In this document: positions 1 through 64,000 of the stretch, piece after piece
Layout: each line of letters opens with the position of its first letter
How positions within the stretch are numbered: position 1 is the first letter of the stretch
Assembly (NCBI RefSeq): GCF_006345805.1
Contig: NC_042997.1
Coordinates: 102,176,001 to 102,240,000 of the forward strand
Direction: 5' to 3'
DNA from: Octopus sinensis
Lineage: Eukaryota
DNA length: 64,000 nucleotides
Notes under the pieces: model-generated
Told to the model about the DNA's origin: nothing
What the model saw: the letters and a program-made list of their open reading frames with translations, nothing else
The model's database searches: none
Position numbers and translations under genes: made by a program

Positions 1-226
1 TCAAATGTAAATAATGTAAATAATGATAAATTCAGTCTGAGTGGACAATGATCAGTGCTCCTAAGGGACTCTTAGGACCCGAATGATTTTATCAGTTTGA
101 TGACGAAAATGAAAATATTAAAATGGTTCTAAATTTGAAGATAATTGGTACCCTTTACCTTCAAATAAAAAGCTGCTGTTAGTAGGTTAACTCAGTTGGG
201 TGCTGTGTTTATGACAAAAGAATATG

Positions 227-450
227 CAGCAATCCCTCGACTATTGCGGGTGTTACGTTCCCCCTAAAACCCCACGATAGGTGAAAATCCGTGAAGTAGA
301 AACAGTACTGTACTGTATATTTTTGAAATTATTTTTATAATTTCTATATATTTATCTTTTTATAAATGCAAAACAACACTACAGAGGAATCGACGTAAGC
401 TTAAATAATAAACAGCGATAGGTGAACCGTGATATGGCGAGGGATTAGTG
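227..450 (+). mobile_element. Tc1/mariner-superfamily (pogo/Tigger-like) MITE, copy 1
   Basis: Termini CAGCAATCCCTCG...CGAGGGATTAGTG form an imperfect TIR; followed by TA; a similar copy lies in the opposite orientation at 5433-5648. Confidence 0.8.
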
Positions 451-599
451 TATCCATTAAAGTGTGGAATTCTTTGTATGTTATTTTCGGAGGAAGATGT
501 TTACATTCAGTTTTACAGAAGTCGTTATTTAGACTTAAAAAAATATAAATATACCATAAAAACAAACATTTGTATCAACCAGAAATGATTAGTTGGACC

Positions 600-1950
600 G
601 ACTGAATGCTAACGCTTGGATGATGCTTGTTTAATTTCCAAAAGCCAAAGAGAATCTTGCCTGTCTTCTTCACAATCCGGTCGCTGTGTTTATAGAAGGA
701 ACATACAGAGATTTATTAAGTCTCCATAATCAGTTCAAAGACTTTTATGCAGTATCTATCCTTGCGTAGAACTTCCAGACAAAAAAAAATCCATGTTAAA
801 ATAATCATGCATATTTATAATTTGCATACTAATACCAAATATTTCTTCATATTTACAAATTATCAACACTTCAACGAATGAAATTTTTTTTTAATGTTAT
901 TTATATATAAACGGGACTTGTGTTTCTTTGTGATAGGAAAAATAGAATAGATTCTTTTTCCCCCAACCTTAAGGTATTCAGGATAAACAATTGTATTAGT
1001 GGAAAAGATATTGTGGTACACGTTGCTGATGGAGACCAGTTTGCAATTGGAATCAACTACCATTAAAATTGCTGCATTGGATTCACCCACCGACACCATG
1101 ATCGTAAGCAGGGTCCAAAGCTCAACAAACATTGATCTTGAAGCAACAGTGGGAAATGAGCTGTTGCAAGTCATCAAAAAAGTTGCTGCAAGGCACAAAA
1201 TTATTGCACTGAAAGATTCGATATTTATGTTGAAAGAAAGATGGGAGTAAAAGGATATCTAGATGTCTGTGAATCAAATTCGTTTGAAAGAAAGAATGTG
1301 TGAACACCTTCTAGTTACGAGTAGAAAATAGATTCTGTCATAGTGTTCATTTGTTCAGAGACAGTCATAAATATTAGTTCAGATGGCTATCTGTCACGTT
1401 ATTACTTGCAGCATCAGTTCTACGTAAAGCAATTCTAAAGCAATGCAATTTTATACATTCAAGTGGTCATTTCCAAGTTGTTGTGAAGAGTCAGCTGTTT
1501 CTATATAACTGAAGCAGTTTCCTTCTGTTAGCTGCTTGTGTGGCCTAAACCACCTCACACTGGAAAAATTTTAGGGAGGGTCCTCTCTGTAAGTCAAAAT
1601 AGCTATGCTGAATATGATTTCTTTTGTAAACTTTAAGCATAAATCACACTTTTTGCGGTGTGTTTAAGCCTGAAAGAATACCCCCAAAGATCAAGAATCT
1701 GGTAAATTATTAACCGTTTGAATGTGTCATATAAGAGGAGCTTTATTATAAATTTTCACGGACTATTACTGAGCAAACTAAAGTTAACTGATATTGTCTG
1801 TTTTCTCTAATAATGATTTGCCTTCACTATTGAATGGTCTTGATCATAACATTACATTTAGAGAAACACATCATTTTCCCGTGAAAATGGAATTTCATAT
1901 TTTTTAGTTGACATCATTAGAAAAGGTTAGATTTGATTTGGATTAAGTAT
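600..1950 (+). pseudogene. Possible upstream part of the decayed Academ transposase ORF
   Basis: Coding-like + frame at 999-1250 (…IKIAALDSPTDTMIVSRVQ…NELLQVIKKVAARHKI), same strand as and upstream of the Academ XPG region once the SINE and LINE insertions are removed; no diagnostic motif recognised. Confidence 0.3.
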
Positions 1951-2001
1951 CTATGAAATTGACTTCCAAATGAGTGAGTCAAGCGATACTGGATTTATTC
2001 T

Positions 2002-2418
2002 TATTTCTTTATTGCCCACAAGGGGCTAAAAATAGAGGGGACAAACAAGGACAGACAAAGGGATAAAGTCGATTACATCGACCCCAGTGCATAACTGATA
2101 CTTAATTTATCGACCCCGAAAGGATGAACGGCAAAGTCGACCTCGGCGGAATTTGAACTCAGAACGTAACGACAGACGAAATACCTATTTCTTTACTACC
2201 CACAAGGGGCTAAACACAGAGGGGACAAACAAGGACAGACAAACGGATTAAGTCGATTATATCGACCCCATTGCGTTACTGGTACTTATTTAATCGACCC
2301 CGAAAGGATGTAAGGCAAAGTCGACCTCGGTGGAATGTGAACTTAGAACGTAACGGCAGACGAAATACCGCTAAGCATTTCGCCTGGCGTGCTAACGATT
2401 CTGCCAGCTCGCCTCCCT
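2002..2418 (-). mobile_element. tRNA-derived SINE family A, head-to-tail dimer
   Basis: A box TGGCAGAATCG; B-box-like GTTCA(A/C)ATTCC; central GACTTTGCCTT(T)CATCCTTTCGGGGTCGAT domain present twice; TSD tactg(g)atttattct at 1987-2001 and 2419-2432. Confidence 0.9.
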
Positions 2419-2499
2419 TACTGATTTATTCTATCATCCTGTTTGTTCGCCTCTGTGTGGCAATAAAATTTTATAATTCAACTTCTAGTAGAATATCTA

Positions 2500-4010
2500 A
2501 GATCAATTACCTTGAGTTCATTTGATAAGAAACGCGAATATGTAAAGCGAAGATAGCAAACTGAACAACATGAGGTTATCGAAGATAACCATTCTAGCAA
2601 CAGCACAAAAAGGCATTTAAACTGGTTAAAAAACTCCTCCAAAGATATAAACATACAGTAAATACCATGATAAATAATCATGCAAACATGATGAAAAAGA
2701 AATACTGGAAAGGAGGACAGAAATGCTCAAAGCTGTATGTATGACCAGAGCTGTAGAGATCTAATTGTGCTGAGCTTACAGGAATTTTCAAATGACAATG
2801 ACTCCCCAGTTATTCAAAATAAAGTTAAAGCTGCGGTAAGGTTCCTGAAGGATGGGAAATCAGTAGGCGTCGACAACATTCCTACTGAGCTACTAATGCA
2901 CACGGGAGAAGCCACAACAGACATCTTTATGGCGATCTGTAATAAAATCTAACAGAATGGAGAATGGCCGATATTCTGGACTGAACCTCTAACTATAATG
3001 CTTTCTAAAAAAAAAAATGGTAATGTACAACAATGTTGGGATTATCGCACTATCAGCAAGATCAGCCATGTAAGCAGAGTAATGTTCAGAGCGATACTAA
3101 ATAGATTGAGTCACCAGGCAGAACACATTACAGCCGAGGAACAAGTAGACTCCTATATAGCTTAAGTACTACTGAGCAGATCAATCTTCGTAGCTTCAGT
3201 GAGAAATATTTCCAACTCCAGAAAGAGCTATACCATGTCTTTATAGATTTTTAAAAAAGAATTTGATAGAGTCTAGCATGATGCTCTTCGAGGCCTTGAA
3301 AAATTCAACATGAAAGAAAAGCTCATACTATTCAACAACTTTATATCAAGCCAACAAAGCACCTTCGGAGAGTGGTTCCATTCTAACTGTTGCATCCTTT
3401 CCCCCACTCCCTTCAACTTCTTGAAGAGGATCATGAACGATACCTTGATGACCATGTCAGCGCAGTCAATATCGGAAATTTGAACATCACAGATCTAAGA
3501 TCTACTGATATAATGATGACGGGTTGGATAGGAAGAATTGAATTAGTCAAGTACCTTGATAGAGCTTCCGCCAAATTTAGGATGGCAATCAGTGCTGGAA
3601 AAACCAAACTCATGACGAATGACAATGATGCCACCTCAACAAATATATCTATAGGAAGACAAACTAGAGATATTGTAACAGCTAAAATATTTGAGAGCAA
3701 TTGTTAATGATAAAGCATCAAGGTCTAAAATCCTCGCAAGAATTATGTTGACAATTATTACACTGAACCAATACGGAGAGATAAGAACATCACTATGAAT
3801 AGCAAAATCAAACTCTTACATTCACTAGCACTTTCCATTTTTCTGTGCGAATTCGAGACATGGACTCTCACGGAAGAAATTTAGAAAAAAATTTGGGTGT
3901 TGGATATTAGATACTATTGCTACGTCTTAGGTATTTCATACTGGAGCCACATCACGAATAAGCGAGTTCGTGAAACAATCCAGTATAACATTAGCTCCCA
4001 TGAAGATCTC
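2500..4010 (+). mobile_element. RTE-clade LINE, decayed reverse transcriptase
   Basis: Translates to VKAAVRFLKDGKSVGVDNIPTELL…ICNKI*QNGEWP…DYRTIS..SHVSRVM…ILNRL…AEEQ, then NITDLR and MAISAGKTKLMT; typical RTE RT with stops and frameshifts. Confidence 0.9.
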
Positions 4011-4199
4011 AAAGAATAAATAAAGAAATAATACACGGTAACGTTTGTTTAGTAGTTTCAAGATTAAAAAAGCTGGCATAACTTTTTGGCAAACACTAAT
4101 TACAAAATCATAGGTTTCAGAAATTATAGAAGACGGTAAGTCTGTTTAAATAACCTCGAATGATTAATTACTCAATGCATGAAATAAAACTCCAATGGG

Positions 4200-4930
4200 A
4201 CAATGCAATCATGGGAAGGAAGATAATGATGATCTAGTAAAGTTTCATAATGCCTAACGATATTCATCTCTTGGGATGGTTCTTATTGGAGACTGATATT
4301 GTAGTCATACATTTCCACCACATAATCCCTGCAAATCTAGAAGTAGAAATCTGTATTTTTTCAATACTGGAAAGGAACCAAAATATCTTTTAAGCGTGTT
4401 ATTTCAGGTTTCAGAACAAACATGCAAAGCAATGGATCTCTTTCATGCTTTCTCTGGATCAAGAAATAGATCGACTTTTAAGTTTAAGAGAAAGCGATAT
4501 AGTTTCATGACTAAACTACCACATCTATCGAAAAATTCACAATTCCCTCTATAGTATGTACATCAGTATAGTTATACATCACTATAACTAAAAGCTGCTC
4601 AGATTCAGTTTTTCTACTGGGTATATTTCAATTAATATCGCACTGATGATGATAATGCCATTGTTCATCTCCTGAGATTGAAGACGTTCTGTAAGAAAAG
4701 AAAAGATATGGAAAGAACATCCCCGATAAGCAATATCTTGGATCAACATCTCAAAAGTAGCGCCTTTGAAGCAAGCATATGAATTACAGCTCATGAGACG
4801 ATGATGAATGTGCAAGAATTTTGCAATAATGGATCGCCTGAGAAAGACGAGAAACTGGTTCCAGCTTCGATACACTATCCATTGAAAACGGCGCTGTCTG
4901 TCTTGACATGAAGTACTCCTGCACGACATG
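4200..4930 (+). mobile_element. Academ (AcademX-type) transposase remnant, XPG-like nuclease region
   Basis: Ordered motifs QCNHGKED (cf. CNHEEAD), ETDIVVI (cf. DTDVVV), FNTGKEPKY, CKAMDLFHAFSGS (cf. FHAFTGCD), RLKTFCKKRKDMERTSPISNILDQHLKSSAFEASI (cf. LPPT..AL.QH..RA.YQA.IW), EKDEKLVP. Confidence 0.75.
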
Positions 4931-5432
4931 TTTATTACGCAAGTATAAAAAACAAAATTGAGATGTACATGTTTGGGTTGCAATATATGTGATAAATTAA
5001 TGTTTTCAAAACAACTAGCATTGATTTTTATTGGTATATTGATCCCAAATTGTAAGACACTATTTTTACAATATATAAAACTATTTATTGCATTTAACAT
5101 CAGTTTTCTCTAAACATTGGTTGTTTGGAATCTTTGATGATCTATGTGTGGGCTATAAAATACATGTATATATTATATAAACTTAGCTTGATGCTACAGT
5201 TGGCATTTTTTCCAATATAATATTGAATTATCTTCAAAACAACCTAATTTTAAAGGATGTACGCTTATATCATAAACAGTATTTTTTAGTTAGAATATTT
5301 GTAAATACGATTGGTCTTCATTTGAAAGCAAATGACGCCAAATATGTTGAGATCAGATCATCAGCTCAACCTTTAAGGCCATATAAATATAGCAACTTAC
5401 CTTGAAAACACGGTCTTCTGCCGTACCCATTA

Positions 5433-5648
5433 CAATAATCCCTCGCCATATCACGGTTCACCTATCGCGGTTTATTATACAAGCTTATGTCGATTCCTCC
5501 ATAGTGTTGTTTTGCATTTATAATAAAATAAATATATAGAAATTATAAAAATAAAAAAATGTAATACAGTACTGTTTTTACTTTGTGGATTTTCACCTAT
5601 TGCGCGGGGTTTTGGAACGTAACGCACGCGATAATCGAGGGAATACTG
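5433..5648 (-). mobile_element. Tc1/mariner-superfamily MITE, copy 2 (inverted relative to copy 1)
   Basis: TA|CAATAATCCCTCG…CGAGGGAATACTG|TA with TA TSD; internal sequence is a diverged reverse complement of 227-450. Confidence 0.85.
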
Positions 5649-5939
5649 TACTGGACTGATAATCGTCCACCCAAGTTTCGGTTCTAATTTAGGTCCTTAC
5701 ATTAATGTGATTCCAAAAAGTAAATTGTTGCATCAATTTGAAATGACTGGTTACTAGGCAATGTCTTCTATGTGAGCTGTAAATGTTGTGGACGTGTAGT
5801 ATGAACAGCTAACAAAGTTATAGCAGATTCATTAAAAAAGATGCAAGACAACTTCTTGTTATTGGCTTTTATTTTGAACGCCTGCATCGCAAGCGTCGTG
5901 TTGTCGTGACCAATTAGTTTTTGAGTATCGTTTCTGGCA

Positions 5940-5953
5940 TGTGTGTGTGTGTG

Positions 5954-5986
<33 letters not shown>

Positions 5987-6025
5987 TGTGTGTGTGGGTG
6001 TGCGTTTGTGCATTTGTGCGCGTGA
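5940..6025. repeat. (GT)n microsatellite
   Basis: Direct reading. Confidence 0.95.
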
Positions 6026-6429
6026 GTGAAAACCGCCACTAAAGTTTGTCATGTCCAAATTTATCAGTGTAATTAGATATTTGAGGTTTCCTGTGTTGCG
6101 GCTATAAAAATCGTATCTTGAACTATAGTGACATTAATGTCGTAAGTGATAACATTTCTAAATGTGTTTCTTTATACCGTTAGTCTTATATTACACTTTT
6201 CTTATTTTGTTATATTTATTTACAATGTTTATTATATTTTAGAACTTAACAAAAGGTTAAATATAATGCAACCTGTGCTGCAGAACTGTAGCATTCACAA
6301 AACGATAATAGTGGGACTTCCTATTTTTTCGCAATAATTGCCATTGTTATAGATTGCGAAATTTTGCAAAATTTCGGCAAATTATATTGTTTGACTGTAT
6401 CTATGAGGTTATTATGATGTCAACCAATA

Positions 6430-6560
6430 TCTATAATAATAAAAGCGAAATTCTGTCTGTCCGTCTGAGACCCCTGGATCTCAGTCTACATTTGCTCTAC
6501 ATAGACATATTATACCTTTTTGAAATCAGAATGGTCCCGGGATTGAAAATCTACCCTTCA
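6430..6560 (+). mobile_element. Possible non-autonomous Helitron 5' end
   Basis: A|TCTATAATAATAAAAGCG…TGTCTGTCCGTCTG resembles Helitron 5' termini; no 3' hairpin/CTRR end identified. Confidence 0.25.
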
Positions 6561-7379
6561 TTCCGTTCTTAAACATCAATCATTGGGATTTAATTTAAAA
6601 GCATTTGGGTTGCTATCCCTTGCAGGCAAAGCTTGGTTGATTCACGCCATCTTGGTTGGCATTTGTCAGATGACATCAGAGATCATTAGCTTCGTTAATT
6701 TTGCGTCGAGATAACAACTTTATGACAAATTGGCCAGCAGTTAGAATTCAATATGGGATTGGAACAATAGAATGATTGCATCACAGAATTTATTCTCATC
6801 CGTCCATAACCTCTGATCAAACACCACCGGGGTCATACAGTCATTATAGATGTATTATAGTCATGCTGTTTAGCTCTCTTTAGTTTTGGGCCCTAGGCCC
6901 AATTAGTTCTCCGCAGGACCTAGGTTAAAAGTCCGTGTAGAGTGCGGCTTTTGAGCTGGTATTTATATAATTTATAAATTTAGTTTAGCAAGAGTCGTCA
7001 CTTTCAGATATCGCCCACTGGACAGCATTTTTCATAACACTTAACCGGTATCGAATTGTCAAGATTAATTTACCCGGTATATGTACCCATTTTTAAAACG
7101 GTTGTGTGATCTGAAAAGAAAATCTGGGTGCTAATTCTAACAGCTAGCACTGCTACATAAGGCTCCCTCATTTGCTCGCAGTGGTTGTTTATATAGACAA
7201 GGTTACAACACTTTTATACAATATGTAAATGTAGAATGCTGTTTTGTACAGCTTCATCTGTTTAGTAATCAGAGTAAATGACTATATACTGAAACTGTTT
7301 GAAATCCCTTTGTAGCTAGGCTTCAGCAGAGTTTTCAACCATCAATCTCTGATTTTCCTATCTCAAGATTATGACTTAC

Positions 7380-8033
7380 CTACCAGACTGCTGTAAAAGG
7401 CAATATGTCGACATAAAAGGCCAAGGAGCATTAGTTGACTTGTTTATAGTTGATGCAGTGAACTTCAAATGAAGTGTACGAATTTTCCTACCAAATAGCT
7501 TGATCGAAAGTTCAAGAAAAGTTTTGTTAGTGATTATATAAGCTGGCGAATTCAACCTCAGAAGGGAGCCATCCAGCAGTCCACACGAAGCTATGCCGCT
7601 TTGTTCACTTAACATGCTTTCGTTGTGTTCGAACTTAAGTTGTAATGTCGAATTACGCACACATTACTTATTGCTGCTGTTTTAACTTTTTCTAGATATC
7701 CCGTCTTCAATAACAATGAACTGCTTTCATAATATTATCTTGCATTAAATTAAATGCATGTACATATGTAAATATAAATGATGCGACTAAATAAAAATAT
7801 ATGGAAACTCAAATATATGATAGTATGGTCATTCTTGTCTTCACACGCAGCTTGCCTAATATTGTGAATTACCAACAAAGAATTAATTATTGAAACCCGT
7901 ATCTAAAACATAATCAGTCCGGCAAGGATGTCCTATATCAGAGTTCTTGTACACGTTGCTATAGATGCTCGGTGTGTTGTAAATAATTTCGCTCAAACGC
8001 AGGACAGCCGAAATTGAAAGCGCCGATATCACA
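7380..8033 (-). other. Candidate host exon (possibly UTR plus coding)
   Basis: Unique sequence bounded on the minus strand by acceptor ttcgttcctttcag (about 8034) and donor AG|GTAAGT (7379-7374); 94-aa open frame 7376-7660; no recognisable protein motif. Confidence 0.25.
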
Positions 8034-8372
8034 CTGAAAGGAACGAAATGGTAAGCAAGAGCACATATAAACCCAAACAGGTCAAACATCTAAAGAAGCA
8101 TGTCTATGTCAGAAGCAATTATTATTACATTGCAAGAAATTATTATTTTCTTATTTTTTATTTTTTATTCGTTTGCATTTGACTCGCGCTGACTATAAAT
8201 ATGAACGCTCCACAATTTTGCTCCATTTTCATTGATTTATCTGAGAAAAATTTAAAATTTTATTCGATAATATTATTAAAAATAACATATCTTTAAAGAA
8301 TATATAACTGTTTTCCCTATCGGCTGCTTTCAGGCGATAAATATTTTATGCAATATCATGTCAAAACATGTC

Positions 8373-8530
8373 AAGGCAGCGAGCTAAGATAATCGTCAGC
8401 ACGCTGGACGGTATTTCGCCCGTCGCTATGTTCTGAGTTCAAATTCCACCGAGGTCGACTTTGCTTTTCATCCTTTCGGGGTCGATGAATTAAGCATCAG
8501 TGAAACACTGAAGTCGATGTAATCGACTTA
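8373..8530 (+). mobile_element. SINE family A, 3'-truncated
   Basis: AAGGCAGCGAGC head, GAGTTCAAATTCC B box, central domain. Confidence 0.85.
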
Positions 8531-8612
8531 ATACCTTTATAAATGGTCATGGTCTCACGTGGTGAAACCATCTAATAACGACTCCGTTCAGAAGGCTTGA
8601 ATGATACATATA

Positions 8613-9280
8613 TAGGGTGCGAGGGGTATTTGAGAACAGTTTTGGTATACAATAAAACAACTATATTTCAGCATAAATAAATATGTATTTGAATAACCAT
8701 TTCTGCAATTAGTCTTCGTAATGATATTTTAAGCAAATTATTCTATGAAACCGCCTTCGGTTTCGATGACTGTTTTGAAGGGATGAGACGGTTTTTCTGT
8801 GTCTTTGCAGACACGATTTGGCCTTTCTTCATTACATAGGACTTGTATCGAATGTCACGATGTACCACAGTTCTGACAGTCCACTCTGACACACGAAGTT
8901 CTTTAGCAATGGATCTCATTGATCTTCTGGGGTTTTCATCGATAATATTTTGAACATGTTGTATAAATTCGGTGTCCTTTAGTGTCTTAGCATTGTGAAT
9001 GCTTTTTCCCCTTTTAATACAGGTGACACATTACCATCACATGCCTCCAATTCCAATCGAACTTTGTGTCCAAATGATCTTGCAACATTTAGAAAGTGAC
9101 TAATTTCTAAATCACTGCGGTTTGTATGCATAGCAACTATGGCTGCATGTCTTTTCATTTCTTGACTTAGCATGATATCTTGAAAGGGTTATCCGAAAAA
9201 AAAAAAAAAAAGATGCACTAAATAATTTGAAGATGTAATGAACTAAAAACAAAATGTCCTCAAATACCCCTCGCATCTCG
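8613..9280 (-). mobile_element. Internally deleted IS630/Tc1/mariner element, maT (DD37D)-like
   Basis: 26-bp TIR (TAGGGTGCGAGGGGTATTTGAGAACA / rc CGAGATGCGAGGGGTATTTGAGGACA); N-terminal MKRHAAIVAMH…EISHFLNVARS, RTPEFIQHVQNIIDENPRRSMRSIAKEL; C-terminal TVIETEGGFIE*; catalytic domain missing. Confidence 0.85.
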
Positions 9281-9845
9281 AAGGAGAGAGACACAACCGA
9301 GTAGAATGTTTGAGAGATACTTTATTGATATGTTAACATGTGTGTCTGTGTCGATTACCTTGAAAATTTTGGTGCAAAGATGATTTTGTTCCAAAATCTT
9401 TAGAAGATATTTTGTAGCAGTTATTATATGTTTTAGTCTGTAAACATCAGCAGTAGTGTACTACAATACAGCAATGTAGAAGAAGAAAGAGAACAACAAC
9501 ATCGAGGGTGAAAGGAAAACTAAGAATAACAACTAAAAACGAGCCTAGTGGCAACGGCAACAACGAAAACAGAAATAAGAAACGAACAACAAGAAGTTTT
9601 CCCAACGCTGTTTTTAATGGAAAAGCCTGCTTGGCGTTGCTAACAAGGAAAAAGTGGCAGTAACAAAAAAATAATAATAATAATAAAACAAAATACCGAC
9701 GAAAGCGAAGAGAGAAGAAAATATTACAGTAACGACAACGCTGCTACTATCTTTAATGTTTGAAGCCAGATATCAGAAACAGCACGAAACGATTCCACTA
9801 CTGCGACGACGATTTGATTGAGTGACAACCATTATGGACAGACAT

Positions 9846-9923
9846 TTTCTGATGACTCTGCTAGACCACAAAACAATACAAGAATTTCTGATGACTCTGC
9901 TAGATCACAAAACAATACAAGAA
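9846..9923 (+). repeat. 39-bp tandem duplication (2 copies, 1 mismatch)
   Basis: tttctgatgactctgctagaYcacaaaacaatacaagaa x2. Confidence 0.95.
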
Positions 9924-10342
9924 TTGTGTCCCATAGAGAGTGCTGAGAGGAAGACATTAAAACTTGGCATTCAGAGCAGAAAGCCTAGCTGCTGCACAAG
10001 TGGTAGCAAAAAGACTTCCAGCTTAGAAGGCTAAAAACAGCAGCAGTAAGAACAACTCTGGTAGATTGCTGGTCCTTAAACACTACTGGGCATAACACTC
10101 AAGTCATTAAACAAAATCGCTCCATTCTCATTAATGAAGATTCTGGAATCGCCAATGTTAAACATGGCAAGCTTAGAAAGTAAAAGTATGACGTATGTAG
10201 TCAGGGAAGTAGGATGTCGTAATCGACGAAGGTGGACTTTTAAATTATATAGGGAGAGTTTACGAAAGAAAACAAAAGACGAAGACAGGTGGTGTACAAA
10301 ACAAACAGATGTATTAGTATAACGCCCAGGAATAGAAAAAGT

Positions 10343-10378
10343 CTTTTACGTTTCGAGCCTACGCTCTTCTACAGAAAG
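10343..10378 (-). ncRNA. Minimal type-I hammerhead ribozyme motif, core-mutated, in a Penelope-type tail fragment
   Basis: Minus strand: cttt CTGTAGA A GAGC-GTAG-GCTC GAAA CGTA AAAG; 4-bp stems I and II; core reads CUGU instead of CUGA. Confidence 0.6.
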
Positions 10379-10569
10379 GGACACAGAAAAAACAAGGAGA
10401 GAAACAAGGAGAGAAAAAAATGTATGTAGTGGCTAACGATCTATATACATTGTTTAAATTATGTGCTTCCAATCGGTTAAGATCAAAAATTGAGCAGAAT
10501 ATTTGTTTTATTGAGCAGAATATTTTCTGTAGCCCATGTTTTATACCAAGATAAAACAATGTACATGAT

Positions 10570-10654
10570 ATTAAGTACCAGTGTAACTCTGGGGTTGATG
10601 TAATCGACTAACCTCTTCCTCCAAACTTCAGGCTTTGTAGCTATAGTAGAATGG

Positions 10655-10709
<55 letters not shown>

Positions 10710-10727
10710 GTAGTAGTAGTAGTAGTA

Positions 10728-10762
<35 letters not shown>

Positions 10763-10788
10763 TAATAATAATAATAATAATAATATTA

Positions 10789-10866
<78 letters not shown>

Positions 10867-11892
10867 TATTATTATTATTATATAAGGCGACGAGTTGACA
10901 GAATCGTTAGGACGCCGGGCAAAATTCTTAGTGTCATTTCGTCCATCTTTACGTTCTGAGTTCAAATTCCGCCGAAGTCAACTTTGCCTTTCATCCTTTC
11001 GGGGTGAATAAAATAAGTATGAGTTGAGTGCTGGGATCAATGTGATCGACTTACCCATTCCCCTAAAATTTCAGGCTTTGTGCCTATAATAAAAAGGATT
11101 ACTATTATTATTATAACTAGAATTATTTCAACTGTCGACTGTTCATTATACCCCGCTGTGAGTATTAAAATCAAAACTAATGTCCTACAGAGAGAGAATC
11201 AATTGTCTCAATCTTCCTCACTTAAAAAAATGATTCTTATATCTGTCTGGTCGATAAAACTGCGCAAATGTCTGTGTATGCAGTTATATACTAAGAATTT
11301 GTAACAGCTAATACTTGGAAATTAATCACCGCGCACTTAATGTAATTTATCTATAAGCAGTTGTTAGTTTTACCTAATTATATCCAATAATGATTTCTGT
11401 AAATACGAGAAGCTGAGAAGGCTTCAATATCTAACCAAACAAGGTTGTTTGGTTAGACATTGGTTAGATAATGAAATTGATTCAGAACTGTTAGAACGTC
11501 GGAAAAGTGCCTTGCGGTACTTCATCCGATCCATTAGCTTCTGAATTCAAATTCCGCTGAGATCGAATCTGCCTTTCATCCTTTCGGGATTGATAAAATA
11601 AAGTACCAGTCAAGTACTAGGGTCGATGTAATCGATTCATCTCTCCCTCTAAAACTGCTGGCCTTTTCTCAAAACTTGAAATCATTACTGGACAGAATAA
11701 CTTAGCGGTATTTTTTCCGGCTTTAGGTTCTTATTTCAAATTCCGCTGAGACCGACTTTGCCTTCCATTTTTTCGAGGTCGATAAAAGAAGTACCCCTCA
11801 AGCACTGGGATCGATGTAATCGACTTATTCCCTCCTCCAAAATTTCAGGTCTTGTGCCTCTAGTAGAAAGGGTTATTATTATTATTATCATT

Positions 11893-11925
<33 letters not shown>

Positions 11926-12117
11926 TAAGGCGGCGAGCTGACAGAATCATTAGCGGTATTTCGTCAGCCGTTACGTTCTGAGTTCAAATTCTGCCGAGGT
12001 CGACTTTGCCTTTCATCCTTTCGGGGTCGATAAATTAAATACAGTTGCGTGTTGGAGTCGATCAAATCGACTGGTCCCCTCCCCCAAATTTGAGGCCTAG
12101 TGCTTCCAGTAGAAAGG

Positions 12118-12174
<57 letters not shown>

Positions 12175-12175
12175 T
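10570..12175 (+). mobile_element. Cluster of about 5 same-orientation SINE family A copies with (ATT)n tails
   Basis: Repeated heads/B boxes at about 10884, 11480, 11690 and 11927; compound (ATT)/(AGT)/(AAT) tract 10657-10883. Confidence 0.85.
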
Positions 12176-12337
12176 TGATATAAGTGCATATGTAGTTTAA
12201 AAACTACAATAATGCTCGAGACAGACAAGTTATCACACAATACAATAAAGAAGATGTATATGTATATTTAAATAGCCACAAAGGTATAAAAAAATATGCA
12301 GGAAAAAAATTCTACTTTTTCCCATAATACCAGAAAC

Positions 12338-12372
12338 TTTAGCAGTCAATTCTTTAAGAATTGACTGCTAAA
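12338..12372. repeat. Perfect 17-bp inverted repeat with 1-nt spacer
   Basis: tttagcagtcaattctt-t-aagaattgactgctaaa. Confidence 0.95.
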
Positions 12373-13039
12373 CGTTCTAGATGAAAATTTTTAAATATTT
12401 CTTGAATTTAAACACTTTATAGCTTACATACGGTAAACAAGTAAAGTGGAATTTCATTTATTTCAACCAAAATAAAAATCAACAAGCTACAATAGACCAA
12501 ACTTGGGTATTCATCTCAACTATATTTCTTAACTTTCCCATTTTCGAACACTATAAACTCCTTTTTAAAAGAAATGATAATGCCTCGATAATATACATTC
12601 TAATCGATCCACATGCATTCATTTAAGAATAAGCTTTCGTCCTTCATATGATTTAGACAACATACATAATGTCTAGTGGATGACAAATTACGCTTAATGA
12701 GCTTTTTAGAATATTTTACCAATCCCTAGAAAAATAACGTTGCAGACATTACAAGTGCATTTGTGCCATTTGGCTTAATCGGGCATGACTAAACGAGACA
12801 TTTCGAATATATCTCATAGTTTATCTTTCCTTCAGTTAAATACAGCATAACATTAGCCAATATCGTCCTGCCTGCACTCTGTCTTGGTAAAAGATGTGAT
12901 GGCCACTGCTTGAAAACTGTTGGCCACGTTTGCACACTGTCGGGGCTTGTCAGAGGCTAAACAACGATAAATTTGAAAAACTACTCCGGTAATTTATTCA
13001 TACCACCTTAATAAATAATTTAATGCTCACATAGGCAAG

Positions 13040-13511
13040 GGATCTTTTCGGTTTGAACGGCAGTTTTTAACATAATTTCTAACCCTAAATCTATAACACC
13101 GCTAGAAAAAACGGCAGGTTTTTCTAGCGGTGTCATATGAAATGATAACCCATAATTATGACCCTAGAATCGATCTATTGCATTTCAATCTATTTTAGAT
13201 TTAGGGTTAGTTAGGGTTAGGGGTAGGGGTGGGGGAAGGGTATCTTTTTTTCTTCACAAATGTAAATAAACCCAATCTGTTTCTTAAACGAGGGACATAT
13301 TCATACGGCACAGAATGCTTTCACCTCAATAGACGGTTATTGATTGGTTTAAACTGCCGAAATGCAAGAAATTAAAGACCAAATATCTTACAAACTATAG
13401 AATTTTCTCAATAAAGCCAAGAGAAAAAGATGTTTTATAAACACATTCTACCAGTATACGAAGTTTAAAATATTTCAGTTACCTAGAAATTATGTTAAAA
13501 ACTGCCGTTCA
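13040..13511. mobile_element. Non-autonomous TIR element with TTAGGG-like internal tract, preceded by an inverted mosaic copy
   Basis: 28-bp inverted repeat 13054-13081/13484-13511; further stems 13079-13093/13196-13210 and 13096-13110/13119-13133. Confidence 0.75.
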
Positions 13512-13514
13512 TGG

Positions 13515-13697
13515 TATTATTTTTTATCTTTTTCTTGTTTAAGTCATCAGACTGCCGCTATGCTGGGGTACCAGCTTGAAGAATTTTTAGAGGAATGAAT
13601 CGACCCCAGTACATTTTTTTTTTTTAACGCTTGATACTTATTCTGCAGGGGATTCTTGCAGAACCGCTAAGTTACGGGTACGTAAACACTCCAACGC
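13515..13697 (-). mobile_element. SINE family B, 3' part
   Basis: Reverse complement of the family B 3' region (…CGTAACTTAGCGGTTC…CCCCAGCATAGCGGCAGTC…AAACAAG). Confidence 0.8.
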
Positions 13698-14350
13698 CTT
13701 GTGCGTGGATTTGGTAGACGGAAACTGAAAGAAGCCTGTTTAAGCGGCGAACTGGCAGAAACGTTAGTCCGCTGGGCGAAATGTTTAGCGGTATTTCGTC
13801 TGCTGTTACGTTCTGAGTTCAAATTCCGCCGAGGTCGACTTTGCCTTTCATTCTTTAGGGATCGATAAATTAAGTACCAGTTACGCACTGGGGTCGATGT
13901 AATCGACTTAATCCGTTTATCTGACCTTGTTTGTCCCTTCTGTGTTTAGCCCCTTGTGGATAGTAAAGAAATAGGTATTTCATCTGCCGTTACGTTCTGA
14001 GTTCAAATTCCGCCGAGGTCGACTTTGCCTTTCATTCTTTAGGGGTCGATAAATTAAATACCAGGTAATCGACTTGTCTGTCCTTGTTTGTTCCCTCTAT
14101 GTTTAGCCCCTTGTGGGCAATAAAGATATAGGAAACTGAAAGAAGCCTGTCTTGTGTCTGTCCCCCACCACCACTTGACAACCGGTATTGGTGTGTTTAC
14201 GCCCCCGTAACTTAGTGGTTCGGCAAAAGAGAACGATTAAATAAGTACCAGGCATTAAAAAAGTAGTGCGGTCGATTCATTCGACTAAAAAGTTCTTCAC
14301 GGCGGTGCCCCAGCATGGACGTGGTCAAATGACTCAGACAAGTAAAAGAA
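13698..14350 (+). mobile_element. SINE family B interrupted by a family A dimer
   Basis: GTGGATTTGGTAGACGGAAACTGAAAGAAGCC body resumes at 14131 and ends in GACTCAGACAAGTAAAAGA. Confidence 0.85.
13740..14130 (+). mobile_element. SINE family A dimer with perfect 20-bp TSD
   Basis: ggaaactgaaagaagcctgt at 13720-13739 and 14131-14150; two B boxes and two tails. Confidence 0.92.
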
Positions 14351-15231
14351 AAGGTAAATTATATAGTCGACTAAGAATTAGCCATCTCTTAATCGTTCTG
14401 TTATCTAACAACCGATTTTAATAGCCAGTGCAAAACCGATTGGTAAAATCGGCTGTAATGGCTTTGATTTATGCTTGTGCGTGTGTGTGTGTGTGTGTGT
14501 GTGGTGTGTGTGTGTGTGTGTGTGTGTAATATTATATAGCGAAAAAAAGTTTAAGAAGTTACTTTCACCGTGTTTCAGTATCCTGTTAATCCCCAATTCA
14601 AAAAGTTACTTTTACATTTTGAACCAAATCTCAGAACCACCTAATCTGTATGTGGGAGGGGCGTACGTTTGTGTGAGTATGTTGCTGTGTGTATACATAT
14701 ACATATATGTGTATATACATACACACTTTTATCTCTGTCTATATCTCTCTCTCTCTCAAGCGCACACAAACCTACCTAACGTATCCTACACGAGAGCTAG
14801 GCATGACATATATATACATTTATTCTTGTTACAGACATTACCAAATTTTTGAGATTCCCTTATAAAGATGAAAGCAAGAAATATAACACTCAAGAGTTAG
14901 TCTATATAGCATGTTTTTACCTCACTTATGTTCCAGGGTAATTTACCAATGCCAACAGCATTGATGGCTTGACTATTAGGTTTCTGTGCAACGAAACGGA
15001 TACAAAAAAAACCATCTATTTATATCGGAAGACATGTCTATTTGTCTTGGCATGTAGCTCAGATTTACGCTCGAATACTTTTCTCTATGTTGGTATAATA
15101 AAAAAATTTAATGAGCCAGTTTCTAAATTTGTATCGTATATATACAGCCTGACAAATAGATATCATTTGACAAAAGTTATCTATATGACTGAATTACTAA
15201 AACTTCATATCAAAACGTATCTTTTAACTGT

Positions 15232-15414
15232 TATCTCTTGCTTTTTCTAGCCGTTGGACTGCAGCCATACTGGGGCACCGCCTTGAAGAATTTTTTAGTC
15301 GAACAAATCAACCCAAGTATTTATTCTTTCGACTTTTTGCCGAACCTCTAAACTACGGGGACGTAAACATACCGACACCGGCTGTCAAGTGGTGGTGGGT
15401 GGGGAACAAACAAA

Positions 15415-15448
<34 letters not shown>

Positions 15449-15605
15449 ACAGGCTACTTTCAGTTCTCGTCTGCCAAACTCACTCACAAGGCTTTGGTCG
15501 GCCCGACGCTATAGTTGAAGACACTTGCCAAAAGTGTCACGCTGTGGGACTGAACCCGGAACCATGTGGTCGGGAAGCAAACTTCTTACCACACAGCCAT
15601 GCCTG
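15232..15605 (-). mobile_element. SINE family B, near full length
   Basis: Minus strand CAGGCATGGCTGTGTGGTAAGAAG head, GGTTCAGTCCC B box, GGCAAGTGTCTT CORE/V-like motif, internal (TG)n. Confidence 0.88.
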
Positions 15606-16047
15606 ATAAAAAAAAAGGAAAGGAAAAGAAAAACGATAATGTGTATGATACGATAAACTTGTTTCACTGAGCATAGACTGACTGGAAATCAATCTCTCGA
15701 TTTCTGTTTGAAGCTTTGTTTAAATTTGAAGCTTAGTAAGCGAGAACAAGGTCTTACTCATTTCGAAGCTGTGACTGCAACCGGGACTGTCACTTACATA
15801 CGGGTTTCTCTAGTTTACCGTAGACACTGCTCTACCAAGAAGACCAAAACAAGACTTTACAGGAGCAGAGATCCGGTTTCGAGAAATTAACGAAGACCAC
15901 AACCTGTAACTATCTAACTTAGGATGGACTTAATTCCACTTTTTTATGAAGCGTACCCTTTTATCTATTTACTCATTTATTTATTTATTTATTTATTAGT
16001 TATATACTTTCGTGGCTGTGTTCAATAAATTTTTAAAGAAAAAAACA

Positions 16048-16346
16048 TTGTGAGTGGATTTGGTAGATGGAAACTGAAAGAAGCCCGTCGTATATATGCA
16101 TATATATGCGTGTGTGTGTTTGTGTGCCTGTGCTTGTTCCCCTAGCATTGCTTGACAACCGATGCTGGTGTGTTTATGTCCCCGTTACTTAGCGGTTCGG
16201 CAAAAGAGACCGATAGAATAAGTACTGGGCTTACAAAAGAATAAGTCCCGGGGTCGAGTTGCTCGATTAAAGGCGGTGCTCCAGCATGGCCGCAGTCAAA
16301 TGACTGAAACAAGTAAAAGAGTAAAAGAGTAAAAGAGTAAAAGAGT
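16048..16346 (+). mobile_element. SINE family B, 5'-truncated, (AAAAGAGT)n tail
   Basis: Family B body and tandem tail repeat. Confidence 0.88.
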
Positions 16347-16574
16347 ATTAAGGGGACGATATAGTTAAATCAGATACTACGCTATATGATATATATTACG
16401 ACTCATTGTGGCTTAGTGAGTTTGTAATATGACGCCAGGTACGTGCAGATAGTAACACGTTCAGTATTCAAACTGCACAATCGATCAATTTATGATAATG
16501 AACACATTCTTTTGCTACGTGTGTGTGGGTGTGTTTCATTTAGTTTTGGTTTTATAGAGCGGATATAACAGACT

Positions 16575-19505
16575 AGGTTGTGTGGTTAAGAAGCTCACTT
16601 TGTAGTCATGTGGTTTGGGTTCAATCCCATTGTTCATCGGCAACTTGGGCAAGTGTCTTCTACTATATACTCGAGTCGACCGGTGCCTTGCGAGTGAATT
16701 TAGTAGACGGAAACTGTGTGGAACTCCATCGTATATGTCTTTGTGTGTGTGTGTGTGTCCTCACACTGTTTGTCGTCCCCGTAACATAACGGTTCAGCAA
16801 AAGAGACTGATATAAGACTTAACAATAAATAAGTACTGGGGTCGATGATTTCGACTAAAAATCCTTCTAGGAGGTGCTCCAGCGTGGCCGCAGTCCAGTG
16901 ATTGGAGCAAATATAAGATAAAAATAAGTAGGATGCCCAGCCTCGGTTTATAGCTAAAAGATGATGATCAGTAGCATCCGTGTTTCCTATGAAAGAAAGA
17001 CGGATATATATCTCAATGAGGATTGTGATTGTAGTCTGGTAGATAATGCAATTTTTATCCAGCGGATAACATCATTTTGAAAGTCTAATTTCTAAGAATA
17101 CGGAAATGGGCGTGTTAAAATAGACAGAAATAGGTGCAGTAATATGTTATAAAAGCAAGGCAGCGAACTGGCAGAAACGTTAGCACGACAGGCGAAATGC
17201 GTAGCCGTATTTCGTCTGCCGTTATGTTCTGAGTTCAAATTCCGCCGAGGTCGACTTTGTCTTTCATCCTTTCGGGGTCGATTAAATAAGTACCAGTTAC
17301 GCACTGGGGTCGATATAATCGACTTAATCCGGTTGTCCTTGTTTGTCCTCTCTGTATTTAGCCCCCTTGTGGGTAGTAAAGAAATAGGTATTTCATCTGT
17401 CTTTACTTTCTGAGTTCAAATTCCGTCGAGGTCGACTTTACCTTTCATTTGGAGTCGATAAATTAAGTACCAGTCGCGTACTGGGTAAATCTAATCGACT
17501 GCCCCCACCCCAAAAAAAATTTCGGGCCTTGTGCCTGGAGTAGAAAAGAATCGTTATCACCCTACGCAAAATGCTTAGCGGCATTTCGTCTGTTTTCATG
17601 TTCGGAGTTCAAATTCTGCCGCAGCCAGCTATGCTTTTTTTCATCCTTTTGAGGTTGATAAAATAAGTACCAGTTGAACACTGGGGTCGATGTAATCGAC
17701 TTACCTCTTTCCCGGAAATGCTGGCCTTGTGCCAAAAGTTTGATATTAGCTCAGGCATGGCGATTAAGAAGCTTGCTATCAAACCATATGATTTCGGGTT
17801 CAGTCTTACAACGCGGCGTTTTGAGCAAGTGTTTTCTACTATGGTCTCGAGCCGACCAATGCGTTGATAATATATTTAGTAGACAGTAACTATATGGAAA
17901 ATGTTCGTGTGTGTGTGTGTGTGTGGTTGTATTTGAGTATATATATAAGTTGGTTTGTTTACGTCTCTAACTTAGCCGTTCGGCAAAAGAGAGTACTACA
18001 AAATAAGTACCAAACTTTAAAAAAATAAGTTCCAAGGGAGATTTGTTTGTCTAAAACCCTTCGAGACGTTATCCTACAATGACTGAAACAAGTAAAAGAA
18101 AAAAAAGATAATAATGTAACTTATGTTATCATGACTAAAATCGATCCCTTAAAATTTCCCAGAAATATTTCTAGAAATAATAAATCCAAATAAGGCTCAG
18201 GTGTGACTGAGTGGTTAGAAGCTTGCTTCACAATCACATAGTTCCGGGTTCAGCTCCACTTCATGGCATCTTGGGCAAGTGTATTCTACTATAGTCTCAG
18301 ACCGACCAGAAACTGTAAGAAGCCAGTCGTGTGTGTGTGTATGTCTGTGTCTTCCACCACTACTTGACAACCTGTGTTGGTGTGTTTACGTTCCCGTAAC
18401 TTAACGGCTTGACAGAATAAGCACCAGGCTTTTAAAAAAAGGTACTGGGGTCGATTCATTCGATTAAAAGTTATTCAAGGTGATGCTCCAGCATGACAGC
18501 AGTCTAATGAGCGAAACAAGTAAAAGATAAAGGCAGCGTGGAGGAATGAATTATCATGGGATTATAGTACCTTAAAATACATAAGAGGAATTATGGTTCT
18601 GGAGCCATTCGGACATGAATCAGCAGATTTATCTTCTGAAGTGATTCAGTTTTGACCATTCCGTATTTTTTCAGACAGTAAATATGAGAACACGTAATCA
18701 AAGTCTCTTTCGTTTTGAAGACAAGAGGGTGTGACTCAACTCTAATTCCCACAGGTCGGGCAACTACTTATAGATTTCTTAGTTGGCTTCAGGACTTGCT
18801 GTAGATGTCGGGCCTCATTTTCATGACTAATTTCCTCTGGCAGCTTGTAGCAATAATAGCTTTAATTTAATATACGATCACTGCTTAGTTATCCGTTTAC
18901 ATTTTGGCTTTTGCTTTAAAATACCAGACCTTATTATTTTTTGTTTATTAGTTTTTGGCTATATCACCAAGTCAGTGAAACAGATGCCGGATTGCAGGCG
19001 CAGGCGTGGCTGTGAGGTAAGATGTTTGCTTCCCAAACATATGGTTCTAAGTTCAGTCTCACAACATTGCACCTTGCTCAAGTATCTTTACTATGGCACT
19101 AGGCCGAGTAAAGCCTTGTAAGTGGATTTGGTGGACGGAAGCTCAAAAAAGTGCGTTGTATATATATGTGTGTGTGGGGAGGGTCTATCTGTCTGTGTCT
19201 GTATGTGTGTGTTTGTGGATATATACATACATACGTACGTATGTATGTATGTGTGTTTGTGTGTGGCTGTTTGTGTGTGTGTACGTGTGTGTGTTTGTTT
19301 CTGTATGTTTGTGTCTGTCACCCACTACCGCATAATAATCGATGTTGGCCTGTATACGTTCCTGTAACTTAGCAGTTAGGCAAAAGGGCGATAGAATGAG
19401 TACCAGGCTTAAAAGATAAGTGCTGTTGTTGATTTGTTCGACTAAACTCTTCAAAACGGTGCCCCAGAATGGTCACAGTCTGAAACAAGTAAAATATAAA
19501 AGAAC
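16575..19505 (+). mobile_element. Four + strand SINE family B copies (about 16575-16928, 17750-18110, 18193-18531, 18997-19505)
   Basis: Each has a tRNA-like head, an (G/A)GCAAGTGT-like motif, an internal (TG)-rich microsatellite and an A-rich tail of the AAACAAGTAAAA type. Confidence 0.85.
17157..17745 (+). mobile_element. SINE family A dimer followed by an older monomer
   Basis: Head at 17157; junction AAAGAAATAG|GTATTTC at about 17388; second unit carries the alternative CCCC…GGCCTTGTGCC tail. Confidence 0.85.
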
Positions 19506-19815
19506 GATTGGCTATATATTCTTTTGTACTCACTCTAGGCACAAGGCCCGAAGTTTTGGTGAAGCGGGCCAGTCCATTAAATCGACCCCAGTACGCAACT
19601 GGTACTTAATTTATTGACCCCGAAATGATGAAAGGCAAAGTCGACTTCGGCTGAATTTGAACTCAGAACGTAAAGATAGATGAAATACGATTGGCAATAT
19701 ATCATCAAATCAAAGAAAGTGATGCCAGCTTATTAGTCACTGGATTTGATAGCACAAATGACACTTTTTTCCTCTAAAAAAAAGTATCTCTGAACCTCAC
19801 CCTGGATCCAACAAA

Positions 19816-20865
19816 CCTGGGCTGAAAATTTCATAGGCTGATTATGAAGGTGTGATGCTAGAGCTGTGGAATTTTACATGCATTAACTCCAACCATTCTT
19901 ATTAATAATGGCATTGATTCTTTCCAGATGAACTGACATCTGACTGTTTAAAGACTTCAAAAGTAAGTAGAAGCAACATCTCTTGAAAAATTGACAAAAT
20001 TTGGCATCGTGGTGTTATCAAGTTCCTACAGAAAAATGGTTTAGCCTCCAAGGACATTCATACTGACATGGTTGCTACTTTAGGGGATGACAATCCTGCT
20101 TTATTAGCAGTGTAAAAGTGGGTAGCTGAATTAGAAGTGAAGGTCTTGAAGATGATCCAAGGTCTAGATATCCTACAACTGTCACCATCACGGAGAACAC
20201 TGATCGCGTTCACCATATGGTGATGGATGACAGGCGATTGACTATAAATCAAATAGCCGATGTTATTAGCATATCTCATGAGAGACTTGAGAATATTCTG
20301 CACAATAAAGTTGGCATGATGAAGGTTTCTGCTCGGTAGGTGCTACGTTTTCTGACACCTGATCAAAAACGCACCAGGCTGATCCCATCACTGATCGAAT
20401 CTGAACAGTTTGAGGCAGTTCCTGCTGGTTTACGTGAACGTTTCCTATCACAGGTTGAGTGATGAGTTCATCACTTTGAAACAGAGACAAAGAGACAATC
20501 CATACAATGGAAACACCCCTCTGCTCCGAAAAAGGTGAAGGTCATTGAATCTACAGGGAAGGTGATGGCTTCAGTTTTGGGGGATGCAAAAGCATTGTGC
20601 TTATTGACTATCTTCAAATGGGCCACACCATCAATGGAGAGTTCTATACCAACTCGCTGACGCACTCACGAAAGGTGATCACTGACAAAAGAGGTATTTC
20701 ATCAGGACAATGTTCCGGCACACAAGTCCTTGGTTTCAATGGCTACTGCATATGACTGTGGCTTTGAACTGGTTAAACCACCCACTCTGTTCTCTTGATT
20801 TGGCTCTATCTGACGTCATCTGTTCGCTAACATGAAAAAAGAAAAAAGCATTTGGCTGGGAACCA
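19816..20865 (+). mobile_element. mariner (DD34D, irritans-like) transposase pseudogene, 3' end lost
   Basis: DKIWHRGVIKFL…DIHTDMVATLGD, EDDPRS, DRRLTINQIA, GMMKVSAR*V (WVPR motif), ETETKRQSIQW, GKVMASV, HQDNVPAHKS. Confidence 0.9.
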
Positions 20866-20869
20866 GCCA

Positions 20870-22716
20870 AATGAGGATGGGGGTGGTAGTGTTTGTGGAA
20901 TGATGGGTGTGTCAACAAGTGACAAAAATGTTTCGAAAAAGGCTTTTTTTACTCTGTCGATAGAGACAGTCTCATTTTTTTTCCGTGAATGTCCATAGTG
21001 AACAGTTTCGGTGTGCTTCTAAGAACGCGAAAGGGTCCAGAGTAGGGAGGTGTAAGTGGTCACTTGACGGCATCATTTCTTACAAACGCGTGGGTCCAAG
21101 TAGAAATATCCGGAGGTACTAGAAGAAATAGACTGGTCGCGAGGTAGCAAAGAATGAGTCGCGTGACGTAAGATGTGGGGTCTGCATTCGGTAAGTCGAC
21201 GGGCGCCAACATTTATCCAAAAAGTGCTAAGGTGGTGCCATACAGGAGCTCAGCGAAGGAGTAGCCTAAATCTTCCTTGACAGCTGAGCGGCACCCTAGC
21301 AAGACAATGGGGAGAAACTAGGACCAACGTTGAGGATCAGGAGCCGCGCGAATAGCGGATTTAAGCTGGCGACGGAATCGTTCCACCATACCTTTCGCAG
21401 CGGAATGGTAACTTGTGTAGATGAGCTAAACTCCGAGCAATCTCGAAAGCTCACGGAACAGACAAGCTTCAAATTGGTGTCCATGATCAGTAGTAATTCT
21501 AGAGGGTACTCCGAAGCGAGATATCCACCCGGGGATGAGTGCTCTGGCGATTGTTTCTGCGGAAGTGCCCACGAGGCCATCTGGAGAAACGGTCGATGCA
21601 GGTTAATATATAAGTAAATCCGAAACTGATCAGCCAAGGACCAACCTGGTCGATGTGTATCTGATGGAGCCTGGTGTCCGGTGGCTGGAGACGAACGGCG
21701 CGGTCGGTAAAAAACTGGAGGTCCCTTAGTCATGATGAAATGTCTCGTGAAATGGGCTGGATTTGACGGATGAAATGACAAATCAGTCAACGGGGGAGAC
21801 AACTGACGTGCCCAGCGCCACCCTACGTAGTTTCCTTGAGAATAGTAAGAGCAGGGCTGTGTACACTTTTCGGCCTGGTCCTTAAACTTCCTATGGTACC
21901 AGCAAGTTGATGAAGCAGGAAGTGTGCGTCCGCGCGAGGAAGGGTGGCACCGGGTCCTCCCTGCAGAATAGTTCCGTGAAGACAAACGATCCCTGCACAT
22001 GCGTGCAACTTGACGTGTCAGTTCTCCAATGGCCTGTAAGATTTCAGAGGATTGCGTGTCGTCCGGAGCAGAAGTACAAGCTCGAGAGGAGGACGAAGAC
22101 GCGCATTGAAGCAAAGAAAAAGGGCTCATCTTGGACGATAATAGGAAACGGAACGCCATGAAGAACAAGCTGGTCGAAAGAAACGCCGTCGAAACACCCT
22201 GGTTGAAAGAAGACACGACGAGCATTGAACTAGGAATTTTTTTTCAATAGTAGAGGATGAAATAAAAGTCCTTGCTAACGGATGAAGAGCAAAACAATGG
22301 CCAAGAAGTGGATAATCCGGATAGGATTGAGAGAAAGAAACTCATACCTGGCACGTAGGAAAAATTGTTATCCATGTAAATTCTGGAGAAAATTCTGGAT
22401 AATTTTTTTTTTTACATGCAAGAAGAAATTCCCCTGGGACGTTGTGTCTTCAAAGGATCAAGTTGTAAATTCAGTTACAACACGTGGAAAAAATCCATGT
22501 GCAGTTTCCTGCTTGAAAACGGCGCCAAAATTTTCTGGTGAGGAAGACAATATGGCGACGGGAGAGATCAGTGGTATGTTCCTATACGACGAAAGGCGGT
22601 CTGGTCGCGTAGACGAAGTCGAGAAGGTGTAAAAGGAACACGTATCTACTGGTCAGAATTTGTCCGGGATTCATCATTTTAGAAGAAATTGTGGTCTGTG
22701 CTGCGTCAGGTCACCA
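20870..22716 (-). mobile_element. Gypsy LTR retrotransposon remnant, CsRn1-like clade; gag end fused to integrase (protease, RT and RNase H deleted)
   Basis: Gag CWYHRKF…KCTQPC (CHCC knuckle); HFIMTKGPPVFYRPRR; integrase motifs HIDLVGP, GMVERFRRQLKSAI, GPFRVL, VSIDRVK; PBS TGGTGACCTGACG at 22716-22704 matches the tRNA-Trp 3' end. Confidence 0.88.
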
Positions 22717-22718
22717 TT

Positions 22719-23124
22719 TTAGGTAGTCTTGTTCTACGCCGGGTTTGAATAAGGGTTGTGGAACCATCTAGATATGACTCTACTCAGAAGGCTGTAATAT
22801 CATTTGATAGGAACACGGTACAAACAAATACATAGAACAAGTCTGCAACCTCAAATACCTTTAATGTCGGCCTCACATATATATACAAGCTGAATGATAC
22901 ATGGAAATGATTTGATGCATGGAGGCCATAATCCTCTTCTATGCGTTACCTCTTGTCTGCTAGTCGCTGCGTATCGTAAGAGAACCAGTTAGGTCACGTC
23001 TTCACAGTCTGCGTCTCGATGCAAAAGAGAGGAAGGGTTGAGTGTCTGAACCTTAATGTTGTATGTGCCCGTTATTGGCCAGCTAATTAGGCAGCCACCG
23101 TCAGGGTAGGAAACTGCGCCAACA
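22719..23124 (-). mobile_element. Probable 5' LTR of the Gypsy element
   Basis: Begins TGTTGG on the minus strand, contains TATATATA followed by ATTAAA, and abuts the PBS; no second LTR present to confirm the boundary. Confidence 0.55.
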
Positions 23125-23345
23125 AGCTGAACCTTCTCTCAGCTGAAATACATTTTCAGTTGAGCCGACTGGTGTAACGTAAAATGAAGTGTCTTACTTA
23201 AGAGCACAACACGTTGCCCGGTTCATACATACATACATACATACATACATACATACCTACATACCTACATACATACATACATACATACATACATACATAC
23301 ATACATACATACATACATACATACATACATACATACATACATACA

Positions 23346-23593
23346 TACTCTACCTAAGAAGAGATAAAGAAGGTAGAGGCTTGAAATCAGTGCAGGCAGC
23401 CTTCGAATGTCGTATAGCCTGTCTCAGACAGCACTTGCTAAACAACAGCAGCAAAAATAAATATATTAACTTAGTGCTGAAAAGTGAAGAGTACAATCCC
23501 AAAACAGCCAGTGTAACATACATCAACGAAGACCACCTGGATGTAAAAGCTCAGCATAACAAAATAACGACCAAGCATGGTTATGTTTACTGA
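23346..23593 (+). mobile_element. R4/NeSL-type (RLE) LINE fragment
   Basis: LYLRRDKEGRGLKSV…KHGY resembles the RLYLPRKEGGRGL…HG post-RT motifs. Confidence 0.7.
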
Positions 23594-24114
23594 GGTCTTG
23601 AAGACAGTAAGATCGAGATGAAGCGAAACCTCTCTTGAACTCGTTACCATACAAACTTGAAGTCGAAATTTAATTTTGTTACCTTTTAAGAAATCGAAAC
23701 CCTGATAATAAAATAACCGGTCTGAAAAGTTAATATATTCGCTGTAAGCTGTAAAACGCCCCAGATTCCTCTGAAGTTTAGTTTTGTACCAATAATCATA
23801 CAATATGTATAGAGAATATTTATTTGTAAACACCAATTTGAAGAAAGTAGTTATATCAACGAAAATTTGTCTGTGCTCAACTCTGTCTATTCTTTGTGTT
23901 CTAAGCACCTGTGAAATTATATAAAATGAAAATTTTATTATTGAATAACATGAACTGGCGCCAGGCATTGATTCAAAAGCACTAAACAGGCGAATTTCTA
24001 AATTCTGAAAAATAACCTTTCAAACAAAATTATTGATGTGAAAATAATAGATGAATCGACATCATTTTCTGAGTAGAAATTCCATAATTGCCTAGATACA
24101 TAAATATGTTTGTA

Positions 24115-24488
24115 AACATGGCTGTGTAGAAAGAAGTTTTCTTCCCAACCATATAGCTTCAGGTTCAGTCCCGCTCCTTGGCCTCTTGGGCAGGTGTTTT
24201 CTACAATAGCCCCTGGTCGAATGCCTTGTGAGTGGATATGATAGACGGAAAATGAATGAAGACCGTCATGCGTTTTGTGTGTGTGTGTGTGTGTGTGTGT
24301 TCTCATATCCATTGACGACCGGTTGGTTTTTTTACGTCCCAATAACTCAACGAATGGGTAAAATTGACGGATAAAATATCAGCCTTTAAAAAATTAAGTA
24401 TTGGGGGCGATTTGTTCGACTAAAATCCTTCTAACCAGTGCTGCAGTATAGCCGCAGTTCAATGGCAGAAACAAGTAAAAGATAAAAG
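24115..24488 (+). mobile_element. SINE family B
   Basis: Head, B box GGTTCAGTCCC, (TG)n, tail GAAACAAGTAAAAGATAAAA. Confidence 0.85.
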
Positions 24489-24636
24489 GTATAGGTGTAT
24501 ATATATATAGGTATATATAGGTGTGTGAAGTTAGAAATGTGTTTAATATTTGCGCACTCAAAACATGTTGCTTCTTTAAGAAAATGATATGCGTTACAAA
24601 TAAAATAAATCGTAGTCGCTTTAAATGTACAATGAC

Positions 24637-24806
24637 CGGGGCCGTCTTGGCAGCATTATAGGCCTCCAGGCAAAATCAATACACTAGATCCTATAGTATT
24701 TATTTATTGACAGAAAGTCAGAGTATACATAGATCAGACTTTGGCCCCTAGGCTTTTGCGGTCTCCGAACAACCGCTCAGTGCACCCATGTCTTAAGATG
24801 ATGCTG
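24637..24806. mobile_element. Degenerate MITE of the CAGGGCCGTCTT-TIR type
   Basis: CGGGGCCGTCTT…TTAAGATGATGCTG termini with internal GGCCCCTAGGC. Confidence 0.4.
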
Positions 24807-25631
24807 ACTGTGAGATAGGATGCAGAGAAAATGTTGATGAACAGAATATGATCGGTGTGAGTGAAGCATACGTATTAGAGAATTTTGAAAACTGTAAAAT
24901 AAAGCTTACCAGCCAATCAGATTACTTTTTACTTTTCTTTTGAATAAATCTATGTCGTGATAACTAGTTGGTGGTTAAAATATGAAGTGACCATGCTCAC
25001 TGTACAGATATTCTTGTGAGAGAAAAGAAGCACTCTTAAAAGTTATGTTATGATATTCAGGGAATTTAGCAAAAGTTATTACACGCTTATGTGGAAGATT
25101 TAAATGCAATAACAAGAAACATCTCTGAAGGGAGTTGGCTCGTTCTCATAAAGATAAGAAAAATAAAATTCAAAGATATATTCTTAAAAGAATGAAAAAT
25201 GTAAAATAAGGTCCTGGGAAACTATGATGAATTCTAAGATGAATGAAACACGACAAGTCTTACTAGACCTAGTCCTTTCCAGTTACTTCAAAAGAAAACA
25301 TACACACACACACACACGGTTTTGATCTGCGCGAGGCAGTGGGAGTGAACCCCAAACGACCTGGTGACCACGTATTTATGTATGTGTTTGTGTTTGTTTC
25401 CTGCCACCGCTTGACAACTGATGTTGATTTGTTTGCGTCTCCAAAACTTAACAGTTTGACAAAAGAGATCGATAGAGTAAGCATCAGACTTTTTAAGAAA
25501 TAAGTATCGGAGTCGATTCGTTTGACTAAAACCTTCGAGGTGCTGCCCCAGCATGATCGCAGTCCAACGACTGAAACAAGTAAATGATAGAACATATATA
25601 CATAAGGTGTGTGAGTGTACATATATATATA

Positions 25632-25687
<56 letters not shown>

Positions 25688-25706
25688 GAATACATATGTG
25701 TACGTA

Positions 25707-25737
<31 letters not shown>

Positions 25738-25833
25738 TGTGTGTGTCTGCATATTTATATACAGCGACCGCGTGTGTACCGTTGGCGATTTTTTCCTCCG
25801 TCTTCCCTTCTTTGGATCTTTCCTTTTCCTATT

Positions 25834-25866
25834 TTTCTGACGAAGAGCTCCCCTCGAAACGTTAAA
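25834..25866 (+). ncRNA. Minimal type-I hammerhead ribozyme motif with intact core
   Basis: ttt CTGACGA A GAG-CTCCC-CTC GAAA CGTT AAA, within a Penelope-type tail fragment (about 25765-25960). Confidence 0.6.
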
Positions 25867-25956
25867 TCCTCCTTCTTTCTTTCCTTTCCTGAGCGTCCAA
25901 TAATACTATACTTGTTCCACGTCCTCGCGTTGTTGTGTTTTCATGTTTGGATTAAC

Positions 25957-25988
<32 letters not shown>

Positions 25989-26895
25989 CATACATACATA
26001 CATACATACATACATACATACATACATACATACATACATACACAGACAGACAGACATACGTATATAAGGGCGCAAGATGAGCGTTTTGCAGTCATGAGGT
26101 TCTGGATTCGATCTCAGTATGTGGCATCCTGTAGCTTCGGGACGTCTCATATGCCTTGGGAGGGAAACTGGGTCGATGAAAACTGTACGGAAGCCCGTAA
26201 AATAGATTGCACCTAAAATTTACATTGTCACGTGTTGGCATACAATGTGTCATGCTAATTCCGTGTACACATGCCTGCGGAATTTTTTACTGCTAACACG
26301 TTAATTTAATGAGCAGGAAGCTCTCAGGCGATGAAACAAGTGTATTCATGTATACATACATATACAGGGAGAGGGGCAGGGAGGGACGGGGGAGATATGG
26401 TTGGAGACGGGGAGTGAAAAGAAAACATAGTTTTACAATTGCATGTAATTCTTCATTCCGACCACAAAATGTCCTCACAAGGCCGTCCTTTGTCAAAGCC
26501 CAAAAGCCAGTTGTACTTTGTAGTTTTTCGGTCAGCCTTCAGGGACCTTGACAAAGACAGTTGATTTATAACCTGTTTGGAAAAGACTTTTTTGTGGTCG
26601 GAAATGCAAAGATGAAATGATATATATGTATGTATATATTATAGTAAAGCTATATTTTATGTTCTGTATTGTTGACGCTTTCTTCTGTTTAAGTAATCTA
26701 CAACAATTCTCGATAACTATCTACTTACCGACCTACCTGCCTGCATGCCTGCATGCCTACCTACTTACCTACCTACCTACTTTCATCGTACGTATCTACC
26801 TACCTACCGACATACATACATACATACATACATACATACATACATACATACATACCATGTACATACCATACATACATAGCTATATATATATACGG

Positions 26896-27040
<145 letters not shown>

Positions 27041-27049
27041 TGATTGATG

Positions 27050-27116
<67 letters not shown>

Positions 27117-28003
27117 GCATACATGCATACATGCATACATACATACATACATACATACATACATACATACATACATACATACATACATACATACATGCAT
27201 ACATACATACATACATATCTGTATACATACGATATATAGATAACTAAAGATACACAGACAGATACCTACCTACCTACCTACATACATACATACATACATG
27301 CATACATACATACATACATACATACATAATACATACATACATACATACATACATACATACATACATACATACATACATACAGGCATGCATACAAACATAC
27401 ATATACACATGAATACATACACACATGCACAAACATGATAGATAGATAGATAGATAGATATAACTGATGTAGGGTATAGAGGATCTTCAATGTCAAATAG
27501 AAGGGCGCATAAAGACGGGAACGTGTTGTCCACTTGCAGTATTGATGGATTAACGAGTTAACTATAGTTTGTTATTTACATTTTGTTATTTTGGATTGGA
27601 TATGATTTCACTGAAGCAACATTTTCTTAATGTCATACATCTACAAGCAATATCCATGAGATAAAATATGTATTTAAGGTATGTCAACATATTTAACGCC
27701 TACATAAAGAAATACATTACTATTTCCACGTGGCCAATCAATGCCGCAGACTCGAGTGACAAAAAATAGAAAACTTTCTTCAGAGAATCTTAGCTTGCTG
27801 AAGGTCATTATACATGACGGAACCCTAAAATGTATAGAATTTGACAAAAGTTCTTTTTTTCTTTTTAGAGAAATCTTTCATTTGATATGGATGACAATTG
27901 CTTGCTTCGACAATTATAGCTGGATATGACATGATATTAATTCCATGATTCAGTTTGCAACCATCTTTATTAGGATAAATAGAGTACATTTCATATATAT
28001 ATA

Positions 28004-28058
<55 letters not shown>

Positions 28059-28079
28059 AAGATACGTATATATATATAC

Positions 28080-28135
<56 letters not shown>

Positions 28136-29474
28136 TATATGTATGTATGTATGCATGTATGTATCTGTGTATATATATATAATATATATACATATATAAT
28201 ATAAAATATAAATATGCATAAATATATATAATATATACATATATATATATATAAATATATATAATATATATACATATAATATATATACGTACATATAGTT
28301 ATCCGTAATAATGAAGGGTGACATTAATTAATTTGGAATAATTATCAATTACACCAAGTAGTCTTCGGCATGTAAAAGCCTCATTCGAGGAAAATTTAAG
28401 TAATACTAAGCAATAAAGGGTTTAGCAACGAATTACCTTACCACATACCGAATTTAGAAATAGCAGTCAAAGAGTTATAGCTATTTCTTCTACTAAAAAG
28501 GGAGATCTCATATATGTATGTGTGTATATATATATATATATATATGCATTATGTATATATGTATGCATGTATGTATGTATGTATGTATGTATGTATGTAT
28601 GTATGTATGTATGTATGTATGTATGAGAGAAAGGATATATTTATTGTACATGATTCTTTCTGTTTCCCCCATCCCAAAGAAACCTATTGAAAATGTTCGT
28701 TTTTTTCTTTTTCTTAGCACAATAAAACACCGAAACCTGGTTCTGATAATATACTCCAGACAGATGAATTTAAATCTGTAAGAAGGAGAGAGCGAGAAAG
28801 AGAGATAAATTATTTGATAAATAAATTTAGATAACTTAGCGGAGGGCAAAATGACGACAGCATCTTATAAACTGATTCCCCTTTTATACAGGCATAACAA
28901 AATTAATTACATTTCAGTGACAAAGTTTTTAAATAATGATGTATACAAAATCCTCACAGTACATACTCATTACAATAGCTTACATACAATAGCTTAACCA
29001 ATCTTGTTCGGACGGTTTTTGTGCAATAGCAGTCATGCATGCTTACGAATACAAATTAATTTAGATAGAATAGAATTTACATATAAATACTCAAAACAAT
29101 AAATAATCTAGTGTATTGTCTAGTGACTGGCGTAGCAATGGTATCAAATCTATTTTTGTGCCAACTTTGAATACAAAACACAAGCCATCATAATAATATT
29201 GTCGTCTGCTTCATTCATTTCATCTTTTCTTCATTTCTCTACCAGAACGTTTTCTTACTCTTTCTCCTTTTCTCTCTCTCCTCTCTCTATCTATCTCAGT
29301 CTCTCACCCTCGTTCATTCACACACATACTCGTGCTCATACATGCCAGTGTATATACAAATTCATACATATATATCTTATTTTGATTTTATTCACCTTAC
29401 TTCGAGCTGTGCTGATAATACTGGACTACCTGAATCTCAATTATATCTTTATATATATATATACATACACACAC

Positions 29475-29554
<80 letters not shown>

Positions 29555-29563
29555 GTAGGTAGG

Positions 29564-29687
<124 letters not shown>

Positions 29688-30376
29688 CAGACATACATAT
29701 GTATATATATATATATATATTATATATATATATATATACATGCATGCGTACATCCATCCATCCATCTATACATATAAACATACATGCACACACATACCTA
29801 CCTACCTACCTACCTACCTACCTACATACATACATACATACATACATACATACATACATACATACATACGTACATACGTACATAAATACATACATACATA
29901 CATACATACACTTTCTTTCGAACCTACGTTATGACAGTATCTTGTACCTATTTACATAAAGGTGGGGTGGGGGGGGACCTTGTTGTACAAAATATATTCA
30001 TAATATGAACAATGGTAGACATAAATATAGACAAATCGATAGTTAGGCAAGTACACAAGAAACAAACAACATGGTATGTTTATGCAACAGCCTGTTGTTG
30101 TCTTTTGAAACGGAAGCGAACCTTCATCAAGCAAACCTATGATCAAAGGCATTCCAACCATGAAGATGTCGTCTTTTGTAATCCTGGACTACATTGTACA
30201 ATGTGTACTTCCGTGTTCAAGGCAGTAGGCTGTGATTGTAGGGAAACTTGGTTACTATTTGCAGCAGGTCGGAGAGAAAGATGCATTAAATATCAATGCA
30301 TGTTTTGCTCATACACGGAACCGCGTATACGAATACACATACACACACATACGTACACACACATACGTACACACAC

Positions 30377-30480
<104 letters not shown>

Positions 30481-30989
30481 TTATATGTATATATACACAT
30501 ATATGTACATAAGTGTGATTCTCATATTTGTATGTTTATTATGTAGGAAGAGGGAACATGATTTGGCTATCCATACCAATATGCGCATGTATATATATAT
30601 ATATATGTATATATAAGTGTATAAACACATAGATGTGTATATACACTTATATACAGATATACACACTTATGCACATTGGTGTAGATGGCCAAATCTTTCT
30701 GGCAAATAATATACGTATTTGGTAAATAATATACATATAAAAAGTGGAAAGCATCAGCAAGTATCGAGAAACTCACTGAATGCGGAAGTCTGTTCTCACG
30801 GATATGTATATTAAATATCTGTGTTAAATACAACCGTTGTATAATACAAACAGTTATATATCTATTATACGTAATACAGAATTTTTTAAATATTTAATGA
30901 TTTTTAAGGCTGACACCATCTCTAATCAGTGATGCATATGTACACAAACAAATACACACATACACACAATTTCTCCTCTTCTGTCTGTG

Positions 30990-31088
<99 letters not shown>

Positions 31089-31958
31089 TTATTTATCTAT
31101 CTATTTGTCAATCTATTTTTGTCGCTTTCTTTCTCTCTTTCCCTCTCTCTCTCACACACACACACACACATATACACGCGCGTAAACACACACAAACACA
31201 CACACATACACACACAAATACTGTCATTATAGACTCATACCGTCTCACGCACATACACACACGCAATCTCACAGTCTGTCACGCATATACACATACACAA
31301 ACAATCTGACATACACATACAGTCCAACATGCATGCACATGCACAGTCTGATACATACGGGCGCATGGCATACACACACGCTAACAGACACACACAAACA
31401 CATTTTTTCTCAGTCTCATACACTCATACATATACACACACACATACACACATACGGTTTGTATTAAGCGCATGGCTGATGTACAATATTGAGTCATTTT
31501 TGTATGAGTAACAGAAGAAAAAAGAGAAAAAAAAAGAAGAAAATGTTTGCTCAAAAACCTGATTATTATTATCATAAATGTAGATGGTGGTGAGTGTACA
31601 CAAAATCGAAAGAGAAACAAGAAAGATTTGAAGAAATATCAAAAAGAGACAATGGATTTGAAGAACGATGAAGATTAAAATCACATGTCCCATTATGAAT
31701 TTCTCAATTTATTCAGTTACAGTTTATATCGTGCGCTCACAAACAAACAGGATTTTGCGTGTTATTCGATTTAAAAAAATTTTTTTTTTTTTTTTGCGTT
31801 TAACCGTTGACTCAGGTAAATTGATAGGGAGAAAGGGGAGAAAGAGAAACAAACAGACGATAAATATAAAGACAGATAGACAGACGATAGGTACGCAGAC
31901 AGACAAGCAGACGACAGACAGACGATAGACAGGTAGCGGACAAATAGACAAATATATA

Positions 31959-32129
31959 TGTTATAATTTGATTATTCATTGTCTGATATGGTATGATATT
32001 TCGGAATATAAAAATTCCTTCTTCAAATATCGCTAGAAATTGATCGATCAAATCCTGGCGATAACTGAAGTAATCTTTGTATTCCGAAATATTATATCAT
32101 ATCAGACAATGAATAATCAAATTATAACA
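31959..32129. repeat. 171-bp imperfect loopless palindrome
   Basis: Arms TGTTATAATTTGATTATTCATTGTCTGATATG… / …CATATCAGACAATGAATAATCAAATTATAACA centred on TGATCGATCA. Confidence 0.95.
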
Positions 32130-32240
32130 GTTATTATAGTACACTCTGCATTGTTATGCCATTCAAGACACGTTATATTCACAAACAATACACAATGCTT
32201 CAAGCGAACTACATTACTCTCCTGTATATATATACATACA

Positions 32241-32339
<99 letters not shown>

Positions 32340-32386
32340 TATAGATATACATATATATGTATACACTGGGAGAGAGAGAGATTAAC

Positions 32387-32418
<32 letters not shown>

Positions 32419-32523
32419 TGATTGATTTGATTGATTAATAATACACCTGTACAGTCTTTGTTTATGTTCAGCACGCGCACATTCACATGCAATATAAATA
32501 TAAAATGAATAAATATTAACTAC

Positions 32524-32628
32524 CTGTTCGGTCAAAGATTCCTCATAGTAAGCATCCCTTCTCTCATCACAAGGTTTTTGGTCACCTTTTTTGCCACACT
32601 GTAGGTCTAAAGCAGCAGGGATCTTCAT
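32524..32628 (-). CDS. Candidate first coding exon of an unidentified host gene (35 aa, phase 0)
   Basis: AAAA-ATG context; MKIPAALDLQCGKKGDQKPCDERRDAYYEESLTEQ; donor CAG|GTAGTT; embedded in about 700 bp of mostly unique sequence. Confidence 0.45.
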
Positions 32629-33186
32629 TTTTTTTATGTTTTGTTTTCTCTCAAAACGCGATAATCCTTTTAATTAAGCGTGTTAGTAGAAATACCCTTC
32701 CTTAGTAAATCTTATTGAATTATTATTATTATTATTATTGTTAGTGGTCAGCTTCCGCTGATTGTTTCTGTTTGTTGTCCCGCTGCTAGTGTTCATTTTT
32801 TTACCAATGTTTTCTCGGTTATTATCGACGGATGCTGCCGGGATGTAACAGCGACGAAAGAAGAGTAATGCTTCGCTGTGAACCAGCGTATATTACAATA
32901 GACGGCATTCATTGTGTTTGCTTACTTTACTATCATTTCTATTACGGTCATTGGAACAACAACTACCATCGTTTGCAGACAAACAAACAAAGGAAATTTT
33001 ACAACATCCAACTTCTTAATTATAACTATCACACACTCGCAGACATAACGGCTGCCGATGCTGCTGCTGCTGCTGCTGCTGCTGTTTCTGCCGCTGCAGT
33101 TGTTGCTGATGCTGTCATGCGGTTGCCGCGCGGTTGCTACGGTTGTTTGTTCCTCTCAAGTTCTCTCTCTTCCTCAACATCTCTCC

Positions 33187-33218
<32 letters not shown>

Positions 33219-33610
33219 TTCGCTATCTCTTTCTTTCTCTCCCCCATCTCTCTCTCTCTCTCTCACTCTTTCTTTCTCCATCTTTCTTATTTATTTTTCT
33301 GCCTCTCTAACCACCCTCTGTATCTCTTCTCTCTCAATCTCTTTCTTTCTTTCCCTCACTTGGCCTGTCTTTCCCACTTGTTCTCTCTACACCCACTTTC
33401 TCCCTCCCCTTTCTCCTCTCTACATCTTCTTTCTCTCTCCCTCTTTCTTCTCTCTATCTCTCTCTGCTCTCTCTATATCACTCTCTCTTTTCCTCTGTCT
33501 CACCTTCTCACTCTCACCCTCTCTATCTCCCTCACTCCATCACTCTCTCTGTCTCTATCTCTCTCCTTATCCATCTCCCTCTATCCTTTTCTGTTCCTCT
33601 CTCACTCACC
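32629..33610 (-). promoter_or_regulatory. Putative 5' UTR/promoter: CpG-containing unique sequence, (GCA)n run and about 450-bp GA-rich tract
   Basis: Upstream of the candidate ATG; TE-free; (GCT)n on + at 33059-33083; polypyrimidine tract on + at 33150-33610. Confidence 0.35.
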
Positions 33611-34926
33611 CTCTAGTATTGTTACTACTGTAGTGTGTTCACTTCATCACTGAGATATTATTCTGGCTGCAATAGAATGGTAGTTGTTATTGTTATTATT
33701 ATCAGTTGGGATATGTTACAGCAACTGTTCAAATTTTATTAATAAGCCTGAATAAACAGACCGTTTAGTTTTTACGCCATTTCATTTGTTTGTTGTCGTT
33801 GCATAAATGTTGTAAATTTAGTAATTTTTTGAAAACTCTTTCTATCTCATAAGGTAGATACCGCTTAAAACTAACATACGTACATACATACATACATACA
33901 TACATACATACATACATACATACATACACATGCATACATACATACGTACATACATACACACATACACACACACATACATACATACATACATACATACATA
34001 CATACATACACAAACAGCTAAGCAGAACGATAGGTGGGCAAATAAGTAAGCAAACTGCCATGTGTGTATGTATGTGTGTGCGTATGTGTGTGTGTATGTG
34101 CGTATGTGTGTGTGTGTGCATATATATACATATATATATACATACATATATGTGTGTGTATGTATGAGTATGCATGCGCGTCTGATATATATATGCACGT
34201 ATATGTGCGTGTGTACATATACACGCAAATACATACATGCACACGTGCACTAGCGCGTGCTGCACATATACACGCACGCGTACGCCCGCAGACATGGACA
34301 GATGCACGCTCACACAGACTGGAAGTGGTCAACGAAGTTCAAACTCGCTTCGATCATTACCATAACGATCAAGTATCTGTGTTTCATGTGAGCCGTAGTC
34401 ACACATGGACACATGTATGACCTAATAGTAGCACACTACATTCACTTATTCCTGCACAGATATCTATATACACGGAATGAGAACGATAGAGCGAGAGCAG
34501 GAGATGACGCTGACGAAATTCATAATCAGGTCCACAAGAACTGGTATTAAAAGAACTGATGCAACCACTATAACCAGGTTCCTACAAAAGTGTTCCAAGG
34601 AAACAGGATCTCTGTATTGCTGACTACCTTAGCAGAGAACTTGTTGTTTAGATGGTTATGCTTAAGATGGTATTTTAGTATCACAACTTCATACATGCTC
34701 CAGCAGAGGAAAACAAAATTTACATCATCGTTTTTGCAGACAATATAAAGCTTATTCTAAAAATATTTATGACGCAAGAAAATTATTATACCTGACCACA
34801 AAATTCTGAAAAGAAATCGGGATGGAACTGGGTCAGTAAAGATGTTTGCATCTGATAGTAAATTCTAGGTAACAATTATAAGCAAAAATTCATCGTTATA
34901 TTGATAACAGTGACCTGTTTCACTTT

Positions 34927-35060
<134 letters not shown>

Positions 35061-35559
35061 CACTGATGTCTCCAACGACGAACCAACGAGGGTACCTTCC
35101 CTCTGTCGGGTCACTAACCTGCTAGAAAGAGCAGCTAAATCTCTCTCAAATCACATCCAATATCTCCTTAGAAAAGGAAACATTGAATAACGTGATTTGG
35201 GTTCCTTGTGTACACAGACACTGGCAGAATCTGGGTTCCTTGCTTACCTCTGGTCATAGAAATGCTTGATGACAGCAGACCGATGGCTAAGCAACAAGTG
35301 TTTCCAATTTTCTCCGAATTGATGGATAAGGACGCTGTTCATGTTAGTGCTGTAGCAGATGTTTCATTTTAAAACTGCATGTGATGAGCCCTAGAGTAAT
35401 CTACAATATGCGTTCTCTGGCTTTAAATCCTTTATACTCATCGTGAGCATTGTAATGATTCAAGAACTTCTAGGAGTCTTAGGTTTCCGTAGAAAAGAGG
35501 AAAAAAGGGGATTGACACACATCTGAATAATATTCTATGAGTGACAAAGGCCTCAAGCT

Positions 35560-37635
35560 ATCAGAATAGTTAGCACACCGGACATGATGCTTTGCGACAT
35601 TTCGTCCGCCTCGACGCTCCAGTTTCATGGTTGACTTTGCCTTTCATCCTTTCGGGGTCAATAAAATAAGGACCAGTTGAGTACTGGGGTCGATTTAATT
35701 GACTTTGCCTCTCCCTCAACACTGCTGGCCTTATGCCAAAATTTTAAACCGATATTCTAAGAGTGGTATAGCATAAGCATTTGAAAGCATTCCAAACTTT
35801 TCTTTTCCATTCTTCTGTACGGTATAATACTCGTACTACATCCACATATACTAATCTATATCTGCATACACACAAATACACATACACATAGAAAAGTAAA
35901 CATATTAGTCATGCCATTTTTATGACCAATTCTGATTGCAAAGAGATTTTAAACCGCACACGAGTGCGTACATACAAACATTACACATTACTAGTTCACG
36001 TCGTATATTCGATTGTTTCAGTTCTCTGGTTAAAAAGAATGTGAAGGTGGCGAGCTGGCATAAGCGTTAGCGTGTCGGCCCTAGCGTAGCTAGAGTATGT
36101 GCCGCTCGGGGTGGCCCTTCCGTTTGTCGCCCTGGACCCCACAAAAATCACATATTGCATACAGGAGATCCAAAAGTGCTGCCCGGGACAGACCGCACCT
36201 ACCACCTTCCCCCCTAGCTACGCTAGTGCGTGTGCTGACAAAGATGCTTTGCGGAATTTCATTCGTCTTTACGTTCTGAGTTCAAATTCCGCCAATATCG
36301 ATATACCTTTCGTTCTTTAGGGATTGATAAGCTAAAGTACCTGTGAAGTATCCACTAAAACTGCTAGCCTTGTGCCATCGCGTCAGGCAAAATGCTTAGC
36401 ATTTCGTTCGGTTTTAAGTTCTGAGTTCAAATTCTGTCGAAATCGATTTTGCTTTTCATCCTTTCGGGGACGATAAAATAAGCACCTGTTGAGCATCGGA
36501 GTCGATGCAATCGAGTAGCCTTTCACTCAAAATTTCAGGCTTTGTGCTTATAGTAAAAAGGAATTAAAAGAAAGTGTCTAAGTTTGATTTTAAATTACTT
36601 ATATCAAGCAATATATTGTGTAAATTTAAACAAGAGAGTGAGAGAGAAAGAAACAGTGAAAAGAGCAGTCGCTATTTTATGCGTACAGCAAAACAATTTC
36701 TATGTTTGGAAGACATTTCGCAGAATATTTTTATTTCAGCACTATTATTGATTTCTAACATAGACACAATACCTCGGAATTGATGGAGAAGCATAATACA
36801 TCATTTCGACCGTAGAACTTAACTGGTATTTTATTTTGTCGACACCGGAAGGACGAAAGATAAAGTTAACCTCAAAGAAAACGTTGAGTGCTGAAACAAA
36901 ATTCAACAAGGTAAATACCTTGTTGAATTTGTCCAATGTTCTTAACGACACTGCCAACCCACTCCATCTGATTTCATATTACTATTGGTGTTTTATTTTG
37001 GTGTGAAACAGTGTATTGACAGAACGCACCATTCCAATTTAGGTACAAGGCAGCAACTTTGAGCTGAAGGATTCGTCGATACTTGAATGGTACTTTGTTT
37101 CATCGAGCCCAGTAGGAAAACATTAAGTTCATCCCGGCGGAATTTGATCTCAGAACGTAACACTCTAACGATTCAGCTTGTTCGTAGTCTTATTCATTAC
37201 TAATATTGGTTTCAAATTTTGGTACAAAGCCAGCAATTTTGGGGAGGGGGTTAAGTCTATTACACCGACCTCAGTATTCAACTGGTACTTATTTTATTGA
37301 ACGTCAAAGGATAAAAGGCAAAGTTTACATCGACAGAACTTGAACTCTGAGCGTAAAGACAGACGAAATACTTAGCAGCATTTCGGTTCTGCCAGTTCAC
37401 CGCCTTATTCAATGTTAATATTGTTTTCAAATTTTGGCTCAAGGCCAGCAGTTTTGGGGGAGGAGTAAGTCGATTAAATCGACCCCGGTATTCAACTGGT
37501 ACTTATTTTATCAATTTCAAAAGGATGAATGGCAAAGTCGACCCTGGCGACATTTGAACTCAGAACGTAAAGACGGACCAGATGTCGCTAAGCATTTTAC
37601 CCGGCAAGCTAACGATTCTACCAGCTCGCCGTCTT
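35560..37635. mobile_element. SINE family A cluster (+ copies about 35560-35755 and 36043-36560; - copies about 36790-36960 and three in 37035-37635)
   Basis: Repeated B box and central domain on both strands. Confidence 0.8.
36079..36228. mobile_element. MITE (hAT-like) inserted in a SINE A head
   Basis: 13-bp perfect IR CTAGCGTAGCTAG (36081-36093) / CTAGCTACGCTAG (36214-36226); both flanks begin cgtgt. Confidence 0.75.
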
Positions 37636-38907
37636 TATTGAATATTAGAACCTATTTCGACATGATATGAATGTTTAATGCATTCATGTATTTTTGAAAT
37701 ATCATCTGCAACACACTAGCGTCAGCATTGAGAAGTTAAATATAAATAAGAAAATTCTAAAAAGAATTCTATAATTCCTCATTTGGATTTGAAAAAATTA
37801 TACAAATTAACTACATTTAACTCATTTATGTAACTCATTTATATAACATAACACGCGAATATAAAAAAAAAGAGTATCTTGATTTTCAAATCACTTAAAG
37901 GTATTAAATATTATTTAAGTAAGCACTGGATACATTGCATTCAGATACATTGCTTGTAGATATACAGGTACGCTCGATTTCGTTCAGACAGTATTTTGTT
38001 GTGAAGTATTTTATTCACAAAGCAACAGCTAGGTCGATTCTTATTGAAGTGGTCAGATATGAGAGTAGCTAAAAAGATTATTGTTGTTAGTTACACTGCT
38101 TTAGCATAAAGCAAAGTACCCAGCTTAGATTTATGGCCATCAAGGAGAAGCTATTCAGAAGGAATTTTTTCTAATGTCGACAACTAAACAACTTCTCTGA
38201 TCTCTAATTTAGTGATATTTCTGGCTGCTTTAGAATCCAAATCTTTTCGATTAAGCATACACTGCAGTTTCAAGCTCCATTGAGGTAATGGAGTAATTTT
38301 GTCGATGATGCTCCATGTCACAGGAGTTCACTCTGAACCGCCTTCCCTAATGTTCCAGAGTAATTAGGACAAGCCTATACAATGGCAAGCCTTCTACAAG
38401 AAAGAGACGCTCGCAGTCAAGTATGGACTCAAAGTGCGAAAGTAATACTTCAAACTGAAGACCTCAAAAAGTTCTCACTCGATTTTATCTAGCTAATAAT
38501 AGAAAAAGTAAAATTTCAACATCACACCAATTCTTTCCAAAACACAACGAATAATTTCATGAGAACTTTCAAACAATCCACTTCCCTTCCCCAACATTCA
38601 CACTGATGAAACAAAGAATATATGCAAACGAAATATCCTCTCACTCTCCAAACTCCTTAATAACATTACAATATCACACAAAAACAGCCCTACTGCATAT
38701 AACATTGTAAACTGATCAGTGAAGGAACGACATTAAATGTAGGTCGACTCACCATGTGTAAACTTTTCATTACTCTTAAAAATCACAAGGACAATTTTCT
38801 TCACCAATCCAATTTCAGTTTAATTAATCTCTCCAAAACCTGATTTGGAACAATGAACATGCGCATTCCTGTGGCAATTATCCTTAAAATTAAGATTTTT
38901 CGATATT

Positions 38908-39120
38908 GATTTCAAATTTTGGCACAAGGCCAACAATTTCAGGGGAAGGTGTAAGTTGATTACATCGACCCCAGTATACAACTGATATTTATTTTATCGA
39001 GCCCGAAAGGATGAAAGATAAAGTCGACCTCGGCAGCATTTGAACTCAGAACGTAAAGATAGACCAAATGCCACTAAGCATTTTGCCAGGTGGGCTAACG
39101 ATTCTGCCAGCTGCCGCCTT
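38908..39120 (-). mobile_element. SINE family A monomer with 17-bp TSD
   Basis: taagatttttcgatatt (38891-38907) vs taagatatttcaatatt (39120-39136). Confidence 0.88.
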
Positions 39121-39899
39121 AAGATATTTCAATATTAGAAGAATAGAACAGTAGCGCCGAAATTATTAAGAGTTTTCACAACATCGAAAACAAAGTTCCC
39201 GCAGATTCATCTAACTGACACGGTAGACCTTTTTTTGCTCTAAATGTTTCTCCTGATGTCCCTCGACTGCAGGAGAAGATTTACTACAATCTTCTGCAAG
39301 AAAACAATTTTCACTGGGTAAAATAGCGGATATCTCCTTATTCGACATTTCCATTGAAAACTACAAGCAAGCTGAGATATCAAACTTTGTGTATTTGTTA
39401 CTTCTTGATACCTTCAAAAAGCGTACAACTCCTTATAGATCAATAACTGTTGACATGATGATTTAGGAATATCATACAATATTAATGGTCATTACACGAA
39501 TAGATTTAGAAAATTTCTAATAGAAATATTCAATAAATTTGATTTCAATTTGACCATATGCACCAACTTACCAATAGTTAGGCGCAGCACTAGATTTAAA
39601 TACAATCAGACACTATCCCAACAAAATCAAAGGAACCATATATAAGTACAAAAATTCCTACCCTACTTCCCAGTCATAATTACTATCTCTGCAACATAGT
39701 AGCTAGAATAAGTAGAATAGTATCCGATTTATCCTCACACAAGAACATTTTTAAAAAGGGCCTTGCCCTATTATGACGTTGCGCTAGTTGGAAGCAGCTT
39801 TAGCTAGTATATCGGGAACACTTACCACACATATGCATCATAGCAGATCTAGGAAGAGGAAGTAATTTAATAACATTGAACATCGTAGACAAAGCCACT

Positions 39900-40800
39900 T
39901 CATACGTCAACAGAGTTCGAAACTGCAAATAGTGCTTAACTGAAAAGTTCCACCTTCTAAAGAAGCTGGCGAAAATTAGAGACGTTGTCTGGTTGTCGAC
40001 ATCAAAAATAATTTCTCTGGTTAGCTTCTATGTATCTGAAATGATACAGCTTACTGAGGTGATGATTCATGTTGAGTAGCTGCCCATTGACGATTTAAAA
40101 TCTGGACTGGGTACTTTCTCTAATACCTCAGACGAAGATCACCCACCACCTGACCTACGTTGACCAATTAGAATCGTCCTTGTCAGTTCTCTGCCAATAC
40201 ACCGAATCATTCGGCAAAATATTTCCTGAATAAGCATACATGCACCCATATATATATATATATATATATATAAATTCTGTGTAATACAAAGGTCTTCCCC
40301 AACGACGGTCATTTCAATGCAAATGTTATCGCCCTTATTCCTCACTAGTCTTCAACATCCTGATATTGTCTACATGCAACCTAGGCAATTCGCATTAAAT
40401 CTACAGTGATTCTATAAACAGAGACTTTGAAAACATTCGTCAATGGAATCATTTCGGTCTTGAGAAGAGACAGTCACTACGCACTTTAAGAAAATGTTAT
40501 CATACACTTCTAAACCTGAACAGCTCGCAACTGTAACCATCAGATCACTACCATTGCTAAGTCTCACCGACGATGGGGATCTCCTATGGTGATTATACTT
40601 TTTCAGCATAATAAATACTACATTATAAAGAATAGCCTTCTCTTCACAGAAAATAGTTAATCTTCCAAGAACAGTTAATCTTCTACGATGCTCAGATGAA
40701 ACCGGCAATAAAAGACCCGTTCTACATGCAGACATCTTTAACGATATCCAAATAGTTACCTCATTGGCATGAAGTCGCTTACTAACACACTCAAACCTTT
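39900..40800 (-). mobile_element. Possible highly decayed L1/Tx1-type LINE RT fragment
   Basis: Weak resemblance only (LLLPVSSEHRRRL cf. LALEPLLRRL; VTVSSQDRNDSI after the expected YADD position; RRSGG). Confidence 0.25.
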
Positions 40801-42683
40801 GGTCGATAAATGTGCTGGCTCTTCTCTCAACATTTTCTATCGCTACTACAATAACTTCTTAAGCAAACACTTTTCATAACAACAAATACCACAAAACCTT
40901 AAAAACAACAACATGAAGCTTAGTTACAACTGCTTATAAAATACAGCCTCCTCCCAAACATCTCACCATAATCAAAAACCCAGAAATTATTCCCCACTCC
41001 AACAACATGAAAGCAACAACAGAAATAAACCTATGCACTCAGTGGAAAATGATTGTTAAAGACGCTTATTTACAAAGCTATTGTAAGAGCAGATGGCATT
41101 GATATTACCTACGCATTGCTAGCAGAGAACACATTCTAAACACGGTACACATATCACATGCATTTCATTAGAGCCAGAGACAGAATCAATTCATCATCAT
41201 TATCCCAATATGTCTGAAAGCACAAAAATATAAGAATCGGTGATATTTCAATAAAATAGAGTATTGTCAAAATAGCTATACCATAAATAAAGAAGAGCTT
41301 AGAAAAAATACTAATAAAAAATAATAGTTGCAGATAATACCGTCAACAGAAGAGAGATGAGATTCTCTACATGCTCTTACAAAAAAGAAAAGAAAAAGAA
41401 AATACCCCCAGAGAATTTGAAATAAATAATATTATTTAATATAAATTATTTAGAATAATTCCCCTTAACTCTAGTAAATTATTATATAAATTTGTAAGGT
41501 AAGAACAATTATGTAAACTTGTAGAGTTGTCCTTATAGGAACAATGTGAATACAGAGTCATACCTCTGAAACCGTTCCAATACGTAATAGGATATGCCAC
41601 CGTCAAACTACATTACATGGTGTTGCCAATGAAAAATAACTTATCGACCACTCAACATAGTAACTTCCTGTAGAGCCATATGTGCAATTCATTTCCTTTA
41701 GAACCTTGAAAGATCGCATTGAGCAAGAAGGTTTAATTAGGGACAAAGTGAACCACCAGTATCGCACGTTTTGTTTGCTATACTTTTCTGATCGTGACAT
41801 CTTTCTTTTACTAACGATTAACACATAATTAGGAAACCTTTCATTTCTTCAGAGGTGATAAAAGTAACTACTCGTTCATTAATATAGTGAAAGTCAATTC
41901 AATCGGCTAATACTCATGCTCCATAAATTTGTGGCCTTATGCCAATATTAGAAATCAATATTATTAGCAATCTTCGTTTTATTTTATTTTTCCATCCAAC
42001 TGAATACTGATGCATTGTGATATGTTGTTTTGTTTGGTCTTCCTTTCGAGCAAGAACGACATTGATCGATAATACATCACGTTAAATATATTATTATATA
42101 TTAATAGGATTGGCAGAATCGGTAGAGTGACGGACAAAAGCCTTGTATTTAGTTGCGTATTCTTATGTATTAAGTTCAAAACTCGCTGAGTTTAACATAG
42201 TCATTCAATCTTCTTTGATCGATAAAATAAGTACCAGTTGAATACTATAGACAATCTAACTGACTATAACCCTGTCTCACATTTGAGGCCTTGGATCAAT
42301 GTATGAAATTGTTAGTCCTTCAATCACCATTTACCAAACTAAATCCACAAAACTGGTTTTGAAAACAGACTATATTCATAATTTTTCGGCCAGAATGTTT
42401 TCAATTTGCTTTAATGTAAATAACTTCCTTAATTTCTACTCAATTACTGTTGTTATGAGTTATCATCGTAACAGGAATTTTACACAGGCTTTTCCAAATT
42501 GTACTCTACTTACCTACGCTCTAAGCTCCATTATCAAATGAACGCTTTTGTTTATTTGCTTTTATTTTCAAGAGAGATCTATTATGTAATGGAAGCGTTT
42601 CTAATCATATTATAGAACTAAACATTACAAATCGATCAGATATGTGACCAGACGAATCTATTTTCTATTTATACAACGATTTC

Positions 42684-43243
<560 letters not shown>

Positions 43244-43524
43244 ACCATTAATTTTTACATTTATTCATTTATTTCGCAAGAATGAAAACAAACATCCCTG
43301 AATACCACCAATAAATTTAAGATAGATTAATTATACAACATGAACTTTCGAACGTGAACTATTGATTGCAATCAAGCCTAATGACTATTGATCAAAATAA
43401 ATTTGTCTTATGTTGAAATTTTTAATCAGACAAAGAGAATCGAAGAAGTTAAAAAGTTCACGTTAATTAATTAATTTATTAATTAATTAAAATAAACTTT
43501 AATTTGACTTGTTATACTTGGCAA

Positions 43525-43850
43525 TATTGGTTTCAAATTTTGGCACAAGGCTAGCAATTTCAATGAAGAGGTTAAGTCGATTACATTGACTCCACTGCTC
43601 AACAGGTACTTATTTTATCGATGCCGAATGGATGAAAGGCAAGTTCAACTCCGGCAGAATTTGAATTCGGAACATAAAGTCGGAAGAAATGCTGTAACAA
43701 TTCTTCCCGCTCACTGCCTTAATTTCAAATTTTGGTACAAAGCCTTCAGTTTCAGGGTAGGGGAAATTTGAACTCAGAATGTAATGACGGACGAAATGCC
43801 ACTAAGCATTTTGCCCAAAGTGCTAGCGATTCTTCCAGATCACCGCCCTA
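43525..43850 (-). mobile_element. SINE family A, two partial copies
   Basis: Reverse-complement tail (ggtttcaaattttggcacaagg) and B boxes. Confidence 0.75.
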
Positions 43851-43907
43851 TTCTTGATCATATTGAAATCGAGCAAAGTCACTGGTGTGGTAATATGTGG
43901 TGCCAGA

Positions 43908-44811
43908 AAGGCGGCGAGATGGCAGAATCGTTAGCACGCCGGGCGAAATGCGTAGCCGTATTTCGTCTGCCGTTACGTTGTGAGTTCAAATTCCGTCGAG
44001 GTCGACTTTGCCTTTCATCCTTTCGGGGTCGATTAAATAAGTACTAGTTACGCTCTGGGGTCGATGTAATCGACTTAATCCGTTTGTCTGTCCTTGTTTG
44101 TCCCCTCTGTGTTTAGCCCCTTGTGGGTTGTAAAGAAATAAGTATTTTGTCTGCCGTTACGTTCTGAGTTCAAATTCCGCCGAGGTCGCACTGGGGTCGA
44201 TATAATCGACTTAATCCGTGTGTCTGTCCTTGTTTGTCCTCTCTGTATTTAGCCCCTTGTGGGTAGTAAAGAAATGGGTATTTCGTCTGCCGCTGCGTTC
44301 TGAGTTCAAATTCCGCCGAGGTCGACTTTGCCTTTCATCCTTTCGGGGGTCGATTAAATAAGTACTAGTTACGCTCTGGGGTCGATGTAATCGACTTAAT
44401 CCGTGTGTCTGTCCTTGTTTGTCCTCTCTGTATTTAGCCCCTTGTGGGTAGTAAAGAAATAGGTATTTCGTCTGCCGCTGCGTTCTGAGTTCAAATTCCG
44501 CCGAGGTCGACTTTGCCTTTCATCCTTTCGGGGGTCGATTAAATAAGTACCAGTTACGCACTGGGGTCGATATAATCGACTTAATCCGTTTGTCTGTCCT
44601 TGTTTGTACTCTCTGTGTTTAGCCCCTTGTGGGTAGAAAAGAAATAGGTATTTCGTCTGTCTTTACGTTCTGAGTTCAAATTCCGCCGAGGTCAACTTTG
44701 CCTTTCATGCTTTCGAGGTCAATAAATTAAGCATCAGTTGCGTACTGAAGTCGATCTAATCGACTGGTCCCCTCCACCAAAATTGCAGGCCTTTTGCCTA
44801 GAGTAGAGAAG
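43908..44811 (+). mobile_element. SINE family A pentamer (185-bp period)
   Basis: One head, five B boxes; junction GGTA at 44277, 44462 and 44647; TSD-like aatatgtggtgccaga (43892-43907) / aatctgtggttgcaga (44812-44827). Confidence 0.92.
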
Positions 44812-44949
44812 AATCTGTGGTTGCAGAGCGTCTTGCAAACTGTTTCATATCACTTATCGTTGTTGATGGCATATAAGACGTACTATTTTCTTTAAAAGTA
44901 TTTCAAAAAATCGCCTTGGATCCTGTATGCGAAGTTGGACCTATATTCA

Positions 44950-45210
44950 GGACCAGTTAAGACCCATAGTAATCCTATGCACTTAAATATATGTTGGTGC
45001 CCACATATATATGTAATTCAAAATATAAACAATAATAAATCTTAAATTTATTTTTCGAAATGAAACAAAAGTAACGCTTCATTTATATTTTATTTATTTA
45101 TATTTGAAAAGTTTTCTTCAATTTTTTTAAATTGCGAAGTCTTTGATCAGCTTCTCAAAATTAATCTTACGTAACACATCTGCTTCCATATAAGGCATCC
45201 CGATTATTAT
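44950..45210 (-). mobile_element. hAT transposon 3' fragment
   Basis: MEADVLRKINFEKLIKDFA resembles the hAT C-terminal dimerisation region (IE.D…I.F..LI.DFA). Confidence 0.6.
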
Positions 45211-45988
45211 TTTTTTTTTGGCAAGTTTAAAGTGATTTCTTTTGTACTGTAAACCATTTACTATTTCTGTGGTGCCTTCCCTCCTCTTCCCTCGATTCCC
45301 TAAGCACGTGCTTATTTTGCTTAACGATAAATCCAGTGCTGCCTGTATTACATGGTTTAATACACTGAAAATATTCTTTATTTCCTGAATATACACTGCT
45401 GAAACTGGTGTGCAACTTAGATGCCCATGCGTTTTGTATGTCATCAAATATAGAAGAGTTATGTCCTGAATTCAGTCTAAGCCTTTCGTCAATAGATACC
45501 GCTTGATATATCTGCGTTTGATTTAAACAAATGTAGGTTGCTGTCTTTTTTTTTTTTTAAAGAAAATGCGGAATCCTAAGAATCTAGTGGTGATCGTGTC
45601 TTTTTTTTTTTTTTTTTTGGTGGCGGAGATAAATTTTTTCGTCAGAAATAAAAGAAAGAAATGTTTGTCAGCACCAGCAAACTTTGATAAATGAAGAGCA
45701 CAAGACAGATTTGTTTCTTTCTTTCTGAAACGAAAATCTGTACGAAACTAGAAATTTCTTCTTCCAACAATATACCAGCAAAGTATTTTTATACTTTACC
45801 GAATTCCACAAAATTTTCTTCCAGCCTTTTCAAGCCTGTACTTTGTATCGATGTAGCGAATCAATATTAAGTAGAAGAAACCTTGGATGCGGAGTAAGAA
45901 GAAAGATTGTCGGATTGAATATATTACGATATTTTGCAATGGTATTTCTTTATGTTCTCATTTCAAATCCTGTCCAATCAAATTTACA

Positions 45989-46138
45989 CTGTAGCGTACC
46001 TAGAGGCGGGGGGGGGGCGAGTTCATCCCAGGTAACGCTTTTATGTAGGCAGTACTTTTGGGTCTGCCGCATAAGCCTGTATAGGGAGTAGCAAATACAA
46101 GAGCTGCCCAAGTAGCCCACACTCAAGACACACCACTG
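45989..46138. mobile_element. Degenerate MITE, CAGTGGCGTA-TIR type
   Basis: CTGTAGCGTACCTAG…CAAGACACACCACTG termini; organisation like 36079-36228. Confidence 0.45.
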
Positions 46139-46596
46139 AGTCTATCTTTTTTCATTCCTGGATTGATAAAACAACGCTTTAATCAAGTACTAGGATCGAT
46201 TTAATGAACTATAACCTCTCCTCAAAATAATGTCTATACTGGAAATGCAGAAAATGTGCATAGTTCTTAACACGAAAATTGCTAGAATTATATTCCTTAA
46301 CTAAAGGAGAGGCATTCATTAATTGATAGAAACAGAGTCATGAGGAATTTCGACAATTATTTCCATATGTCTTCGCCATTTTCCAGAATTTACCTAAAAA
46401 CGAAGAAAAGAAAACACAACAGCACAACAAGCTGTAAAAACACCAAGAAGTCCTTGAAGATCAGTTGGGTGTCAATGATAATGCACTGAAAGAAAAAACA
46501 TTGACTATATTATCATCAGCACAAAAGACAAAAAAAAAACACTGTCAAATGGTGGCAGATAGAAAAACAATGAATTTTAGATTTAAAAAAAAAACA

Positions 46597-47470
46597 TCTT
46601 TTACTTGTATTAGTCATTGGATGAAGGCCATGCTGGGGTACCACCTTGAAAGATTTAGCCGAACAAATCGACCGCAGTGCATATTTTAAGTCTGGTACTT
46701 ATTCAACCGTCTTATTTGCCGAACCGCTAAGTTACGAGGGACCTAGAAAAGCACAAACATTCGTTGTCAGGTGGTGGTGAAAGACAAACATATAGTCATG
46801 CACACACATATTTTAAAAAGACCCTCTTCGGTCACGAATGACCATGGGATTACAACTTGAAAGTTCTGCGCCGAGGCACAATTCCGAGCAACGTTGTTAT
46901 GTGGAAGGCCAGCAGTCGTCCATACGTACAAGTCTCCCCTTACCACGCCACCAATGTTGTTCAAGGGAAAGGCCAACACCAATACAGCTTGGCACCAGTG
47001 ACGTTGCAACTCACTTTCACAGCTGAATGAACGTGAAATAAAGTGTCTTGCTCAAGAACACAACACACAACACGGTCTGGAAATCGATCTCACAACCTCA
47101 CAATTGTAATCCTAACGCTCTAACCACTGAGCTATGCACCTTTACACACACACACGCACACGCCTTGAATTTTTAATCGAATGAATCGCCCCCAGTACGT
47201 ATTTTTAAGCCTGGTACTTATTCAATCGGTCTCTTTTGTCAAACCGCTAAGTTTGTTAAGCGGTGGTAGGGGACAAACACAGACACAAAGACACATGCAC
47301 ACATAAATTTATATACGACGGGTTCCTTTCAATTTTCGTCTACCGAATCTATTCACAAGGTTTTGGTTGGCCCGAGGCTATAGTAGAAAACACTTGTCCA
47401 CGGTGCCACACAGTGGGACTGAACCCTAAACCATGTGGCTAGCAAGCAAGCTTCTTACCACACAGCCACG
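46597..47470 (-). mobile_element. Nested SINEs: family B copies with a family C copy (about 46820-47145)
   Basis: Family B head at about 47470; family C motif rc GTTGTGTTCTTGAGCAAGACACTT at about 47040-47065. Confidence 0.8.
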
Positions 47471-47492
47471 TCTGGGCCACAGGATATATATA

Positions 47493-47550
<58 letters not shown>

Positions 47551-47743
47551 TGTATGTGTACTTTTTCAATGTGTACAATAACACGGAAAAAATAAACAGT
47601 TACCAGGGTAACAAAAAATTCACATAAGTACCAAGGATGTAACAGCCTACTTAAAAGGTAGAAATTCTAGAGTTTAGTGAAATGTTTTTGATGACATAAA
47701 TAAAGAAATGGAGTCAAACGCGGGTGTTATTCAAATCTTTATA

Positions 47744-47830
47744 CTTCCGACATGTGTTTCGAAGAATACATTGGTATTATTCAGAGGAAATAAAATGATG
47801 TAAAACAATGTGATTTTCTCATCAAGGAAA
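47744..47830 (-). ncRNA. Type-I hammerhead motif with long stem II (C3-to-U core variant)
   Basis: Minus strand: tttcc TTGATGA GAAAATCACATTG…CAATGTATTCTTC GAAA CACATGTC GGAAG. Confidence 0.55.
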
Positions 47831-49902
47831 AAAAAAACAACATCAGTAAGCTATTTTAACCGAATGTGATGACTGCGTATCTGATGAAGGGAACGCTGGC
47901 AACTTATTTTTTTTAAACCGTTAATAGATTTAACGTTAAATGCAATTTAGAGAAAGAGAAGGAGAAAGGAAGAAAATAGCAGAAAACCAAGAGTGGAGAA
48001 ATGTATTGCGTTGGATGAATGGAATAAAGCTTAAAGGCCTGGAAATTGATATATTTAGTGGAAATGAAATGTAAGAAGACAATTAAAGGTCGAATTTTAT
48101 AGATTGGTAGAAACTACTTATAGGAACTAAAGGTATGTTTTTGCCAATATTTGCAACGATAAACGTGTTCTTTAAACGTGTTTACAAAAGAATTCTCTGA
48201 AAACAGGATGAGATAGAATTCATCGATACAGAGCGGACAAGAAGACTTATCTTTATCATATGGTAAGGACCTCGATAGAATATTCCATTCCAAATCAAAT
48301 TGTTTATTATGTTCCTTCAGAGATCAAATTAATTTACTAAGCCCAGTACTGTTGCGTTTATTGATATGACTAAATATACATATGTATACGCATATATGGG
48401 TACAGCACATCACTAACAGCAAACAACATGAAATGCGAAAGCAAATTAGTTAAATACGCAAATAACGAGAGAGAAAATAGAAAACAGGACAAGTAACACA
48501 AGTTGTCGACTGTCTATCTACTCCTCATTTCGAGCATTGAACGATAATATGAGTCTTCAAAAGCAGTTGCTCCCATAAATACCAAAACAAAATTTTGGAT
48601 TTTTGGAGGGTCAAAGTTGGGAGCAAAAACGGGACAGTGGAGACATACAAGGAAACCGAACGAAAACAAACGTTAGACCAGAACTAATGTAAACTAGCGA
48701 ACTCTGGAGAAATATTTTCTTTGAAAAGAGAAAAGATAGAAGAGAGATAGAAGACGTCCAGTCCTTAGGACGTCCTAAAGGAAAGGAAAGATGGTCACGT
48801 GAGGATAAGAAAGATAGACGATGGTCACGTGTGAACAGCGAGAGTGAGAAAAAGAGAAAGAGGGGAGAGAGAGAGATAGAAAACGGGGAAGGGGAGAAAA
48901 AGGGAATTAGAGAAGGATGGGTGTGACAACAGTACAGAGTCGCAATGCTTTCTCTTATAGCCCCGAATTCACTTACAAGGCATAGGTCAGCTCAGGGCTA
49001 TAGGAGAAAACACTATCCCAAGATACGCCACTGTATAACTGAACCCGAAACTTCGTGGCTGGAAAACGAATTTCTTAACCGCACAGTCAACTCGCCTTCA
49101 GACGGCTAAATTGCATACCATACAATACATCGTCCAGTTTTCTACCAATACTGTCCACTCTACAGCCGTTGCCGATGATACTAGTATCGATTTGTAATTT
49201 GGAGACAATGCTTCAAATGTATTGGGCAAATGTGTAGACGATCTATATTTTGTTGAAGCCGGTATGATAAAAAGTAAAGTCGACTTCAGCAGGACTTCAA
49301 CGCAGAAGCAGAATTCAATACTATGAAGTACTGTAATTCACATTGTACAATCTCTGCCAACTCACTGTCGGACTATATGCATATAAAATATTGATTGAAC
49401 CACAGTATTTTACAACTGCAGAGTATAAAGTTCTCTCTTTCCCACTCTTTCTATTATTCTGTCTCTCTTTTATTTTCTTTCTCCCTCTTCCTCAGTATAA
49501 TATGTGTGAGTGTGTGTATGTGTATGATGTGTATGTATACATTTATATCTACTTATATACACATCAGTACGTATATGATGTATACGTATGTGTATGTGTG
49601 TGTGGGTATATATATATATATATAACAACGAGGAAGGAAACCACGTAATCAATTGGCCTACAACCATTTCTGCTGTAAAATATTGTACACTCAGAGCTGA
49701 GTGCTTGTGTATCACCCAAGAGAAACAGCTGTAAGCTAATAAAGTTGATTTCGTAATTCCTGTTCCCTTGTTATTTATCAAATTTCATATCACGTCCTGA
49801 ACTGGATTAATGTGTTATGGATTCACTATGTATATTGAGCTCTAACACCAGGTTCTTATTACCGCTATACCTAATTAGAATATTAATACTCACGCGCACA
49901 TT

Positions 49903-49939
<37 letters not shown>

Positions 49940-50039
49940 GCGCTCACACATACAGACCAACATACATACATACATACATACATACATACATACATACATA
50001 CATACATACATACATACATACATACGTACGTACGTATGT

Positions 50040-50295
50040 ACGCAGTGGACTCTCCTTTAGTAGACTGCAGATAAGGTTTCCGTAATTTCTTACTGAACAA
50101 AATGCACTGATGATCAAATCGATATTGCGTGTACAAGTGTACGGTATGACATACATCAGGTGACGAAGTGATTGCAGAGCAACGTAAGATGAAGGGTTTT
50201 GTTCAAGAACACAACGCGCCGCTCAGTTTGGGAATCGAAAGTACGATATCATGATCGTGCGTGCAATACCTTAACCACAAGGTCACGTGCCCTCG
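50040..50295 (-). mobile_element. SINE family C
   Basis: Reverse complement resembles 62715-63000; GTTGTGTTCTTGAACAAAAC motif and tRNA-like head. Confidence 0.65.
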
Positions 50296-50346
50296 CATAC
50301 GTACATACATACATATATATTGTATATACATTCATGTATATACATT

Positions 50347-50401
<55 letters not shown>

Positions 50402-50789
50402 CTAACACTGCCAAAATATGAAATTTAAAAATATGTAAACTATAAAATTGTTGAGTTTTATAAGAGTTTAGAAGAACCTTGAAGTATTATATACATAATT
50501 TTTGAAATTTTATTTTTCTGAGGCATTGAGTTCTTAAGATGATATAAAGTCCTCAGGGACAGTACTGAAGAATCATTCATAGGGGAGAGCATCTTTGAAA
50601 GGATGAAATGCAAAATCAACCTCGTGGGACTTGAATTCTGAACGTAAAGACCCGAAGAAATACCGCTAAGCTTTTTGTCCCATGCACTAACGATTCATCC
50701 AGTTCGCCATCTTATCATAAAAGATCTATACTATTAATCAGATACAGCTAGAGTACGCTGAAAAAGCTTTAACGAATTTCCGTATCCTG

Positions 50790-51950
50790 CACCACAGCTT
50801 TATTTTCATATCAGGAAAGAGTGTATAAAGCTGAACGTCAAACTATAGGTCATTGCGATGGTTATGGAAACTAGAATGGATTCAAATTATGTTACCTTTT
50901 TTGGTTACGTTGAGATCCAAATCTATGCTCAGTTCACTGGTCCCATATCTAAATTTTATAGTAGCTATATCGATGATTGTATCGGTACCACTTTTCATCC
51001 ACGGTCAAACCTCCACCGTTTTCAACTCTGTCGACTCTTTCTACTCAGCCCTTGACTTCACTTCTACCATCTCCTCTTTCATCAATTTTTCTATACACTA
51101 ACAACCTAGATTACTTCCTCTCTACGCCCGTTTCTATAAACTGATCGTCTTTCACTCTTACCCCATTTTCGCCACTTCCCACTCCAACAACTCTAAGTCT
51201 AGCATCCCCTACTCAAAATTCCTAAGTTTTCACTGTCTCTGCAGTCATGATTACGACATTATGATCCGGTCTCACCTGATGGCCTCCACTTTGTGTGTTG
51301 TGGTTAGCTCCTCACTATTGTCAACATTTCCTGCATTAGTGCCCATAATGTTAATCACATCTCTATCTCTCACTCTCCACATCCACCCTACCTTTCATTA
51401 TTTATCTTTCTCATTAGATCAATGGCCGCCTCTTTTGCACAAACCCTTTGCTACCTTTGCACAGACCCTGCTACCTTCCATATATTCCACGGTCATCTTC
51501 CCTCCTTCAAATTGGCCCCTAATTTGCGTGACATTTTAGTCTGTCCTTCACTTCCTCAATACCCAACTTGGATCTTTCCTCTACTCCGGAAATCGTTGCC
51601 CTTAGAGCCCAACACTACTAATTTCTTTGGACCTAACCACCGTCCCTCCCTTATCACTCACAATTTCATTTTTACTTCTAGATAATGACATTTACTGTCT
51701 TAAATAAATGTCATTATATGATCTCTTATACGTTAGAGAACTAGGCCACGGATTAGCGAATTGCATCATCGAAACATCCGCTCAAACAACACCATATAGC
51801 CTTTGTCTACTGTTTCAACTCAACCACTTACGCTATTTTCTGACGCTCAGCCTGACGTTTTACATCATAGCTCCTCTGCTTCTCGTCATCACAAAGAACA
51901 AAAACTCATCTTCTACCTCAGACTATTCTCCCTTCATGCATGAATAGCGC
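50790..51950 (+). mobile_element. Penelope-like element fragment (RT to GIY-YIG, Neptune-like)
   Basis: METRMDSNYVTFFGYVE…SYIDDCIGT (cf. MGTKMGPSYACLFVGYVE…RYIDDCIG); SIPYSKFL; PNLRDILV; ITHNFIFTS; LLYVRELG. Confidence 0.85.
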
Positions 51951-52859
51951 AATCAGTTTCACCATACCACACTGCAGCCAACCCTTCCACACAATACCCA
52001 GTCATAACACATCACGTTTACAGACACGTCTTCCGGCCCTCATATACTAATTCTATGCAACTACACATACACAGACTGAATATACTACACACAAATTCGC
52101 AATAATGCGTAAAGACACACTAACATACATTCACCTTCACTTAAACTACTCTGCACACACACGCACACACTTCTTTTCTAAGCATAACATATTGCACACA
52201 CATCATATAAGCCGCTAATTCTAAACATCCATACAACCACATAAATTCATTACATGACACTTACACACAAGTATAACCGCTAGCTCACACGCGCACATAC
52301 TTCTGTATAACACACCGCACGCAAACACACACAGATATAATTATCTTCGTCCTCCTTCGTTACTCATTATACAATCATGACATACACATAAGCATACTAA
52401 TGATTCTACCACGAGCTGGCAGAATCACTAACGCAAAATGTTTAACGGCGTTCCTTCCGTTTAATACTGGTGGTGCCCCAGCATGGCCACAGACATTAGG
52501 CTGGAACACGGAAGAACATGAAACAATACATAAACCACACATAAGTTTACCTCACGTATATTCATCTCATATTCTCAAACATCCACGTAGGCACTACATA
52601 CCATGCTCACAAACACACAAATATACATACAGCCGGATAAACCAACTGAAAGGCTGAGAGTTACTTAGTACGGACCATTATACGGATATATGAATATACC
52701 GATACACTGATTGATTAGTAGTTTGACAGGGTGATAAATATGCATAACTGACACATACATAATGTGCTGTTACTTTAGCTTAAATAAACTGACCGCATGA
52801 TATACTTACCTCATAGTTCGATATACGGATGTACAAACTAATGAAATGTCTCACATACG

Positions 52860-54575
<1,716 letters not shown>

Positions 54576-55249
54576 TTAGAGATTACTATAGGAACAATAA
54601 GTATTGAATACTATAGTAGAAATTACCAATATTTTTAATTGACCTGTACAATTTAAATCCCCTTCCGCTGTCCACAAGGTAATCTATACACTCGATAGGA
54701 TGGGGTAGTTATGTGTTCCCCACTCGAGTCAACATTTGCCGTATTCCACACTGCTAACATAGAAAATGGGGTCGTTCCCAATCACTACTACACAATTTAC
54801 ACCAGAAATGTACATTTATGATGTATTCATTGTAACAGATACTGATGAACGAACTTAAAAAAGATCTTGAAAATAACTCTATCCTTACATTCATGATCCA
54901 ACGGAGCTCTGACAAGAATTCAGATCATACCATTACACCATTTCTAAATATAAGTATAGCAATATGAACCAACACGTATATTGGTAAACGATAATGAGGT
55001 GCAATATGCGTTGTAAAAAGATATTCTCTATCGCGGTGCTTAGTGATAGGCTGGTGATAGTGAATGTCCTCATCGACAGAAAACATCAGTAGTTAAGTCC
55101 CTTTTTAGACCAGCATGGGTATGACTTTAAACTACTTCCGGTAGTAGGACTCTGGCTCGAGAGTTCCTAGGTCTTCAGGAATGTGGAACCACCTCTCAGC
55201 CTTTATTGTTCCTGTGTCTATAAACCCGGAGTAGTTACCATTCGAGCCA

Positions 55250-55580
55250 GGGTGCGTTGAAACCATGGAATGCAGTACGGTGGATGGGAACTATTTCGTC
55301 AGATGAACTTATTGAGTCAATGATGAATATCACTAGATGTAGTGCGGATGAACAGACGTCAGACAACAGTCATCAGCCAGGATCAACTAGTTCAGCTAGC
55401 AAACTACTGCTATACTCTGTAGTTGTGGAGAGATCAGATGTGATATTTCAGCTAGAGAAAGACCAATGTGACTGAAACCCAGGCCAGGTATTCATGCCTC
55501 ATCGCCTGATCGAGCCGTCTGGCGTGGAAGATTTACATTGGTCCGGGCAAGTTTCCCGACCTTGGTAGATGGATTAGAAG
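55250..55580 (+). mobile_element. Possible RTE-type LINE 3' end
   Basis: DQLVQL…DRAVWR resembles RTE C-terminal motifs; heavily decayed. Confidence 0.3.
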
Positions 55581-55749
55581 AGCATACAAGTTTTCATTCG
55601 TTAATGAAGTCTTAAGCAATGACATCCTAAATGTAAAACAGACATTAATAATTGTTATCAAAATTCATTCGTAGACTTGGCCATACAACAATATCTGAAC
55701 AAATTCACTCACACAGTTGCAACATATATCGTCCACGAAAAAGACACAG

Positions 55750-56105
55750 ACGCAGGCATAGCTGTGTAGTTAAGAAGCTTGCTTTAAAACCACGTGGTTT
55801 CGGATTCGGTCCCACTGCGCGGTGCCTTGGGCAAATGTCTTCTACTAAAGCCTCGGCCCAACTCACCTTCTAAGTGAACTTGATCGACGAAAATTGTATG
55901 TGTTTGTGTGTTTATCCCCAAACATTGCTAGACAACCAATACTGGTTTGTTTACGTTTCTGTAGCTTAGCGGTTCGGGAAAAGGGATCAATAGAATAAAT
56001 TCCAGGTTTTAAAATAAGTACCAGGGTTGACTTGTTCTACTAAAACCCTTCATGCCCTAGCGTAGCCACAGTCCAATGACTGAAACAAGTAAAAAGATAA
56101 AATAA
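55750..56105 (+). mobile_element. SINE family B
   Basis: GCAGGCATAGCTGTGTAGTTAAGAAG head; CCTTGGGCAAATGTCTT; tail GAAACAAGTAAAAAGATAA. Confidence 0.85.
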
Positions 56106-56734
56106 TAAACTACACATATCGTAAACTAAGACTATGACAATGAAATATACAAATATCTCATATATTCATAAAACAGTGCACAACTTGTAACACAGTTGAC
56201 CACAAACTCAGTGTTAGAATATATTTCAACAACTCTAAAAAAACAATTTCTTTATTAATTCAAAATCATAAGATAGTAAGCCACTGAAAATACTACAGAC
56301 AATCAATGAAATATATAAATATGTTTTAATACAAAAAATGCTTAGCGGCATTTTGTCCGTTATATGATATGAGTTTAAATTCCACCGAGGTTGATTTTTC
56401 CTTTCCTCCTTTCGGGGTCGATAAAATAAGTGCTAATCATGCACTGGGATCAATGTAATCGATTTAAACTCTGCCGACCGAAATTGCTGGCCTTGTGCAA
56501 AAATTGTAAATCAGTATATATTTTAATACATAAAAGTGAACAAGAGGACCAGCTGGTAGGTAGAATCGTTACCGCGCCGGGCAAAATATTCAACGGCATT
56601 TCGTACGTCATTGCGTCCTGAATTCAAATTCCACCGAAACAAGACCGAGTAATGAGGCTAGCACGCACGCATGCGCGCTTGTAAAATAGTTCATGCGTGA
56701 GAAAGAAAATGCTTTGCAGTATTTTTTCTGGTTC

Positions 56735-56968
56735 AAGGCGGTGAGCTGGCAGAATCATTAGCACGCCAGGCGAAATGCTTAGCGGTATTTCGTCTGCCGC
56801 TACGTTCTGAGTTCAAATTCCGCCGAGGTCGACTTTGCCTTTCATCCTTCCGGGGTCGATTAAATAAGTACCAGTTACACACTGGGGTCGATATAATCAA
56901 CTTAATCCGTTTGTCTGTCCTTGTTTGTCCTCTCTATGTTTAGCTCCTTGTGAGTAGTAAAGAAATAG
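56735..56968 (+). mobile_element. Young SINE family A monomer inserted inside an older family A head
   Basis: TSD gtattttttctggttc (56719-56734) / gtatttttttatggttc (56969-56985); the older copy resumes with GTTCTGAGTTCAATTCC. Confidence 0.85.
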
Positions 56969-57247
56969 GTATTTTTTTATGGTTCTTTATGTTCTGAGTT
57001 CAATTCCCACTCAAGTCAACTTTTTCTTTCAACTTTGCCTTTCATCCTCTCGAGGCCGGTAAAATACCAATTGACTCAGGTCAATGAACTTGACTAAACC
57101 CCCATTCACCATAAAATTGCTAAAAATCTGAAACAATCATTATTATTATTTGGCTGTAGTACAGAATTAGTTACTTATTTTATTGACTCAAGAAGGATGA
57201 AAGTCAAAATCGACATTAGTAGAACTGAGTTCCACACGACATAATAT

Positions 57248-57462
57248 CGGTTTCAACTTTTGGCACAAGGCCAGCAATTTCATGGGAGGGGTAAGTCGAT
57301 TACATTGACCCCAGTGCTCAACTGGTACTTATTTTATCGACACTGAAAGAATGAAAGGCAAAGTCGACCTCAGCAGCATTTGAACACAGAGCGTAAAGAT
57401 GGTCGAAATGCTTAGCAGCATTTTGCCCAGCACGTTAACGATTCTGCCAGCTCGCCACCTGA
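57248..57462 (-). mobile_element. SINE family A monomer
   Basis: Head, B box and tail; direct repeat gacataatat at 57238-57247 and 57469-57478. Confidence 0.85.
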
Positions 57463-57819
57463 GCATGTGACATAATATTACTCACTAGAAATTGTAAGAG
57501 CCTCGTTATGAGTAAACAATCAAATAGATTATATATGTGTGTTCTATGCAACATTTTCTTAGTAATCTCTTTATTTATAATGTTTAAGAAATAAACGAAG
57601 GTAAATCTGAAAGGGTTCCCTAGTGATGAAAGGAGATAACCATTTCTTCATGATATGAGGCGGAATGATAAAATTGAATTAAAAATTAAGAGTTCACGAA
57701 GGAAAAATGCAGAGAACTCACATATAGAATTTATTTGTCTACTTATAACGAAACTCTTGCGATTTCTAGTAATATGTCACCATGAAGCACCAATTTCTCT
57801 TGGCTCTAGAAGAAAAGTG

Positions 57820-59239
57820 TCCTTTGCACATTTCTTTTTAGCATACTTTCATGTAATTCAAAAGAATGAAACTTTTGTTTTGCTCACAGCTTCCAATTCT
57901 TTTGAGTTCCAATTGTTTTCAGATTTGGTGTATTGATGTAGTTTTGCATGCTAATTATAGAAATGGAATTCATTTTCGTCATAGATTAACAAATAAAAAG
58001 CTAATAGCTTTCTTAAAGTTTACAGATTTCGGGTAATTTTAGCCAATCGAAAGCCACAGACATATTGGTGCTCGTTTCCATAGTAACAAGCCAACGTATA
58101 ATCTGCTTTCCAACCACGTATACTTTACCCATCTGTTGCTGTTCTGTCACTACAACATTTTTATAATTTTAAACTGTGTGTTTTGAGAAATGAACTGATA
58201 TTTTCGGTTGTGTTTACCTTGAAGAACTGGGAACGAGTTGATTACAGCAGCTATGTTCATGAAAATATGTGCGGAGGGTCTGCTCCGCAACCCAGTTCAG
58301 ATTGGTGGTCCTGGGAAGATTATTGAGGTAGAAGGAATAGTCTTCTCAAGATGTAAATACAACTGAGGAAGTGTGCTACCTGAGCAGTGGGCTTTTGGAA
58401 GAATGTTTCGCAAGGCCAGACATGTTTTTCTTTAAGCGGTACCATATCAAAATCGCGACACGTCAGATGAATGCATACGCCAATCGATTCTTGCAGGAGC
58501 CACAATTTTCAGTGATTTGTGGAGAACCTACTCTCACATTCTTGAAATTGATGGTTATAATTTTCGACATAGAACTAAACCACTGCGTTAGGTTTATTAA
58601 CTCGAATGATGGTACCCACACGTAACAAATGGAAAGCACATGCGCCTGTGTAAAATGGAGTAATAAACGACGCTGTGGCACCCACCATTCTATGGTTGAC
58701 TCGTATCTCTGAGAGTTTATATGGCGCAGGAGATACGAAAATTGTAATTTTCTTGACAAATTCCTAGTGTGTATCTCAAACTTTCGTTCTTGAATTTTCG
58801 CTACAAAAAATGTATTGTTTCCATGAATTCTTTTTTTTTTTCTTTGTAATTTAATGTTCAGTTTTCTTTTTTAATTTTGTAATTTTTCGCAAAAAAAATT
58901 GAGGATTTTCCTTTATATATTGTTTATATGGCTGTTCCAACATTTCACATGGCTTTATTCATTAAAACTTATTAAAACGTCCGTTGACTCGTCGTAATGA
59001 GTTATTTAATGTCATAAACAGCTACCAAGCACAAAATCCCAGCTTTCAAATCCTATTTTCTGATTGAATAAAAACAATCGAACTTCAAGCCTCTAATATT
59101 TTTCAAAAAAATTTCTTGAACATGTGAATAACAAAATCAGATTCAGCGTAAAAAATTACATCAATATACAAAGTTCGAAAATTTTCAGTTAATTTCAAAA
59201 TTTCAGAAACTGTGAGCGAAACAGAAAATATGCAAAGGA
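57820..59239 (+). mobile_element. Merlin (IS1016/ISXO2-like DDE) transposon remnant with degenerate long TIRs
   Basis: QIGGPGKIIEVE..FSRCKYN*G.VLPEQWAFG; GATIFSDLWRTY; NH…FINSNDGTHT*QMES; DSYL*EFIWRRRY; patchy TIR match 57820-57953 vs 59144-59239. Confidence 0.88.
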
Positions 59240-60041
59240 ATTTATTGTTATAGGTTGGGAAAATGCAGCAAGCCGGTAGAATCGTTATTGCGCCGGAGAA
59301 TATGCTTAGCGATTTTTTCCCTGGTACTTTACATTCTGAGTTTAAATTTCACCGAGGTCGACCTTGCTTTTCATCCTGTAGCAGTCAACAAAATAAGCAC
59401 CAGTTTGAGCACTGGGAGTCGATGTAATCGACTTGCACCCCGTCATTAAATTTCATTAAAATATTTATAGATTAGAAAGTCTCACGATTATTTCCTAAAT
59501 TTTCGCATGAAAAACATTATATATAGTGATCTATTGTTTAACTTCTAAGTTAGCTGTGCCCGAGCGCACTTATACCCATGGGTGTTCTAGATTTTACATC
59601 CATCGTTTTCTAAAATGTAGGACATTATCGAATGTGTTCTTTTTGAATAAAACAATAGGATGTGATTGGAGATGTGTTTGACTGCAGTTTCTAGCAAGTC
59701 GGGAGTTTATTGGAGGATTCCCCATAATCTTGTTGACGAATCCTTCATACTTCTTGATTCGCTTCTGTTTCTCCATTTTTAACTACAGCAGCCAACTTAC
59801 TGTTCACGAGCAAACGAAGAAGTTTATGTAATCAATCAACTTGGAAGAAATAGCAAACTCTCTCTCAAATCACGCCTTAAAGTCTTTATAAAAGAGTACA
59901 TTAAATAATGTAATCCTAGATATATTGCCTGAATGAAAGACAGAATGGTCAAGACTGGGACGCTTTTAATATATATGTTTAATCGATTACAGGTGATTTG
60001 AAACTAAATACCAGCTTTTTCTCTCTTTTTCCCTCTCCTTA

Positions 60042-60104
<63 letters not shown>

Positions 60105-61546
60105 GACTTCCTTTATAACAGCTCTTCTTCAAGCTGTTCAACAGAGGGAAATTTATTACTAAATCTATAATTTTCTACTTGGTCACCATATCTATGCAAG
60201 CGTAATTCTATGCCCTTTTTTTTCTTTTTTTCTTCTTTTCCTTGAAAATAAATCAATGTTATCTCAAGTAGACGGTGCCTTAATTCGACAACAACGGCAG
60301 CAGAAACTGCCAATCACCAACTGGGTGATCCAATTAGGTAACTTGACAGCATCCTAGTAAACACAAGGCAAAGTAATCGCTAACATTATTGTCTTTGACC
60401 TGTTTCTGGATTAGCTGACACGTTTATCTCTTTCTCTCTCTGACTCGCTCACGTTTTCTTTCCCCTCTCTCACTCTCTCTCTCATTTTCTCCCCACCTCT
60501 CTCTCTCTTTCTTTCTTTCTCTTTCATTCTTTCTCCCTATCTCTTACTATAACATTATAATGATTTGCTTCATTTAGAAGCTCTTTCACTAATTATTAAC
60601 ACTATCGTATCGCAAATATCTTTATCGTCTTCAACATTCCTGGCAAAAACGACAGTAACGCTTGTTAATACACCTCTATGACTTACTCCAACCACAGTGA
60701 ACCCACCAATTAGGAAGCTCTAGAGGGGTCACTCGACATACTTAAAATTTCCTTCGAGTTACACCCTGCAGTCTTTAAAGAAGGTATTAATACATTGGAT
60801 AAGTTAGCCCTAGTAAAACTATATCTGGAAATAAGTCGGAGTGAGTGTGCATAGAACATTTTTCATGATAGCTGTGCTCGAACTGTGTTGAGTTGGAGTT
60901 AACAAAACTTTCAAACTACGCTTAGTCTTCATATAGTAAAAACAGCTTTAAATATTTTCTAGTTTATGATGATATTACAATTTACAAGAAGTCTTTACAG
61001 CTGAAACTAGAATTTTAAATGTGACATAGGAAAATAGATCCCCTGTAGTTAATTGAGAAATAAGTCTTTTTTTTTCAGTTATGACACGTTGTATTTCCGT
61101 TGTGTTAGAAGTGGATATAATAGGGTATCACCCTGCAGCACTTACAGTCCTGTGCTTTCATAGACTGAGTTAGATCCTTGAAAGGAAAGAGAGAGTAAAG
61201 AAAGTGAGGGAGATAGAGAGAAAGAGAAAGTGAGAGAGACAGAGACAGAGAGAAAGAGAGAGTTCTACAAGAGTAGCAGCAAGCTCGAGAATACTGGCTT
61301 TAAGAATAATCGGGGGGTTAACATCAAGACTTACAGGTTGTTATTAACTGAAAAGTTATTTGCTCACGGTGAGACAGGTAAAGCAGCGAACTGGAGCTTG
61401 GGATCAGTTTTGTTGTGTGTACACAACGTGGGGCTGGGATAAAATAATTAACAATTGATATTAGGCAATAAGCACCTAAAGAAGACGAGAGAGGGACAAT
61501 TTTTAACAAATGTTGTCTTAATTAACGTTAAAAAGAAGGTAAAGAG

Positions 61547-61582
61547 TCTTGACGTTTCGGATGCTAGTCCTTCGTCAGAAAA
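61547..61582 (-). ncRNA. Minimal type-I hammerhead ribozyme motif with intact core
   Basis: Minus strand: tttt CTGACGA A GGA-CTAGCA-TCC GAAA CGTC AAGA; lies in a Penelope-like fragment (about 61290-61920). Confidence 0.65.
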
Positions 61583-61929
61583 ACATTGAGAAAAATGTGG
61601 AGAAAATAAGAAAGAATGAAAAAAGTGGTTGAAAAAGGTGGGGATAATGAGCATCAGCAAATGTGCTGTTCACAAATCTACCTCGGTAGAGGAATATTAA
61701 GCACAGTAAGCAGAGGTCCTCTCTGTAAAAGACTTGAAATTTATATATACTGAAGCAAACTGGGGAAGCAATTTAAAAATTGCAGTTGTCGAAAACCCGC
61801 CACTTGTGTGTATAGTATTACCATGTGTTTGTGAAAAAGGTGAAATGTTGATTGTTAGAAATAATATCATTGGGAAAGGAAAATGACGATTTAAAATTTT
61901 TTCCACGAGGGCAAACCTCGACTTTATTG

Positions 61930-62233
61930 GTATTTCTATAGATCTATTTTGCCGAAGCGCTTAGCTGCAGGGGTGTAAATAAATCATCACCGGTTATCAC
62001 GCGTGAGTGGGGCTGGAGGTGTGACATACACGGACAAAAAGACACATACACACAGAAACAAATTTTTATGACGAACTTCCACACAGTTGCCGCCTACCAA
62101 ATATCCTCAGAAGTCATTGATCGACCCGAAACAATAGTAGAAGATACTTGCTCAATGTGCCGCGCAATGGGACTGAACCAGAAAGAACACGGTTCCAAAG
62201 CGAGCTTCTTAACAACACAGCCATACCTGCGCC
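61930..62233 (-). mobile_element. SINE family B, diverged
   Basis: Reverse-complement head GCGCAGGTATGGCTGTGTTGTTAAGAAG and GGTTCAGTCCC. Confidence 0.75.
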
Positions 62234-62714
62234 TATTGATTCTTATTTTATTAATTTCGAGTGGATAAATGACAAAGACAAACAGAACAGGATTTGAATT
62301 CAGAACATAAAAATGATATAAACACTACAAAGTATTTATTTTATTTTATTCGACGCTCTACTGATTCTGCTACCCACATGAACCAAAAGAATTTCAAACA
62401 CAAAATTATTCTTCGCTATTGGTATTATTTACAGCTTTATATGTACTTCGAGAACCAATTCCCAAAAAGAATTTAGCCATGTGCTCTCGAAAGTTTATAA
62501 ATTCTTGTGACATCAACAACATAATGGTAGGAATAAAGCTTCTGAAACGTACAGATAAATTCGGAGGATTGCTTTGGTACAATGGCAGAACACCTGTCAT
62601 GTCTGCATGGGATGCGGGTTTGAGTTACACAGGTAGCCTTCGACTTTTGCTATCCTAAAATATTTTTCAACCCGATATTTACGTGTTATTATTTAGAACT
62701 TTATATGTGCTTCG

Positions 62715-63000
62715 ACACGTATGACCTATTGCTAGGGTGTTGTATTCATGATCATGATTTCAATTCCTAGACCGAGTGGTACGTTGTGTTCATGAGCAAA
62801 ACATTTCATCTCACGTTGCTCTGTAATCACTTCGATACCTGAAGCGTGGTACATCGTGCACCTGTTCAGGTAACATCGATTTCATGGAAGGAGCGCGCTA
62901 GTGTACATCACATACATTTGACCACTATAAACAATTCATTTGTGCAGATCGTCCGGCAAAAGCTGAACACTCACACGTCGTCTTCGATGGAAGAGTCCAT
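62715..63000 (+). mobile_element. SINE family C
   Basis: tRNA-like head and GTTGTGTTCATGAGCAAAACATTTCATCTCACGTTGCTC motif. Confidence 0.65.
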
Positions 63001-63486
63001 CATATGTACTTCGAGAAATAGTTTAAAAAATACTTTCGAATGTACTTTCGAAAATTTATTAATATTTTTTTTCTTTTTTCTTTTACTTCAACAAAATAAA
63101 ATTTCAACTCCCGTACAGGAATACGGTAGGAATGATATCGACTCCAGAAAATAGGAAGACAAAGAAAGAAGGTAACAAATAGCGTCTCAATGAGAGAAAG
63201 AAGGGAGAGGTAAAGAGAGAGAGAGAGAGAGAATCAGAGGTATATTGAGAGAAGGAGAGAGGGAGCAGACAGAAAACAGTTGAATAATTTGTGAATCTTT
63301 CCTTATAAAATGATGTTACGTATGTAGATGTTGTTGGCACTACATTGAAGAGACTTGCCAATGAAGGATTTGAACTAAATAAGCCCATTGAAATAGTTAT
63401 GAGTTAAAAATCATCCAACAAAATTTGTATGCTCGATGGTAAAAATGACATAAGTATCGTGTAAATAGTTATACGATATATTTCTT

Positions 63487-63577
63487 AATAAACTAAAGTT
63501 TATTTAAAATTTTAGTTTAAAATAAACTAAAGCTTATTTAAAATTTTAGTTTAAAATAAACTAAAGTTTATTTAAAA
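63487..63577. repeat. 34-bp minisatellite, about 2.7 copies, internally palindromic
   Basis: aataaactaaagtttatttaaaattttagtttaa units starting at 63487, 63521 and 63555. Confidence 0.92.
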
Positions 63578-64000
63578 GTTATGTATAACTAATTAGCATT
63601 GCTGGTGTCTTCTTCCTGATTTTTGTTTGTTTTTGTGTTGTTTTTTTTTTTACTACTTGTGTTCGAAAGTTTCGATTTGATGTCTTGGATCAGATAAACT
63701 ACCAATATATCTTTCTTAAAACTCAGGTAATTACAATATTAGACAGTTAACTTGACTAACAAATAACAATAAAATTCATACAAACCAAAACAACTTTTGA
63801 CAAATATTTTTGCGTAGTATTTTCAAAACATTATAAAAAGAGAGCTAAGAATTAAAACACGGAGAAACATTTTCTCTATAACAAGTATTAGTGATAGGAA
63901 AAGAATATTTATAAAAACACTTTTTGTTGTTACTTTCTTTTTAAAAAATCAATAAATTTCACGACTTTGTGTTGTACTTACTTGGTAGTGGCTTTGCCAA

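What the first reader, a model, noticed from the sequence alone, without database searches (positions are those of the whole stretch)
43892..44827. SINE that multimerises in a fixed 185-bp register and appears to retrotranspose as a multimer
Seen: family A occurs as monomers, dimers (2002-2418, 13740-14130, about 17157-17550) and a pentamer here. Internal junctions are essentially identical, tail …GTAAAGAAATAG|GTATTTC…, so each extra unit starts between the A and B boxes and has a B box but no A box. Whole multimers are bounded by TSDs. Terminal units share diagnostic bases across loci (GGGCAATAAAG in two dimers; the ATCTAATCGACTG…GGCCTT tail at 17157 and 43908). Inference: there are chimeric master elements with a variable-number 185-bp module, produced by reiterative template jumping, rolling reverse transcription of a circular 185-nt RNA, or repeated self-insertion. 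I do not know whether this has been described.
Basis: partly seen in the sequence, partly recalled or inferred. Interest (0 to 1): 0.72.

Follow-up and report, generated by a model that had tools for sequence, protein, structure and literature searches.

The report
SINE that grows inside older copies
A very common short jumping repeat forms tens of thousands of head-less tandem chains joined at one fixed spot across this animal genome; the chains likely grow in place, as young copies land inside older copies of the same family and then likely duplicate locally, rather than mostly jumping as ready-made chains.

Summary
The junction occurs 27,479 times exactly in the genome, and 206 of 275 tail-A joins in a 1.53-Mb sample (partly chosen on the junction) re-enter at consensus position 50. 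Inner units belong to one young sub-lineage (3.1% diverged). The head and last unit are older (about 5.5%), and the last unit comes from any subfamily that also exists as monomers. Each tail type joins at the site its 3' end matches: TAGT tails at +50, CAAT tails at +17. Unresolved 'double-head' insertions with 15-18 bp target duplications exist at +50. Longer arrays, this pentamer included, also show local duplication. Best model (0.6): junction-carrying RNA is reverse-transcribed into older family copies and joins seamlessly by homology. The RNA step is inferred; no partner LINE, RNA or empty orthologous allele was shown. Similar anatomy is published for blood-clam SINEs, but I found no paper on this mechanism. 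The scan found this before on other DNA of this genome (e1-10333171, e1-10356551).

The parts
43892..43907 (+). left target-site duplication (16 bp; 13/16 match to the right copy)
   Evidence: sequence
43908..43956 (+). SINE head (consensus 1-49) with an A-box-like motif at 43920-43930; carries the G45 allele (with C50) typical of young TAGT monomers, not of B monomers
   Evidence: Pol III role inferred from motif resemblance (recalled); no tRNA call by ARAGORN or Rfam
43957..44140 (+). unit 1 body and tail A (consensus 50-233), B-box-like motif at 43982-43994
44141..44276 (+). unit 2, head-less, 136 bp with a 49-bp internal deletion, TAGT tail
44277..44461 (+). unit 3, head-less, 185 bp, rare extra G shared with unit 4
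44462..44646 (+). unit 4, head-less, 185 bp; likely a local duplicate of unit 3
44647..44814 (+). unit 5: B-subfamily body and tail, the likely older host copy
44812..44827 (+). right target-site duplication (overlaps the last bases of the B tail)
2002..2416 (-). dimer: TAGT unit joined at +50 to a CAAT-type last unit; 14-bp TSD with one indel
13741..14130 (+). dimer: TAGT-like unit joined at +50 to a CAAT-type last unit; 20-bp perfect TSD
17157..17552 (+). dimer: TAGT unit joined at +50 to a B unit; B tail continues into an older C-type unit at +17; no flanking TSD
56718..56985 (+). full-length TAGT monomer (56735-56967) inserted at +50 of an old, decayed family copy; the 17-18 bp duplication carries the host's private changes on both sides (unresolved self-insertion)

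Best explanation
These arrays are a tRNA-like-headed SINE joined at one fixed internal site, and they likely grow in place: RNA of a young sub-lineage that reads through its tail into the next unit is likely reverse-transcribed at a nick in an older family copy, likely joins seamlessly by homology, and the array then likely expands by local duplication. Step 1 (shown): tails of the TAGT/TAAT lineage are followed by GGT(AT) both at the +50 junction and at the start of many TSDs in unique DNA, while CAAT tails are followed by AGA and join at +17. Step 2 (inferred): the RNA 3' end, or the unit-2 part of a multimer transcript, pairs with the nicked target, so family copies are preferred targets; no run of four T's in the unit would stop Pol III read-through. 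Step 3 (shown in a few loci, inferred for the bulk): when the 5' end does not resolve by homology a double head and a 15-18 bp TSD remain; usually the cDNA would anneal to the host's identical upstream sequence, leaving one head and the host's own outer TSD. Step 4 (shown as a pattern): adjacent inner units share rare variants, so arrays of three or more units expand locally. Each new multimer would be a new source of junction-carrying RNA (inferred feed-forward loop).
For: Age asymmetry in 103 head-bearing chains: non-CpG divergence head 168/2950 (0.057), first body 203/6642 (0.031, like TAGT monomers 0.032), last CAAT 0.042, last B 0.065; paired first vs last p=4.7e-8, n=97. The change falls at about +50 in the first unit and between +67 and +90 in the last. 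First units are TAGT/TAAT in 98 of 103 and middle units in 54 of 55; last units are B 36, CAAT 24, CAGT 11, TAGT 9, O 4, C 2, TAAT 2, unresolved 15. In genome-order samples, 21 of 74 B units and 21 of 82 CAAT units sit behind a +50 junction and most of the rest have no junction upstream; 48 of 100 TAGT units lead into +50 and 1 of 100 is a last unit. Tail sets register: TAGT +50 186, +17 0; CAAT +17 24, +50 3. Monomer right flank starts GGT in 25 of 68 TAGT/TAAT vs 0 of 41 CAAT/CAGT, and AGA in 15 of 41 vs 1 of 68. The double-head footprint has 92 exact matches; of 24 independent loci read, 10 by a strict script rule and 16 by my reading of the print-outs return to +50 behind a 15-19 bp duplication, with A, B or C hosts; window 56735 is such a case. 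At +17 the upstream unit is younger than the downstream one (0.055 vs 0.085, n=31, p=0.011). Multimer TSDs are less preserved than those of young monomers (34 of 70 vs 38 of 56 with at least 11/12 matches, p=0.025) and like those of host-type monomers (39 of 68, p=0.28). Local expansion.
Against: The head is not always the host's: the G45 allele occurs in 9 of 34 B-ended arrays against 0 of 29 B monomers, and this pentamer and the 17157 dimer are such cases. Head and last-unit divergence do not correlate in the larger sample (rho 0.09, p=0.38; p=0.047 in the smaller one). Rare variants at +50 to +75 are not shared between first and last units above chance (2 of 61, p=0.28). CpG decay in multimer heads and last units (0.09-0.13) is about half that of B and CAAT monomers (0.14-0.27), so hosts would not be a random draw. 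A first TSD test found no difference (25/550 multimer, 32/664 young, 34/616 host-type mismatches), and TSD score did not track last-unit divergence. Double-head footprints (92) and the antisense +138 site (108) are about 250-300 times rarer than seamless junctions, so short microhomology alone does not explain the numbers. One array with old outer parts has a perfect TSD (C1:15757757). No partner LINE or transcript was identified.
Confidence: 0.6

Rival explanations
1. Multimers mostly retrotranspose whole from chimeric source loci. The old-looking head and last unit would be inherited from many different source loci that were already chimeric.
For: TSDs bound 40 of 66 complete multimers. No T4 run in the unit or junction. 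All-young multimers with perfect TSDs exist, and one dimer 5'-truncated at +74 has an 18-bp TSD. Monomer TSDs that start with GGT imply that junction-spanning RNA is reverse-transcribed. TSD mismatch rates did not differ. Low CpG decay fits transcribed source loci (inference).
Against: Two-fold age gap inside arrays and star-like last units of six or more subfamilies. No first-last linkage (the control was positive in one of two monomer sets). TSDs older than those of young monomers. Double-head footprints show the junction being made in place. It still needs an in-place step to make the chimeric sources.
Confidence: 0.15
2. After a few founding insertions, DNA-level events alone (ectopic gene conversion from multimer donors, unequal crossing-over, slippage) spread the junction and lengthen arrays; the register is simply inherited by homology.
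For: Adjacent inner units are close (12 of 72 pairs under 2%). Dimers share rare variants between units at +101 to +167 (15 of 221 vs 3.6 expected). 65-bp head-only tandem arrays exist. Crossover points vary inside head and last unit. Unequal recombination is the published suggestion for clam and reptile SINE arrays.
Against: It does not explain two tail-matched registers, GGT- and AGA-starting TSDs in unique DNA, or TSD-bearing double heads. Conversion of about 28% of B and 26% of CAAT copies needs a directional drive, while recombination between direct repeats should favour loss (inference).
Confidence: 0.15
3. A 184-nt circular RNA (positions 50-233) is copied round and round by the reverse transcriptase, primed by homology on a nicked family copy.
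For: Position 50 lies just 3' of the loop of the main head hairpin. In the folded 50-233 fragment the two ends pair with each other. Inner units are always head-less and often share variants.
Against: 73 of 103 chains are dimers. Donor-type heads and head-bearing GGT-TSD monomers need linear RNA. The circular fold is less stable than the linear one (-33.3 vs -39.6 kcal/mol). It does not cover the +17 register (period 217).
Confidence: 0.08

Closest known systems
TSD1-(SINE)n-TSD1 arrays of the blood clam Scapharca broughtonii (PMC11481361; passages seen)
   Same: One complete head, repeated head-truncated units in a fixed register, one outer TSD pair, in a mollusc.
   Different: There the first and inner units have truncated tails, 64 elements lie in arrays of 4-15 units, and unequal recombination is suggested. 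Here inner units keep whole tails, the last unit is from another, older subfamily, junctions number at least 27,479, and there are insertion footprints.
SINE-derived satellites (sSats) of squamates (PMC10702118; part 1 of 5 and passages)
   Same: Tandem repeats of part of a SINE with distinct leading and trailing units.
   Different: sSats are long, likely subtelomeric arrays; here most arrays are dispersed dimers and trimers with TSDs and two tail-matched registers.
Head-to-tail multimers of rodent B2 and jerboa Dip SINEs (PMC8466645; passages)
   Same: A large share of copies lie in multimers of up to eight units; the authors leave insertion versus dimeric template open.
   Different: Those units are described as full-length (PMC10702118 passage) and may insert into tails; here units are head-less and join at an internal site.
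R1/R2 site-specific non-LTR elements (PMC6895275, PMC3414825; passages)
   Same: cDNA annealing to homologous upstream target DNA gives a clean 5' junction (proposed for R2); repeated insertion at one site builds tandem arrays (R1).
   Different: Those are autonomous, target rDNA by a specific endonuclease, and R1 copies are separated by TSDs. Here the target is the SINE's own family and no specific endonuclease is known.
SINEU-3 / Tx1-Mar of crocodilians (PMC4494074; passages) and nested Zepp clusters (PMC3446292; passages)
   Same: Retroelements that prefer a repeat as target and stack by sequential insertion.
   Different: SINEU-3 targets another family (Mariner) and keeps TSDs between copies; Zepp is an autonomous LINE with one cluster per chromosome.
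Octopus tRNA-derived SINEs OK, OR1, OR2 (Ohshima and Okada 1994; seen only as a citation)
   Same: Likely the same or a related family (recalled resemblance; no call names the organism or family).

Membership tests
SINE | short, interspersed, high copy number | tested here: met
   233-bp monomer consensus; 69,726, 20,595 and 8,676 exact tail motifs genome-wide
SINE | variable-length target-site duplications | tested here: met
   TSDs of 10-20 bp in 48 of 68 TAGT/TAAT and 46 of 72 CAAT/CAGT/B monomers
SINE | tRNA-derived head with Pol III A and B boxes | tested here: inconclusive
   A- and B-box-like motifs by eye (consensus recalled); ARAGORN found no tRNA; Rfam gave only a sub-threshold miRNA hairpin hit
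SINE | Pol III transcription | not testable with these tools
   no raw RNA run was offered
SINE | 3' tail shared with a partner LINE | tested here: inconclusive
   no LINE upstream of tail-only hits in 1.53 Mb; another repeat shares the 3' part of tail A (output partly cut)
True dimeric/complex SINE (Alu-like master dimers) | all units of a copy have the same age | tested here: not met
   first 0.031 vs last 0.055, p=4.7e-8
True dimeric/complex SINE (Alu-like master dimers) | linked left and right arm variants and fixed composition | tested here: not met
   last unit of six or more subfamilies; no first-last linkage, limited power
True dimeric/complex SINE (Alu-like master dimers) | TSD around the whole multimer | tested here: met
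   40 of 66; also expected if the TSD is the host's
SINE-derived satellite (sSat) | tandem units that are part of a SINE and homogeneous within a locus | tested here: met
   adjacent inner units 4.9% vs 9.1% between arrays
SINE-derived satellite (sSat) | long arrays (four or more middle units), likely subtelomeric | tested here: not met
   93 of 103 chains have 2-3 units; longest seen 10; junctions are dispersed along C1
Target-specific non-LTR system (R1/R2/Tx1 type) | recurrent insertion at one nucleotide position of a repeat with a TSD | tested here: met
   double-head loci at +50, antisense loci at +138
Target-specific non-LTR system (R1/R2/Tx1 type) | specificity set by the partner's endonuclease | not tested
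   partner not identified; the many insertions in unique DNA and the tail-matched registers argue for RNA pairing instead (inference)
CORE/Meta-domain SINE superfamilies; octopus OK/OR1/OR2 | central domain matches the published consensus | not tested

The most novel reading that the evidence does not exclude
A SINE sub-lineage that homes by RNA-DNA homology: transcripts of multimers are reverse-transcribed into older family copies at a fixed site, which has turned about a quarter of the older B and CAAT copies into multimers, each a new source of the same guiding RNA. This would be a self-amplifying, RNA-guided retrohoming loop without a site-specific endonuclease, and a direct route from SINE to satellite.
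Probability: 0.4. Interest if true: 0.8.

Novelty: new variant of a known kind. Interest (0 to 1): 0.58.

Why it matters
SINE multimers are usually read either as master dimers or as recombination products, and the authors of the B2/Dip survey left the choice open. Here two sub-lineages with different 3' ends use two different fixed sites in their own family, and unresolved intermediates survive, so the role of RNA-target pairing in non-LTR target choice and 5' joining can be tested on tens of thousands of natural events. It also warns that a TSD around a multimer does not show that the multimer jumped, and that repeat dating and SINE presence/absence markers in this genome mix two ages in one annotated copy.

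Tried and rejected
Orthologous monomer test: contigs of related organisms were laid on window 12200-19200 and on L055:4400-5900. Contigs broke inside the SINE and joint tables were swamped by paralogues, so monomer versus dimer could not be told. Organism E's contig reaches 24 bases into the head at 17157, so an element was there before that split. No RNA holder was listed; this is no evidence on expression. First TSD clock: no difference, biased by trimming. Head-last correlation: weak, absent. Shared rare variants at +50 to +75: not above chance. Mantel tests: null, and one of two positive controls also null. Partner LINE: a DNA search with tail A returned only SINE-like hits and tail-only flanks gave no LINE. 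Rfam and ARAGORN: no tRNA. Monomer fold z = -1.57, not significant. Rejected: assembly artefact or chance (27,479 dispersed junctions, diverged units); a purely local tandem duplication (register shared genome-wide, last unit of another subfamily); short microhomology alone (footprints 250-300 times rarer than seamless junctions). A genome-wide count of head-joined versus junction-joined B units was not obtained; it was estimated from 74 genome-order loci instead. Literature: nine searches found no paper on these octopus multimers or on a self-targeting SINE. Subscription journals, Repbase, Dfam, the 1994 and 2015 octopus papers and all supplements were not seen and may describe the family.

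Full report
What is there. The pentamer is real: a 49-bp head at 43908, then five units in one register, the second shortened by a 49-bp deletion, the fifth with a different (B) tail, inside a decayed 16-bp duplication (13/16). The three dimers are confirmed; TSDs are clear at 13741 and 2002 but absent at 17157, where the B tail runs into an older unit at consensus +17. The junction 22-mer occurs 27,479 times exactly in the 2.72-Gb genome, reversed control 0. The genome is likely an octopus; this is recalled from the repeat and from earlier scan notes, and no call names it. The tRNA origin is by motif resemblance only.

Data set. I merged the window and 300 loci into 246 stretches, 1.53 Mb, with 572 SINE clusters, all on contig C1. 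Eighty loci were chosen on the junction, ten flank the window, and the rest were chosen on three tail motifs in genome order, so pooled counts lean towards junctions; the genome-order samples do not. Clusters within 80 bases of a stretch end were dropped from the chain statistics. Of 275 joins after an A tail, 206 re-enter at +50, 30 at +17 and 9 at +44 (one extra tail repeat); none of 46 joins after B, O or C tails is at +50.

Subfamilies and positions. All copies share head and body but differ in tail: A (variants TAGT, TAAT, CAAT, CAGT), B, and the older O and C. In genome order, 48 of 100 TAGT units lead into +50 and 1 is a last unit; 1 of 82 CAAT units leads into +50, 21 follow it, 41 bear their own head; 21 of 74 B units follow +50 and 29 bear their own head. 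So the 'terminal diagnostic bases' are ordinary monomer subfamilies. In 103 head-bearing chains (73 dimers, 20 trimers, 10 longer) first and middle units are TAGT/TAAT in 152 of 158 cases, while last units are of at least six kinds.

Two ages in one array. Non-CpG divergence is 0.057 in heads, 0.031 in first bodies, 0.036 in middle units, 0.042 in last CAAT and 0.065 in last B units; monomers give 0.032 (TAGT), 0.041 (CAAT), 0.047 (B); first versus last p=4.7e-8 in 97 arrays with enough aligned sites. The step lies at about +50 in the first unit and between +67 and +90 in the last; the +50 to +66 bin of last units is biased by selection on the junction. A multimer that jumped whole from a master would have one age. 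TSDs of multimers are less preserved than those of young monomers (p=0.025) and like those of host-type monomers (p=0.28) in an anchored test; an earlier test showed no difference. Against a simple host model: donor-type heads in 9 of 34 B-ended arrays, including this pentamer; no head-last correlation; no excess of shared rare variants at +50 to +75; and low CpG decay in outer parts.

Target choice follows the 3' end. TAGT tails join at +50 186 times and never at +17; CAAT tails join at +17 24 times and at +50 3 times. Monomer right flanks start with GGT in 25 of 68 TAGT/TAAT copies (20 of 51 with a called TSD) and 0 of 41 CAAT/CAGT copies, which start with AGA in 15 of 41. These match the +50 and +17 sites. 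The same lineage also lands antisense at +138 (108 exact matches). A pattern for 'site +51 to +62, 2-10 bases, new head' has 92 matches. I read 24 independent loci from the first 30 matches (six were further copies in head arrays): 10 by a strict rule and 16 by eye are a full copy inserted at +50 with a 15-19 bp duplication, in A, B or C hosts, and in 9 of the 24 the site before the new head is an existing junction. Window 56735 is a clear case with host-private changes duplicated. These footprints show the junction forming in place, but they are about 300 times rarer than seamless junctions, and the match in unique DNA is only 3-5 bases. So longer homology must matter; I infer RNA that runs on into unit 2. 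The unit and junction have no T4 run. The +50 site also lies at the tip of a hairpin, and the junction is itself an inverted repeat; whether this matters is untested.

Local expansion. Adjacent inner units differ by a median 4.9% (n=72) against 9.1% between arrays (n=2,808), p=8e-15; 12 pairs differ by under 2%. The extra G of pentamer units 3 and 4 occurs only 485 times in the genome, and 9 of the first 100 matches lie in four 185-bp-spaced clusters. Pentamer units are mosaics of one another. This fits DNA-level duplication, or repeated copying of one template.

Mechanism and rivals. Best (0.6): homology-guided reverse transcription of junction-carrying RNA into older copies, seamless 5' joining, then local duplication. 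Shown: fixed registers, tail-target match, footprints, age asymmetry, local clustering. Inferred: the RNA, the nick, the seamless join and the feed-forward loop. Whole-multimer jumping (0.15 as main route) probably happens for some all-young arrays. DNA-only spread (0.15) and a rolling circle (0.08) are not excluded. The orthologous-site test failed for technical reasons.

Known systems. The nearest anatomy is the clam TSD1-(SINE)n-TSD1 array, attributed to unequal recombination; squamate sSats and B2/Dip multimers are related. The nearest mechanisms are R2 5' joining by homology and R1 or SINEU-3 stacking at one target. I saw passages only of these papers, part 1 of 5 of the sSat paper, and no supplement; passages of PMC13282606, PMC4758252, PMC4824008 and PMC3531059 added no mention of the multimers. 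Nine searches found no description of this family's multimers or of a self-targeting SINE. Two unreviewed scan notes on other DNA of this genome reach the same reading; my reading was recorded before I saw them, and they are not independent evidence. They led me to two papers.

Verdict. Observation confirmed; interpretation partly supported; new variant of a known kind; interest 0.58.

Noticed in passing
G000:C1:195358956-195359245 (L350-L354), C7:15322785-15323079, C3430:1574-2207: Tandem arrays of the SINE head alone (period 65-67 bp, up to 10 or more copies), likely amplified from double-head insertions.
   Followed up: partly
L331-L345; 108 exact matches genome-wide: A third hot spot: TAGT/TAAT copies inserted antisense into family copies at consensus +138, many with a TSD.
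   Followed up: partly
G000:C1:24800452, 15719800, 11568607, 31090512: Another repeat shares the 3' 45 bases of tail A, has its own upstream sequence and ends in (TATC)n-like repeats; a candidate sister SINE or partner-LINE 3' end.
   Followed up: no
L055:4834-5660: Two TAGT+B dimers lie head to head about 30 bp apart, each with its own TSD.
   Followed up: partly
sample-wide: CpG decay in TAGT monomers (0.03-0.17) and in multimer outer parts (0.09-0.13) is about half that of B and CAAT monomers (0.14-0.27) although non-CpG divergence is as high; may reflect targeting of unmethylated or transcribed copies.
   Followed up: no
window 37189-37578 (-): Head-to-tail pair of older C-type copies, period 214, the same period class as the +17 register.
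   Followed up: no
window 43542-43847 (-): Older family fragments on the opposite strand about 60 bp upstream of the pentamer.
   Followed up: no
window 16875-17180: A contig of organism E (about 5% diverged) runs 24 bases into the SINE head at 17157, so an element was at this site before that split.
   Followed up: partly
L366 (G000:C5:23945700): A full CAGT copy appears inserted at +17 with a short duplication of the A-box site, a double-head footprint for the second register.
   Followed up: no
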